In this document: one piece after another, positions 1 through 4,978 of the stretch
Position numbering within the stretch: the first letter of the stretch is position 1
Layout of the letters: the number at the start of each line of letters is the position of its first letter
IMG/VR virus record: IMGVR_UViG_2671180417_000017
Location: 1-4,978 of that record
Length of the DNA stretch: 4,978 nt
Source of the DNA: a virus
Lineage: Duplodnaviria > Heunggongvirae > Uroviricota > Caudoviricetes
Reading direction: 5' to 3' (one strand)
Program-made: the position numbers and the translations under genes
The notes under the pieces: model-generated
Told to the model about the DNA's origin: nothing
Seen by the model: only the letters and a program-made list of their open reading frames with translations
Database searches by the model: none

Positions 1-674
1 ACCGGACGGTGGAGGAGTGGCGGGAATGGCAACTTGCTGAAGGACGAAAACGCAGCGAGGAGATTAACCGCCTGAATCATCAGGTGCGGGTTGAAAAAAT
101 CCTGAACCGTGCGGGCATCCAGCCGCTTCACAGGAAGTGCTCATTCGGGAACTACCGGGTGCAGAACGACGGTCAGCGCCATGCTCTGAGCCAGGCGAAA
201 TCCATTGCCGATGAATTGATGACCGGATGTACAAACTTCGTGTTCAGCGGTAAACCTGGTACCGGTAAAAATCACTTGGCAGCAGCGATTGGCAATCGGC
301 TGATGGCGAAGGGGAGAAGCGTGATTATCGTCACCGTGTCCGATGTCATGAGCGTGTTGCATGACGGCTACGACAACGGCCAGTCCGGGGAAAAATTTTT
401 ACAGGAGCTTTGTGGAGTTGACCTTCTGGTCCTTGATGAAATTGGAATGCAGCGGGATACGCGCAACGAGCAGGTCACGCTGAACCAGATAGTCGACCGC
501 AGAACGGCTTCGATGCGTAGTGTCGGAATGCTGACGAACCTGAATCACGCAGCGATGAGCACACTCCTCGGAGATCGGGTGATGGACCGTATGACCATGA
601 ACGGTGGTCGGTGGGTGACGTTTAACTGGGATAGCTGGCGTCCAAATGTCAGCAATATGAGGGTTGTGAAGTAA
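1..674 (+). CDS. dnaC: DnaC-like replication helicase loader (AAA+ ATPase), 5'-truncated at window edge
   Basis: Reading frame is open from the window start to TAA 672-674, so the N-terminus lies upstream. Walker A GKPGTGKNHLAAA and Walker B DLLVLDEIG are present; the C-terminal part (LNQIVDRR...MLTNLN...LGDRVMDRM...WVTFNWDSW) closely resembles E. coli DnaC and prophage DnaC-like proteins from memory. Confidence 0.9.
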   Translation, partial: RTVEEWREWQLAEGRKRSEEINRLNHQVRVEKILNRAGIQPLHRKCSFGNYRVQNDGQRHALSQAKSIADELMTGCTNFVFSGKPGTGKNHLAAAIGNRLMAKGRSVIIVTVSDVMSVLHDGYDNGQSGEKFLQELCGVDLLVLDEIGMQRDTRNEQVTLNQIVDRRTASMRSVGMLTNLNHAAMSTLLGDRVMDRMTMNGGRWVTFNWDSWRPNVSNMRVVK

Positions 675-695
675 TTTTGTCCGGAGGAAATTTTA

Positions 696-1466
696 ATGGA
701 AACCGTATCTGACGCACTGAAAGCACTGAAAAAAGCCTCTTCACATGTGGTGGCAGCTCGCCTTGGAATCAGTCGTGAAGAGGCTGTCAACGAACTGTGG
801 GAACTCAAAAAAAATGGCGTTGTTGATAAAACGGGTCACACCTGGTTTCTGGCTGTCGAAGGTGAAGCCGGGGTAACCGAAGGGCAGGCACTACAACCTG
901 AAGCGCCGGATGTGGTAACCGAAGAGGTCGCTCCAAAAGTTACCGCAGACATGATGGTTGAGTTTATCGGTCAGGATGGTGCTAAAACGTGTGAGGAACT
1001 GGCGGGTAAGTTCGGCGTCAGTACTCGCAAGGTTGCTTCCACGCTGGCGGTGGTAACCGCAACGGGGCGGCTGGCACGCGTTAATCAGAACGGTAAATTT
1101 CGTTACTGCATGTCGGGGGGTAATTTACCAGCAGATCCGAAAGCCGCGCCGGTAACGAAAAATGATGGTAAGGCCTTTCCTCAGCCAGCAGGTGCTGCGT
1201 TACCAGTCCGGGAAGCCGCAACACAGGAAGAAATTAAAACAGAAACTGTGGCGGACATTGTGCAGCCGTTGCCATCGTTTACCGAAACGCAAGCAGATGA
1301 GCTGATTTTTCCGTCCCTTCGCAGGGCAAACCTGGCGCTGCGCAGGGCGAAAAGTGATGTTCAGAAGTGGGAGCGAGTCTGCGCCGCGCTGCGGGAGCTG
1401 AACAAGCACCGGGATATTGTTCGACAGATTACTGATTCTTCCCGCCGTGTTGTATCGGAAAAGTGA
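696..1466 (+). CDS. conserved hypothetical phage protein, 256 aa, two putative winged-helix-like segments separated by a Pro/Ala/Glu-rich linker
   Basis: ATG 696 preceded by GGAGG (684-688) at 7 nt spacing, 21 nt after the dnaC-like stop. Long ORF with no internal stops. Two segments (LGISREEAVNELWELKKNGVV and CEELAGKFGVSTRKVASTLAVVTATGRL) resemble HTH / winged-helix recognition regions. Function not recognised. Confidence 0.8.
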   Translation: METVSDALKALKKASSHVVAARLGISREEAVNELWELKKNGVVDKTGHTWFLAVEGEAGVTEGQALQPEAPDVVTEEVAPKVTADMMVEFIGQDGAKTCEELAGKFGVSTRKVASTLAVVTATGRLARVNQNGKFRYCMSGGNLPADPKAAPVTKNDGKAFPQPAGAALPVREAATQEEIKTETVADIVQPLPSFTETQADELIFPSLRRANLALRRAKSDVQKWERVCAALRELNKHRDIVRQITDSSRRVVSEK

Positions 1467-1481
1467 TAGCCGGAGGCGCTT

Positions 1482-1877
1482 ATGGCGAAACCTTTTACAC
1501 ACGAACAGCGTGAAGAACTGAAGGCCCGAATTATCGGGCTGGTACGCAAAAATGAACGCATGACGATATCACAACTGGAGAGAGCGACGGGAGCAGGCTG
1601 GCATTCAGTCAGACGTTGCCTTGTGGATGTACTGGCTTGTGGCGATTTATACATGCCCAGTAAATATGGTGTTTTTACATCAGAACAGGTGTATCGCGTA
1701 TGGCGTAAGGCAGCGGAGAAAGCAACCGACCAGACATTGAGTCGAAAGTTACCAGACGGAGAAATACGCCGCTACGACAGACAACAGAACATAATCTGTG
1801 GCGAGTGCCGGAAGAGTGAAGTTATGCTGCGTGTACTGGCGTTCTATCAGGGCAATTTTCAGGAGGCGGTACTGTGA
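1482..1877 (+). CDS. hypothetical phage protein, 131 aa
   Basis: ATG 1482 preceded by GGAGG (1471-1475). Stop TGA 1875-1877 overlaps the GTG 1874 of the next frame (GTGA). N-terminal region (ISQLERATGAGWHSVRRCL) is HTH-like. No family recognised. Confidence 0.75.
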   Translation: MAKPFTHEQREELKARIIGLVRKNERMTISQLERATGAGWHSVRRCLVDVLACGDLYMPSKYGVFTSEQVYRVWRKAAEKATDQTLSRKLPDGEIRRYDRQQNIICGECRKSEVMLRVLAFYQGNFQEAVL

Positions 1878-1933
1878 GTGAATTAGCTATCAGGCTTCAA
1901 TTGTCGCTGGCATTCGCATCAAAGGAGAATGAG

Positions 1934-2518
1934 ATGACCACTTTTACAAAAGAGCAGTTAATCAGTCATGTTAGTGAAAATGTAAAGGCGATGAAATTTG
2001 CAGTAAAACAGACAGCATTCAAAAATTCTCTCGAGGCAATTGAGTTGGATTTAGCACTGGCCCTTGTTGCTCAGGCTTCGCTGGAAGCAGAGCCCGTGCT
2101 TTATATGAATCGATTTACCGGAAAGACATTCTCACTGGAAGAGCAACCCGGTGCTGATAAGGAACCGGAAATATACGTGCCGCTATATGCTGCCCCGCCA
2201 GACAGCGCCGCCATGCTTCAGGCTGGAAACTTTCGGGAAAATAAGGGTTCGTCAACCAATAATTTTCGGGAAATCTCGGAAACGTCAACCAACTATCCGG
2301 TAACTCCGGATGGTTGGATAAGCTGTAGTGAGCGAATGCCGGATGACGGTCAGCACGTAATTATTTTATGTGATGGCGCATTTGTTCTTTATGCGCAATA
2401 TCGAGACGGTGAGTTTTTTGATGTAGTCCGTGATGGTGATGAATTTTTCGAAACACAGAGCCGCAATGTAACCGACTGGATGCCGCTACCAGAACCGCCG
2501 CAGGAGGTGCGCCAATGA
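1934..2518 (+). CDS. phage protein with C-terminal DUF551-like domain; alternative upstream start GTG 1874 would give 214 aa
   Basis: ATG 1934 with AAGGAG (1922-1927) at 6 nt spacing. In-frame GTG 1874 also has AGGAGG (1861-1866) at 7 nt and overlaps the upstream stop, so the start is ambiguous; the 1874-1933 stretch uses rare codons (AGG, TTA, TTG). C-terminus ...DGEFFDVVRDGDEFFETQSRNVTDWMPLPEPP matches my recollection of the DUF551 hallmark found in lambdoid ea/eaa-region proteins. Stop TGA 2516-2518. Confidence 0.8.
   Translation: MTTFTKEQLISHVSENVKAMKFAVKQTAFKNSLEAIELDLALALVAQASLEAEPVLYMNRFTGKTFSLEEQPGADKEPEIYVPLYAAPPDSAAMLQAGNFRENKGSSTNNFREISETSTNYPVTPDGWISCSERMPDDGQHVIILCDGAFVLYAQYRDGEFFDVVRDGDEFFETQSRNVTDWMPLPEPPQEVRQ
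2231..2296 (+). repeat. imperfect tandem direct repeat (2 x 33 bp) inside the DUF551-like gene
   Basis: TTTCGGGAAAATAAGGGTTCGTCAACCAA versus TTTCGGGAAATCTCGGAAACGTCAACCAA: first 10 and last 9 nt identical. Encodes the duplicated peptide FRENKGSSTNN / FREISETSTNY. Confidence 0.7.
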
Positions 2519-2598
2519 ACTGGCCTGAAGCATTTGCAATTACAGGCGTTGCTATGGCTATCACTTTTTTAGTATATGTTATTTGTCGGTGGGGGTAA
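2515..2598 (+). CDS. small hydrophobic peptide, 27 aa (MNWPEAFAITGVAMAITFLVYVICRWG), predicted single TM helix
   Basis: ATG 2515 overlaps the upstream TGA (ATGA), with AGGAGG (2501-2506) 8 nt upstream. TAA 2596-2598. Below the ORF-track length cutoff. Hydrophobic core ending in a basic residue. Confidence 0.5.
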   Translation: MNWPEAFAITGVAMAITFLVYVICRWG

Positions 2599-2633
2599 AA
2601 ACGTTCGCCGGGATTAACACCAAAGGAGGGAAT

Positions 2634-2738
2634 ATGTCGGATGATATATCACTGGCAATGGAAGGTGCGCTGGCTGTTATTGCTGTTGTGGGCGTTTACT
2701 GCCTGGTTGTGTTTTTGATGGATCGACTAGGGAACTGA
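2634..2738 (+). CDS. small hydrophobic peptide, 34 aa (MSDDISLAMEGALAVIAVVGVYCLVVFLMDRLGN), predicted single TM helix
   Basis: ATG 2634 preceded by strong SD AAGGAGGG (2622-2629). TGA 2736-2738. Acidic N-terminus followed by about 20 hydrophobic residues. Confidence 0.55.
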   Translation: MSDDISLAMEGALAVIAVVGVYCLVVFLMDRLGN

Positions 2739-2746
2739 ATTCATTA

Positions 2747-2768
2747 CGATATGGGAATTCCCATATCG
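2747..2768. repeat. perfect 22-bp palindrome CGATATGGGAATTCCCATATCG
   Basis: Read directly: left half CGATATGGGAA is the exact reverse complement of right half TTCCCATATCG. Lies between the small-peptide stop (2738) and the putative hok promoter -35 (2781). Confidence 0.9.
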
Positions 2769-2780
2769 GGTAAAAACGGT

Positions 2781-2808
2781 TTGCGGTAAAGCGAGAGTTA
2801 AGTAGAAT
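2781..2808 (+). promoter_or_regulatory. putative sigma70 promoter of hok/mok mRNA (-35 TTGCGG, 16-bp spacer, -10 TAGAAT)
   Basis: TTGCGG 2781-2786 and TAGAAT 2803-2808. The predicted start near 2813-2816 coincides with the beginning of the 5' element GCGGGTGCTTGAGGC, which resembles the 5' end of plasmid R1 hok mRNA. Confidence 0.45.
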
Positions 2809-2859
2809 TGCTGCGGGTGCTTGAGGCTGTCTGCCTCGGGCATGCCACCGTAAGGCAGA

Positions 2860-2936
2860 CAGAGAAAAGCCCCAGTTAACATTACGCGTCCTGCAAGACG
2901 CCTAACATTAATCTGAGGCCAATTTCATGCTAGACA
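2860..2936 (-). ncRNA. sok: putative Sok-like antisense RNA of the hok locus (boundaries approximate)
   Basis: On the - strand, -35 TTGCCT (plus 2965-2970) and -10 TAACCT (plus 2942-2947) with a 17-bp spacer would start an antisense transcript near 2935 covering the mok SD/start (2915-2929). An imperfect hairpin (about 2881-2906) follows but has no clean U-tract, so the 3' end is uncertain. Confidence 0.3.
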
Positions 2937-3139
2937 CATGTAGGTTAGCCTCTTACGCGCCGAAAGGCAAGGAGAAGCAGGCTATGAAGCAGCAAAAGGC
3001 GATGTTAGTCGCCCTGATCGTCATCTGTATTACCGTCATTGTGACGGCACTGGTAACGAGGAAAGACCTCTGCGAGGTACGAATCCGAACCGGCCAGACG
3101 GAGGTCACTGTCTTCACAGCTTACGAACCTGAGGAGTAA
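2927..3139 (+). CDS. mok: Mok-like N-terminally extended reading frame (70 aa) in frame with hok
   Basis: ATG 2927 with GAGG (2915-2918) 8 nt upstream. N-terminus MLDTCRLAS... resembles chromosomal MokC (MLNTCR...) from memory. Same frame and stop as hok. Confidence 0.5.
   Translation: MLDTCRLASYAPKGKEKQAMKQQKAMLVALIVICITVIVTALVTRKDLCEVRIRTGQTEVTVFTAYEPEE
2984..3139 (+). CDS. hok: Hok/Gef-family type I toxin (51 aa), HokD/RelF-like
   Basis: ATG 2984 with AAGGAG (2969-2974) 9 nt upstream. Protein MKQQKAMLVALIVICITVIVTALVTRKDLCEVRIRTGQTEVTVFTAYEPEE is near-identical to my recollection of E. coli HokD/HokC: TM helix followed by the conserved RKDLCEV...TEV..F.AYE periplasmic tail. TAA 3137-3139. 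Confidence 0.9.
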   Translation: MKQQKAMLVALIVICITVIVTALVTRKDLCEVRIRTGQTEVTVFTAYEPEE

Positions 3140-3207
3140 GAGACCAGGCGAGGGAGAAATCCCTCGCCACCTCTGATGTGTCAGGCATCCTCAACGCACC
3201 CGCACTT

Positions 3208-3229
3208 AACCCGCTTCGGCGGGTTTTTT
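3208..3229 (+). terminator. rho-independent terminator of hok mRNA (stem CCCGC, loop TTCG, stem GCGGG, then T6)
   Basis: AACCCGCTTCGGCGGGTTTTTT read directly: GC-rich stem, tetraloop, U-tract. Confidence 0.8.
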
Positions 3230-3348
3230 CACGTACTGTGGTTGTGAATACGATCGGTATTAGGCTATGCTAACAACATTAGCCTGACTAATTTTGTATT
3301 GACTTGATTTTTGTTAAAGAACAGGACGGAGAAGTAAGGGTACACCCA

Positions 3349-3528
3349 ATGAGCTACGCACTAAAAAAACACCCGCGATTGACTATTCCCCCTCGCGATA
3401 AAAGCGTTGTGGCAGCTCCGCGCCCGGCTATCGATGAAAATTGCACTCATCGTGAGCAGGTGAAAAATGCTTTCGATTTCGGTTTTTCTCGTTACGAGAA
3501 GGCAATGGAAGAACTTTCAAAAGTGTAA
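3349..3528 (+). CDS. putative antitoxin partner of the Doc-family toxin (59 aa; not Phd/YefM-like)
   Basis: ATG 3349 with AAGGG (3335-3339) upstream; the ORF track begins the frame at TTG 3304. Stop TAA 3526-3528 lies 18 nt before the Doc ATG, the usual antitoxin-then-toxin arrangement. Sequence MSYALKKHPRLTIPPRDKSVVAAPRPAIDENCTHREQVKNAFDFGFSRYEKAMEELSKV matches no antitoxin family I recognise. Confidence 0.6.
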   Translation: MSYALKKHPRLTIPPRDKSVVAAPRPAIDENCTHREQVKNAFDFGFSRYEKAMEELSKV

Positions 3529-3546
3529 TGATGGGTATTGTGCTCT

Positions 3547-4032
3547 ATGGCTGAGATTGTTGAAGGAGTGCACTACCTTTCGTTTGATGATCTTACCGAA
3601 ATTAATCGCCTTTTAATTGAGCTTCAAACACCAGATGAACCTGTTAGTGTGCTGAGTGTTGATAATTTAAGTTCTTCTCAGTCTCGTCCCAGCATGGTTC
3701 GATGGTATGAACAGACTAATGACATGTTTGTACTGGCATCAGTATTGATTGAAAGTCTGATTCAGAATCATCCATTTGCTAATGCAAACAAACGAACAGC
3801 TATGATGGCTGGTTATGTCTTCTTGTTGTTGAATGGCTATGAGTTAACAGCACCAGGCGATGAAATCGTGGAAATGGCAGAGGGACTGGCCTGCAAAACC
3901 TATACTCGAGAAGATCTCGAGAACTGGTTGTGTTATTGGTCTCGTGCGTATGACGGCCGGGAATTATGTAAAACAGGCGCAACTGTTGTTTTGTATGAAA
4001 CTATCAAGCTTAAAATAGAACAGCAAAACTAA
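3547..4032 (+). CDS. doc: Doc/Fic-family toxin (death-on-curing-like, predicted kinase/AMPylase fold), about 161 aa
   Basis: Motif HPFANANKRTA fits the Doc signature H-x-F-x-(D/N)-(A/G)-N-K-R, and the flanking helices (ASVLIESLIQN before, MMAGYVFLLLNGYEL after) parallel P1 Doc. Start is ATG 3547 or in-frame TTG 3538. Stop TAA 4030-4032. Confidence 0.85.
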   Translation: MAEIVEGVHYLSFDDLTEINRLLIELQTPDEPVSVLSVDNLSSSQSRPSMVRWYEQTNDMFVLASVLIESLIQNHPFANANKRTAMMAGYVFLLLNGYELTAPGDEIVEMAEGLACKTYTREDLENWLCYWSRAYDGRELCKTGATVVLYETIKLKIEQQN

Positions 4033-4048
4033 AGGTGCTTCTAATGAA

Positions 4049-4068
4049 AACCCGCTTCGGCGGGTTTT
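4049..4068. terminator. bidirectional rho-independent terminator (A-tract, CCCGC TTCG GCGGG, T-tract)
   Basis: GAAAACCCGCTTCGGCGGGTTTTGTTGT: the same 20-mer AACCCGCTTCGGCGGGTTTT as at 3208-3227. Sits between the convergent doc (+) and HTH antitoxin (-) genes, with A-run upstream and T-run downstream. Confidence 0.7.
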
Positions 4069-4082
4069 GTTGTATTGGAGTA

Positions 4083-4400
4083 TCATGATATTACCTGGAT
4101 TCCGTTTTTCTCTACGACTGAAAGAAGGCGAAGAGCGGCACCTCCCGGCCGTTTTACACCACGTTCCCAGTCTGATATCAGGTTTTTACTGACGTTGAGG
4201 TATCTGGCAAAAACAGGTTGAGACAGATGCTCTCGTTCGCGCAGTGCACGGATCCTTTCCGGAGACATTACCGGCGCTGGCTGGAGACAAGTTTCATCGA
4301 ATTCTCGCATAGTCTGTTTCGTTACTGCGCCGATATCATGAAGCGATTCCATCATTTCATGTACGGATGCAAGCGCATCACTGCGGTAATTTTTACTCAT
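4083..4400 (-). CDS. HTH-XRE family antitoxin (HigA-like), 105 aa
   Basis: ATG (plus 4398-4400) with GGAGGT SD (plus 4406-4411 reverse complement) 5 nt upstream; stop TGA (plus 4083-4085). C-terminal HTH LSQPVFARYLNVSKNLISDWERGVKRPGGAALRLL is typical of XRE-type antitoxins. Lies immediately downstream of a RelE-like toxin frame on the same strand. Confidence 0.85.
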   Translation of the reverse strand: MSKNYRSDALASVHEMMESLHDIGAVTKQTMREFDETCLQPAPVMSPERIRALREREHLSQPVFARYLNVSKNLISDWERGVKRPGGAALRLLSVVEKNGIQVIS

Positions 4401-4454
4401 TGGGTACCTCCGTAAACTGACCCTGTAGAATCAGTTGTGCCAGTTGTTCATCTG

Positions 4455-4762
4455 TTAGATTGAGTACGTGAGGAGCCCCTTCCGAAATGCACTTTCCTCA
4501 GTAGCGGTTATATTTTCACGTTCATTTTTTGCGTATGCATATACGAAAAAGGCCCTTGTGCCGACGCGATAGAAAATGATTGTGCGATAACCGCCAGATT
4601 TGCCGCCACCGACTCGTGGCAGACGTTGCTTGATAACGCCGTTACCCAGGTTTGCTGAGATAAGCCCGTTATCAGCCTGTTTAACAATTTCGCGCAGTGA
4701 TTGGTCGGATATTTTGTTTTGCGTGCAAGTCGCTCAAACCAGGCGTTTTTAAAAATGCGCAT
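4455..4762 (-). pseudogene. RelE/ParE-superfamily toxin (DUF1044-like, GGGKSGGYRT motif) disrupted by a 1-nt frameshift in an A4 run
   Basis: Frame A from ATG (plus 4760-4762) encodes MRIFKNAWFERLARK... and ends at TAA plus 4508-4510. The -1 frame from about plus 4721 encodes KISDQSLREIVKQADNGLISANLGNGVIKQRLPRVGGGKSGGYRTIIFYRVGTRAFFVYAYAKNERENITATEESAFRKGLLTYSI, ending at TAA plus 4455-4457. Both pieces look like one conserved toxin; the junction is the TTTT run at plus 4717-4720. Adding one A restores an ORF of about 101 aa. Confidence 0.65.
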
Positions 4763-4784
4763 TTTTTGTTCCGTTATTAATGTA

Positions 4785-4799
4785 TAACACATAGTGTTA
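4785..4799. promoter_or_regulatory. perfect inverted repeat TAACAC-ATA-GTGTTA, candidate operator in the divergent promoter region of the RelE-like/HTH module
   Basis: Read directly; lies 23-37 nt upstream of the toxin ATG on the - strand and overlaps the likely promoter. XRE antitoxin dimers typically bind such dyads. Confidence 0.45.
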
Positions 4800-4829
4800 C
4801 ATTGCGTAGGGATCTGCAATGCCATCAGT

Positions 4830-4859
4830 TTGACAACGTCGCGTGTTCGGGGCTATATT
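4830..4859 (+). promoter_or_regulatory. putative sigma70 promoter (-35 TTGACA, 18-bp spacer, -10 TATATT) reading rightward
   Basis: Consensus -35 TTGACA 4830-4835 and TATATT 4854-4859. Divergent from the - strand TA module. Confidence 0.4.
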
Positions 4860-4920
4860 CCTCACGCGCCAGCAAAACCTGGCGTCGGGATTAGCACCCC
4901 GGATATCGAAACGGTGCATA

Positions 4921-4941
4921 ACCGCGCTGGCGGTTTTTTTA
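4921..4941 (+). terminator. putative rho-independent terminator (ACCGC GCTG GCGGT, then T7)
   Basis: Short GC-rich hairpin followed by TTTTTTT 4934-4940, about 75 nt downstream of the putative promoter. Confidence 0.5.
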
Positions 4942-4978
4942 TGCGCTAAGCACAGTCACATTCGCGATTTATGGCGGG

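Follow-up and report, generated by a model that had tools for sequence, protein, structure and literature searches.

Two tandem genes for predicted single-helix membrane peptides next to a hok locus of an Escherichia coli prophage

Two tandem small open reading frames (ORFs) from a prophage of Escherichia coli O104:H4, here called pepA and pepB, are likely to be genuine prophage accessory (moron-like) genes for membrane peptides and not parts of the hok/sok RNA circuit that they adjoin. As judged from comparison of its homologs, pepA is a genuine coding gene under purifying selection, and pepB is a genuine gene that is translated in a lysogen, according to published ribosome profiling. It was already known that pepB is translated in strain Sakai (as XECs145) and annotated in RefSeq; pepA is almost never annotated.

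Gene order and start signals

The window, i.e., the whole stretch of DNA analyzed (4,978 nucleotides), contains on its plus strand a DUF551-domain gene (positions 1934 to 2518; Pfam PF04448, E = 1.1e-20; PGAP CDS WP_000206792.1), pepA (2515 to 2598), pepB (2634 to 2738), and a hokW-type hok leader with the hok/mok coding region (2815 to 3139), which is a neighbor of the peptide genes and not part of them. pepA, taken from the ORF list, has 27 codons and encodes a predicted single-pass membrane peptide (MNWPEAFAITGVAMAITFLVYVICRWG). Its ATG overlaps the TGA stop codon of the DUF551 gene as ATGA, which makes this gene its translational-coupling partner, and its Shine-Dalgarno (SD) sequence AGGAGG (2502 to 2507), 7 nt 5' of the ATG, lies within the DUF551 coding sequence. 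pepB, of 34 codons (MSDDISLAMEGALAVIAVVGVYCLVVFLMDRLGN), is a PGAP CDS (WP_001278450.1 in O104:H4, ECs_5710 in Sakai), and its product is identical to the C-terminal 34 residues of XECs145 of O157:H7 Sakai. The pepB ATG (2634) is internal to a longer ORF (2583 to 2738) and is preceded at a distance of 3 to 5 nt by the SD sequence AAGGAGGG (2623 to 2630). An 11-bp direct repeat, GGGTAAAAACG, is present in a left copy that covers the pepA stop codon (2593 to 2603) and a right copy (2768 to 2778), and a perfect 22-bp palindrome, CGATATGGGAATTCCCATATCG (2747 to 2768), sits between pepB and the hok promoter. The latter, a probable promoter read from the sequence as TTGCGG-17 nt-TAGAAT (2780 to 2808, plus strand), bounds the peptide module on its downstream side. 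The hok leader (2815 to 2989) matches Rfam RF01794 with 116.9 bits, and the hok gene (2984 to 3139), named hokD by PGAP, matches Pfam HOK_GEF (PF01848) with an E value of 1.2e-22.

An earlier note on this DNA had described two tandem tiny ORFs with strong SD sequences, and both are indeed present. An open frame of 27 to 34 codons alone means nothing; it is the SD and start signals that make pepA and pepB more than chance. The strong SD and start codon pairs of the window all belong to annotated genes or to pepA and pepB, with a 4-codon ORF as the sole exception. The single hydrophobic stretch ascribed to each peptide was recovered in Kyte-Doolittle windows, with best 17-residue means of 2.34 for pepA (residues 7 to 23) and 2.95 for pepB (residues 13 to 29), values comparable to those of known small membrane proteins. 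The statement that both ORFs are absent from the ORF track holds for pepA, which is unannotated in RefSeq, but not for pepB, which PGAP annotates. pepA was seen in few GenBank records and in none of the RefSeq records examined. Annotation pipelines systematically miss it because it is below the usual gene-calling length limits, and this well-conserved 27-codon family exemplifies what length cutoffs hide.

Conservation, translation, and distribution

The proposal that the two ORFs encode phage small membrane proteins was put to the test in homologous prophages and is supported, since the reading frames are conserved there. The loci come from redundant prophage collections that were searched with homology anchors, and phylogeny is disregarded in all event counts. 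Exactly 27 intact codons were found in 168 of 197 homologous pepA copies. Around 15% carry a lesion (early stop, frameshift at the start, or W26*), so that the constraint on pepA is not absolute. The ATGA overlap occurs in 188 of 188 ATG-started copies, which supports the earlier claim of translational coupling to the DUF551-like gene and makes it a family trait; it is kept after at least five unrelated upstream C-termini, and a GGAGG/GAAGG element is retained before pepA in other upstream contexts. A DUF551-pepA fusion by ribosomal frameshifting was considered and rejected, since neither the genes upstream nor their final codons are the same from one context to the next, and no slippery site is common to them.

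The substitution pattern of pepA points to strong purifying selection on the peptide. (i) Residues A6, G11, and I23 are invariant and W3, P4, E5, F7, C24, R25, and W26 nearly so; most conserved residues use 2 to 4 synonymous codons, whereas I23 and the Trp positions use only one. (ii) The Nei-Gojobori dN/dS is 0.24 in frame, and the two other sense frames give 0.84 and 1.56. (iii) A synonymous excess (P = 2.3e-5) is seen in its own frame only and is absent in shifted frames. The peptide contains a small-xxx-small motif, G11xxxA/S15, and a conserved C-terminal ICRW; the commonest allele places Asp17 mid-helix.

For pepB, two subtypes were distinguished, a 34-amino-acid type 1 and a 29-amino-acid type 2, which are about 47% identical and have the residues ALA..AV..YCL..LMD.L in common. 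Intact copies amount to 102 of 108 for type 1 and 108 of 115 for type 2. The SD sequence of type 1 is (A/G)GGAGGG (15 distinct intact sequences); in type 2 the GTG start is invariant in 35 distinct intact sequences, and a GGAGG/GGAGA SD sequence is located 5 nt upstream in 12 of the 12 contexts listed, with variable flanking bases. Purifying selection on pepB is modest to moderate: synonymous changes are in excess in its own frame (P = 0.006 and 0.046), though less so than in pepA, and the pooled dN/dS is 0.42, with one antisense frame scoring similarly. Antisense ORFs (67 amino acids in the window, 85 in Sakai, and of other lengths elsewhere) were rejected as true genes since neither their length nor their ends are conserved. 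Their low dN/dS is to be expected, because wobble positions in that frame coincide with those of the sense frame, and T-rich transmembrane codons leave an antisense frame open as a side effect. Among the pepB frames, the sense frame alone is open in 12 of 12 representatives. The AlphaFold2 model of pepB is a single helix covering residues 3 to 33 (pLDDT, 90.6), and the peptide has a conserved YCL...LMD(R/H)L and an Ala/Gly helix face. The charge distribution of the two subtypes gives no consistent topology.

Ribosome profiling had been suggested as a check, and published support exists for pepB. In LB, XECs145 had a translatome RPKM of 346, a coverage of 0.99, and an RCV of 4.35, while the RCV of annotated short genes averaged 1.55 (Hücker et al. 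2017, PMC5597208). Part of the Sakai reads could, however, stem from other prophages with a similar copy. The protein was predicted there to be located in the inner membrane with one transmembrane helix. The study left out ORFs of fewer than 30 amino acids and hence the 27-amino-acid pepA (PMC5597208). Translation of pepB in uninduced culture might also stem from spontaneously induced cells.

The pepA and pepB families are largely limited to Escherichia/Shigella prophages. pepA occurs in Stx/lambdoid phages and on IncY phage-plasmids, and its hosts include pathogenic E. coli, Shigella, and Salmonella. In a species-level genome scan for pepA, substantial loci were retrieved in Escherichia and Shigella only, in addition to one partial match in a metagenome-assembled genome. 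Two contigs of less than 450 nt, labeled Xanthomonas and Acinetobacter, bear an E. coli-type pepA (the former also hok) and are probably contamination. The window-type pepA-pepB segment was found in 796 of 5,426 complete E. coli genomes; K-12 CPS-53 contains neither gene. Searches of the Pfam, PHROGs, NCBIfam, and PADLOC profiles gave no family for either peptide, only sub-threshold hydrophobic noise (PTR2, OadG-related, SecE, Cmr5), and a phmmer search of 1.84 billion representatives with pepB returned 7 close relatives (79 to 100% identity) and no distant family. Homology between pepA and pepB or between pepB and Hok had no profile-level support, and a literature search by peptide motif found no mention in main texts.

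Linkage to hok and possible functions

The 175-bp pepB segment between pepA and the hok promoter is bracketed by the 11-bp direct repeat, whose two copies were reproduced in 0 of 200 shuffles. From the right repeat onward, the sequence matches the junction of pepA stop and hok promoter in Stx2 II-type phages. In total, pepA, pepB, and hok occur as a mosaic of five arrangements, and the hok promoter element is conserved in all hok-linked ones. Type-2 pepB has a conserved promoter-like element, TTGnnn-17 nt-CATATT, which the window copy does not contain. The palindrome folds as an RNA hairpin of -19.8 kcal/mol (z = -3.57) and recurs upstream of hok in loci without pepB; it was rejected as an intrinsic terminator because no U-tract follows it. 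A terminator-like match inside pepB (2689 to 2705) is at chance level, and no terminator of pepB's own was found.

In the arrangement that we propose, pepA would close the "ea22/DUF551/eaa" accessory cluster of the prophage and would be translated by coupling to any preceding gene, by means of the ATGA overlap and an SD sequence inside that gene. pepB would stand apart as a small unit that has a strong SD sequence of its own and is physically joined to a hokW-type hok/sok locus on its promoter side. Both peptides are predicted to insert into the inner membrane and may act there by self-association or by binding a membrane-protein partner, in either case through sequence-specific contacts between helices; this role is suggested by G11xxxA/S15 and ICRW in pepA and by the Ala/Gly face and YCL...LMD(R/H)L in pepB. 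A functional tie between pepB and Hok is possible and is not required by the data.

The position immediately upstream of hok, pointed out in the earlier note, is real and recurrent, but the peptides are encoded outside the hok mRNA, and hok/sok functions without them (PMC8621323). This position could indicate that they are protein-level partners of Hok, i.e., a third component of prophage hokW cassettes, which we consider rather unlikely. They would then pack on the Hok helix in the inner membrane and either damp leaky Hok in the lysogen or support Hok-assisted lysis after induction. Consistent with a partnership, pepA and/or pepB are found no more than 450 nt upstream in 93 of 116 hok loci (80%, in a sample anchored on the hok leader only); however, the other 23 have neither peptide, and some of them keep just a stub, e.g., "MDHLSD*." Seventy-six of 80 type-2 pepB loci carry hok about 215 nt downstream of pepB (exactly 215 nt in 64), this pair is kept together in at least 22 upstream contexts, and pepA or pepB end 10 to 40 nt from the hok -35 element, but hitch-hiking alone predicts linkage across a gap of tens of bases. 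The inner membrane is where HokW acts, and the toxin has a part in lysis after mitomycin C, yet hokW-sokW cloned without the peptides is a complete toxin-antitoxin pair (PMC8621323). Furthermore, the genes also occur apart: the 550 nt preceding hokB, hokC, or hokE of K-12 contain no hydrophobic ORF, pepA is found without hok in Stx2a_WGPS2-type phages and IncY phage-plasmids, and a pepB-like ORF survives on the Shigella pINV plasmid, where hok is lost.

The broader idea that pepA and pepB form a so far overlooked protein layer of prophage hokW cassettes and gate Hok in the membrane, as lysogen immunity or as a lysis helper, or else, when expressed in the lysogen, exclude superinfecting phage by binding a host inner-membrane protein, appears distinctly unlikely; if it were true, phage membrane effectors of 27 to 34 amino acids would form a new functional class. 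The recurrent location of two unrelated mini-helix genes against the promoter of hokW, whose toxin is reported to assist Stx2-phage release, raises the question of whether such peptides affect how Hok acts or how prophage lysis proceeds. If not, pepA and pepB would be an ordinary pair of accessory small proteins.

The description of the peptides as type I toxin-like is unsupported by the gene organization. Under this reading, which we regard as very unlikely, they would be stand-alone, membrane-depolarizing peptides held by an unrecognized antisense RNA. In length, hydrophobicity, and net charge they resemble TisB, DinQ, ShoB, and Ibs, and the region is rich in toxin-antitoxin modules, namely, hok/sok, RelE/HTH, and a doc-family toxin gene with a small ORF in front of it. 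An antisense RNA could start from two weak promoter-like sites on the minus strand (2658 to 2631 and 2599 to 2571), but both score 9/12, which is not above the shuffled expectation (2 versus 1.2 ± 1.0), and Rfam gives no match for 2515 to 2738 at E ≤ 0.1. The SD sequences are near-consensus and unsequestered, local folding being no stronger than in shuffled sequences (z = +1.43 and -1.63), and pepA is coupled translationally to a normal gene. The efficient translation of pepB in ordinary LB growth (at the RCV given above) also argues against a potent toxin, which cells would not tolerate.

The possibility that the ORFs matter only in cis, with functionless products, by tuning read-through into the hok promoter or interfering with sok, is highly improbable. 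Both ORFs end just before the hok -35 element with no canonical terminator between, and mitomycin C lowers sokW RNA and raises HokW (PMC8621323), which fits read-through from upstream early transcription. This does not account for the selection on amino acids, evident in the synonymous excess restricted to the reading frame and in the use of several codons per conserved residue; moreover, the pepA sequence is kept where no hok follows, and simple read-through needs neither a fixed length of 27 codons nor a conserved motif. That both are non-coding chance ORFs or annotation artifacts is scarcely credible: such frames are common by chance and neither matches a curated protein family, but the conservation, start-signal, and ribosome-profiling data contradict it.

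Comparison with known systems

The closest described case is XECs145 of Sakai prophage Sp6 (PMC5597208), where the DUF551 gene, pepA, pepB, and hok/mok follow in the same order. In that study, the farthest upstream rare start, ATA, gave a protein of 54 amino acids, whereas the SD-preceded ATG gives the 34 amino acids of pepB. No function, family analysis, or link to hok was provided (PMC5597208), and pepA was not considered because of its length.

The adjacent Hok/Gef toxins are likewise small and prophage-borne, with one N-terminal transmembrane helix containing Cys. However, neither peptide matches HOK_GEF (hmmscan against Pfam, E ≤ 1); Hok/Gef proteins have about 50 amino acids with a periplasmic C-terminal domain and a conserved Cys, whereas pepA and pepB are half that length and consist of a helix only. 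The hok mRNA has a mok/sok/fbi architecture, with a mok reading frame, a sok antisense RNA, and elements for 5'/3' fold-back, that the peptides lack, and the Rfam sok/hok-leader match begins 77 nt past the pepB stop codon. TisB, DinQ, ShoB, IbsC, and ZorO are similar in having 19 to 35 amino acids and a single hydrophobic helix, but pepA and pepB differ from these short type I toxins of E. coli in their exposed strong SD sequences, the coupling of pepA, the constitutive translation of pepB, and the absence of a detected antisense RNA.

With Hendrix-type phage morons, pepB shares its presence or absence between otherwise related phages, the promoter-like element of its type 2, and, with the reservation made above on spontaneous induction, translation in uninduced culture. 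In contrast to morons, pepB has no terminator of its own, its window-type copy is promoterless and follows pepA, and pepA is coupled to an early-operon gene, unlike an independent cassette.

AcrZ, MgtS, MgrB, CydX, KdpF, and YohP are enterobacterial proteins of up to 50 amino acids with a single transmembrane helix and conserved small-residue packing motifs, and binding to larger membrane proteins is their known or presumed mode of action. Although pepA and pepB have no sequence homology to them and are prophage-borne and narrowly distributed, these small regulatory inner-membrane proteins would be the best functional analogy for the two peptides.

Start signals and genetic setting of the two ORFs

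A lambdoid prophage of Escherichia coli O104:H4 (e.g., NC_018658, ~2.5415 Mb) matches the window at 100% identity. The 281-bp stretch around the two ORFs was found in 796 of 5,426 complete E. coli genomes, most of which carry it in two or more prophages. Both ORFs of the earlier note were recovered, namely, a 27-codon ORF at 2515-2598 (plus strand; product MNWPEAFAITGVAMAITFLVYVICRWG), here termed pepA, and a 34-codon ORF from the ATG at 2634 to the frame end at 2738 (plus strand; product MSDDISLAMEGALAVIAVVGVYCLVVFLMDRLGN), termed pepB. The near-consensus Shine-Dalgarno (SD) sites and the single hydrophobic helix claimed for each were also seen: AGGAGG lies 7 nt 5' of the pepA ATG and AAGGAGGG 3 to 5 nt 5' of the pepB ATG, and each product has one hydrophobic stretch, on par with those of known small membrane proteins. 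AlphaFold2 modeled pepB as a single helix covering residues 3 to 33 (pLDDT 90.6). All strong SD-plus-start pairs in the window belong to annotated genes or to pepA and pepB, with a 4-codon case as the sole exception. The note had described both ORFs as absent from the ORF track; as to public annotation, this is largely correct for pepA, which represents an essentially unannotated family, but not for pepB, which is annotated by PGAP in O104:H4 and in O157:H7 Sakai.

The PGAP gene order is an ATP-binding (DnaC-like) gene, DUF1627, DUF977, DUF551, a 34-aa hypothetical protein, and hokD, followed by a hypothetical protein, a death-on-curing (Doc) family toxin, and, on the opposite strand, an HTH gene and RelE/ParE. 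This part of the prophage is the accessory region that follows the DnaC-like gene, and in Sakai prophage Sp6 the same module is located upstream of Q. As the note had stated, the hok locus is located just downstream of both ORFs, with the hok leader at 2815-2989 (Rfam RF01794) and hok at 2984-3139. Three toxin-antitoxin modules are present inside 2 kb (2815-4712): (i) hok/sok (type I), (ii) a small ORF at 3349-3528 followed by the Doc-family toxin gene at 3547-4032, and (iii) RelE/ParE (4455-4712) with the HTH gene (4083-4400), both on the minus strand. Just upstream of an ORF6N-domain gene, Rfam matches above the gathering score were obtained to isrK (4866-4940; 74 bits) and to the a1/b1 targets of C4 antisense RNA (4853-4905; 47 bits), and positions 4853-4940 look like a putative P1/P22 immI-type antisense control region.

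Distribution and conservation of pepA

Using tblastn, full-length matches to the 27-aa pepA product (59 to 67% identity) were retrieved from 92 records of phages, most of them Stx-converting or lambdoid, in which DUF551, Ea22, or EaA genes are neighbors. Another ~196 matching records were plasmids, mostly non-mobilizable and of roughly 90 to 130 kb. The two plasmids examined, from E. coli (L294) and Salmonella (L295), were IncY (P1-like); in both loci the homolog MSWPEAF(A/T)TVGIVMAAALGLYSICRWW (27 aa) occupies 1501-1584, its start overlaps the stop of a DUF551 gene (L294) or an eaa gene (L295), and the next gene encodes a 77-aa protein and is not hok. When one genome was scanned for each bacterial species, only Escherichia and Shigella yielded substantial pepA loci.

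All fetched loci, gathered by homology from redundant prophage collections, yielded 197 pepA copies (62 distinct sequences). Exactly 27 intact codons were present in 168 copies, 16 ended two or three codons early, and 13 were frameshifted at the start, stopped early, or had lost the stop codon. The damaged minority includes L002 (1536-1616; Shigella phage POCJ13), L004, L046, and seven loci with W26*, and the reading frame is broken by a stop in place of codon 3, by loss of 1 nt from codon 2, or by truncation two codons early. The deposited annotation of phage vB_EcoS-689R5 has a frameshifted 36-aa reading in place of pepA.

pepA is a real gene. (i) Residues A6, G11, and I23 are invariant, and W3, P4, E5, F7, C24, R25, and W26 nearly so. 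Most conserved residues use two to four synonymous codons (e.g., GGC, GGA, GGT, and GGG for G11 and CGG, CGC, and CGT for R25), a single codon being used only at I23 and the Trp positions. (ii) The dN/dS ratio (Nei-Gojobori, ten divergent representatives) was 0.24 in frame and 0.84 and 1.56 in the other sense frames. (iii) Minimal substitution events were 40 synonymous to 51 nonsynonymous, against 24% synonymous expected (P = 2.3e-5, phylogeny ignored), and the same count gave no synonymous excess in shifted frames. The frame-conservation check in homologous prophages that the note had proposed thus spoke for pepA, with the frame kept and the excess confined to it. One antisense frame also had a low ratio, because wobble positions are common to it and the sense frame; it was rejected as a gene, since its ORF ends are not conserved and the ratio is inherited from the sense frame.

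The pepA start codon and the TGA stop of the DUF551 gene share bases as ATGA, in line with the translational coupling noted earlier, and this overlap is kept across the family (188 of 188 ATG-started copies). The C termini of the upstream proteins are of at least five unrelated types (DUF551 "...PQEVRQ," "...SVEDVLR," "...IEQKVNQ," "...ATQGENQ," and others). Since the overlap persists behind unrelated genes, coupling belongs to the pepA module and not to DUF551.

The commonest allele, MIWPEAFAITGVAIAIDFLVYVICRWG (45 of 197 copies), found at 2344-2427 of L174 (Sakai prophage Sp6) and in many IMG/VR loci, carries an Asp residue midway along the hydrophobic helix, at position 17, where one further allele has Glu. 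T, A, V, D, and E are all accepted at this position, and its variability hints at a possible polar contact or lumen-facing position.

pepB subtypes and the mosaic locus

pepB is the already reported XECs145/ECs_5710 of Sakai, known only as "hypothetical" (its UniRef entry is an uncharacterized protein), and is likewise a real gene. Hücker et al. 2017 (PMC5597208) list in their supplement XECs145, the C-terminal 34 residues of which are identical to pepB; its N terminus is longer because that study assigned the start to the most upstream possible codon and also allowed rare start codons. In LB, XECs145 had a transcriptome RPKM of 79, a translatome RPKM of 346, an RCV of 4.35, and a coverage of 0.99, from reads that may be common to several prophage copies; the mean RCV of annotated short genes was 1.55, and XECs145 translation collapsed in cold and osmotic stress (PMC5597208). 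pepA is absent from that study because ORFs of <30 aa were excluded (PMC5597208).

Apart from the window form (type 1), there is a divergent 29-aa type 2, (M)LVLKCALAIVAVMAIYCLVIVLMDHLSD, ~47% identical to type 1 and carried by phages Tritos, Evi, mEp460, and HannyBb and many IMG/VR prophages. Its GTG start is invariant in 35 distinct intact sequences, a GGAGG or GGAGA SD lies 5 nt upstream in 12 of 12 listed contexts with variable flanking bases, and a promoter-like TTGnnn-17-CATATT is kept farther upstream. Intact copies amount to 102 of 108 for type 1 and 108 of 115 for type 2. The frame-conservation check again favored a coding sequence: synonymous events were enriched in frame (13:12, P = 0.006; 12:16, P = 0.046; phylogeny ignored) and not in shifted frames, and the sense frame is the sole frame open in all representatives. 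The pooled pairwise dN/dS was a modest 0.42, in part because the two subtypes cannot be aligned over their N-terminal third. A phmmer search of 1.84 billion representatives for a wider family returned only 7 close relatives.

An intact pepB-type ORF, MLVLKGTLAIAAVMTIYCLIVVLMERFSD, is found on the Shigella flexneri virulence plasmid (pINV) pCP301 at 219920-220006 (L297 1501-1590), ~260 nt upstream of icsP/sopA, and in 124 Shigella plasmid records. Antisense-ORF similarity suggests that a hok-leader fragment may remain nearby; L297 has neither a hok gene nor an Rfam sok match.

Five arrangements were observed, where X precedes pepA and Phok is the hok promoter: (i) X-pepA-pepB1-palindrome-Phok-hok (this window, Sakai Sp6), (ii) X-pepA-Phok-hok (Stx2 phage II), (iii) X-pepA-promoter-pepB2-Phok-hok (IMG/VR prophage locus L081), (iv) promoter-pepB2-Phok-hok without pepA (Tritos, HannyBb, most IMG/VR matches), and (v) X-pepA without hok, which is common (Stx2a_WGPS2, IncY plasmids). 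In the window, two copies of an 11-bp direct repeat, GGGTAAAAACG (2593-2603 and 2768-2778; two copies in 0 of 200 shuffles), delimit a 175-bp segment containing the pepB SD, pepB, and a perfect 22-bp palindrome, and the sequence to the right of the second copy is the pepA-stop/hok-promoter junction of Stx2 II-type phages. The repeat and the junction match therefore suggest that the pepB cassette was gained or lost at that junction. The palindrome (CGATATGGGAATTCCCATATCG, 2747-2768) has a central EcoRI site and forms an RNA hairpin (-19.8 kcal/mol, z = -3.57) with no U-tract after it; since it recurs just upstream of hok promoters in pepB-less loci, its possible roles are those of a recombination joint, a protein-binding site, or an RNA-stabilizing hairpin. 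In Tritos (L092 1016-1500) and homologous loci, at least 330 nt upstream of pepB2 are conserved (60 to 80%), with no annotated gene, conserved ORF, or Rfam match in this stretch.

Relation to hok and class assignment

Both peptides lie outside the hok mRNA, whose 5' end is at ~2811-2815. There, UGCGGGUGC (2811-2819) is perfectly complementary to GCACCCGCA (3195-3203), just before the hok terminator hairpin (~3209-3229), which a consensus terminator scan missed; this pairing is the expected fold-back (tac/fbi), by which the predicted hok transcript ends are fixed.

A direct functional tie of the peptides to hok appears unlikely, even though the linkage is striking: among 116 loci anchored on the hok promoter and leader only, 93 have pepA and/or pepB within 450 nt upstream, and the pepB2-hok pair is kept across at least 22 different far-upstream neighborhoods. 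The other 23 loci have neither peptide, and some of them still have the palindrome by itself or a stub (e.g., "MDHLSD*"). [quoted passage not shown] The linkage is therefore explicable by very short physical distance. The note's alternative that the peptides are themselves type I toxin-like finds no support in the gene organization: the peptide region has no antisense RNA family match or above-chance antisense promoter, both SDs are exposed, coupling links pepA to a normal gene, and efficient translation of pepB occurs in normal growth. Hok/Gef membership was rejected on profile, length, and RNA architecture, and neither peptide matched a curated family.

Both would instead be accessory peptides of the inner membrane, each a single helix whose sequence is under specific constraint. 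In pepA, W3-P4 is at the N-cap, G11xxxA/S15 forms a small-xxx-small face, and ICRW is C-terminal; pepB has an Ala/Gly stripe, YCL, and LMD(R/H)L. The pattern, typical of small proteins working by helix packing, suggests that they may pack with themselves or with a larger membrane protein. The charge pattern of the two pepB subtypes predicts no consistent orientation. pepA is a clean, conserved sub-30-codon gene overlooked by annotation, and the recurrent association of the peptides with a phage lysis-assisting toxin is testable. With respect to known systems, pepB is a partial fit to the moron concept, and both peptides fit the broad class of small membrane proteins of bacteria and phages, as the note had proposed.

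What the first reader, a model, noticed from the sequence alone, without database searches (positions are those of the whole stretch)
2781..4762. Three toxin-antitoxin modules of three different types packed into about 2 kb of a prophage accessory region
A type I hok/mok/sok locus (2781-3229), a Doc/Fic-family toxin with a small upstream partner (3349-4032) and a RelE-like toxin with an HTH-XRE antitoxin on the opposite strand (4083-4762) sit back to back, separated only by terminators. TA modules in prophages are now often tied to abortive-infection / anti-phage defence and prophage stabilisation, so this looks like a compact defence or addiction islet in a moron position downstream of the replication genes. 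The combination and the unrecognised Doc partner may be undescribed.
Basis: partly seen in the sequence, partly recalled or inferred. Interest (0 to 1): 0.7.

Follow-up and report, generated by a model that had tools for sequence, protein, structure and literature searches.

The report
Prophage toxin-antitoxin islet, one module decayed
This 2-kb stretch of an E. coli lambdoid prophage holds an intact hok/sok module, an intact Doc toxin with an uncharacterised 59-aa partner that is probably its antitoxin, and a HigB2/HigA2-type module whose toxin gene is broken by two frameshifts; it is a largely ordinary, already annotated accessory hotspot.

Summary
All three loci are at the stated coordinates, but only two are intact.

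1. **hok/mok/sok (2815-3229)** is a complete hokW/sokW-type type I module.
2. **Doc (3547-4032)** is a clear death-on-curing family member with the motif HPFANANKR. The 59-aa ORF upstream (3349-3528) is a real gene under purifying selection. It has no Pfam, NCBIfam, PADLOC or PDB match and falls in phrog_2208, "unknown function".
   - Doc lay directly downstream of it in all 89 loci scanned, in many unrelated flanking contexts.
   - It is predicted to have an unstructured N-terminus and a C-terminal helix. That helix aligns without gaps to the Doc-neutralising helix of Phd. It is therefore probably a minimal Phd-like antitoxin without the usual DNA-binding domain. This is inference.
3. **The RelE-like gene (4393-4762, minus strand)** is a pseudogene with two 1-nt deletions relative to intact 123-aa homologues. 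Different deletions occur in different lineages. The HigA2-like HTH antitoxin (4083-4400) is intact.

The block is mosaic. The full block occurs in 34 of 5426 complete E. coli genomes, including O104:H4, and the Doc cassette in 125. No known defence system was detected, so an anti-phage role remains untested. Overall this is a new member of a known kind, of modest interest.

The parts
2815..3229 (+). Full-length hok-type mRNA, from the 5' leader to the terminator
   Evidence: Rfam RF01794 covers model positions 1-157 at 116.9 bits over 2815-2989. The MFE is -177.5 kcal/mol with z = -9.1, and the 5' end pairs with 3189-3201. The region is 88-96% identical to phage hokW-type loci.
2927..3139 (+). 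mok reading frame (70 aa) overlapping hok
   Evidence: ORF list. It aligns with the annotated mokW of phage 933W.
2984..3139 (+). hok toxin gene (51 aa)
   Evidence: Pfam HOK_GEF 2.9e-22; phrog_251 6.1e-31; annotated as hokD in identical genomes.
2865..2935 (-). Sok-type antisense RNA, placed by homology
   Evidence: Gap-free alignment to the annotated sokW misc_RNA of phage 933W, L007 1595-1665. A candidate promoter, TTGCCT (2969-2964) - 17 nt - TAACCT (2946-2941), was read from the sequence.
3208..3229 (+). hok terminator hairpin plus T-run
   Evidence: Inverted repeat AACCCGC/GCGGGTT at 3208-3225, followed by TTTT.
3349..3528 (+). 59-aa Doc partner, a candidate minimal antitoxin (phrog_2208)
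   Evidence: No Pfam, NCBIfam, PADLOC or PDB hit; phrog_2208 2.7e-42. Doc is immediately downstream in 89 of 89 loci. For the C-terminal 24 codons, pN is 0.017-0.034 against pS of at least 0.73. AlphaFold2 predicts a helix at residues 34-57 with pLDDT 84-94.
3547..4032 (+). Doc (death-on-curing, Fic fold) toxin gene, 161 aa; motif HPFANANKR encoded at 3769-3795
   Evidence: TIGR01550 at 122.1 bits against 38.65; Pfam Fic 3e-11; PDB 9vzc E. faecalis Doc 1.1e-12 and P1 Doc 1.2e-4; phrog_577 1e-50.
4047..4068 (.). Bidirectional terminator hairpin between the convergent Doc and higA genes
   Evidence: AAAACCCGC/GCGGGTTTT, 9-bp arms.
4083..4400 (-). HigA2-like HTH antitoxin gene, intact (105 aa)
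   Evidence: HTH_3 1e-07; V. cholerae HigA-2 5jaa 7.9e-08; phrog_2104 3e-43. pN is 0.004 against pS 0.31 versus the O157 allele. The same protein, WP_000042397.1, is annotated in four strains.
4393..4762 (-). HigB2/RelE (PF06296)-type toxin pseudogene, with 1-nt deletions at 4717-4720 and 4476-4479
   Evidence: Three-frame translation; alignment to intact genes L005 and L006 3514-3885. The repaired protein matches PF06296 at 153.7 bits. The intact homologue matches HigB-2 5ja9 at 2.8e-3.
4784..4800 (.). Imperfect palindrome ATAACAC-ATA-GTGTTAC upstream of the toxin ATG; candidate HigA operator
   Evidence: Read from the sequence. Inference only.

Best explanation
The region is a mosaic accessory ('moron') slot of an E. 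coli lambdoid prophage. It lies between the replication genes (DnaC-like, DUF1627, DUF977, DUF551) and the isrK/antirepressor/nin genes, and it has collected self-contained toxin-antitoxin cassettes.

(1) hok/mok/sok is an intact type I module. Stable hok mRNA is kept closed by 5'-3' pairing. Sok antisense RNA blocks mok translation, and with it hok translation. When Sok decays, Hok inserts into the inner membrane.

(2) The 59-aa gene plus Doc is an intact, mobile two-gene type II module. Doc is predicted to phosphorylate EF-Tu, as P1 Doc does. The 59-aa protein is predicted to neutralise it with its conserved C-terminal helix, in the manner of Phd residues 52-73. It lacks a Phd/YefM, MazE or RHH DNA-binding domain. 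These steps are inferred, not shown.

(3) The HigB2/HigA2-type module is decayed. The ribosome-dependent RNase toxin gene carries two frameshifts. The HTH antitoxin is retained under purifying selection, probably as an orphan repressor or anti-addiction factor.
For: Genomic context: the window is 99.5-100% identical to prophages of O104:H4 and AST198, which have lambdoid gene order.

Module 1. The 91%-identical hokW-sokW locus is an experimentally shown TA (PMC8621323).

Module 2:
- TIGR01550 at 122 bits and an intact HxFx(D/N)(A/G)NKR motif.
- Partner and Doc are adjacent in 89 of 89 loci from Serratia, Kluyvera, Citrobacter, Hafnia, Rosenbergiella, Yersinia, Xenorhabdus, Orbaceae and 80 IMG/VR contigs. 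They are also adjacent in Ewingella, Salmonella and two Pseudomonas phages.
- The flanks fall into 36 upstream and 24 downstream sequence clusters.
- There is strong purifying selection on the partner's C-terminal helix, and AlphaFold2 predicts a helix at 34-57.
- The family-conserved positions F42, F46, Y49, M53 and L56, with the chain ending 3 residues after L56, sit in the register of published Phd hot spots F56, M/F60, H63, L67 and L70, where the chain also ends 3 residues later (PMC9207808; Phd sequence verified).
- A PSSM of the partner's C-terminus scores Phd 52-73 at +1.1 bits against a background of -19.3 +/- 7.8. Only 2 of 948 unrelated C-termini reach that score.
- E. faecalis Doc, the closest solved relative, is also neutralised by a C-terminal bent helix ending KELVT, attached to a different N-terminal domain (PMC13034048).

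Module 3. Deletions #1, #2 and #3 occur in different combinations across lineages, while the antitoxin protein stays unchanged.
Against: - No experiment or complex model links the 59-aa protein to Doc neutralisation.
- Sequence similarity to Phd is undetectable by HMM, and my register test was post hoc.
- i, i+4, i+7, i+11, i+14 spacing is generic for amphipathic helices.
- No convincing sigma-70 promoter was found for the Doc cassette in this window.
- The AlphaFold2 model of Doc was poor (pLDDT 51).
- A del#2-only toxin (102 aa in L035 and L036) could retain activity in some lineages.
Confidence: 0.72

Rival explanations
1. The block is an anti-phage (abortive-infection) defence islet. Infection by another phage shuts off host transcription or degrades the antitoxins, which frees Hok and Doc. 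These kill or arrest the cell before the invader completes its cycle.
For: Prophage hotspots are known reservoirs of defence systems, and TA modules can act as Abi systems (PMC9122126, PMC9519451). The cassettes have moron-like autonomy: their own terminators, many different flanks, and one insertion inside a tail gene row in Ewingella.
Against: PADLOC models give no system-level hit. They return only generic HTH matches and a weak PDC-S23 match at E = 2e-3. A literature search for Doc together with anti-phage found nothing. One of the three toxins is dead. No phage-challenge data exist.
Confidence: 0.2
2. The modules serve the prophage's own life cycle or persistence rather than the host. hok/sok helps lysis and virion release after induction, as hokW-sokW does for Sp5. 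Doc and its partner act as addiction modules that penalise loss of the prophage.
For: hokW-sokW halves Sp5 release when deleted, and MMC (mitomycin C) depletes sokW in a RecA-dependent way (PMC8621323). The window's hok locus is about 91% identical to hokW. hok sits directly upstream of the Doc cassette in 46 of 80 viral loci. Doc was discovered as the P1 plasmid-prophage addiction toxin (established knowledge).
Against: An integrated prophage is not lost by segregation, so addiction is less obviously useful. There are no data for this hok allele or for this Doc. Decay of the third toxin shows that selection to keep such toxins can be weak.
Confidence: 0.3
3. The 59-aa protein is not an antitoxin. 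It could be a regulator, a co-factor or adaptor of Doc, or a second effector. This ~160-aa Doc subfamily may not be toxic to its host on its own.
For: No homology to any antitoxin family. No DNA-binding domain is predicted. The Doc subfamily has a conserved extra C-terminal segment, W127-C141, that is absent from P1 Doc. Some predicted toxins prove non-toxic when tested (PMC4366850).
Against: The upstream-small-gene/downstream-toxin order, with a 3-18 nt gap, is strictly conserved in 89 of 89 loci. The conserved part of the partner is exactly a C-terminal helix in the Phd register. The Doc catalytic motif is intact.
Confidence: 0.12
4. The two frameshifts in the RelE-like gene are sequencing artefacts or programmed frameshift sites, so the third module is in fact functional.
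For: Deletion #1 lies in a homopolymer run, A5 to A4 in the gene's (minus-strand) sense. Deletion #2 lies within a run of G.
Against: The same deletions appear in many independently sequenced complete genomes and IMG/VR contigs. They occur in all combinations: #1 only, #2 only, both, and #2 plus #3. The rest of the 5-kb window has no broken ORFs. Intact alleles exist elsewhere. Restoring the frame would need two separate +1 events.
Confidence: 0.03

Closest known systems
hokW-sokW of Stx phages 933W and Sp5 (type I hok/sok family; the E. coli copies are named hokD by NCBI's PGAP annotation)
   Same: About 91% nucleotide identity over the whole locus. It has the same mok/hok overlap, Sok target region, 5'-3' fold-back and prophage location.
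   Different: It sits in a different place in the phage genome, after the replication genes rather than near the end of the late region as in 933W. There are a few amino-acid differences in Hok. The 3' flank and terminator differ from 933W.
Phd-Doc of phage P1 and Salmonella, and E. faecalis Phd-Doc (PDB 3K33, 9VZC)
   Same: The toxin is in TIGR01550 with the HxFx(D/N)(A/G)NKR motif, and a small upstream gene precedes it. The partner's conserved C-terminal helix ends ...EELSKV, comparable to KELVNR in P1 and KELVT in E. faecalis. Hydrophobic positions fall in the same register as the Phd hot spots.
   Different: The partner is only 59 aa. It has no Phd/YefM or MazE-like DNA-binding domain and no detectable sequence homology to Phd. 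Its N-terminus carries a distinct conserved L-x-I-P-x-R-D-K motif. This Doc is about 35 aa longer than P1 Doc, with a conserved W127-C141 segment.
HigB2-HigA2 of Vibrio cholerae (RelE-superfamily toxin, Pfam PF06296, with an HTH antitoxin)
   Same: The toxin gene comes first and overlaps the antitoxin start by 8 nt in intact homologues. The antitoxin has a C-terminal HTH domain and an N-terminal extension. Both partners give PDB sequence hits.
   Different: Here the toxin is a pseudogene with two frameshifts. Sequence similarity to the Vibrio proteins is low (E = 3e-3 and 8e-8). The location is a prophage rather than a superintegron.
relBE-hokD (relBEF) of the E. coli K-12 Qin prophage and other prophage TA clusters
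   Same: A type II RelE-superfamily module sits next to a hok-family gene inside a lambdoid prophage (established knowledge of K-12; not re-tested here).
   Different: The type II families are different, there is an extra Doc cassette, and the arrangement is convergent rather than operonic.

Membership tests
hok/sok type I TA | Hok/Gef peptide | tested here: met
   Pfam HOK_GEF 78.4 bits against a cut-off of 22; phrog_251.
hok/sok type I TA | Overlapping mok frame that ends at the hok stop codon | tested here: met
   ORF 2927-3139 contains hok 2984-3139. It aligns with the annotated mokW.
hok/sok type I TA | Structured mRNA leader / Sok target and long-range 5'-3' (tac-fbi) pairing | tested here: met
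   RF01794 at 116.9 bits against 59. The MFE fold pairs the 5' end with 3189-3201, z = -9.1.
hok/sok type I TA | Expressed antisense Sok RNA that neutralises Hok | not testable with these tools
   Only positional homology to the annotated sokW. Function has been shown for hokW-sokW (PMC8621323).
Doc (death-on-curing) toxins, Fic fold | Family HMM above its curated cut-off | tested here: met
   TIGR01550 122.1 bits against 38.65; Pfam Fic 44.4 bits against 24.
Doc (death-on-curing) toxins, Fic fold | Catalytic motif HxFx(D/N)(A/G)NKR | tested here: met
   HPFANANKR at residues 75-83. H75, F77, N79, N81, K82 and R83 are invariant in 30 homologues.
Doc (death-on-curing) toxins, Fic fold | Toxicity through EF-Tu phosphorylation, reversed by the upstream gene product | not testable with these tools
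A complex prediction could not be run.
Phd/YefM antitoxins (as a home for the 59-aa partner) | Match to the family HMM or to solved Phd sequences | tested here: not met
   No Pfam hit at E <= 1. No NCBIfam hit. The profile search against PDB finds no Phd at E <= 10.
Phd/YefM antitoxins (as a home for the 59-aa partner) | Folded N-terminal DNA-binding domain | tested here: not met
   AlphaFold2 gives no regular structure in residues 1-33, with pLDDT 58-72. Only about 33 residues are available.
Phd/YefM antitoxins (as a home for the 59-aa partner) | C-terminal Doc-binding helix with hydrophobic hot spots | tested here: inconclusive
   A helix at 34-57 is predicted. The conserved F42/F46/Y49/M53/L56 positions fall in the Phd register. 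The PSSM test gives roughly 0.002-0.006, but it was post hoc.
HigB2/HigA2 (PF06296 RelE toxin + HTH antitoxin) | Intact toxin ORF | tested here: not met
   Two 1-nt deletions; the longest ORF fragment matches only 34 residues of PF06296.
HigB2/HigA2 (PF06296 RelE toxin + HTH antitoxin) | Toxin sequence belongs to PF06296 / HigB-2 | tested here: met
HigB-2 5ja9 matches at 2.8e-3.
HigB2/HigA2 (PF06296 RelE toxin + HTH antitoxin) | HTH antitoxin downstream of the toxin, with overlapping stop and start | tested here: met
   HigA-2 matches at 7.9e-08. An 8-nt overlap is seen in intact loci L005 and L006 and in the repaired window frame.
Known anti-phage defence systems (PADLOC-DB v2) | HMM match of the components to a defined system | tested here: not met
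   No hit for Hok, the partner or HigB. Doc gives only a weak PDC-S23 match at 2e-3. HigA gives only generic HTH models.

The most novel reading that the evidence does not exclude
The 59-aa protein (phrog_2208) founds an undescribed class of minimal Doc antitoxins. It would consist of a disordered N-terminus with an L-x-I-P-x-R-D-K motif plus a Phd-like neutralising helix, with no DNA-binding domain and hence no conditional-cooperativity autoregulation. The partner-Doc pair would be a free-standing phage moron that moves between lambdoid, P2-like and other prophages of Enterobacterales and Pseudomonas. It would act as an abortive-infection or superinfection-exclusion device, with the N-terminal motif serving as the trigger or degron sensor.
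Probability: 0.15. Interest if true: 0.55.

Novelty: new member of a known kind. Interest (0 to 1): 0.3.

Why it matters
The locus is present in the 2011 outbreak lineage E. coli O104:H4 and in other pathogenic E. coli. It illustrates three points.

- The slot between the replication and nin genes of lambdoid prophages is a recurrent landing site for TA cassettes of different types. A Salmonella relative carries four in a row.
- Such islets turn over. The toxin gene was hit repeatedly by 1-nt deletions while its antitoxin stayed intact.
- Automatic annotation still misses the cognate partner of a widespread Doc subfamily. The partner's strict linkage to Doc and its Phd-like helix make it a cheap experimental target. 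It would test whether Doc can be controlled by an antitoxin that has no DNA-binding domain.

None of this changes current concepts.

Tried and rejected
- **Complex prediction.** I tried to model partner + Doc as the natural in-frame read-through 3349-4032.
- **Doc structure.** The AlphaFold2 model of Doc alone came out at pLDDT 51. It is too poor for fold search, so no fold search was run.
- **Partner against PDB.** A profile search gave only chance-level hits, to ribosomal S25 and a RES-domain protein.
- **Related-locus search.** The diverse partner alignment A6 had no block conserved enough to search with. The closer alignment A3 worked.
- **Promoter scan.** No consensus promoter was found for hok, the Doc cassette or higBA; the only one found was the isrK promoter. 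A conserved GGTATTA(A/G) motif plus an inverted repeat about 90 nt upstream of the partner ATG was seen across contexts, but I could not assign a -35 element in this window.
- **ShpB lead.** A published TA table lists 'shpB' next to 'doc', which suggested ShpB might be the Doc partner. ShpAB turned out to be a RelE-like module and the adjacency an artefact of the list layout, so I dropped it.
- **Literature searches.** Doc with anti-phage found nothing. O104 with TA, Doc and hok found nothing specific.
- **Sequencing-error reading of the frameshifts.** Rejected because the same and different deletions recur in many independent assemblies.


Full report
**Origin and layout**

The window is the early-right region of an E. 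coli lambdoid prophage. Positions 2740-4830 are 99.5-100% identical to chromosomal prophages of E. coli AST198, O104:H4 (2011C-3493, C227-11, HUSEC2011 and others) and ML35.

In those genomes the order is cII, replication genes, DnaC-like ATPase, DUF1627, DUF977, DUF551 and a 34-aa ORF. The block under study follows, then an ORF6N/antirepressor gene, ninB, ninE, rusA, ninH and Q. Pfam confirms the left-hand genes in the window.

**Module 1, hok/mok/sok (2815-3229): confirmed and intact**

- The 70-aa mok frame (2927-3139) contains the 51-aa hok gene (2984-3139). Pfam HOK_GEF gives 2.9e-22 and phrog_251 'MokW-like' gives 6e-31.
- Rfam RF01794 matches 2815-2989 end to end at 116.9 bits, against a gathering score of 59.
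- The region aligns without gaps to hokW/mokW/sokW of phage 933W. That places the Sok-type antisense RNA at 2865-2935 on the minus strand.
- The 415-nt transcript folds at -177.5 kcal/mol (z = -9.1). Its 5' end pairs with 3189-3201, which is the fold-back typical of hok mRNAs.
- A hairpin at 3208-3225 plus a T-run ends the unit.
- hokW-sokW has been shown to be a working type I TA that promotes Sp5 release after mitomycin C (PMC8621323).

**Module 2, the 59-aa ORF plus Doc (3349-4032): confirmed, and the most informative part**

Doc (161 aa) scores 122 bits on NCBIfam TIGR01550 against a cut-off of 38.65. It carries HPFANANKR, the Doc form of the Fic motif. It matches E. faecalis Doc (PDB 9VZC, 1.1e-12) and P1 Doc (3K33, 1.2e-4). 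About 230 close clusters across Enterobacterales are all labelled death-on-curing toxins.

The upstream 59-aa ORF has no hit in Pfam, NCBIfam, PADLOC or the PDB. It belongs to phrog_2208, 'unknown function'. The family is small:
- 17 clusters by word search.
- 39 representatives at E <= 1e-3 among 1.84 billion proteins.

It is a real gene. Against the Salmonella and Ewingella orthologues, synonymous sites are saturated (pS 0.75-0.82) while pN is 0.11-0.18. Within the last 24 codons pN is only 0.017-0.034.

Its linkage to Doc is strict. Doc followed directly in all 89 loci scanned, which comprised 9 loci from 8 genera in the genome collection plus 80 IMG/VR contigs. The script's start-codon rule gave gaps of 3-10 nt, and the apparent exception L081 was a start-codon artefact. 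The same pair occurs in several other settings:
- An Ewingella prophage, inside a tail/baseplate gene row.
- A Salmonella lambdoid prophage.
- Pseudomonas phages Sirocco and LPPA56.

The flanks of the cassette fall into 36 different upstream and 24 different downstream sequence clusters, so the two genes move as a unit.

**What the partner probably is**

Across 35 diverged members the conserved features are an N-terminal L-x-I-P-x-R-D-K motif and a C-terminal block: A41, F42, F46, Y49, M53, L56, S, K, V59 and the chain end. AlphaFold2 predicts no regular structure for residues 1-33 and a confident helix for 34-57, with pLDDT 84-94.

The last 22 residues align without gaps to P1 Phd 52-73 (Phd sequence verified). 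F42 aligns with F56, F46 with F60, E55 with E69 and L56 with L70. Both chains end three residues later.

Published alanine scanning of Salmonella Phd names F56, I59, M60, H63, L67 and L70 as the hot spots, with F56 and L70 as 'gatekeepers' (PMC9207808). Five of these six positions correspond to conserved hydrophobic or aromatic positions of the partner.

A PSSM built from the partner family scores Phd 52-73 at +1.1 bits, against -19.3 +/- 7.8 for 948 unrelated ORF C-termini. Two of those 948 reach the Phd score, as do 611 of 100,000 shuffles. The C-terminal window is also the best of all 52 windows along Phd. This test was made after I noticed the resemblance, and the spacing is generic for amphipathic helices. 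I therefore treat it as suggestive only.

The recent E. faecalis structure shows that a Doc can be neutralised by a C-terminal bent helix ending KELVT that is attached to a quite different N-terminal DNA-binding domain (PMC13034048). The modular idea is therefore established.

My reading is that the partner is a minimal antitoxin. It would keep the Doc-binding helix but have no recognisable DNA-binding domain. It fails the membership tests for Phd/YefM, so it should not be filed there.

**Module 3 (4083-4762, minus strand): only half alive**

The 105-aa HTH protein is intact and resembles V. cholerae HigA-2 (7.9e-08). The supposed RelE-like toxin is not an ORF. The sequence reads MRIFKNAWFERLARKTK in one frame, ISDQSL...EESAFRK in a second and APHVLNLTDEQL...VPNE in a third.

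Alignment with intact 372-nt genes from strain 2013C-3033 and an O157 prophage shows two 1-nt deletions:
- #1: A5 to A4 in the gene's sense, at window 4717-4720.
- #2: one base lost at GG(C)GG, at window 4476-4479.

The intact and the repaired proteins match Pfam RelE PF06296 at 157 and 153.7 bits and HigB-2 at 2.8e-3. In intact loci the toxin gene comes first and overlaps the antitoxin start by 8 nt, which is the hig arrangement.

The state of the gene differs between lineages:

| Toxin state | Where seen |
|---|---|
| #1 and #2 | window, AST198, O104:H4, three IMG/VR contigs |
| #1 only | ML35, phage PhiR12_3, three contigs |
| #2 only | two contigs |
| #2 plus a third deletion | 23CRST047 |
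| Intact, O157-type allele next to hok and Doc | contig L032 |

Only 8 of 5426 genomes carry the A5 form of this allele. Meanwhile the antitoxin protein is unchanged (WP_000042397.1) and under strong purifying selection, with pN 0.004 against pS 0.31. This is the pattern of toxin decay with antitoxin retention, not of sequencing error.

**Is the block a unit?**

It is not.
- The full block (at least 80% coverage) is in 34 of 5426 complete E. coli genomes.
- The Doc cassette is in 125, always on the chromosome.
- This higBA allele is in 38, and a 78%-identical allele is in a further 179.
- hok-like sequence is in 4722.

At the same prophage position, related phages carry different cargo:
- hok+Doc (O157:H7 F6294, E1316, TUM1881).
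- hok+higBA (O157 FDAARGOS_293).
- higBA alone (2013C-3033).
- hok, Doc, ParDE and VapBC within about 2.5 kb in Salmonella.

hok lies directly upstream of the Doc cassette in 46 of 80 viral loci.

**Function**

Nothing here shows defence. PADLOC has no system-level match, and I found no paper linking Doc to anti-phage activity. Prophage hotspots rich in defence and TA genes are a known phenomenon (PMC9122126, PMC9519451).

The most defensible statement is that these are autonomous, mobile TA cassettes accumulated in a recombination-prone moron slot. Whether they act as addiction modules, lysis helpers (as hokW-sokW does) or abortive-infection devices must be tested.

**Verdict**

NCBI's PGAP pipeline already annotates four of the five genes in public genomes. 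The new content is threefold:
- The pseudogene status and repeated decay of the third toxin.
- The strict, mobile pairing of a Doc subfamily with an uncharacterised 59-aa protein that looks like a stripped-down Phd.
- The recurrent use of this prophage slot by TA cassettes.

I rate it a new member of a known kind, with modest interest.

Noticed in passing
window 4830-4940: An isrK-type sRNA (RF01394, 74.3 bits against 50) lies at 4866-4940. It overlaps a c4-a1b1 match (RF03163, 47.4 bits against 46.7) at 4853-4905. A near-consensus promoter, TTGACA-18-TATATT, precedes it at 4830-4859. In related genomes an ORF6N/antirepressor gene follows, as in the Gifsy-1 isrK locus.
   Followed up: partly
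window 2634-2738: A 34-aa hydrophobic ORF (MSDDISLAMEGALAVIAVVGVYCLVVFLMDRLGN) is annotated as a hypothetical protein (WP_001278450.1) in all related prophages inspected. It has no family hit. It may be a small membrane protein just upstream of hok.
   Followed up: partly
L010 4496-7009 (Salmonella enterica prophage): Four TA modules sit side by side at the equivalent prophage position: Hok (opposite strand), partner/Doc, ParDE and VapBC, all within about 2.5 kb.
   Followed up: partly
L008 / L009 5001-5670 (Ewingella prophage): The partner/Doc cassette is inserted inside a myovirus-type tail/baseplate gene row, between tail-module genes upstream (including a Dit-like gene) and spike-apex, sheath-initiator and baseplate genes downstream. 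About 400 nt of non-coding DNA lies upstream of it.
   Followed up: no
window 3256-3287 and the equivalent positions in L019-L098: A conserved GGTATTA(A/G) motif followed by a short inverted repeat lies about 85-95 nt upstream of the partner ATG in most of 21 unrelated contexts. It may be the cassette's own promoter/operator. In the window the TG of an extended -10 element is missing.
   Followed up: partly
window 4784-4800: An imperfect palindrome, ATAACAC-ATA-GTGTTAC, lies 22 nt upstream of the higB start codon. It is a candidate HigA operator that the orphan antitoxin might still regulate.
   Followed up: no
window 3148-3229: A sub-threshold second isrK match (31.2 bits against 50) covers the two hairpins at the 3' end of the hok mRNA. 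It probably only reflects the shared hairpin-plus-terminator shape.
   Followed up: no
L016 6826-7723 (E. coli E1316 prophage): A serine/threonine kinase gene and a PP2C phosphatase gene sit directly after Q in a prophage that carries hok+Doc but no higBA.
   Followed up: no

What the first reader, a model, noticed from the sequence alone, without database searches (positions are those of the whole stretch)
2813..3203. hok mRNA 5' end and 3' end are complementary (tac / fbi-like fold-back), and a 5' metastable hairpin is visible
5' GCGGGTGCTTGAGG (2813-2826) pairs with the reverse complement of CCTCAACGCACCCGC (3189-3203) over 14 bp with one bulge, just before the terminator. This is the fold-back inhibition architecture known from plasmid R1 hok mRNA, which keeps the full-length mRNA inert until 3' processing. 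The 5' region also forms alternative hairpins (GAGGC-TGTCT-GCCTC at 2823-2837, or GTCTGCCT / AGGCAGAC at 2829-2860), consistent with the metastable structures described for hok mRNAs. The chromosomal or prophage copy therefore appears fully regulated rather than decayed.
Basis: partly seen in the sequence, partly recalled or inferred. Interest (0 to 1): 0.5.

Follow-up and report, generated by a model that had tools for sequence, protein, structure and literature searches.

The report
Ordinary hok/sok toxin mRNA fold-back
The two ends of a small toxin mRNA in an E. coli prophage pair with each other just as in the textbook hok/sok plasmid-addiction system, so this is a correct reading of an intact but already well-known regulatory design.

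Summary
2813-2826 is complementary to 3189-3203 (14 bp, C3195 bulged), far beyond chance. It dominates the predicted fold of the full-length RNA. The helix is kept in 35 related loci, with compensatory changes.

[quoted passage not shown] It is 100% identical to strain AST198, where RefSeq annotates hokD. The Rfam hok-leader model scores 116.9 bits and Pfam Hok/Gef 79.7 bits.

Predicted folds reproduce the published R1 scheme. The full-length RNA has tac/fbi pairing and ucb pairing with the mok Shine-Dalgarno. The 3'-shortened RNA has tac/ucb and mok-SD/dcb pairing.

- The first two pairs (2813-2814) are not conserved, and the transcript probably starts at G2815. The RNA helix is then about 12 bp.
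- The metastable hairpin is 11 bp (2817-2827/2833-2843), not 5 bp. It covaries together with fbi. The second hairpin (2827-2862) is a stable element present in both folds.

Transcript ends, 3' processing and killing are inferred, not shown. This is already known and of low interest.

The parts
2781..2808 (+). Putative hok promoter: weak -35 TTGCGG (2781-2786), 16-nt spacer, -10 TAGAAT (2803-2808)
   Evidence: Read from the sequence. A TAnAAT-like box sits at the same distance from GGGTGC in nearly all related loci, while the sequence upstream of it diverges. P1-like phage and plasmid homology starts exactly at 2803. The consensus scanner did not detect it. Inferred, not mapped.
2815..2826 (+). 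tac element, the 5' end of the hok mRNA. The DNA complementarity extends to 2813. The predicted start is G2815.
   Evidence: Rfam RF01794 model position 1 aligns to 2815. The pairs at 2813 and 2814 are not conserved, while 2815-2826 pair in nearly all 35 loci. The -10 box ends 7 nt upstream.
2817..2843 (+). Metastable 5' hairpin: 11 bp, 2817-2827 with 2833-2843, loop TGTCT. It sequesters tac in the nascent chain.
   Evidence: It is the MFE of prefixes of 25-50 nt and is replaced from 55 nt onward. 94.5% of cells are paired in 35 loci. Pair 2818-2842 is UA in 20 and CG in 12. The 5-bp core is paired in 175 of 175 cells.
2827..2862 (+). Stable hairpin (upper part of the tac stem-loop), present in both the full-length and the shortened folds. 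Mutually exclusive with the metastable hairpin.
   Evidence: 89.8% paired, and 4 pairs have changes on both sides.
2864..2875 (+). ucb / anti-SD. It pairs with the mok SD region (2913-2926) in the full-length fold and with tac (2815-2822, via 2867-2873) in the shortened fold.
   Evidence: Pair lists. The tac/ucb helix is 98.4% paired but almost invariant. The ucb/mok-SD helix is 94.8% paired, with 2 pairs changed on both sides.
2865..2935 (-). Sok-like antisense RNA (about 71 nt): a 9-nt single-stranded 5' tail, a long hairpin and a U-rich 3' end
   Evidence: Coordinates were transferred from the annotated sokW of phage 933W, which is 91% identical. The fold is -32.9 kcal/mol, z = -6.7. sokW RNA was detected and shown to be antitoxic in Sp5 (PMC8621323). 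The ends in this copy are inferred.
2942..2970 (-). Putative sok promoter: -35 TTGCCT (2970-2965), 17-nt spacer, -10 TAACCT (2947-2942)
   Evidence: Read from the minus strand. The positions correspond to conserved blocks in the alignment. The -35 overlaps the hok SD. The scanner did not detect it. Inferred.
2915..2952 (+). mok SD GAGG (2915-2918) and the Sok-target hairpin. GAGGC (2915-2919) pairs with dcb GCCUC (2948-2952) in the shortened fold. The loop CUAGACA (2930-2936) contains a YUNR motif.
   Evidence: The five outer pairs are invariant in 35 loci. It matches the Rfam consensus structure.
2927..3139 (+). mok-like leader reading frame (70 codons), in frame with hok
   Evidence: ORF list. 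It matches the arrangement of the annotated mokW/hokW of 933W.
2984..3139 (+). hok toxin gene (51 aa, HokD allele). SD GGAG lies at 2971-2974.
   Evidence: Pfam PF01848 Hok/Gef, 79.7 bits against a cut-off of 22. RefSeq annotates the identical sequence as hokD.
3147..3168 (+). GC-rich hairpin GGCGAGGGA-GAAA-TCCCTCGCC, the presumed roadblock for 3' exonucleolytic trimming
   Evidence: An equivalent GGCGGGG...CCCCGCC hairpin is present in all 35 loci. The role is inferred from R1 (PMC1635323, PMC9841398).
3189..3203 (+). fbi element. It pairs with tac, C3195 is bulged, and 3202-3203 are probably beyond the RNA helix.
   Evidence: It lies 44-65 nt after the stop codon in every intact locus examined.
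3207..3229 (+). Intrinsic terminator: AACCCGC-TTCG-GCGGGTT followed by a T-run
   Evidence: Sequence and the last hairpin of the MFE. The scanner missed it, probably because the longest stem absorbs two T's.

Best explanation
This is a complete hok/sok-family type I toxin-antitoxin cassette (hokD/hokW type) carried as a moron in the early region of a lambdoid E. coli prophage. The 5'-3' complementarity is its tac/fbi fold-back.

Proposed pathway, inferred from R1 and from the folds computed here:
1. Transcription starts near G2815 from a weak promoter.
2. The nascent 5' end is first trapped in an 11-bp metastable hairpin (2817-2843), which keeps tac from pairing with ucb.
3. Once the 3' UTR is made, fbi (3189-3201) pairs with tac. 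This leaves ucb (2864-2875) free to sequester the mok Shine-Dalgarno, so the full-length RNA is neither translated nor bound by Sok.
4. Slow 3' exonucleolytic trimming back to the 3147-3168 hairpin removes fbi.
5. tac then pairs with ucb (2867-2873). The mok SD moves into the target hairpin (2915-2952), which permits mok-coupled hok translation and also Sok binding.
6. The unstable antisense Sok (about 2935 to 2865, minus strand) normally destroys this active form. When Sok is lost, Hok is made and damages the inner membrane.
For: Identity:
- Rfam RF01794 scores 116.9 bits over the full model at 2815-2989.
- Pfam Hok/Gef scores 79.7 bits.
- The region is 100% identical to a RefSeq hokD locus, inside a prophage between replication genes and ninB...Q.
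- It is 91% identical to the annotated hokW/mokW/sokW of 933W.

Fold-back:
- The duplex is -33.6 kcal/mol against -22.3 +/- 2.3 for shuffles, with 0 of 1000 reaching it.
- It is present in the MFE. Pair probabilities are at least 0.97, and abolishing it costs 18-24 kcal/mol.

Switch: the MFE without the last 41 nt forms tac/ucb and mok-SD/dcb, while the full-length MFE forms ucb/mok-SD. This matches the published R1 model (PMC9841398; PMC1635323; PMC3851714).

Conservation in 35 loci from Escherichia, Kluyvera, Citrobacter, Pantoea, Photorhabdus and two plasmid types:
- tac positions 2815-2826 pair with fbi in nearly all.
- Position 2818 is U-A in 20, C-G in 13 and U-G in 1.
- Position 2826 is G-C in 22 and A-U in 11.
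- Position 2825 is G-C in 26, G-U in 7 and A-U in 1.
- The same tac positions covary with their metastable-hairpin partners.
- 82% of cells are paired in register, against 30-51% when the partner is slid.

G-U pairs argue for RNA of the + strand.

The close homologue hokW-sokW is an experimentally shown toxin/antitoxin pair. A full-length hokW mRNA and shorter species were seen on Northern blots (PMC8621323).
Against: - Nothing has been measured for this copy. The transcript start, the 3' end, processing, Sok expression and toxicity are all inferred.
- Neither promoter reaches the consensus scanner's threshold. The hok -35 matches 3 of 6 and the sok -10 matches 3 of 6.
- The covariation rests on few independent events, essentially an Escherichia-like clade against a Photorhabdus/Pantoea/plasmid clade plus single cases. 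The shuffle control does not correct for relatedness.
- The tac/ucb helix is invariant, so it has no covariation support.
- Intact chromosomal hok loci tested earlier did not mediate post-segregational killing (Pedersen & Gerdes 1999, as summarised in bioRxiv 10.1101/2025.08.07.668861).
Confidence: 0.92

Rival explanations
1. The RNA architecture is real, but the module is functionally silent or works differently from plasmid post-segregational killing. One option is that it helps lysis and phage release on prophage induction, as reported for hokW-sokW. Another is that it acts in phage defence.
For: [quoted passage not shown] - Here the cassette lies in the same orientation as the early rightward genes.
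Against: This concerns the biological role, not the fold-back itself. No data exist for this copy. Every sequence element needed for the classical mechanism is intact.
Confidence: 0.35
2. The inverted repeat is a DNA-level feature, such as terminal inverted repeats or a recombination site that bounds a mobile hok cassette, rather than an RNA helix.
For: The cassette is clearly mobile: it occurs in many prophage, P1-like and plasmid contexts. Homology to P1-like elements runs exactly from 2803 to 3201, ending at the repeat.
Against: - G-U (G-T) pairs are tolerated at several positions and serve as intermediates (7 at 2825, U-G in L042). They would be C-A mismatches on the other strand or in DNA.
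- The 5' arm simultaneously covaries with two other partners within the RNA.
- The promoter -10 box lies outside the repeat but inside the conserved module.
- No target-site duplications or transposase are associated with it.
Confidence: 0.03
3. The complementarity is a chance match in a GC-rich structured region.
For: None beyond the general frequency of short inverted repeats. Ten other imperfect ones of 13-21 nt occur in the window.
Against: None of 1000 shuffles reached the duplex energy. The same pairing is found at the same place, 44-65 nt after the stop codon, in 35 loci with compensatory changes.
Confidence: 0.01

Closest known systems
hok/sok (parB) of plasmid R1: the tac/fbi fold-back, ucb/dcb switch, metastable 5' hairpin and 3' processing (Thisted 1995; Franch & Gerdes 1996; Franch, Gultyaev & Gerdes 1997; Gultyaev 1997; reviewed in PMC9841398)
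   Same: - The order of elements is the same: promoter, tac, metastable partner, ucb, Sok region, mok SD/ATG, dcb and sok promoter, hok SD/ATG, roadblock hairpin, fbi, terminator.
- The predicted full-length and shortened folds are the same.
- An R1-type locus (L062) aligns element by element and pairs GGCGCUU with AAGCGCC 53 nt after the stop codon.
   Different: - The Hok protein matched R1-type plasmid Hok at about 43% identity (tblastn).
- tac/fbi has a U-A pair where R1 has C-G, and a bulged C.
- mok is in frame with hok here (57 nt apart). In R1 the start-codon positions given in PMC9841398 (mok T117/G118, hok G176) put the two starts 58 nt apart, hence in different frames; this is my inference from those positions.
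- The Sok hairpin is longer, with a 16-nt insertion relative to the Rfam consensus.
- It lies in a prophage, not a plasmid.
hokW-sokW-mokW of Stx2 phages 933W / Sp5
   Same: The DNA is 91% identical over 2771-3211. The tac and fbi sequences are identical. sokW, mokW and hokW are annotated. It has been shown experimentally to be a type I TA system (PMC8621323).
   Different: - It sits at a different place in the phage genome.
- The sequence after fbi differs, and the window's terminator is absent.
- The C-terminus of the toxin differs (VFVDYESEK against VFTAYEPEE).
- The published hokW work did not address the fold-back.
hokD (relF) of E. coli K-12, downstream of relBE in the Qin prophage
   Same: The toxin is 94% identical. 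The 3' UTR is the same, including fbi and the terminator.
   Different: The K-12-type copy has relE ending 71 nt before the hokD ATG. It has no tac, ucb, Sok region or mok start, and gives no Rfam hit. The window copy has all of them.
hokC (gef)/mokC/sokC and Photorhabdus chromosomal hok loci
   Same: The architecture is the same. Rfam scores are 100-112 bits. tac/fbi and the metastable hairpin are conserved.
   Different: They lack the extended Sok hairpin. They have wobble or compensated pairs at 2818, 2825 and 2826. Photorhabdus has no bulge in the helix.

Membership tests
[quoted passage not shown] | Small hydrophobic Hok/Gef toxin ORF of about 50 aa | tested here: met
   Pfam PF01848 scores 79.7 bits against a cut-off of 22, with the full 42-position profile matched. 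RefSeq names the identical protein HokD.
[quoted passage not shown] | hok mRNA leader with the family's conserved sequence and structure | tested here: met
   Rfam RF01794 scores 116.9 bits against a gathering score of 59, covering model positions 1-157, on the hok-sense strand.
[quoted passage not shown] | 5'-3' end pairing (tac/fbi) that closes the full-length mRNA | tested here: met
   Duplex energy against shuffles. MFE and pair probabilities. Conservation with compensatory changes in 35 loci.
[quoted passage not shown] | Alternative pairing of ucb with the mok SD (full-length) or with tac (3'-shortened), and mok SD/dcb pairing in the shortened form | tested here: met
   Predicted for the window. 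The helices are 94.8-98.4% paired across loci. The tac/ucb helix is invariant, so it has no covariation support.
[quoted passage not shown] | Metastable 5' hairpin that sequesters tac in the nascent transcript | tested here: met
   It is the MFE of 25-50-nt prefixes. The 11-bp helix is 94.5% paired, and pair 2818-2842 is UA in 20 and CG in 12. Kinetic trapping itself was not simulated or measured.
[quoted passage not shown] | Overlapping mok leader frame with its own SD, upstream of hok | tested here: met
   GAGG at 2915-2918 and ATG at 2927, giving a 70-codon ORF that ends at the hok stop. This matches the annotated mokW.
[quoted passage not shown] | cis-encoded antisense Sok RNA covering the mok start, with its own promoter | tested here: inconclusive
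   Present by homology to the annotated and experimentally detected sokW. The fold is good, z = -6.7. The promoter is only a weak consensus match (TTGCCT-17-TAACCT) and the scanner did not find it. Expression is not testable here.
[quoted passage not shown] | Slow 3' exonucleolytic processing that removes fbi and activates the mRNA | not testable with these tools
   Only the roadblock hairpin (3147-3168) and the terminator are visible. Shorter hokW RNAs were seen by Northern blot but not characterised.
[quoted passage not shown] | Toxicity of Hok and its neutralisation by Sok; post-segregational killing | not testable with these tools
   Shown for the hokW-sokW homologue and for HokD overexpression, but not for this copy.

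The most novel reading that the evidence does not exclude
Because the cassette lies in the early rightward operon of the prophage and in the same orientation, antiterminated read-through on induction could do two things. It could silence the convergent sok promoter by transcriptional interference. It could also produce 5'-extended hok RNAs. Hok release would then be coupled to prophage induction, as a lysis-timing or abortive device, rather than to loss of the element. The tac/fbi timer would set the delay. Nothing here tests this.
Probability: 0.15. Interest if true: 0.4.

Novelty: already known. Interest (0 to 1): 0.08.

Why it matters
It matters little for discovery. The fold-back, the structural switch and the metastable hairpin of hok mRNAs have been textbook examples of RNA folding pathways since the 1990s. 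This allele is annotated in RefSeq, and sequences at least 80% identical over at least 80% of the 521-nt locus occur in 3811 of 5426 complete E. coli genomes.

Its value is as a positive control: a sequence-only reader recovered a genuine long-range RNA interaction. It also documents an intact hokD-type locus that has the 5' regulatory half missing from the K-12 hokD copy. That could serve as a natural template for studying hokD regulation.

Tried and rejected
- The repeat finder did not report the tac/fbi pair. The bulge splits it into 8-nt and 6-nt gapless arms, below the length limit. It found only the local tac/ucb composite.
- The consensus scanner found neither promoter nor the terminator. 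These were read by eye and from conservation instead.
- MAFFT puts loci with and without the bulge one column out of register on the inner half of the helix. The tool counts for that half therefore look half-broken in either register. A bulge-aware count was done in Python. That count is fitted to the structure and so leans towards it.
- The roadblock hairpin could not be counted column-wise, for the same reason.
- Locus L060, an R1-type hok next to IS150, was fetched but not used. L062 was used instead.
- L063 (relBE-hok on a plasmid) and L064 gave no Rfam hit and were left out.
- Gultyaev et al. 2000 (PMC1370018) is not held. Gultyaev 1997, Franch & Gerdes 1996, Pedersen & Gerdes 1999 and Steif & Meyer 2012 are cited only through papers that cite them and from my own knowledge.
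- Chance and DNA-level readings of the repeat were considered and rejected (see the rival explanations).
- hokA, hokB and hokE were not added to the alignment.

Full report
**Observation**

The two quoted sequences are present at the stated coordinates. GCGGGTGCTTGAGG lies at 2813-2826 and CCTCAACGCACCCGC at 3189-3203. They form 14 Watson-Crick pairs with C3195 bulged.

The most stable duplex that the first 20 nt can form anywhere in the rest of the presumed transcript is this one, at -33.6 kcal/mol. A thousand mononucleotide shuffles of the remainder gave -22.3 +/- 2.3 kcal/mol, and none reached it.

Folding 2813-3229 as RNA gives an MFE of -183.3 kcal/mol (z = -8.9) in which all 14 pairs form. 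Their ensemble probabilities are at least 0.97. Forbidding 3189-3203 from pairing costs 24 kcal/mol, or 18 if the RNA starts at 2815. A hairpin plus T-run terminator follows directly at 3207-3229.

The gapless repeat finder missed the pair because of the bulge. The consensus scanner missed the terminator and both promoters. These are limits of the tools, not evidence against the features.

**What the region is**

Rfam family RF01794 matches 2815-2989 on the + strand over its whole length, at 116.9 bits against a gathering score of 59. The family is named 'sok', but here it matches the hok-sense leader.

The 51-codon ORF at 2984-3139 is a Hok/Gef toxin (Pfam 79.7 bits).

The 521 bases around it are 100% identical to the chromosome of E. 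coli AST198, where RefSeq annotates hokD. It sits inside a lambdoid prophage, between cII and replication-type genes and ninB...Q.

Similar sequence covering at least 80% of the query is found in 3811 of 5426 complete E. coli genomes. It also occurs in Stx phages, P1-like phages and plasmids.

Phage 933W carries a 91% identical copy annotated hokW, mokW and sokW. Transferring those annotations places Sok at about 2935 to 2865 on the minus strand and the mok start at 2927, in frame with hok.

**Anatomy**

Reading the sequence with the family alignment gives the following order of elements.

| Element | Coordinates | Note |
|---|---|---|
| hok promoter | 2781-2808 | weak: TTGCGG, 16 nt, TAGAAT |
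| tac | 2815-2826 | 5' end of the mRNA |
| tac partner in the metastable hairpin | 2833-2843 | |
| stable hairpin | 2827-2862 | |
| ucb | 2864-2875 | |
| mok SD | 2915-2918 | GAGG |
| mok ATG | 2927 | |
| target hairpin | 2915-2952 | YUNR loop; dcb GCCUC at 2948-2952 |
| sok promoter (minus strand) | 2942-2970 | TTGCCT at 2970-2965, 17 nt, TAACCT at 2947-2942 |
| hok SD | 2971-2974 | |
| hok ATG | 2984 | |
| GC-rich hairpin | 3147-3168 | presumed roadblock |
| fbi | 3189-3201 | |
| terminator | 3207-3229 | |

The antisense RNA folds into a 9-nt free 5' tail plus a long hairpin and a U-rich end (-32.9 kcal/mol, z = -6.7).

**The switch**

- With them, tac pairs with fbi and ucb pairs with the mok SD region. 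The pairs are 2864-2875 with 2913-2926, which include C2870-G2918, C2871-G2917 and C2873-G2915.
- Without the last 41 nt, tac (2815-2822) pairs with AAGCCCC (2867-2873), and GAGGC (2915-2919) pairs with GCCUC (2948-2952).

This is the scheme published for R1. The full-length form has tac/fbi with the mok SD held by ucb. The truncated form has tac/ucb and mok SD/dcb. A transient structure pairs tac with a region immediately downstream (PMC9841398; PMC1635323; PMC3851714).

Prefix folding shows that transient structure here. From 25 to 50 nt the MFE is an 11-bp hairpin, 2817-2827 with 2833-2843 (down to -22.8 kcal/mol). From 55 nt it gives way to the 2827-2862 hairpin, and from 60 nt to tac/ucb.

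**Comparative test**

A scan of one genome per species returned 57 hok loci. Together with 933W, an R1-type IncF locus and an IncI2 locus, 35 distinct intact mRNAs were aligned as A1.

In the MAFFT register, 82% of tac/fbi cells pair, against 30-51% when the partner is slid by 1-3 columns. Pair 2818-3198 is U-A in 20, C-G in 13 and U-G in 1.

Some clades lack the bulge, so the inner half of the helix is out of register for about half the rows in either register. A bulge-aware count shows positions 2815-2826 paired in nearly all 35 loci:
- 2826-3189 is G-C in 22, A-U in 11 and G-U in 1.
- 2825-3190 is G-C in 26, G-U in 7 and A-U in 1.

The same tac positions covary with their partners in the metastable hairpin. 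Pair 2818-2842 is U-A in 20 and C-G in 12. Pair 2826-2834 is G-C in 11, A-U in 11 and G-U in 13. Overall 94.5% of cells pair, and the 5-bp core pairs in 175 of 175 cells. This is the coupled covariation known for the family.

The frequent G-U pairs point to RNA of the + strand rather than a DNA-level repeat.

Caveats:
- The changes separate a few clades (Escherichia-like against Photorhabdus, Pantoea and plasmids), so independent events are few.
- The shuffle control ignores relatedness.
- The Python count is fitted to the helix.
- tac/ucb is invariant and so has no covariation support.

**Refinement of the helix length**

Pairs 2813-3203 and 2814-3202 are unpaired in 18 and 22 of 35 loci. The Rfam model starts at 2815. 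The conserved -10 box ends at 2808, seven bases upstream. Homology to P1-like elements runs from 2803 to exactly 3201. The RNA therefore most likely starts at G2815, and the helix is 12 bp ending flush at C3201. This agrees with the 'blunt-ended' description for R1. It is an inference, and no transcript mapping exists.

**Intact or decayed?**

K-12-type copies (L010, L011, L026, L030, L054) have relB and relE immediately upstream, with only 71 nt between the relE stop and the hokD ATG. They lack tac, ucb and the Sok region and give no Rfam hit, although they keep fbi. Other copies carry frameshifts or truncations (L054, L058).

The window copy has every element, so 'intact' is supported at the sequence level. 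Whether it kills is unknown. The close homologue hokW-sokW is a working toxin/antitoxin pair whose Hok is released on prophage induction (PMC8621323). Some intact chromosomal hok loci did not give post-segregational killing.

**Comparison and verdict**

[quoted passage not shown] Processing and toxicity cannot be tested here.

It differs from R1 only in subfamily details:
- a U-A pair instead of C-G in the helix, and a bulged C;
- mok in frame with hok;
- a longer Sok hairpin;
- a prophage location.

The architecture, its conservation across the family and this allele's annotation are all already known. The finding is a correct reading of an ordinary feature, of low interest, and useful mainly as a positive control.

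Noticed in passing
window 3304-4825: Two more toxin-antitoxin-like modules follow hok/sok directly. One is a Fic/Doc-family 'death-on-curing' toxin (3538-4032, +) preceded by a small ORF (3349-3528). The other is an HTH/MqsA-like antitoxin (4083-4400, -) with a RelE/ParE-like toxin (4508-4825, -). That makes three TA modules in a row in the nin-like region of the prophage.
   Followed up: partly
window 4853-4940 (+): Rfam isrK (74.3 bits) and c4-a1b1 (47.4 bits) both match above their gathering scores. In the identical genome this lies upstream of ORF6N and BRO antirepressor-like genes. It looks like a C4/IsrK-type antisense-controlled antirepressor switch.
   Followed up: no
window 2747-2768: A perfect 22-bp palindrome, CGATATGGGAATTCCCATATCG, lies between the stop of the upstream small hydrophobic ORF (2634-2738) and the hok promoter. 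Homology to the 933W hokW cassette begins just after it, at 2771. Its function is unknown.
   Followed up: no
window 3122-3125: hok codon Tyr47 (UAC) followed by G forms the TACG motif reported as a TadA A-to-I editing site, which recodes Tyr to Cys in hokB/C/D/E mRNAs (bioRxiv 10.1101/2025.08.07.668861). TTACGAA is invariant in all 35 aligned loci.
   Followed up: partly
window 2919-2936: The most variable stretch of the 5' UTR among otherwise very similar paralogues is the segment complementary to the free 5' tail of Sok, together with the target loop. This would fit selection for paralogue-specific Sok recognition that avoids cross-talk.
   Followed up: no
window 2803-3201: Hits in P1-like phages and plasmids cover exactly this span, from the -10 box to the last fbi base. 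The mobile module boundary therefore coincides with the boundary of the trimmed full-length transcript.
   Followed up: partly
window 3148-3229 (+): There is a weak isrK-like Rfam match on the hok 3' UTR (31.2 bits, below the gathering score of 50). It is probably only a resemblance of hairpin plus terminator.
   Followed up: no
window 2815-2989 (+): The Rfam family called 'sok antitoxin' (RF01794) matches the hok-sense strand, and its consensus structure is the tac/ucb stem and the target hairpin. The antisense strand scores only 18 bits. An annotation taken from the family name would put Sok on the wrong strand.
   Followed up: partly
L033 1485-1633: A second full Rfam hok-leader hit (100.7 bits) lies about 480 nt downstream of the first hok in a Photorhabdus temperata contig. 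hok/sok loci are therefore in tandem there, as noted for Photorhabdus in PMC1635323.
   Followed up: no

What the first reader, a model, noticed from the sequence alone, without database searches (positions are those of the whole stretch)
3208..4068. Antitoxin-Doc cassette is bracketed by two identical 20-bp terminator hairpins (direct repeats)
AACCCGCTTCGGCGGGTTTT occurs exactly at 3208-3227 and 4049-4068, and the roughly 820 bp between them holds exactly the putative antitoxin and the Doc-like gene. Identical flanking terminators are a hallmark of moron insertion and would also allow precise loss or gain of the cassette by recombination between the repeats.
Basis: seen in the sequence. Interest (0 to 1): 0.5.

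Follow-up and report, generated by a model that had tools for sequence, protein, structure and literature searches.

The report
Doc toxin cassette bounded by twin terminators
In an E. coli lambda-like prophage, a small two-gene Doc toxin cassette sits between two identical 20-base transcription terminators, and related prophages carry the same site without the cassette and with a single terminator, so the shared hairpin marks where the cassette is gained or lost.

Summary
AACCCGCTTCGGCGGGTTTT occurs exactly at 3208-3227 and 4049-4068. The 821 bp between the copies holds a leader, a 59-aa ORF and a Doc-family gene.

The copies are not a duplication made by insertion. Copy 1 is the terminator of the hok mRNA. 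Copy 2 is the Doc cassette's own terminator: it follows the cassette in every context examined, including one with no hok, and related hairpins follow Doc homologues in Morganella, Providencia and Kluyvera. The 20-mer is also a widespread phage terminator.

168 E. coli genomes carry hok, one hairpin, then the same downstream genes. One of them is about 99.6% identical to the window over about 3 kb and differs by exactly 841 bp, which is the cassette plus one hairpin. A 99.4%-identical cassette also sits in a diverged background, with the divergence step in a 91-nt interval containing hairpin 2.

The same position after hok holds other hairpin-terminated cassettes (RosmerTA-like, XRE/ImmA-like), with empty sites for each.

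This is a moron-like toxin-antitoxin module at a mosaic junction. The mechanism is inferred to be short-homology recombination or slippage at the hairpin. It is a good example of a known kind, of moderate interest.

The parts
2815..3233 (+). hok/sok type I toxin-antitoxin locus (full-length hok mRNA). It contains the mok reading frame (2927-3139) and the Hok CDS (2984-3139).
   Evidence: Rfam sok model at 2815-2989 scores 116.9 bits, E 4.6e-27. Pfam HOK_GEF scores 1.2e-22. RefSeq annotates the gene as hokD. The minimum-energy fold has z = -8.9 and pairs the 5' and 3' ends.
3189..3201 (+). fbi-like 3' element CCTCAACGCACCC, which pairs with the mRNA 5' end GGGTGCTTGAGG (2815-2826).
   Evidence: The pairing appears in the minimum-energy and centroid folds. 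Identifying it with the tac/fbi closure of plasmid R1 hok mRNA rests on my knowledge of that system.
3208..3227 (+). Hairpin copy 1: the intrinsic terminator of the hok mRNA (stem AACCCGC/GCGGGTT, loop TTCG, T run to 3229).
   Evidence: The same hairpin follows hok in 125 loci and is itself followed by at least 24 different right flanks. It is the single copy present at empty sites.
3228..3348 (+). Cassette leader. It contains TTGACT (3299-3304) and an ATTAGGCTA..CTAA motif that is conserved among diverged leaders. It presumably holds the promoter and operator.
   Evidence: Alignment of diverged leaders. Distant homologues show TTGACT, a palindrome, then TATAAT upstream of the small ORF. The consensus scan finds no promoter in the window's own leader, so the promoter is inferred.
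3349..3528 (+). 59-aa ORF, the presumed Doc antitoxin. It belongs to no described family.
   Evidence: No hit in Pfam, NCBIfam, PADLOC or PDB, and no similarity to P1 Phd. It always lies upstream of doc. A Providencia homologue is 66% identical, E 7e-29.
3547..4032 (+). Doc (death-on-curing) family toxin gene, 161 aa, with motif HPFANANKR.
   Evidence: NCBIfam TIGR01550 DOC_P1 scores 122 bits against a cutoff of 38.65. Pfam Fic scores 3e-11. PDB Doc chains match: 9vzc at 1e-12 and 3k33.
4047..4068 (.). Hairpin copy 2 (the 20-mer at 4049-4068; the palindrome extends to AAAA at 4047). It is the Doc cassette's own terminator and, on the other strand, the terminator for the convergent HTH/RelE operon.
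   Evidence: It is exact after the cassette in every E. coli context, whatever follows. Related hairpins, with one compensatory pair, follow Doc homologues in Morganella and Providencia.
4083..4400 (-). HTH (XRE/MqsA-like) antitoxin-type gene. It is the first gene of the downstream module that directly follows the single hairpin at empty sites.
   Evidence: Pfam HTH_3 scores 1e-7. Empty-site loci are L002, L279 and L280.
4393..4762 (-). RelE/ParE-family toxin gene, inactivated here by two 1-nt deletions (near 4720 and 4477).
   Evidence: Alignment to the intact 123-aa gene of L002. Only the first 34 residues match Pfam RelE.

Best explanation
The window is the early-right region of an E. coli lambdoid prophage. 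Three independent modules meet there, and they are joined at two copies of the same intrinsic terminator.

Copy 1 ends the hok mRNA, directly after the 3' element that pairs with the mRNA 5' end. Copy 2 is the terminator of a self-contained Doc toxin-antitoxin cassette made of a leader, a 59-aa partner gene, doc and the hairpin. Because it has A and T runs on both sides, copy 2 also stops the convergent HTH/RelE operon.

The cassette is a low-GC, moron-like addition. The two terminators are 20/20 identical, so they form a direct repeat. Recombination or replication slippage between them would remove exactly the cassette plus one hairpin. A crossover at the hairpin between co-resident or co-infecting hok-bearing prophages would move the cassette into another background.

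Shown here: the anatomy, the exact empty site, the near-isogenic filled and empty pair, a cassette that is 99.4% identical inside a diverged background, and other cassettes bounded in the same way. Inferred: termination activity, the recombination pathway (phage Red/RecT-type, RecA or RecA-independent slippage), and the direction of each event (gain or loss).
For: Identity of the region. The window matches a prophage of E. coli AST198 at 100% and O104:H4 strains at 99.5%.

Copy 1 belongs to hok. The supporting results are the Rfam sok hit and the 5'-3' closure followed by a terminal hairpin in the fold. hok plus this hairpin is also followed by at least 24 different sequences.

Copy 2 belongs to the cassette.
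- It is exact after doc with at least 5 different downstream flanks, and in L007, which has no hok.
- Morganella has AACCCGCTCAGGCGGGTTTT. Providencia has AACCCACTCCGGTGGGTTTT, with a compensatory G-C to A-U change.
- No hok/sok is detected in those loci.

Empty site.
- An artificial junction (2927-3227 joined to 4069-4400) matches as one piece in 168 genomes.
- In L002 the two window alignments share one hairpin.
- With the cassette removed in silico, the window and L002 differ at about 10 positions over 1880-4840.

Transfer between backgrounds.
- The L222 cassette differs from the window at 5 of 821 positions, while the right flank is only 83-90% identical to the window.
- That right flank is about 99% identical to the empty loci L279 and L280.
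- The step in divergence lies between 3985 and 4077, an interval that contains hairpin 2.

Composition. Cassette GC is 0.418 against 0.508 and 0.476 for the flanks, and doc GC3 is 0.358.

Generality. RmrT/RmrA (RosmerTA-like) cassettes and an XRE plus ImmA-like pair occupy the same position between the hok hairpin and a second identical or near-identical hairpin. Matching empty sites exist for each.
Against: - 20 bp is below the minimal efficient pairing segment quoted for Red-beta (23-27 bp) and RecA (31-34 bp) (PMC3945230), so hairpin-only homologous recombination should be inefficient.
The identity of the two copies therefore need not reflect recombination.
- On the left side of the L222 comparison the divergence step is not sharp at hairpin 1; mismatches occur at 3238 and 3255.
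- Some copies have drifted by 1-3 mismatches (L005, L008, L105, L279, L280), so identity is not actively maintained everywhere.
- No promoter was detected in the window's leader.
- No expression, termination or recombination data exist.
Confidence: 0.72

Rival explanations
1. The identity is coincidental. Both modules simply use the same very common terminator design. The mosaic junctions arose by illegitimate recombination that selection kept at gene boundaries (the Hendrix model). The 20-bp identity plays no mechanistic role, and gain, loss and transfer go through long flanking homology.
For: The 20-mer occurs in many unrelated phage contexts. Each copy is native to its own module. 20 bp is below the published pairing minima (PMC3945230). 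In 933W the junction after hok lies at the left edge of the hairpin position and the hairpin is absent.
Against: The indel in the near-isogenic pair is exactly the cassette plus one repeat unit, with hybrid flanks. Several unrelated cassette families at this one position all end in the same or a nearly identical hairpin, and each has an empty counterpart. The L222 breakpoint interval of 91 nt includes hairpin 2.
Confidence: 0.18
2. The hairpin is the target or attachment site of a dedicated mobility mechanism (integron-like attC recombination, a terminator-targeting transposon, or target-site duplication), and the two copies were created by the insertion event.
For: Cassettes are bounded by direct repeats of a hairpin. 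Several cassette types use one site. Integron attC sites are also hairpins.
Against: - No integrase or transposase lies in the cassette or in the 14-kb region around it.
- There are no terminal inverted repeats other than the hairpins themselves.
- There is no GTTRRRY core at the junctions (sequence read directly), and the hairpin is far shorter than an attC.
- Copy 2 exists without copy 1 in L007 and in other genera, so it was not created by insertion next to hok.
Confidence: 0.05
3. The cassette-less form is ancestral and no deletions occur. The repeat matters only as a pair of terminators that insulates hok, doc and the convergent operon from one another.
For: Empty sites (168 genomes) outnumber filled ones in this downstream context (34). 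Both hairpins have clear transcriptional roles.
Against: This cannot be separated from the best explanation on present data, because direction cannot be inferred. A nearly identical cassette in two diverged backgrounds still requires at least one recombination near hairpin 2.
Confidence: 0.05

Closest known systems
Morons of lambdoid phages (Juhala/Hendrix; reviewed in Cumby et al. 2012, PMC3594210)
   Same: It is an extra transcription unit absent from close relatives, with deviant (lower) GC content and its own terminator. It carries a function expected to act in the lysogen, here a toxin-antitoxin.
   Different: The promoter is not demonstrated in this copy. The terminator is sequence-identical to that of the neighbouring hok unit, which is not part of the moron definition.
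Short conserved boundary (linker) sequences proposed to mediate homologous recombination between lambdoid phage modules (Susskind and Botstein 1978; Clark et al. 2001; as cited in PMC3029335)
   Same: A short conserved sequence sits exactly at the junctions of exchangeable modules, and filled, empty and swapped states all break there.
   Different: Here the boundary sequence is a functional terminator hairpin of only 20 bp, shorter than the measured pairing minima (PMC3945230). It also recurs widely as a generic terminator.
Phd/Doc type II toxin-antitoxin system of phage P1
   Same: The toxin matches TIGR01550 DOC_P1 and solved Doc structures, and carries the HxFx(D/N)(A/G)NKR-type motif. A small gene lies immediately upstream.
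   Different: The upstream 59-aa protein has no detectable similarity to Phd or to any described antitoxin family. The context is a lambdoid prophage, not the P1 plasmid.
Hotspots of antiviral systems in P2-like phages and P4-like satellites (Rousset et al. 2022, PMC9122126)
   Same: A fixed position in a temperate phage genome holds alternative accessory cassettes (Doc TA, RosmerTA-like, XRE/ImmA-like) between conserved flanks.
   Different: The phage family is different. The position is next to hok/sok and is delimited by a repeated terminator hairpin. Defence activity of the occupants was not tested here.
Integron gene cassettes with attC hairpins
   Same: Promoter-proximal cassettes each end in a hairpin-forming repeat, with presence or absence exactly at the repeat.
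   Different: There is no integron integrase, no attC architecture and no GTTRRRY core. The hairpin is a 20-bp terminator. This is a resemblance in layout only.

Membership tests
Intrinsic (Rho-independent) terminator | GC-rich stem-loop immediately followed by a U tract | tested here: met
   Both copies have a 5 G-C plus 2 A-U stem, a UUCG loop and a T run. Energies are -12.8 and -14.4 kcal/mol, with z-scores of -2.4 and -3.7. Copy 2 is listed by the terminator scan. Copy 1 is missed by the scan but has six T after the GC stem.
Intrinsic (Rho-independent) terminator | Transcripts end there in vivo | not testable with these tools
   This needs Term-seq or 3' RACE.
hok/sok type I toxin-antitoxin | Hok peptide, overlapping mok frame, sok antisense region, and closure of the mRNA 5' and 3' ends | tested here: met
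   Rfam sok scores 116.9 bits. Pfam HOK_GEF scores 1.2e-22. The mok ORF is 2927-3139. The fold pairs 2815-2826 with 3189-3201.
Moron | Absent from closely related phages (an 'extra' segment) | tested here: met
   L002 is about 99.6% identical across roughly 3 kb but lacks exactly 841 bp. 168 genomes carry the empty junction.
Moron | Base composition differs from the flanks | tested here: met
   GC is 0.418 against 0.508 on the left and 0.476 on the right. doc GC3 is 0.358.
Moron | Own terminator | tested here: met
   Copy 2 follows the cassette in all contexts, including contexts without hok and other genera.
Moron | Own promoter | tested here: inconclusive
   The scan gives no consensus hit in 3228-3348. 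A TTGACT is present at 3299-3304, and distant homologues have TTGACT, an operator-like palindrome and TATAAT.
Phd/Doc type II toxin-antitoxin | Doc-family toxin with the Fic/Doc motif | tested here: met
   TIGR01550 scores 122 bits against a cutoff of 38.65. PDB Doc chains match. The motif is HPFANANKR.
Phd/Doc type II toxin-antitoxin | Phd/YefM-family antitoxin encoded upstream | tested here: not met
   The 59-aa ORF has no Pfam, NCBIfam, PADLOC or PDB match and no BLASTP alignment to P1 Phd. It is conserved together with doc across genera (66% identity), so it may be a different antitoxin type.
Integron gene cassette | attC site (R''-L''...L'-R' with a GTTRRRY core) and an associated IntI integrase | tested here: not met
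   There is no GTTRRRY at either junction (the right flanks are TTCACG and GTTGTAT). No integrase lies in the window or in the 14-kb locus L004.
Transposable element with target-site duplication | Transposase and terminal inverted repeats inside the direct repeats | tested here: not met
   The cassette holds only the small ORF and doc. The only inverted repeat at its ends is the hairpin itself (pair I4).
Module boundary (linker) sequence of lambdoid phages | A short conserved sequence at junctions where homology to different relatives starts or stops | tested here: met
   Phage and E. coli matches to hok stop at window positions 3211-3234. O157-type loci match up to 4068 and then diverge. The hok hairpin has at least 24 different right flanks.
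Module boundary (linker) sequence of lambdoid phages | Recombination actually initiates in the conserved sequence | not testable with these tools
   Only interval mapping is possible here: the L222 breakpoint lies within 3986-4076.

The most novel reading that the evidence does not exclude
The hok terminator hairpin could be more than a passive boundary. It may act as a docking site that makes the position just after hok/sok a dedicated exchange slot in lambdoid prophages. Any toxin-antitoxin or defence cassette whose own terminator has the AACCCGC...GCGGGTTTT stem could then be captured, swapped or shed by crossovers or template switching within the hairpin. That would be a recombinase-independent, integron-like cassette system built on a terminator. 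The observations behind this reading are as follows. Doc, three diverged RosmerTA-like cassettes and an XRE/ImmA-like pair all sit between the hok hairpin and a second identical or near-identical hairpin. Relatives of these cassettes outside the hok slot have the same stem but different loops.
Probability: 0.2. Interest if true: 0.65.

Novelty: new member of a known kind. Interest (0 to 1): 0.4.

Why it matters
This is an unusually clean natural example of how accessory toxin-antitoxin or defence cassettes enter and leave temperate phage genomes. There is a near-isogenic filled and empty pair, a junction defined to the base, and the same cassette in two diverged backgrounds.

It bears on the long debate over whether phage mosaic junctions arise by recombination at short conserved sequences or by illegitimate recombination. 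It also flags the position after hok/sok as a variable slot in E. coli lambdoid prophages, including those of O104:H4 and O157 strains, where accessory systems can be looked for.

None of this changes the basic picture of morons and modular phage evolution.

Tried and rejected
- Target-site duplication or IS/MITE origin was rejected. There is no transposase and no terminal inverted repeats other than the hairpins.
- Integron attC was rejected. There is no GTTRRRY core and no integrase, and the hairpin is only 20 bp.
- The idea that copy 2 is a duplicate of the hok terminator made on insertion was rejected. The cassette keeps the hairpin where hok is absent (L007), and related hairpins, with a compensatory change, follow Doc homologues in Morganella and Providencia.
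- Similarity of the small ORF to Phd was not found.
- The weak Rfam hits over the hairpins (isrK at 3148-3229; rsmX and istR at 3981-4071) are all below gathering score. I attribute them to the terminator stem-loop.
- The promoter scan of the leader gave no hit.
- Searches of the paper library for an earlier description of a hairpin-bounded slot next to hok found none. This is only a search of the held library.
- The direction of the event (gain or loss) could not be resolved from the pairs examined.

Full report
**Observation**

The 20-mer AACCCGCTTCGGCGGGTTTT occurs exactly at 3208-3227 and 4049-4068 on the + strand. No further site appears at up to 3 mismatches, and 200 shuffles gave no match (repeat family D4). 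Identity ends at the 20-mer on both sides.

Both copies fold into a stem of five G-C and two A-U pairs with a UUCG loop and a following U run. Copy 2 has AAAA upstream, so it also forms a terminator on the minus strand. The consensus scan lists copy 2 only. Copy 1 fails the scan's tail rule, which I attribute to the stem being extended through the A-U pairs. Read directly, its GC stem is followed by six T.

The 821 bp between the copies holds four things:
- a 121-bp leader
- a 59-aa ORF (3349-3528)
- a 161-aa Doc-family gene (3547-4032)
- a 16-bp spacer

**What the region is**

The window is 100% identical to a prophage of E. coli AST198 and 99.5% identical to O104:H4 strains. The surrounding genes are those of a lambdoid prophage: cI/cII-like regulators, replication genes, NinB, RusA, NinH and Q.

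Upstream of copy 1 lies a hok/sok locus:
- The Rfam sok model matches at 116.9 bits.
- Pfam HOK_GEF matches the Hok peptide.
- The predicted fold of 2815-3233 (z = -8.9) pairs the 5' end GGGUGCUUGAGG with CCUCAACGCACCC at 3189-3201, and then ends in the hairpin.

This is the layout I know from the tac/fbi closure of plasmid R1 hok mRNA. Copy 1 is therefore the terminator of the hok mRNA.

Downstream of copy 2, on the minus strand, lie an HTH antitoxin-type gene (4083-4400) and a RelE/ParE-family gene. Two 1-nt deletions inactivate the RelE/ParE gene here.

**The cassette**

Doc identity is solid. NCBIfam TIGR01550 scores 122 bits, solved Doc structures match, and the motif is HPFANANKR.

The 59-aa protein matches nothing in Pfam, NCBIfam, PADLOC or PDB, and does not align to P1 Phd. 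It does accompany doc in every locus seen, and it is 66% identical in Providencia. It is a real, conserved partner. Its antitoxin role is inferred from position only.

Cassette GC is 0.418, against 0.508 upstream, 0.542 for hok and 0.476 downstream. doc GC3 is 0.358.

The scan finds no promoter in the leader. Distant homologues have TTGACT, a palindrome and TATAAT at the equivalent place, and the TTGACT is kept in the window at 3299-3304.

**Whose terminator is copy 2?**

In E. coli the cassette occurs in 125 of 5,426 complete genomes, always on the chromosome. In every fetched locus it ends in the 20-mer, exact in all but L105, which has one mismatch. At least five different sequences follow it.

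L007 has the cassette with a homologous but diverged leader, another terminator upstream, no hok, and the exact hairpin at its 3' end.

Doc homologues (66-74% aa identity) occur in Providencia, Morganella and Kluyvera. They have the small ORF upstream and no hok/sok, and four of the six loci end in a related hairpin:
- Morganella: AACCCGCTCAGGCGGGTTTT
- Providencia: AACCCACTCCGGTGGGTTTT and AGCCCACTTCGGTGGGTTTT, where one G-C pair has become A-U on both sides
- Kluyvera: AACCCGCCATTCGGTGGTTTT

Copy 2 is therefore the cassette's own, ancestral terminator. It is not a duplicate of the hok terminator.

**Is the 20-mer special?**

It is a generic terminator. Of the 122 copies read, 89 lie in unrelated flanks on contigs of 30-67% GC, 32 follow hok and 1 follows doc. 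The identity of two terminators is therefore less remarkable than a 20-bp repeat would normally be.

**Cassette-less variants**

An artificial junction (2927-3227 joined directly to 4069-4400) matches as a single piece in 168 E. coli genomes.

In L002 (strain HCP4S3_I4), window 1359-3227 and window 4049-4978 align to segments that share one hairpin (alignment). After the cassette is removed in silico, the window and L002 differ at about 10 positions between 1880 and 4840. They form a near-isogenic pair that differs by exactly 841 bp: the cassette plus one hairpin.

**Transfer between backgrounds**

L222 carries a cassette that differs from the window's at 5 of 821 positions. Its left flank is about 92% identical to the window and its right flank 83-90%. 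That right flank is about 99% identical to the common empty loci L279 and L280.

The step in divergence lies between 3985 and 4077, an interval of 91 nt that contains hairpin 2. On the left side the step is not sharp. At least one recombination at or near hairpin 2 is therefore required.

Other relatives break at the same points:
- O157-type loci match up to 4068 and then diverge.
- Many phages match hok only up to positions 3211-3234.
- In 933W the hairpin is absent, and another moron starts at its left edge.

**Generality**

Among 125 loci with hok plus the hairpin, at least 24 different right flanks follow. Besides Doc, the following are found between the hok hairpin and a second identical or near-identical hairpin:
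- three diverged two-gene cassettes that match PADLOC RmrT and RmrA of RosmerTA (RmrA 6e-105, RmrT 5e-25)
- an XRE plus ImmA-like pair

All are low in GC (0.40-0.43). Each is followed by a flank that elsewhere directly follows the hok hairpin. One RosmerTA-like occupant, together with its hok-side and downstream flanks, is found in 232 genomes.

Its relatives outside the hok slot mostly end in hairpins with the same CCCGC/GCGGG core stem but other loops.

**Mechanism**

Shown here: the anatomy, the exact empty site, and an exchange breakpoint near hairpin 2.

Inferred: loss by recombination or replication slippage between the 20-bp direct repeats, and gain or transfer by a crossover at the hairpin between hok-bearing lambdoid prophages. 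E. coli genomes carry a median of two and up to ten loci matching this region, mostly its hok part.

Twenty base pairs is below the pairing minima quoted for Red-beta (23-27 bp) and RecA (31-34 bp) (PMC3945230). Such events should be rare, and RecA-independent slippage is a plausible alternative (my knowledge of the short-repeat deletion literature). The direction of each event cannot be decided.

**Comparison with what is known**

The cassette fits the moron concept (PMC3594210) and the proposal of short conserved boundary sequences at lambdoid module junctions (cited in PMC3029335). The slot resembles the accessory hotspots of P2 and P4 (PMC9122126).

It is not an integron cassette or a transposon. 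I found no earlier description of a hairpin-bounded slot after hok in the held library.

**Verdict**

The correction is that the twin hairpins are two modules' own terminators of one widespread type, not a footprint of insertion. This is a new, well-documented member of a known kind, of moderate interest.

Noticed in passing
window 4393-4762 (minus strand): The RelE/ParE-family toxin gene next to the HTH antitoxin gene carries two 1-nt deletions (near 4720 and 4477) relative to the intact 123-aa gene in L002. In this prophage the toxin is therefore a pseudogene, while the antitoxin gene is intact.
   Followed up: yes
window 4830-4940: A near-consensus promoter (TTGACA, 18 nt, TATATT; 11 of 12 matches) is followed by matches to Rfam isrK (74.3 bits, above gathering) and to c4-a1b1 targets of C4 antisense RNA (47.4 bits). 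This lies upstream of an ORF6N/antirepressor-type gene in the parent genome, which suggests an antisense-controlled antirepressor region.
   Followed up: no
L017/L117/L138/L178 and L084/L200 (IMG/VR contigs); 232 E. coli genomes: The same position after hok holds RosmerTA-like (RmrT plus RmrA) cassettes in three diverged versions, and an XRE plus ImmA-like pair. Each ends in the same or a nearly identical hairpin, and matching empty sites exist.
   Followed up: partly
L279 1782-1801, L280 1774-1793 (empty sites): In the commonest cassette-less background the single hairpin carries stem mutations (AACCTGC..., AACATGC...). The hok terminator is weakened there, whereas both copies are perfect in the filled loci examined.
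   Followed up: no
L223-L228 (Providencia, Morganella, Kluyvera): Homologues of the Doc cassette have a clear TTGACT...TATAAT promoter that overlaps a perfect palindrome (TAATGTAnCTTAACTTACATTA-like), probably the autoregulation operator. The E. coli leaders are much more diverged.
   Followed up: partly
window 2228-2292: There are two tandem 33-nt units (75% identical) inside the DUF551 gene. They encode a repeated FRENKGSSTNN/FREISETSTN peptide.
   Followed up: no
L221 (phage 933W) 1620-2080: hokW in 933W lacks the terminator hairpin. Homology stops at the hairpin's left edge, and a YgiW-like gene with a different terminator follows, so the hok mRNA 3' end must form differently there.
   Followed up: partly

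What the first reader, a model, noticed from the sequence alone, without database searches (positions are those of the whole stretch)
4455..4762. RelE-like toxin inactivated by a single-base frameshift in an A-run while its antitoxin stays intact
The conserved N-terminus (MRIFKNAWFERLARK) and the conserved core (GGGKSGGYRTIIFYR...AYAKNERENI) are in different frames, joined at a 4-nt A-run (plus 4717-4720, TTTT). One added A restores a single ORF of about 101 aa. The 105-aa ORF in the six-frame track is therefore a chimera of a spurious upstream extension plus the out-of-frame tail. This is either a toxin decaying while the antitoxin/regulator persists, a slippery homopolymer acting as an on/off switch, or a homopolymer sequencing error.
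Basis: seen in the sequence. Interest (0 to 1): 0.6.

Follow-up and report, generated by a model that had tools for sequence, protein, structure and literature searches.

The report
Decayed prophage toxin gene, antitoxin kept
This is a dead copy of a HigB-2/RelE-type toxin gene in an E. coli O104:H4 prophage, broken by two single-base deletions rather than one, while the neighbouring antitoxin gene is intact; this is an ordinary, well-known way for toxin-antitoxin pairs to decay.

Summary
On the minus strand the toxin gene starts at ATG 4762 and changes frame at the A-run 4717-4720, which has 4 A where intact alleles have 5.

A C is deleted from GGCGG, leaving GGGG at 4476-4479. This puts the conserved C-terminal 27 residues into a third frame, which ends at TAA 4395-4393 and overlaps the antitoxin ATG at 4400.

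Restoring both bases gives a 123-aa protein that matches Pfam PF06296 end to end (E 6e-46). It is 98% identical to intact E. coli proteins. Adding only the A gives a truncated 102-aa product.

The sequence is identical in 17 complete genomes, mostly named O104:H4, so it is not a sequencing error. No length variation is seen in that set, so it does not behave as a switch.

Close alleles carry at least four different lesions, in all combinations. Broken alleles also accumulate amino-acid changes, including F12L at an invariant residue here. The 105-aa HTH antitoxin stays identical and has its own Shine-Dalgarno sequence.

Verdict: a toxin pseudogene beside a retained antitoxin. This is a known phenomenon and of low interest. 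RefSeq annotates the fragment as a coding gene starting at ATA.

The parts
4393..4762 (-). Toxin pseudogene of the PF06296 (HigB-2-type RelE/ParE) family. It runs from ATG 4762 to TAA 4395-4393 and is read in three successive frames.
   Evidence: With both bases restored, the 123-aa protein matches PF06296 at 1-120/120, E 6.4e-46.
4717..4720 (-). Lesion 1: an A-run of 4 where intact alleles have 5 (codons 15/16, RKNK).
   Evidence: Intact HCP4S3_I4, SCU-104, 2013C-3033 and JNEC-KY203 all have AAAAA.
4476..4479 (-). Lesion 2: GGGG left by deletion of the C of GGCGG (codon 96, an invariant Ala). The missing base falls between 4478 and 4477.
4727..4729 (-). Codon 12 is CTT (Leu). All 39 aligned family members have Phe here.
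4508..4825 (-). Mechanical 105-aa ORF. It is a spurious upstream extension, then the 15-aa true N-terminus, then an out-of-frame tail. The 84-aa product from ATG 4762 is what GenBank records call a hypothetical protein.
4455..4712 (-). The fragment that RefSeq annotates as an 85-aa 'RelE/ParE family toxin' (WP_309487867.1). It starts at ATA. This frame has no ATG, GTG or TTG.
4083..4400 (-). Intact 105-aa antitoxin of the HigA-2 type: an N-terminal segment followed by a C-terminal HTH_3 domain (WP_000042397.1).
   Evidence: HigA-2, E 7.9e-8; protein identical in all the chromosomal alleles fetched that carry a broken toxin.
4407..4411 (-). GGAGG Shine-Dalgarno sequence, 6 nt before the antitoxin ATG. 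It would allow translation without coupling to the toxin ORF.
   Evidence: Read directly from the sequence. Its function is inferred.
4783..4801 (-). TGTAACAC-TAT-GTGTTATA, an imperfect palindrome (7 of 8) upstream of the toxin ATG. It is identical in the divergent allele group B and is a candidate operator or promoter element.
   Evidence: Its function is inferred, not tested.
4047..4068 (.). Terminator-like G+C-rich hairpin between the convergent antitoxin and Doc genes.

Best explanation
The region is the remnant of a two-gene type II toxin-antitoxin operon in a lambdoid prophage of E. coli O104:H4, lying near the NinB/NinE genes. The toxin gene comes first and originally overlapped the antitoxin gene by 8 nt.

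The toxin belongs to Pfam PF06296. The studied member of that family, Vibrio cholerae HigB-2, is a ribosome-dependent mRNA endonuclease.

In this window the toxin gene is a pseudogene. One A is lost from an A5 run at codons 15/16. One C is lost at codon 96. An invariant Phe12 is replaced by Leu.

Translation from the native ATG at 4762 yields an 84-aa product, of which only the first 15 residues are toxin. The conserved core has no canonical start codon of its own.

The antitoxin gene is intact and has its own GGAGG ribosome-binding site. It is probably still made, as an orphan repressor and neutraliser.

Shown here: the lesions, family membership, fixation in the O104:H4 genomes, independent lesions in relatives, and relaxed constraint on the toxin. 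Inferred: loss of toxin activity, continued expression of the antitoxin, and its present role.
For: 1. Three frames tile the PF06296 profile. Restoring both bases raises the match from 130.4 bits over profile positions 1-95 to 155.9 bits over 1-120 of 120.
2. There are 1271 homologues at E <= 1e-10. The best 120 listed are almost all 123-124 aa with about 100% coverage. The closest is an intact 123-aa E. coli protein, 98% identical and found on 654 contigs.
3. In intact alleles the gene is 372 nt and overlaps the antitoxin gene by 8 nt.
4. Seventeen complete genomes, mostly named O104:H4, are 100% identical to the window over 771 bases.
5. Of 37 full-length close alleles, 31 are broken and 6 are intact. 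Some states are inferred from match length and identity. All four combinations of lesion 1 and lesion 2 occur, and a lesion-2-only 102-aa form exists.
6. Further independent lesions exist: a lost A at codon 90, a lost A in the A6 run at codons 79-80, and an added G in a G-run in allele group B.
7. Substitutions are 6 nonsynonymous to 2 synonymous in broken alleles, against 2 to 10 in intact ones (Fisher p = 0.019).
8. F12 and A96 are invariant in 39 family members.
9. The core frame has no ATG, GTG or TTG.
10. Among 8 broken chromosomal alleles the antitoxin protein is identical, with 2 silent changes. Across its divergent allele dN/dS is about 0.05.
11. A model of the 98%-identical intact homologue (pLDDT 86) has V. 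cholerae HigB2 as its ten best PDB matches. The antitoxin matches HigA-2.
Against: - No expression or activity data exist for either gene.
- Lesion 1 alone leaves a long core ORF, which RefSeq annotates as a CDS. A very low level of ribosomal slippage at A_AAA and G_GGG cannot be formally excluded.
- The counts behind the selection tests are small, and some allele states are inferred from match length rather than read.
- The operon promoter was not identified by the consensus scan, so transcription of the antitoxin is assumed.
Confidence: 0.9

Rival explanations
1. Homopolymer sequencing or assembly error: the real genome has an intact toxin gene.
For: Lesion 1 lies in a homopolymer, the classic site for such errors.
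Against: - Seventeen separately deposited complete genomes, from several laboratories, have exactly this sequence.
- The 4-A state recurs in unrelated strains (FORC_069, ML35, PS2C, LZHX12, cM8a, AST198) and in phage PhiR12_3.
- The exact 84-aa out-of-frame product is on 210 contigs.
- Lesion 2 is loss of a C between Gs, not a change in homopolymer length.
Confidence: 0.01
2. A regulated switch: either phase variation by slippage of the A-run, or programmed -1 ribosomal frameshifting that produces small amounts of full-length toxin.
For: Both junctions lie on 4-nt homopolymers (A AAA and G GGG), where a single tRNA could re-pair in the -1 frame (read from the sequence). Both A4 and A5 states exist in the population.
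Against: - From established knowledge, a 4-nt run is well below the roughly 7-9 nt typical of contingency loci and of transcriptional slippage.
- There is no X XXY YYZ heptamer at either site.
- No tract variation is seen in the 17 genomes identical to the window.
- Two independent shifts would be needed.
- Sequence downstream of the shift is not under purifying selection in A4 alleles: nonsynonymous changes dominate and further frameshifts accumulate.
- Intact alleles need no frameshift.
Confidence: 0.03
3. The annotated 85-aa fragment (4455-4712, RefSeq WP_309487867.1) is a genuine, shortened but active toxin.
For: RefSeq lists it as a CDS with no pseudogene flag. The fragment scores 102 bits against PF06296.
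Against: - The frame has no ATG, GTG or TTG, and the annotated start is ATA.
- In sister alleles the annotated start moves to ATT or ATC.
- Read from the model of the 98%-identical intact homologue, the fragment lacks the first strand and helix (residues 1-15) and the last 27 residues, which are half of helix 87-101, helix 105-113 and strand 117-120.
- Residues 5-12, 14 and 15 of the missing N-terminus are invariant across the family, as are 96-97 at the start of the missing C-terminus.
Confidence: 0.03

Closest known systems
Vibrio cholerae HigB-2/HigA-2 (PDB 5JAA, 5JA8, 8A0X), the studied member of Pfam PF06296
   Same: - Same Pfam family.
- Same gene order, toxin first (PMC11980606 Table 1).
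- The antitoxin has a C-terminal HTH and matches HigA-2 at E 7.9e-8.
- The ten best structural matches for the model of the intact homologue are all HigB2.
   Different: - Only about 20% identical, with TM-scores of 0.5-0.6.
- The E. coli protein is 123 aa, against about 110 aa.
- It is carried on a prophage rather than in the superintegron.
- Here the toxin gene is dead.
Intact E. coli prophage alleles of the same gene (P0001, 98% identical; WP_077168034.1 in strain HCP4S3_I4, which differs from the restored sequence only at F12L; group B WP_001217944.1 in O157:H7 and O26:H11)
   Same: Same locus type. The antitoxin is identical (WP_000042397.1) or differs by one residue (WP_000042395.1). A hok/sok module lies nearby.
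   Different: Those alleles have a continuous 372-nt ORF. The window lacks two bases and carries F12L.
Orphan antitoxins left by degraded type II TA modules, and the anti-addiction idea (reviewed in PMC7354431)
   Same: An intact antitoxin next to a toxin remnant. The review describes surveys in which a high percentage of the orphan antitoxins identified appeared to derive from degraded canonical systems.
   Different: Nothing here shows that the antitoxin neutralises an incoming toxin. That remains a hypothesis.

Membership tests
PF06296 (HigB-2-type RelE/ParE toxin) | Full-length match to the family profile above the curated cut-off | tested here: met
   The doubly restored protein scores 155.9 bits against a cut-off of 27, over profile positions 1-120 of 120. 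The unrestored frames tile positions 1-34, 15-95 and 94-120.
PF06296 (HigB-2-type RelE/ParE toxin) | RelE/HigB2-like fold | tested here: met
   Tested on the 98%-identical intact homologue P0001, not on the window product. Model pLDDT is 86. The top ten PDB matches are V. cholerae HigB2, with probability 1.00 and TM-scores of 0.5-0.6.
PF06296 (HigB-2-type RelE/ParE toxin) | Toxin-first operon with an HTH antitoxin immediately downstream | tested here: met
   The restored stop at 4395-4393 overlaps the antitoxin ATG at 4400. Intact alleles show the same 8-nt overlap. The antitoxin matches HigA-2.
PF06296 (HigB-2-type RelE/ParE toxin) | An uninterrupted, translatable coding sequence, meaning a functional member rather than a remnant | tested here: not met
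   Two one-base deletions are present, and the core and tail frames have no canonical start codon.
PF06296 (HigB-2-type RelE/ParE toxin) | Ribosome-dependent mRNA cleavage that is neutralised by the antitoxin | not testable with these tools
   Known only for V. cholerae HigB-2 (PMC11980606).
Phase-variable contingency locus | A long homopolymer or short-repeat tract, typically 7 nt or more, inside the ORF | tested here: not met
   The tract is 4 A in the window and 5 A in intact alleles. The length threshold comes from established knowledge.
Phase-variable contingency locus | Tract length varies among closely related isolates, and a single change toggles the ORF | tested here: not met
   The 17 genomes identical to the window over 771 bases show no variation. 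Adding one A gives a truncated 102-aa product because of lesion 2.
Programmed -1 ribosomal frameshift site | An X XXY YYZ slippery heptamer, with purifying selection on the downstream frame | tested here: not met
   CGC AAA ACA AAA TAT and CGG AAG GGG CTC contain no heptamer. A4 alleles accumulate nonsynonymous changes and further frameshifts.

The most novel reading that the evidence does not exclude
The antitoxin is kept by selection after repeated, independent loss of its toxin, because it has a use of its own. It might neutralise the intact HigB-2-type toxin of incoming related prophages (anti-addiction or superinfection advantage). Alternatively it might act as a repressor in the divergent intergenic region it shares with the isrK/antirepressor module.

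The evidence is compatible with this but weak:
- At least five different toxin lesions are seen across alleles.
- The antitoxin protein is unchanged in broken-toxin lineages, with dN/dS of about 0.05 between its alleles.
- The antitoxin has its own Shine-Dalgarno sequence.
Probability: 0.25. Interest if true: 0.4.

Novelty: already known. Interest (0 to 1): 0.15.

Why it matters
There are three practical points.

1. **Annotation.** Public records describe this locus in two inconsistent ways. GenBank calls an 84-aa hypothetical protein. RefSeq calls an 85-aa 'RelE/ParE family toxin' that starts at ATA. Neither flags a pseudogene. Inventories of toxin-antitoxin systems in the 2011 outbreak lineage may therefore count a dead toxin as live.

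2. **Method.** A frameshift found by eye should be checked to the end of the family profile. Here the second lesion changes the conclusion that one base restores the gene.

3. **Biology.** This adds one more documented case of toxin-first decay of a prophage TA module with the antitoxin retained. It does not open a new question.

Tried and rejected
- **Promoter.** The sigma-70 consensus scan found no promoter for the toxin operon on the minus strand. It found only the divergent isrK promoter on the plus strand. A relaxed scan gave only two 8-of-12 matches. The promoter remains unlocated.
- **Inverted repeats.** The search around 4740-4900 returned only AT-rich palindromes straddling the ATG. 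The TGTAACAC/GTGTTATA element was found by eye and fell below the tool's length threshold.
- **NCBIfam and PADLOC.** Neither has a model matching the restored toxin. PHROGs gives only an unnamed family.
- **Sequencing error and phase variation.** Both were considered and rejected on the population data.
- **Not done.** I did not search genome contigs or metagenome collections for loci, because the protein search already answered the question about family length.

Full report
**What is in the sequence.**
On the minus strand an ATG at 4762 opens MRIFKNAWFERLARK. After the run CAAAAC (4717-4720 on the plus strand) the family-like sequence continues in a second frame: KISDQSLREIVKQADNGLISANLGNGVIKQRLPRVGGGKSGGYRTIIFYRVGTRAFFVYAYAKNERENITATEESAFRKG. 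That frame stops at 4457-4455.

A third frame then reads APHVLNLTDEQLAQLILQGQFTEVPNE. It stops at TAA 4395-4393, overlapping the ATG (4400) of the downstream 105-aa ORF 4083-4400.

It has 21 residues of upstream extension, the 15 true N-terminal residues, and 69 residues of out-of-frame tail.

**One frameshift or two.**
Against Pfam, the three frame pieces match PF06296 at profile positions 1-34, 15-95 and 94-120 of 120.
- Adding one A to the run gives a 102-aa product ending in GLLTYSI. It scores 130.4 bits over profile positions 1-95.
- Adding the A and also a C at GG^GG (between 4478 and 4477) gives a 123-aa protein. It scores 155.9 bits over the whole profile, 1-120 of 120, E 6.4e-46.

A search of 5.8 billion proteins returned 1271 homologues at E <= 1e-10. 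The best 120 listed are nearly all 123-124 aa with about 100% coverage, and all have the C-terminal segment in frame. The best hit (P0001) is an intact 123-aa E. coli protein, 98% identical and found on 654 contigs.

The family therefore does not end at either premature stop, and the window gene lacks two bases, not one.

**Where the window comes from, and whether the lesions are real.**
The 771 bases covering both genes are 100% identical in 17 complete genomes, mostly named O104:H4. They include 2011C-3493, 2009EL-2050, 2009EL-2071, C227-11 and HUSEC2011, among others.

In 2011C-3493 the locus lies in a lambdoid prophage. The gene order is CII, replication genes, DUF551, hokD, Doc, the antitoxin, the toxin fragment, an ORF6N antirepressor-like gene, NinB, NinE, RusA, NinH and Q.

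Identity across this many separate assemblies rules out a sequencing error.

**Population comparison.**
I fetched 13 close alleles and aligned them.
- Intact 372-nt genes, overlapping the antitoxin gene by 8 nt, occur in HCP4S3_I4, SCU-104, 2013C-3033 and JNEC-KY203. All have AAAAA and GGCGG.
- The window, AST198 and cM8a have both deletions.
- FORC_069, ML35, PS2C, LZHX12 and phage PhiR12_3 have only the A deletion.
- 23CRST047 has A5, the C deletion, and a further A deletion at codon 90.
- The protein collection also holds a lesion-2-only 102-aa form (P0156, P0161), and a form frameshifted in the A6 run at codons 79-80 (P0159).

I assigned unfetched genomes by identical match length and identity. 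On that basis 31 of the 37 full-length close alleles in complete genomes are broken and 6 are intact.

A second allele group is 78% identical over the toxin at the DNA level and occurs in O157, O26, O145 and O103. The two fetched alleles of the commoner match length, O26:H11 11368 and an O157 strain, are intact (WP_001217944.1). An evenly spread sample of 49 group B genomes contained 16 with a match one base longer. In the two of these that I fetched, the extra base is a G inserted in a G-run, which splits the gene.

The toxin has therefore been broken independently at five or more sites. All four combinations of lesions 1 and 2 exist. That implies either recombination between prophages or recurrent mutation.

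**Constraint.**
I compared substitutions against the intact HCP4S3_I4 allele.
- Broken alleles carry 6 distinct nonsynonymous changes (F12L, A13T, I26M, I44L, E89A, A96V) and 2 synonymous ones.
- Intact alleles carry 2 nonsynonymous and 10 synonymous changes.
- Fisher's exact test gives p = 0.019.

F12, which is Leu in the window, and A96, the site of lesion 2, are invariant in an alignment of 39 family members.

The antitoxin behaves differently. Among eight broken chromosomal alleles it shows 2 silent changes in 318 nt, against 10 variable sites in 362 nt of the toxin (p = 0.04). The antitoxin protein is identical in all of them. Against the divergent antitoxin allele, dS is about 0.8 and dN/dS about 0.05.

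The counts are small, but they point one way: the toxin drifts and the antitoxin is conserved.

**Can anything of the toxin still be made?**
The core frame has no ATG, GTG or TTG between its upstream stop (4736) and its own stop. The tail frame has none either.

RefSeq nevertheless annotates 4455-4712 as an 85-aa RelE/ParE family toxin starting at ATA. In sister alleles it uses ATT or ATC starts. These are homology-driven calls, not credible genes.

GenBank records instead call the 84-aa frame-1 product a hypothetical protein.

A model of the 98%-identical intact homologue (pLDDT 86) has this order of elements: strand 2-6, helices 7-15 and 20-31, four strands, helices 87-101 and 105-113, and strand 117-120. 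Lesion 1 removes everything after the first helix from the translated product. Lesion 2 would remove half of helix 87-101 and everything after it.

**Switch or programmed frameshift?**
Both junctions sit on 4-nt homopolymers, so a single-tRNA -1 slip is conceivable at each. Several things argue against a regulated mechanism:
- There is no slippery heptamer at either site.
- The runs are far shorter than those known to drive phase variation or transcriptional slippage. This rests on established knowledge and was not tested here.
- The 17 genomes identical to the window show no variation.
- Two shifts would be needed.
- The sequence downstream of the first shift is not under purifying selection in A4 alleles.

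I put this reading at about 3%.

**What it is related to.**
PF06296 is the family of V. cholerae HigB-2, a ribosome-dependent mRNase encoded upstream of its antitoxin (PMC11980606).
- By sequence, the restored toxin matches HigB-2 chains weakly (E 0.004), and the antitoxin matches HigA-2 at E 7.9e-8.
- By structure, the ten best PDB matches of the model are all HigB2, with TM-scores of 0.5-0.6 and about 20% identity.

The window gene is a remnant of a member of this family. It fails the one membership criterion that matters for function, which is an intact coding sequence.

Orphan antitoxins derived from degraded TA modules are well documented (PMC7354431).

**Mechanistic reading.**
Shown here: the gene structure, the lesions, their fixation in the O104:H4 genomes, and their independent recurrence in relatives.

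Inferred: ribosomes starting at ATG 4762 terminate at 4510-4508, 108 nt before the antitoxin. The antitoxin is then translated from its own GGAGG (4411-4407). It persists as a repressor of its own promoter and possibly as a neutraliser of related incoming toxins.

A 19-nt imperfect palindrome (4783-4801) is identical in both allele groups even though the sequence around it diverges. It is a candidate operator. The promoter itself was not located.

**Verdict.**
The 'decaying toxin' interpretation is right. The switch and sequencing-error interpretations are wrong. This is an ordinary pseudogene of a known toxin family, and its main practical consequence is a mis-annotation in public records.

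Noticed in passing
window 2815-2989 (+) and 2984-3139 (+): A complete hok/sok type I toxin-antitoxin module. There is an Rfam sok hit (116.9 bits, model positions 1-157 of 157) and a 51-aa Hok/Gef protein (PF01848, E 2.9e-22; annotated hokD). It appears intact, unlike the HigB-2-type toxin about 1.3 kb away.
   Followed up: partly
window 3349-3528 (+) and 3547-4032 (+): A Doc (death-on-curing, Fic-fold) toxin gene (TIGR01550, E 1.4e-35), preceded by a 59-aa ORF. That ORF has no Pfam, NCBIfam or PADLOC match; its only hit is phrog_2208, of unknown function. If it is the Doc antitoxin, it is not a recognisable Phd.
   Followed up: partly
window 4830-4940 (+): Divergent from the toxin gene is a strong sigma-70-like promoter (TTGACA, 18-nt spacer, TATATT; 11 of 12). 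It is followed by Rfam hits to isrK (74.3 bits) and to the c4 antisense targets a1/b1 (47.4 bits), and by a terminator. The next gene, outside the window, is an ORF6N antirepressor-like gene. The arrangement resembles a P1/Gifsy-type antirepressor control module.
   Followed up: no
window 4455-4712 (-); L002 1601-1939; L007 1670-1876: RefSeq (PGAP) annotates fragments of the broken toxin as ordinary CDSs starting at ATA, ATT or ATC, with no pseudogene flag. Examples are WP_309487867.1, WP_226867305.1 and WP_228355587.1. GenBank records instead call the 84-aa out-of-frame product a hypothetical protein.
   Followed up: yes
window 4083-4292 (-), compared with L004, L010, L011 and L012: The antitoxin gene is mosaic. 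Its first third is almost identical across alleles. From about 4292 onward a second allele (WP_033805719.1) differs at about 45 mostly third-codon positions but by only 6-8 residues (dS about 0.8, dN/dS about 0.05). This suggests recombination inside the gene.
   Followed up: partly
L014 and L017, about 1330-1335 (allele group B): A subset of the divergent allele group (O104:H21, O178:H19 and others) has an extra G in a G4 run. This splits the toxin gene into two annotated CDSs, or gives it an out-of-frame N-terminus. It is an independent inactivation of the same toxin family.
   Followed up: partly
L004 (Escherichia phage PhiR12_3, PV340552.1) 1569-2252: A phage record deposited as a complete genome carries the A4 (broken) toxin allele together with an intact antitoxin. 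The toxin therefore appears dispensable for the phage.
   Followed up: no

Follow-up and report, generated by a model that had tools for sequence, protein, structure and literature searches.

An Escherichia coli prophage copy of the IsrK small RNA and its probable place in an antirepressor RNA switch of the P1 immI type

Introduction

Near the end of a viral DNA of 4,978 nucleotides (IMGVR_UViG_2671180417_000017:1-4978; this whole stretch is called the window below), a promoter is followed by about 75 nucleotides of structured RNA and an intrinsic terminator. What does so short a transcription unit encode, and what does it control? The original prediction, drawn from the sequence alone, took it for a candidate small RNA or an attenuated leader, pointed to an alternative pairing between the first hairpin and the terminator, and saw a likeness to the PR'-tR' (6S RNA) unit. 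Two known systems bear on the answer.

IsrK is a small RNA of the Gifsy-1 prophage of Salmonella (Padalon-Brauch 2008, PMC2330248; Hershko-Shalev 2016, PMC4825925), where experiments showed it to be both an independent terminated RNA and the leader of a downstream operon (PMC4825925). Some of the transcription that starts at the isrK promoter passes the terminator and yields a translationally silent mRNA, and short IsrK supplied in trans raises the translation of anrP 114- to 171-fold across assays (PMC4825925). An inactive 'structure A', in which the C4-like region pairs with the middle of IsrK, was defined by mutations G28A and G31A in the hairpin-2 region of IsrK and by compensatory changes on the C4-like side, and the Gifsy-1 model also needs the translation of orf45, the stop of which overlaps the start of anrP (PMC4825925). 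The stable transcript of ~77 nt, the association with Hfq and the trans-activation of antirepressor translation have been demonstrated for Salmonella Gifsy-1 only.

The other system is the immI operon of phages P1 and P7. Citron and Schuster, in 1990 and 1992, reportedly found that a processed C4 RNA of 77 nt pairs with the sites a2/b2 and blocks icd/ant translation. P1/P7 C4 is released from its precursor by RNase P and 3' processing. The P1 genome record (NC_005856) annotates promoter P1c4/P51b, a1, b1, c4, a2 and b2, with b2 lying over the icd ribosome-binding site, and a passage of PMC8546580 also summarises the C4 mechanism; our account of P1 is based on that annotation, this secondary source and established knowledge.

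Results

Elements of the transcription unit

The promoter, the hairpins and the terminator with its T7 tract that had been described in the original prediction were all recovered, and the unit can be resolved into the following features.

4830..4859, plus strand: sigma-70 promoter, with -35 TTGACA at 4830-4835, an 18-nt spacer and -10 TATATT at 4854-4859
4866..4940, plus strand: IsrK-family small RNA of ~75 nt, corresponding to the a1b1 leader in c4-type immunity modules
4866..4885, plus strand: hairpin 1, 4866-4872 with 4879-4885, 7 bp including one G:U, loop CAAAAC
4886..4901, plus strand: hairpin 2, 4886-4889 with 4898-4901, displaying a1 in its loop
4891-4897, plus strand: site a1, TTAGCAC, in the hairpin-2 loop
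4906..4912, plus strand: site b1, TCGAAAC, in the single-stranded linker
4912..4929, plus strand: candidate weak anti-terminator hairpin (speculative), CGGTGC at 4912-4917 with GCGCTG at 4924-4929
4920..4940, plus strand: intrinsic terminator, AACCGC at 4920-4925, loop GCTG, GCGGTT at 4930-4935, T7 at 4934-4940
4967..4978, plus strand: first 12 nt (ATTTATGGCGGG) of a C4 antisense RNA, the rest of which lies beyond the window end

The promoter agrees with the consensus in 11 of 12 positions and is the top one among five promoter-like sites in the window. Shuffled sequences give 5.4 such sites, hence there is no enrichment above chance, and the promoter gains weight only by its conserved position (see below). 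Transcription would start at about 4866, 7 bases past the -10 element. The minimum free energy (MFE) of the 75-mer is -27.2 kcal/mol (z = -1.5), and 13 of 200 shuffles fold equally well or better. Its MFE fold is near that drawn in the original prediction, with an extra weak 5-bp hairpin in the linker (4904-4908 with 4912-4916) that is not in the earlier list and is absent from the centroid. The candidate anti-terminator hairpin at 4912-4929 shares bases with b1, at the 3' edge of that site, and with the terminator, in its 5' arm. Since the thermodynamics and the promoter count alone are unremarkable, it is the comparative evidence given below that lifts the element above chance.

ARAGORN found no tRNA or tmRNA in the window. 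A ribosome-mediated leader-peptide attenuator was rejected as a candidate: no ATG with a Shine-Dalgarno sequence was seen in 4866-4920, and the overlapping open reading frames start upstream of the promoter, the sole plus-strand ORF of at least 30 aa that overlaps the RNA (4794-4949) beginning upstream of the -35 element and another frame (4802-4894) beginning upstream of the promoter.

The RNA belongs to the IsrK family

An Rfam scan over the whole window, a check proposed with the original prediction, matched isrK (RF01394) to 4866-4940 along the full model (1-77/77) with 74.3 bits against a gathering score of 50 (E = 3.8e-15). The c4-a1b1 family (RF03163) matched 4853-4905 with 47.4 bits, a marginal pass over its gathering score of 46.7. 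A possible second isrK at 3148-3229 was rejected; it scored 31.2 bits, under the gathering score, and consists of a hairpin and a terminator after hok. Aligned to IsrK of Gifsy-1, the RNA is identical in 57 of 78 positions. It has the architecture of RF01394, two hairpins, a linker and a terminator with compensatory changes, the covariation support coming from hairpin 1, and it also has the context of that family, with its own promoter upstream and a C4-like RNA and an anrP-type antirepressor gene downstream. What lies at 4830-4940 is a known small RNA, IsrK, as carried by an E. coli prophage.

Genomic context and the region beyond the window

The last 199 bases of the window (4780-4978) are 100% identical in 13 E. 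coli chromosomes among the matches listed, as well as in phage PhiR12_3, where the identity runs from window position 4478 to the end. Used as a query, these 199 nt (the promoter region, the IsrK-like RNA and 12 nt of C4) have a match in ~497 of 5426 complete E. coli genomes, and ~200-250 phage records, mostly of Shiga-toxin-converting phages, match either this query or a 301-nt leader query. RefSeq has no annotated feature beneath the match in the E. coli chromosomes that carry the element.

The locus of E. coli FORC_069 (L002) was used for reading past the window end. Its coordinates equal those of the window plus 2221; identity was established for 4780-4978, and the fixed-offset comparison fails upstream of this part by indels or divergence. 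The gene order in FORC_069 is DnaC-like gene, DUF1627, DUF977, DUF551, hokD, doc, higA-like and relE-like genes on the minus strand, the element, and then ORF6N-domain gene, ninB, ninE, ant, KilAC antirepressor gene, DUF1364, rusA, ninH and Q. The nearest upstream plus-strand gene is doc, which ends at 4032 and has its own terminator at 4047-4068, and the genes between doc and the element are on the minus strand; the element is therefore not the 3' UTR of an upstream gene, an explanation that the original prediction had named as one that would overturn it.

It had also been suggested that a Q-like antiterminator or late genes might follow downstream of 4978. What follows is a C4 RNA, the antirepressor gene, ninB and ninE, not late genes, and Q lies ~4 kb off, at L002 11226-11660, with an intergenic region of ~770 bp between it and the next annotated gene. 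The C4 RNA (RF01695) was matched to L002 7188-7272, or 4967 to 5051 in window numbering, with 75.1 bits against a gathering score of 45. It begins 26 nt past the terminator, so that the window ends 12 nt into it, and it carries the conserved tRNA-like CCACC(A) 3' tail. The antirepressor gene starts at L002 7326, 54 nt past the C4 end; ORF6N and P22_AR_C domains were recognised in its product, which shares 80% identity with Gifsy-1 AnrP (STM2616) across 144 aligned residues. There is no icd-like ORF at the FORC_069 locus, where the antirepressor gene comes directly after b2 (see below), and isrJ had no match in the 110 nt scanned past the antirepressor gene (Rfam, L002 6900-8100).

C4 is complementary to sites in the leader and in front of the antirepressor gene

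Two segments of C4 are exactly complementary to the small RNA: a' (GTGCTAA, in the joining strand) to a1, TTAGCAC, and b' (GTTTCGA, in the loop of C4 hairpin 2) to b1, TCGAAAC. Both 7-mers occur again past C4. Site a2, the same 7-mer as a1, starts 5 nt past the C4 end, and b2, the same 7-mer as b1, starts 36 nt past it and ends 4 nt upstream of the GAGG Shine-Dalgarno sequence of the antirepressor gene, 11 nt upstream of the ATG. A read-through RNA of 259 nt has an MFE of -109.4 kcal/mol (z = -4.4), and in this predicted fold a1-b1 is paired in cis with b'-a'; so modelled, the fold corresponds to the inactive 'structure A' of Gifsy-1.

Twelve loci were compared: the window locus, VT2-Sakai, PhiR12_2_star, Stx2a_JNE121849, phi345, Stx2_14040, phiV10, Enterobacter phage Tyrion, APSE-3, Klebsiella phage 020009, Gifsy-1 and P1. 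All twelve have isrK (c4-a1b1 in P1) and then C4 22-27 nt later. A long antirepressor-type ORF starts 48-55 nt past the C4 end in ten; the next gene after C4 in P1 is the short icd, and the interval past C4 in the unannotated Klebsiella phage 020009 contains no ATG-start ORF of more than 80 codons. A promoter with a TTGAC-type -35 and a TATA(T/G)T-type -10 element is found at the same distance upstream in 10/12 loci, and P1c4/P51b is annotated at the equivalent position of P1 (NC_005856).

The a-site exists in eight types among these loci (TTAGCAC, TTGGCGT, TTTGCAC, TTGCTAC, TTCGCAT, TTGGTCT, TTGGAAC and TTGACAG), and a1, a2 and the complement of a' are in exact agreement in every one of the twelve. 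Cognate and non-cognate combinations were compared by the longest Watson-Crick run across the 12 loci, with the following results.

a' with a1: cognate run 7 in 12/12 loci, non-cognate mean 3.6
a' with a2: cognate run 7.1, non-cognate mean 3.6
b' with b1: cognate run 6.7, non-cognate mean 3.9
b' with b2: cognate run 7.8, non-cognate mean 4.4

Non-cognate runs at the a-site reach 7 (8 against a2 of phiV10) only between loci that share an a-type, and by duplex energy the cognate partner of each C4 is the most stable or nearly so. This three-way covariation of a1/b1, a'/b' and a2/b2 is strong comparative evidence that the pairings of C4 with a2b2 and with a1b1 are both under selection.

The structural elements of the leader are conserved to different degrees. 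In the 12-sequence alignment, six of the seven pairs of hairpin 1 have changes on both sides with the pairing kept. Hairpin 2 is present in all twelve sequences and varies only from G-C to G-U, with no both-side changes, and is therefore uninformative for covariation. A G+C-rich terminator-like hairpin followed by a T-rich tract is found at the same place in all twelve, likewise with no both-side changes (in P1 it has a longer stem, a large loop and an ATTTTT tail); the RNAalifold consensus recovered just three terminator pairs and no compensatory change. The loop of hairpin 1 has the motif GCAAAAYC in nine of the twelve loci and GCAAATTC, one base different, in P1. No conserved complement of this loop was found within 1.1 kb downstream in the 12 loci.

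Comparison with Gifsy-1, P1, P4 and APSE

The window element is the E. coli counterpart of the isrK-orf45(STnc1160)-anrP locus of Gifsy-1. An Rfam scan of Gifsy-1 gives isrK, C4 and then STM2616, the same order as in the window locus. Each locus encodes a separately promoted RNA of 75-77 nt, made up of two hairpins, a linker and an intrinsic terminator and followed ~25 nt later by a C4-like RNA (the STnc1160/orf45 region) and then by an ORF6N antirepressor, and both share the layout of a1/b1, a'/b' and a2/b2 with b2 abutting the Shine-Dalgarno sequence. The specificities differ, TTAGCAC in the window against TTGGCGT in Gifsy-1 at the a-site and TCGAAAC against TCACCG at the b-site, and so does the position in the prophage, the window element lying in the nin region ~4 kb upstream of Q, whereas isrK of Gifsy-1 is directly downstream of Q. 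A further difference concerns orf45, which has 45 codons in Gifsy-1 (the frame was reproduced), with a conserved AUG at C4 position 5 and an ATGA overlap with anrP. The equivalent frame of the window locus is shorter, at 31 codons, with its stop 38 nt short of the antirepressor ATG. Its length varies among the 12 loci from 14 to 64 codons, two of them have it joined in frame with the antirepressor gene, and the stop/start overlap with the antirepressor gene is confined to Gifsy-1; by this comparison of frames, the upstream ORF is not a conserved part of the module.

The P1/P7 immI operon consists of promoter P51b, a1 b1, c4, a2 b2, icd and ant1/ant2, and is covered in Rfam by RF03163 (c4-a1b1) and RF01695 (C4). 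Element order and spacing in P1 are as in the window: hairpin 1 with its GCAAATTC loop, a1 in the hairpin-2 loop, b1 7 nt later, a terminator-like hairpin, C4, a2 right after C4 and b2 at the ribosome-binding site. C4 of P1 represses antirepressor synthesis, the role that we propose for C4 of the window locus. The P1 leader, however, is under the isrK threshold, with 35.1 bits, and P1 controls ant through the translationally coupled icd, which the window locus lacks. In P1 a C1 operator (Op51) and a further promoter lie upstream, where the window locus has a divergent toxin-antitoxin pair, and the regulated protein is of the ORF6N/P22AR-C type in the window locus as against Ant1/Ant2 in P1.

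APSE phages of Hamiltonella (LR794150; bioRxiv 10.1101/2020.03.17.996009) have isrK, C4 and an antirepressor-like (Bro-N) gene as in the window locus, although host clade and phage type are other and the sites are TTCGCAT (a) and CTAAACAGG (b); the isrK and C4 pair is already annotated in GenBank APSE records. The same module is thus found in P1, in phiV10 and Tyrion (Uetakevirus) and in APSE phages. The immunity system of P4 (CI RNA, seqA, seqC) also has a processed antisense RNA inside its own operon leader, between two target copies, and the authors of the Gifsy-1 work regard IsrK as a structural homologue of P4 seqA (PMC4825925). CI of P4 acts by premature transcription termination and controls replication genes; this comparison with the window module is by description, not by sequence.

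The element is already known, since IsrK is a curated Rfam family, earlier work on P1/P7 and Gifsy-1 described the module, and isrK with C4 is annotated in APSE. An inventory drawn up with Rfam for E. coli O157:H7 EDL933 includes IsrK too. The observation made in the original prediction was accurate and its general interpretation good.

Discussion

A decoy model for the leader RNA

We consider it very probable that the element is the promoter-proximal a1b1 part of a P1 immI-type antirepressor RNA switch that acts by a C4 decoy mechanism. Transcription from the promoter at 4830-4859 would start at about 4866, and most transcripts would stop at the T7 terminator, giving a 75-nt RNA that displays a1 in the hairpin-2 loop and b1 in the linker. 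Transcripts that read through would carry C4 from window position 4967, then a2, b2 at the Shine-Dalgarno sequence and, last, the antirepressor gene. Pairing of a'/b' of C4 with a2/b2 would occlude the antirepressor ribosome-binding site and prevent translation, whereas a1/b1, as mimics of the target, would sequester a'/b' in cis within the read-through transcript. Free IsrK would compete for a'/b' in trans and turn antirepressor translation on, and the ratio of terminated to read-through RNA would set the state of the switch and tune antirepressor synthesis and prophage induction. What the analysis shows is family membership, gene order, and the three-way complementarity with its covariation; production of these RNAs at the window locus, partial termination and competition of IsrK for C4 are inferred. 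The simplest reading at this locus is that the antirepressor ribosome-binding site is occluded directly.

Several points complicate the model. When STnc1160, the C4-like region, was co-expressed constitutively with IsrK in Gifsy-1, the IsrK-mediated growth arrest became stronger instead of weaker (PMC4825925), and because a decoy does not predict this outcome, the simple decoy model fits it poorly. The orf45 step of the Gifsy-1 mechanism may not transfer to the window locus, since the frame here is of 31 codons and lacks the overlap, and is variable across loci. The window locus also lacks icd, the coupled gene by which P1 controls ant. The strongly conserved loop of hairpin 1 has no part in the decoy model.

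Alternative explanations

The terminator may have a regulatory role beyond that given to it by the decoy model. In a feedback loop of the P4 type, a1/b1 would serve mainly as landing sites for C4 on the nascent transcript, and C4 paired at b1 would disrupt the anti-terminator (4912-4917/4924-4929) and cause termination at 4920-4940, and it would thereby limit the synthesis of its own RNA and of the antirepressor mRNA, as CI of P4 does at seqA/seqC. We regard this as possible though improbable; it is compatible with the decoy explanation, and the authors of the Gifsy-1 work, noting the similarity to P4 seqA, raised feedback termination as a possibility (PMC4825925). When the 3' arm of the terminator is withheld, an anti-terminator-like hairpin forms beside b1 in 12/12 loci (-7.4 kcal/mol in the window), each time more stable than the mean of shuffled linkers, and the hairpin at 4912-4929 was independently listed by a terminator scan. 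The fraction of shuffles at or below the observed energy is, however, 0.05-0.34 per locus, which is weak and suggestive only; the loci are related, so that the combined signal is no probability; the hairpins have merely 3-6 G+C-rich pairs; and RNAalifold does not predict them. The modelled hairpin at 4912-4929 could be a weak anti-terminator that is disrupted by C4 at b1, and it remains just a lead because the loci are related and the stems short. A wider proposal, which we hold to be doubtful and somewhat less likely again, is that the terminator is a C4-responsive attenuator, the a/b 7-mers form a combinatorial immunity code and the hairpin-1 loop is the site of a common partner. If this were true, a single RNA would serve as a mimic of the target and as a sensor of antisense RNA level, and an a/b code of at least eight a-types would be common to lambdoid, P1-like, Uetakevirus and APSE phages.

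Three other explanations were considered. In one, the RNA is a self-contained attenuator, in which GCTGGCGG of the terminator is the alternative partner of the hairpin-1 5' arm (4866-4872), so that the 75 nt could adopt only one of two folds at a time, terminator or anti-terminator. This alternative pairing, put forward in the original prediction, is present here (4867-4872/4927-4932, 6 bp, -10.8 kcal/mol), and the fold forced to contain it has -24.6 kcal/mol, only 2.6 above the MFE of -27.2, but the same duplex has only -2.5 to -6.3 kcal/mol in the 11 homologues, and as a conserved switch it was rejected for this weakness. The compensatory changes that keep six of seven pairs of hairpin 1 are contrary to such a switch, and hairpin 1 forms first during transcription and has no evident opener; we consider a self-contained attenuator very unlikely. 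The alternative pairing that conservation backs is that of a1/b1 with the downstream C4. Of the two functions originally suggested, that of a small RNA and that of a leader both stand, the homologue in Gifsy-1 being an independent terminated RNA and an operon leader at once, while attenuation confined to the 75 nt does not. No more credible is a unit of the lambda PR'-tR' (6S RNA) type, a constitutive late promoter with a terminated transcript that is extended by Q antitermination. The layout of promoter, short RNA and terminator does resemble PR'-tR', isrK of Gifsy-1 is directly downstream of the Q gene, and IsrK is described in one paper as coming from an antitermination-regulated promoter. 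The analogy is nevertheless a misfit because Q is ~4 kb downstream: the window element is in the nin region, Q has its own intergenic region of ~770 bp after it, and the gene that follows the element is the ORF6N/P22AR-C antirepressor gene, succeeded by ninB and ninE instead of late genes. The occurrence of the module in P1, phiV10, Tyrion and APSE phages also argues against it; to our knowledge, P1, the Uetakevirus phages phiV10 and Tyrion, and APSE phages lack a lambda-type Q.

A mainly trans-acting, Hfq-dependent small RNA that regulates mRNAs of the host core genome, its link to the antirepressor being secondary, is unlikely, if less so than either of the latter two. The Rfam description of the isrK family includes 'Hfq binding', and the GCAAAAYC loop (9/12 loci; GCAAATTC in P1), for which the local operon offers no complement, might serve as a seed or be bound by a protein. 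We know of no host target for IsrK. Locus by locus, a1 and b1 track the linked C4 and leader, a pattern to be expected if the module is self-contained but not if the RNA regulates conserved host genes, and the growth arrest caused by IsrK in Gifsy-1 required the chromosomal isrK locus (PMC4825925). The decoy mechanism, in which the leader RNA competes for the C4 of its own operon, is the reading that we retain.

Significance

As a discovery the element is of small value, the family being curated and the module described in P1/P7 and Gifsy-1; its value is in annotation, RefSeq having no feature at this place in the E. coli chromosomes that carry it, though about 497 of 5426 genomes match. Because it gates an antirepressor, the module is likely to have an effect on prophage induction and in this way, in Stx phages, could affect the release of toxin. 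As far as predicted pairing goes, the covariation of the a and b sites from locus to locus shows that many mutually non-cross-reacting a/b specificities coexist, which bears on the cross-talk of prophages in strains that carry several of them.

Conserved sequences in or next to C4 and IsrK

The antisense RNA C4 is followed, about 15-18 nt from its 3' end, by a conserved GGTGGYGA (within 7263-7296 of the FORC_069 chromosome locus L002, corresponding to 5042-5075 in window numbering and lying beyond the window; equivalent positions in the homologous loci L003-L013). This motif and the 3' strand of C4's outer stem, which at this locus reads TCGCCACC, are complementary. P1 has another, partly complementary pair of sequences at these places, CTGCCACC with GGTAGCAG, as judged by eye and without counting base pairs. 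Pairing of GGTGGYGA with the outer stem would present a2, the second copy of the C4 target site, in a hairpin loop, and it would compete with the mature C4 fold.

C4 also carries an AUG at its position 5 in all 12 loci. The frames that start there (L002 7193-7288, from window position 4972, at this locus) vary widely, from 14 to 64 codons, or in L005 and L011 run on in frame into the antirepressor gene. The published orf45, with its ATGA overlap to the Gifsy-1 antirepressor gene anrP, is found among the 12 loci only in Gifsy-1.

The loop of hairpin 1 of IsrK (window 4872-4880; same position in L003-L013) is GCAAAAYC, identical in nine of the 12 loci, including those of the APSE phages. The P1 version, GCAAATTC, differs from it by one base, and L005 and L011 have TATAAAAC/TATAAAGC. 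No conserved complement to this loop was found within 1.1 kb downstream.

Toxin-antitoxin genes upstream of IsrK

Features of the region upstream of IsrK (window coordinates)
2815-3139: hok/sok type I toxin-antitoxin locus (Rfam sok match and hok ORF)
3349-3528: small ORF, 5' of the Doc/Fic toxin ORF
ends at 4032: Doc/Fic death-on-curing toxin ORF, after the small ORF
4047-4068: bidirectional terminator, common to the doc side and the convergent HigA-like gene
4083-4400, minus strand: HigA-like gene, convergent with doc

The Rfam scan matched sok (RF01794) at 2815-2989 with 116.9 bits, and the hok ORF occupies 2984-3139, its counterpart in the matching E. coli chromosome being annotated as hokD. 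The intergenic DNA ahead of sok contains a perfect 22-nt palindrome, CGATATGGGAATTCCCATATCG (2747-2768). An isrK-like match at 3148-3229 was rejected as a second member of the family, since it scored 31.2 bits against a gathering score of 50 and coincides with a hairpin and strong terminator directly 3' of hok, which most likely form the 3' terminus of the hok transcript.

The RelE/ParE-family toxin gene that precedes the HigA-like antitoxin gene (4392-4765, minus strand) is broken across two reading frames, with MRIFKNAWFERLARK in one and the remainder, KISDQSLREIVKQADNG..., in another. A frameshift has probably made it a pseudogene. The RefSeq annotation of FORC_069 gives a shortened version of this toxin.

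On one side of the inverted repeat TAACAC-ATA-GTGTTA (4785-4799) is the promoter region of the divergent toxin-antitoxin pair, and on the other the IsrK promoter's -35 element. Possibly an antitoxin operator, the repeat might link the toxin-antitoxin and IsrK units.
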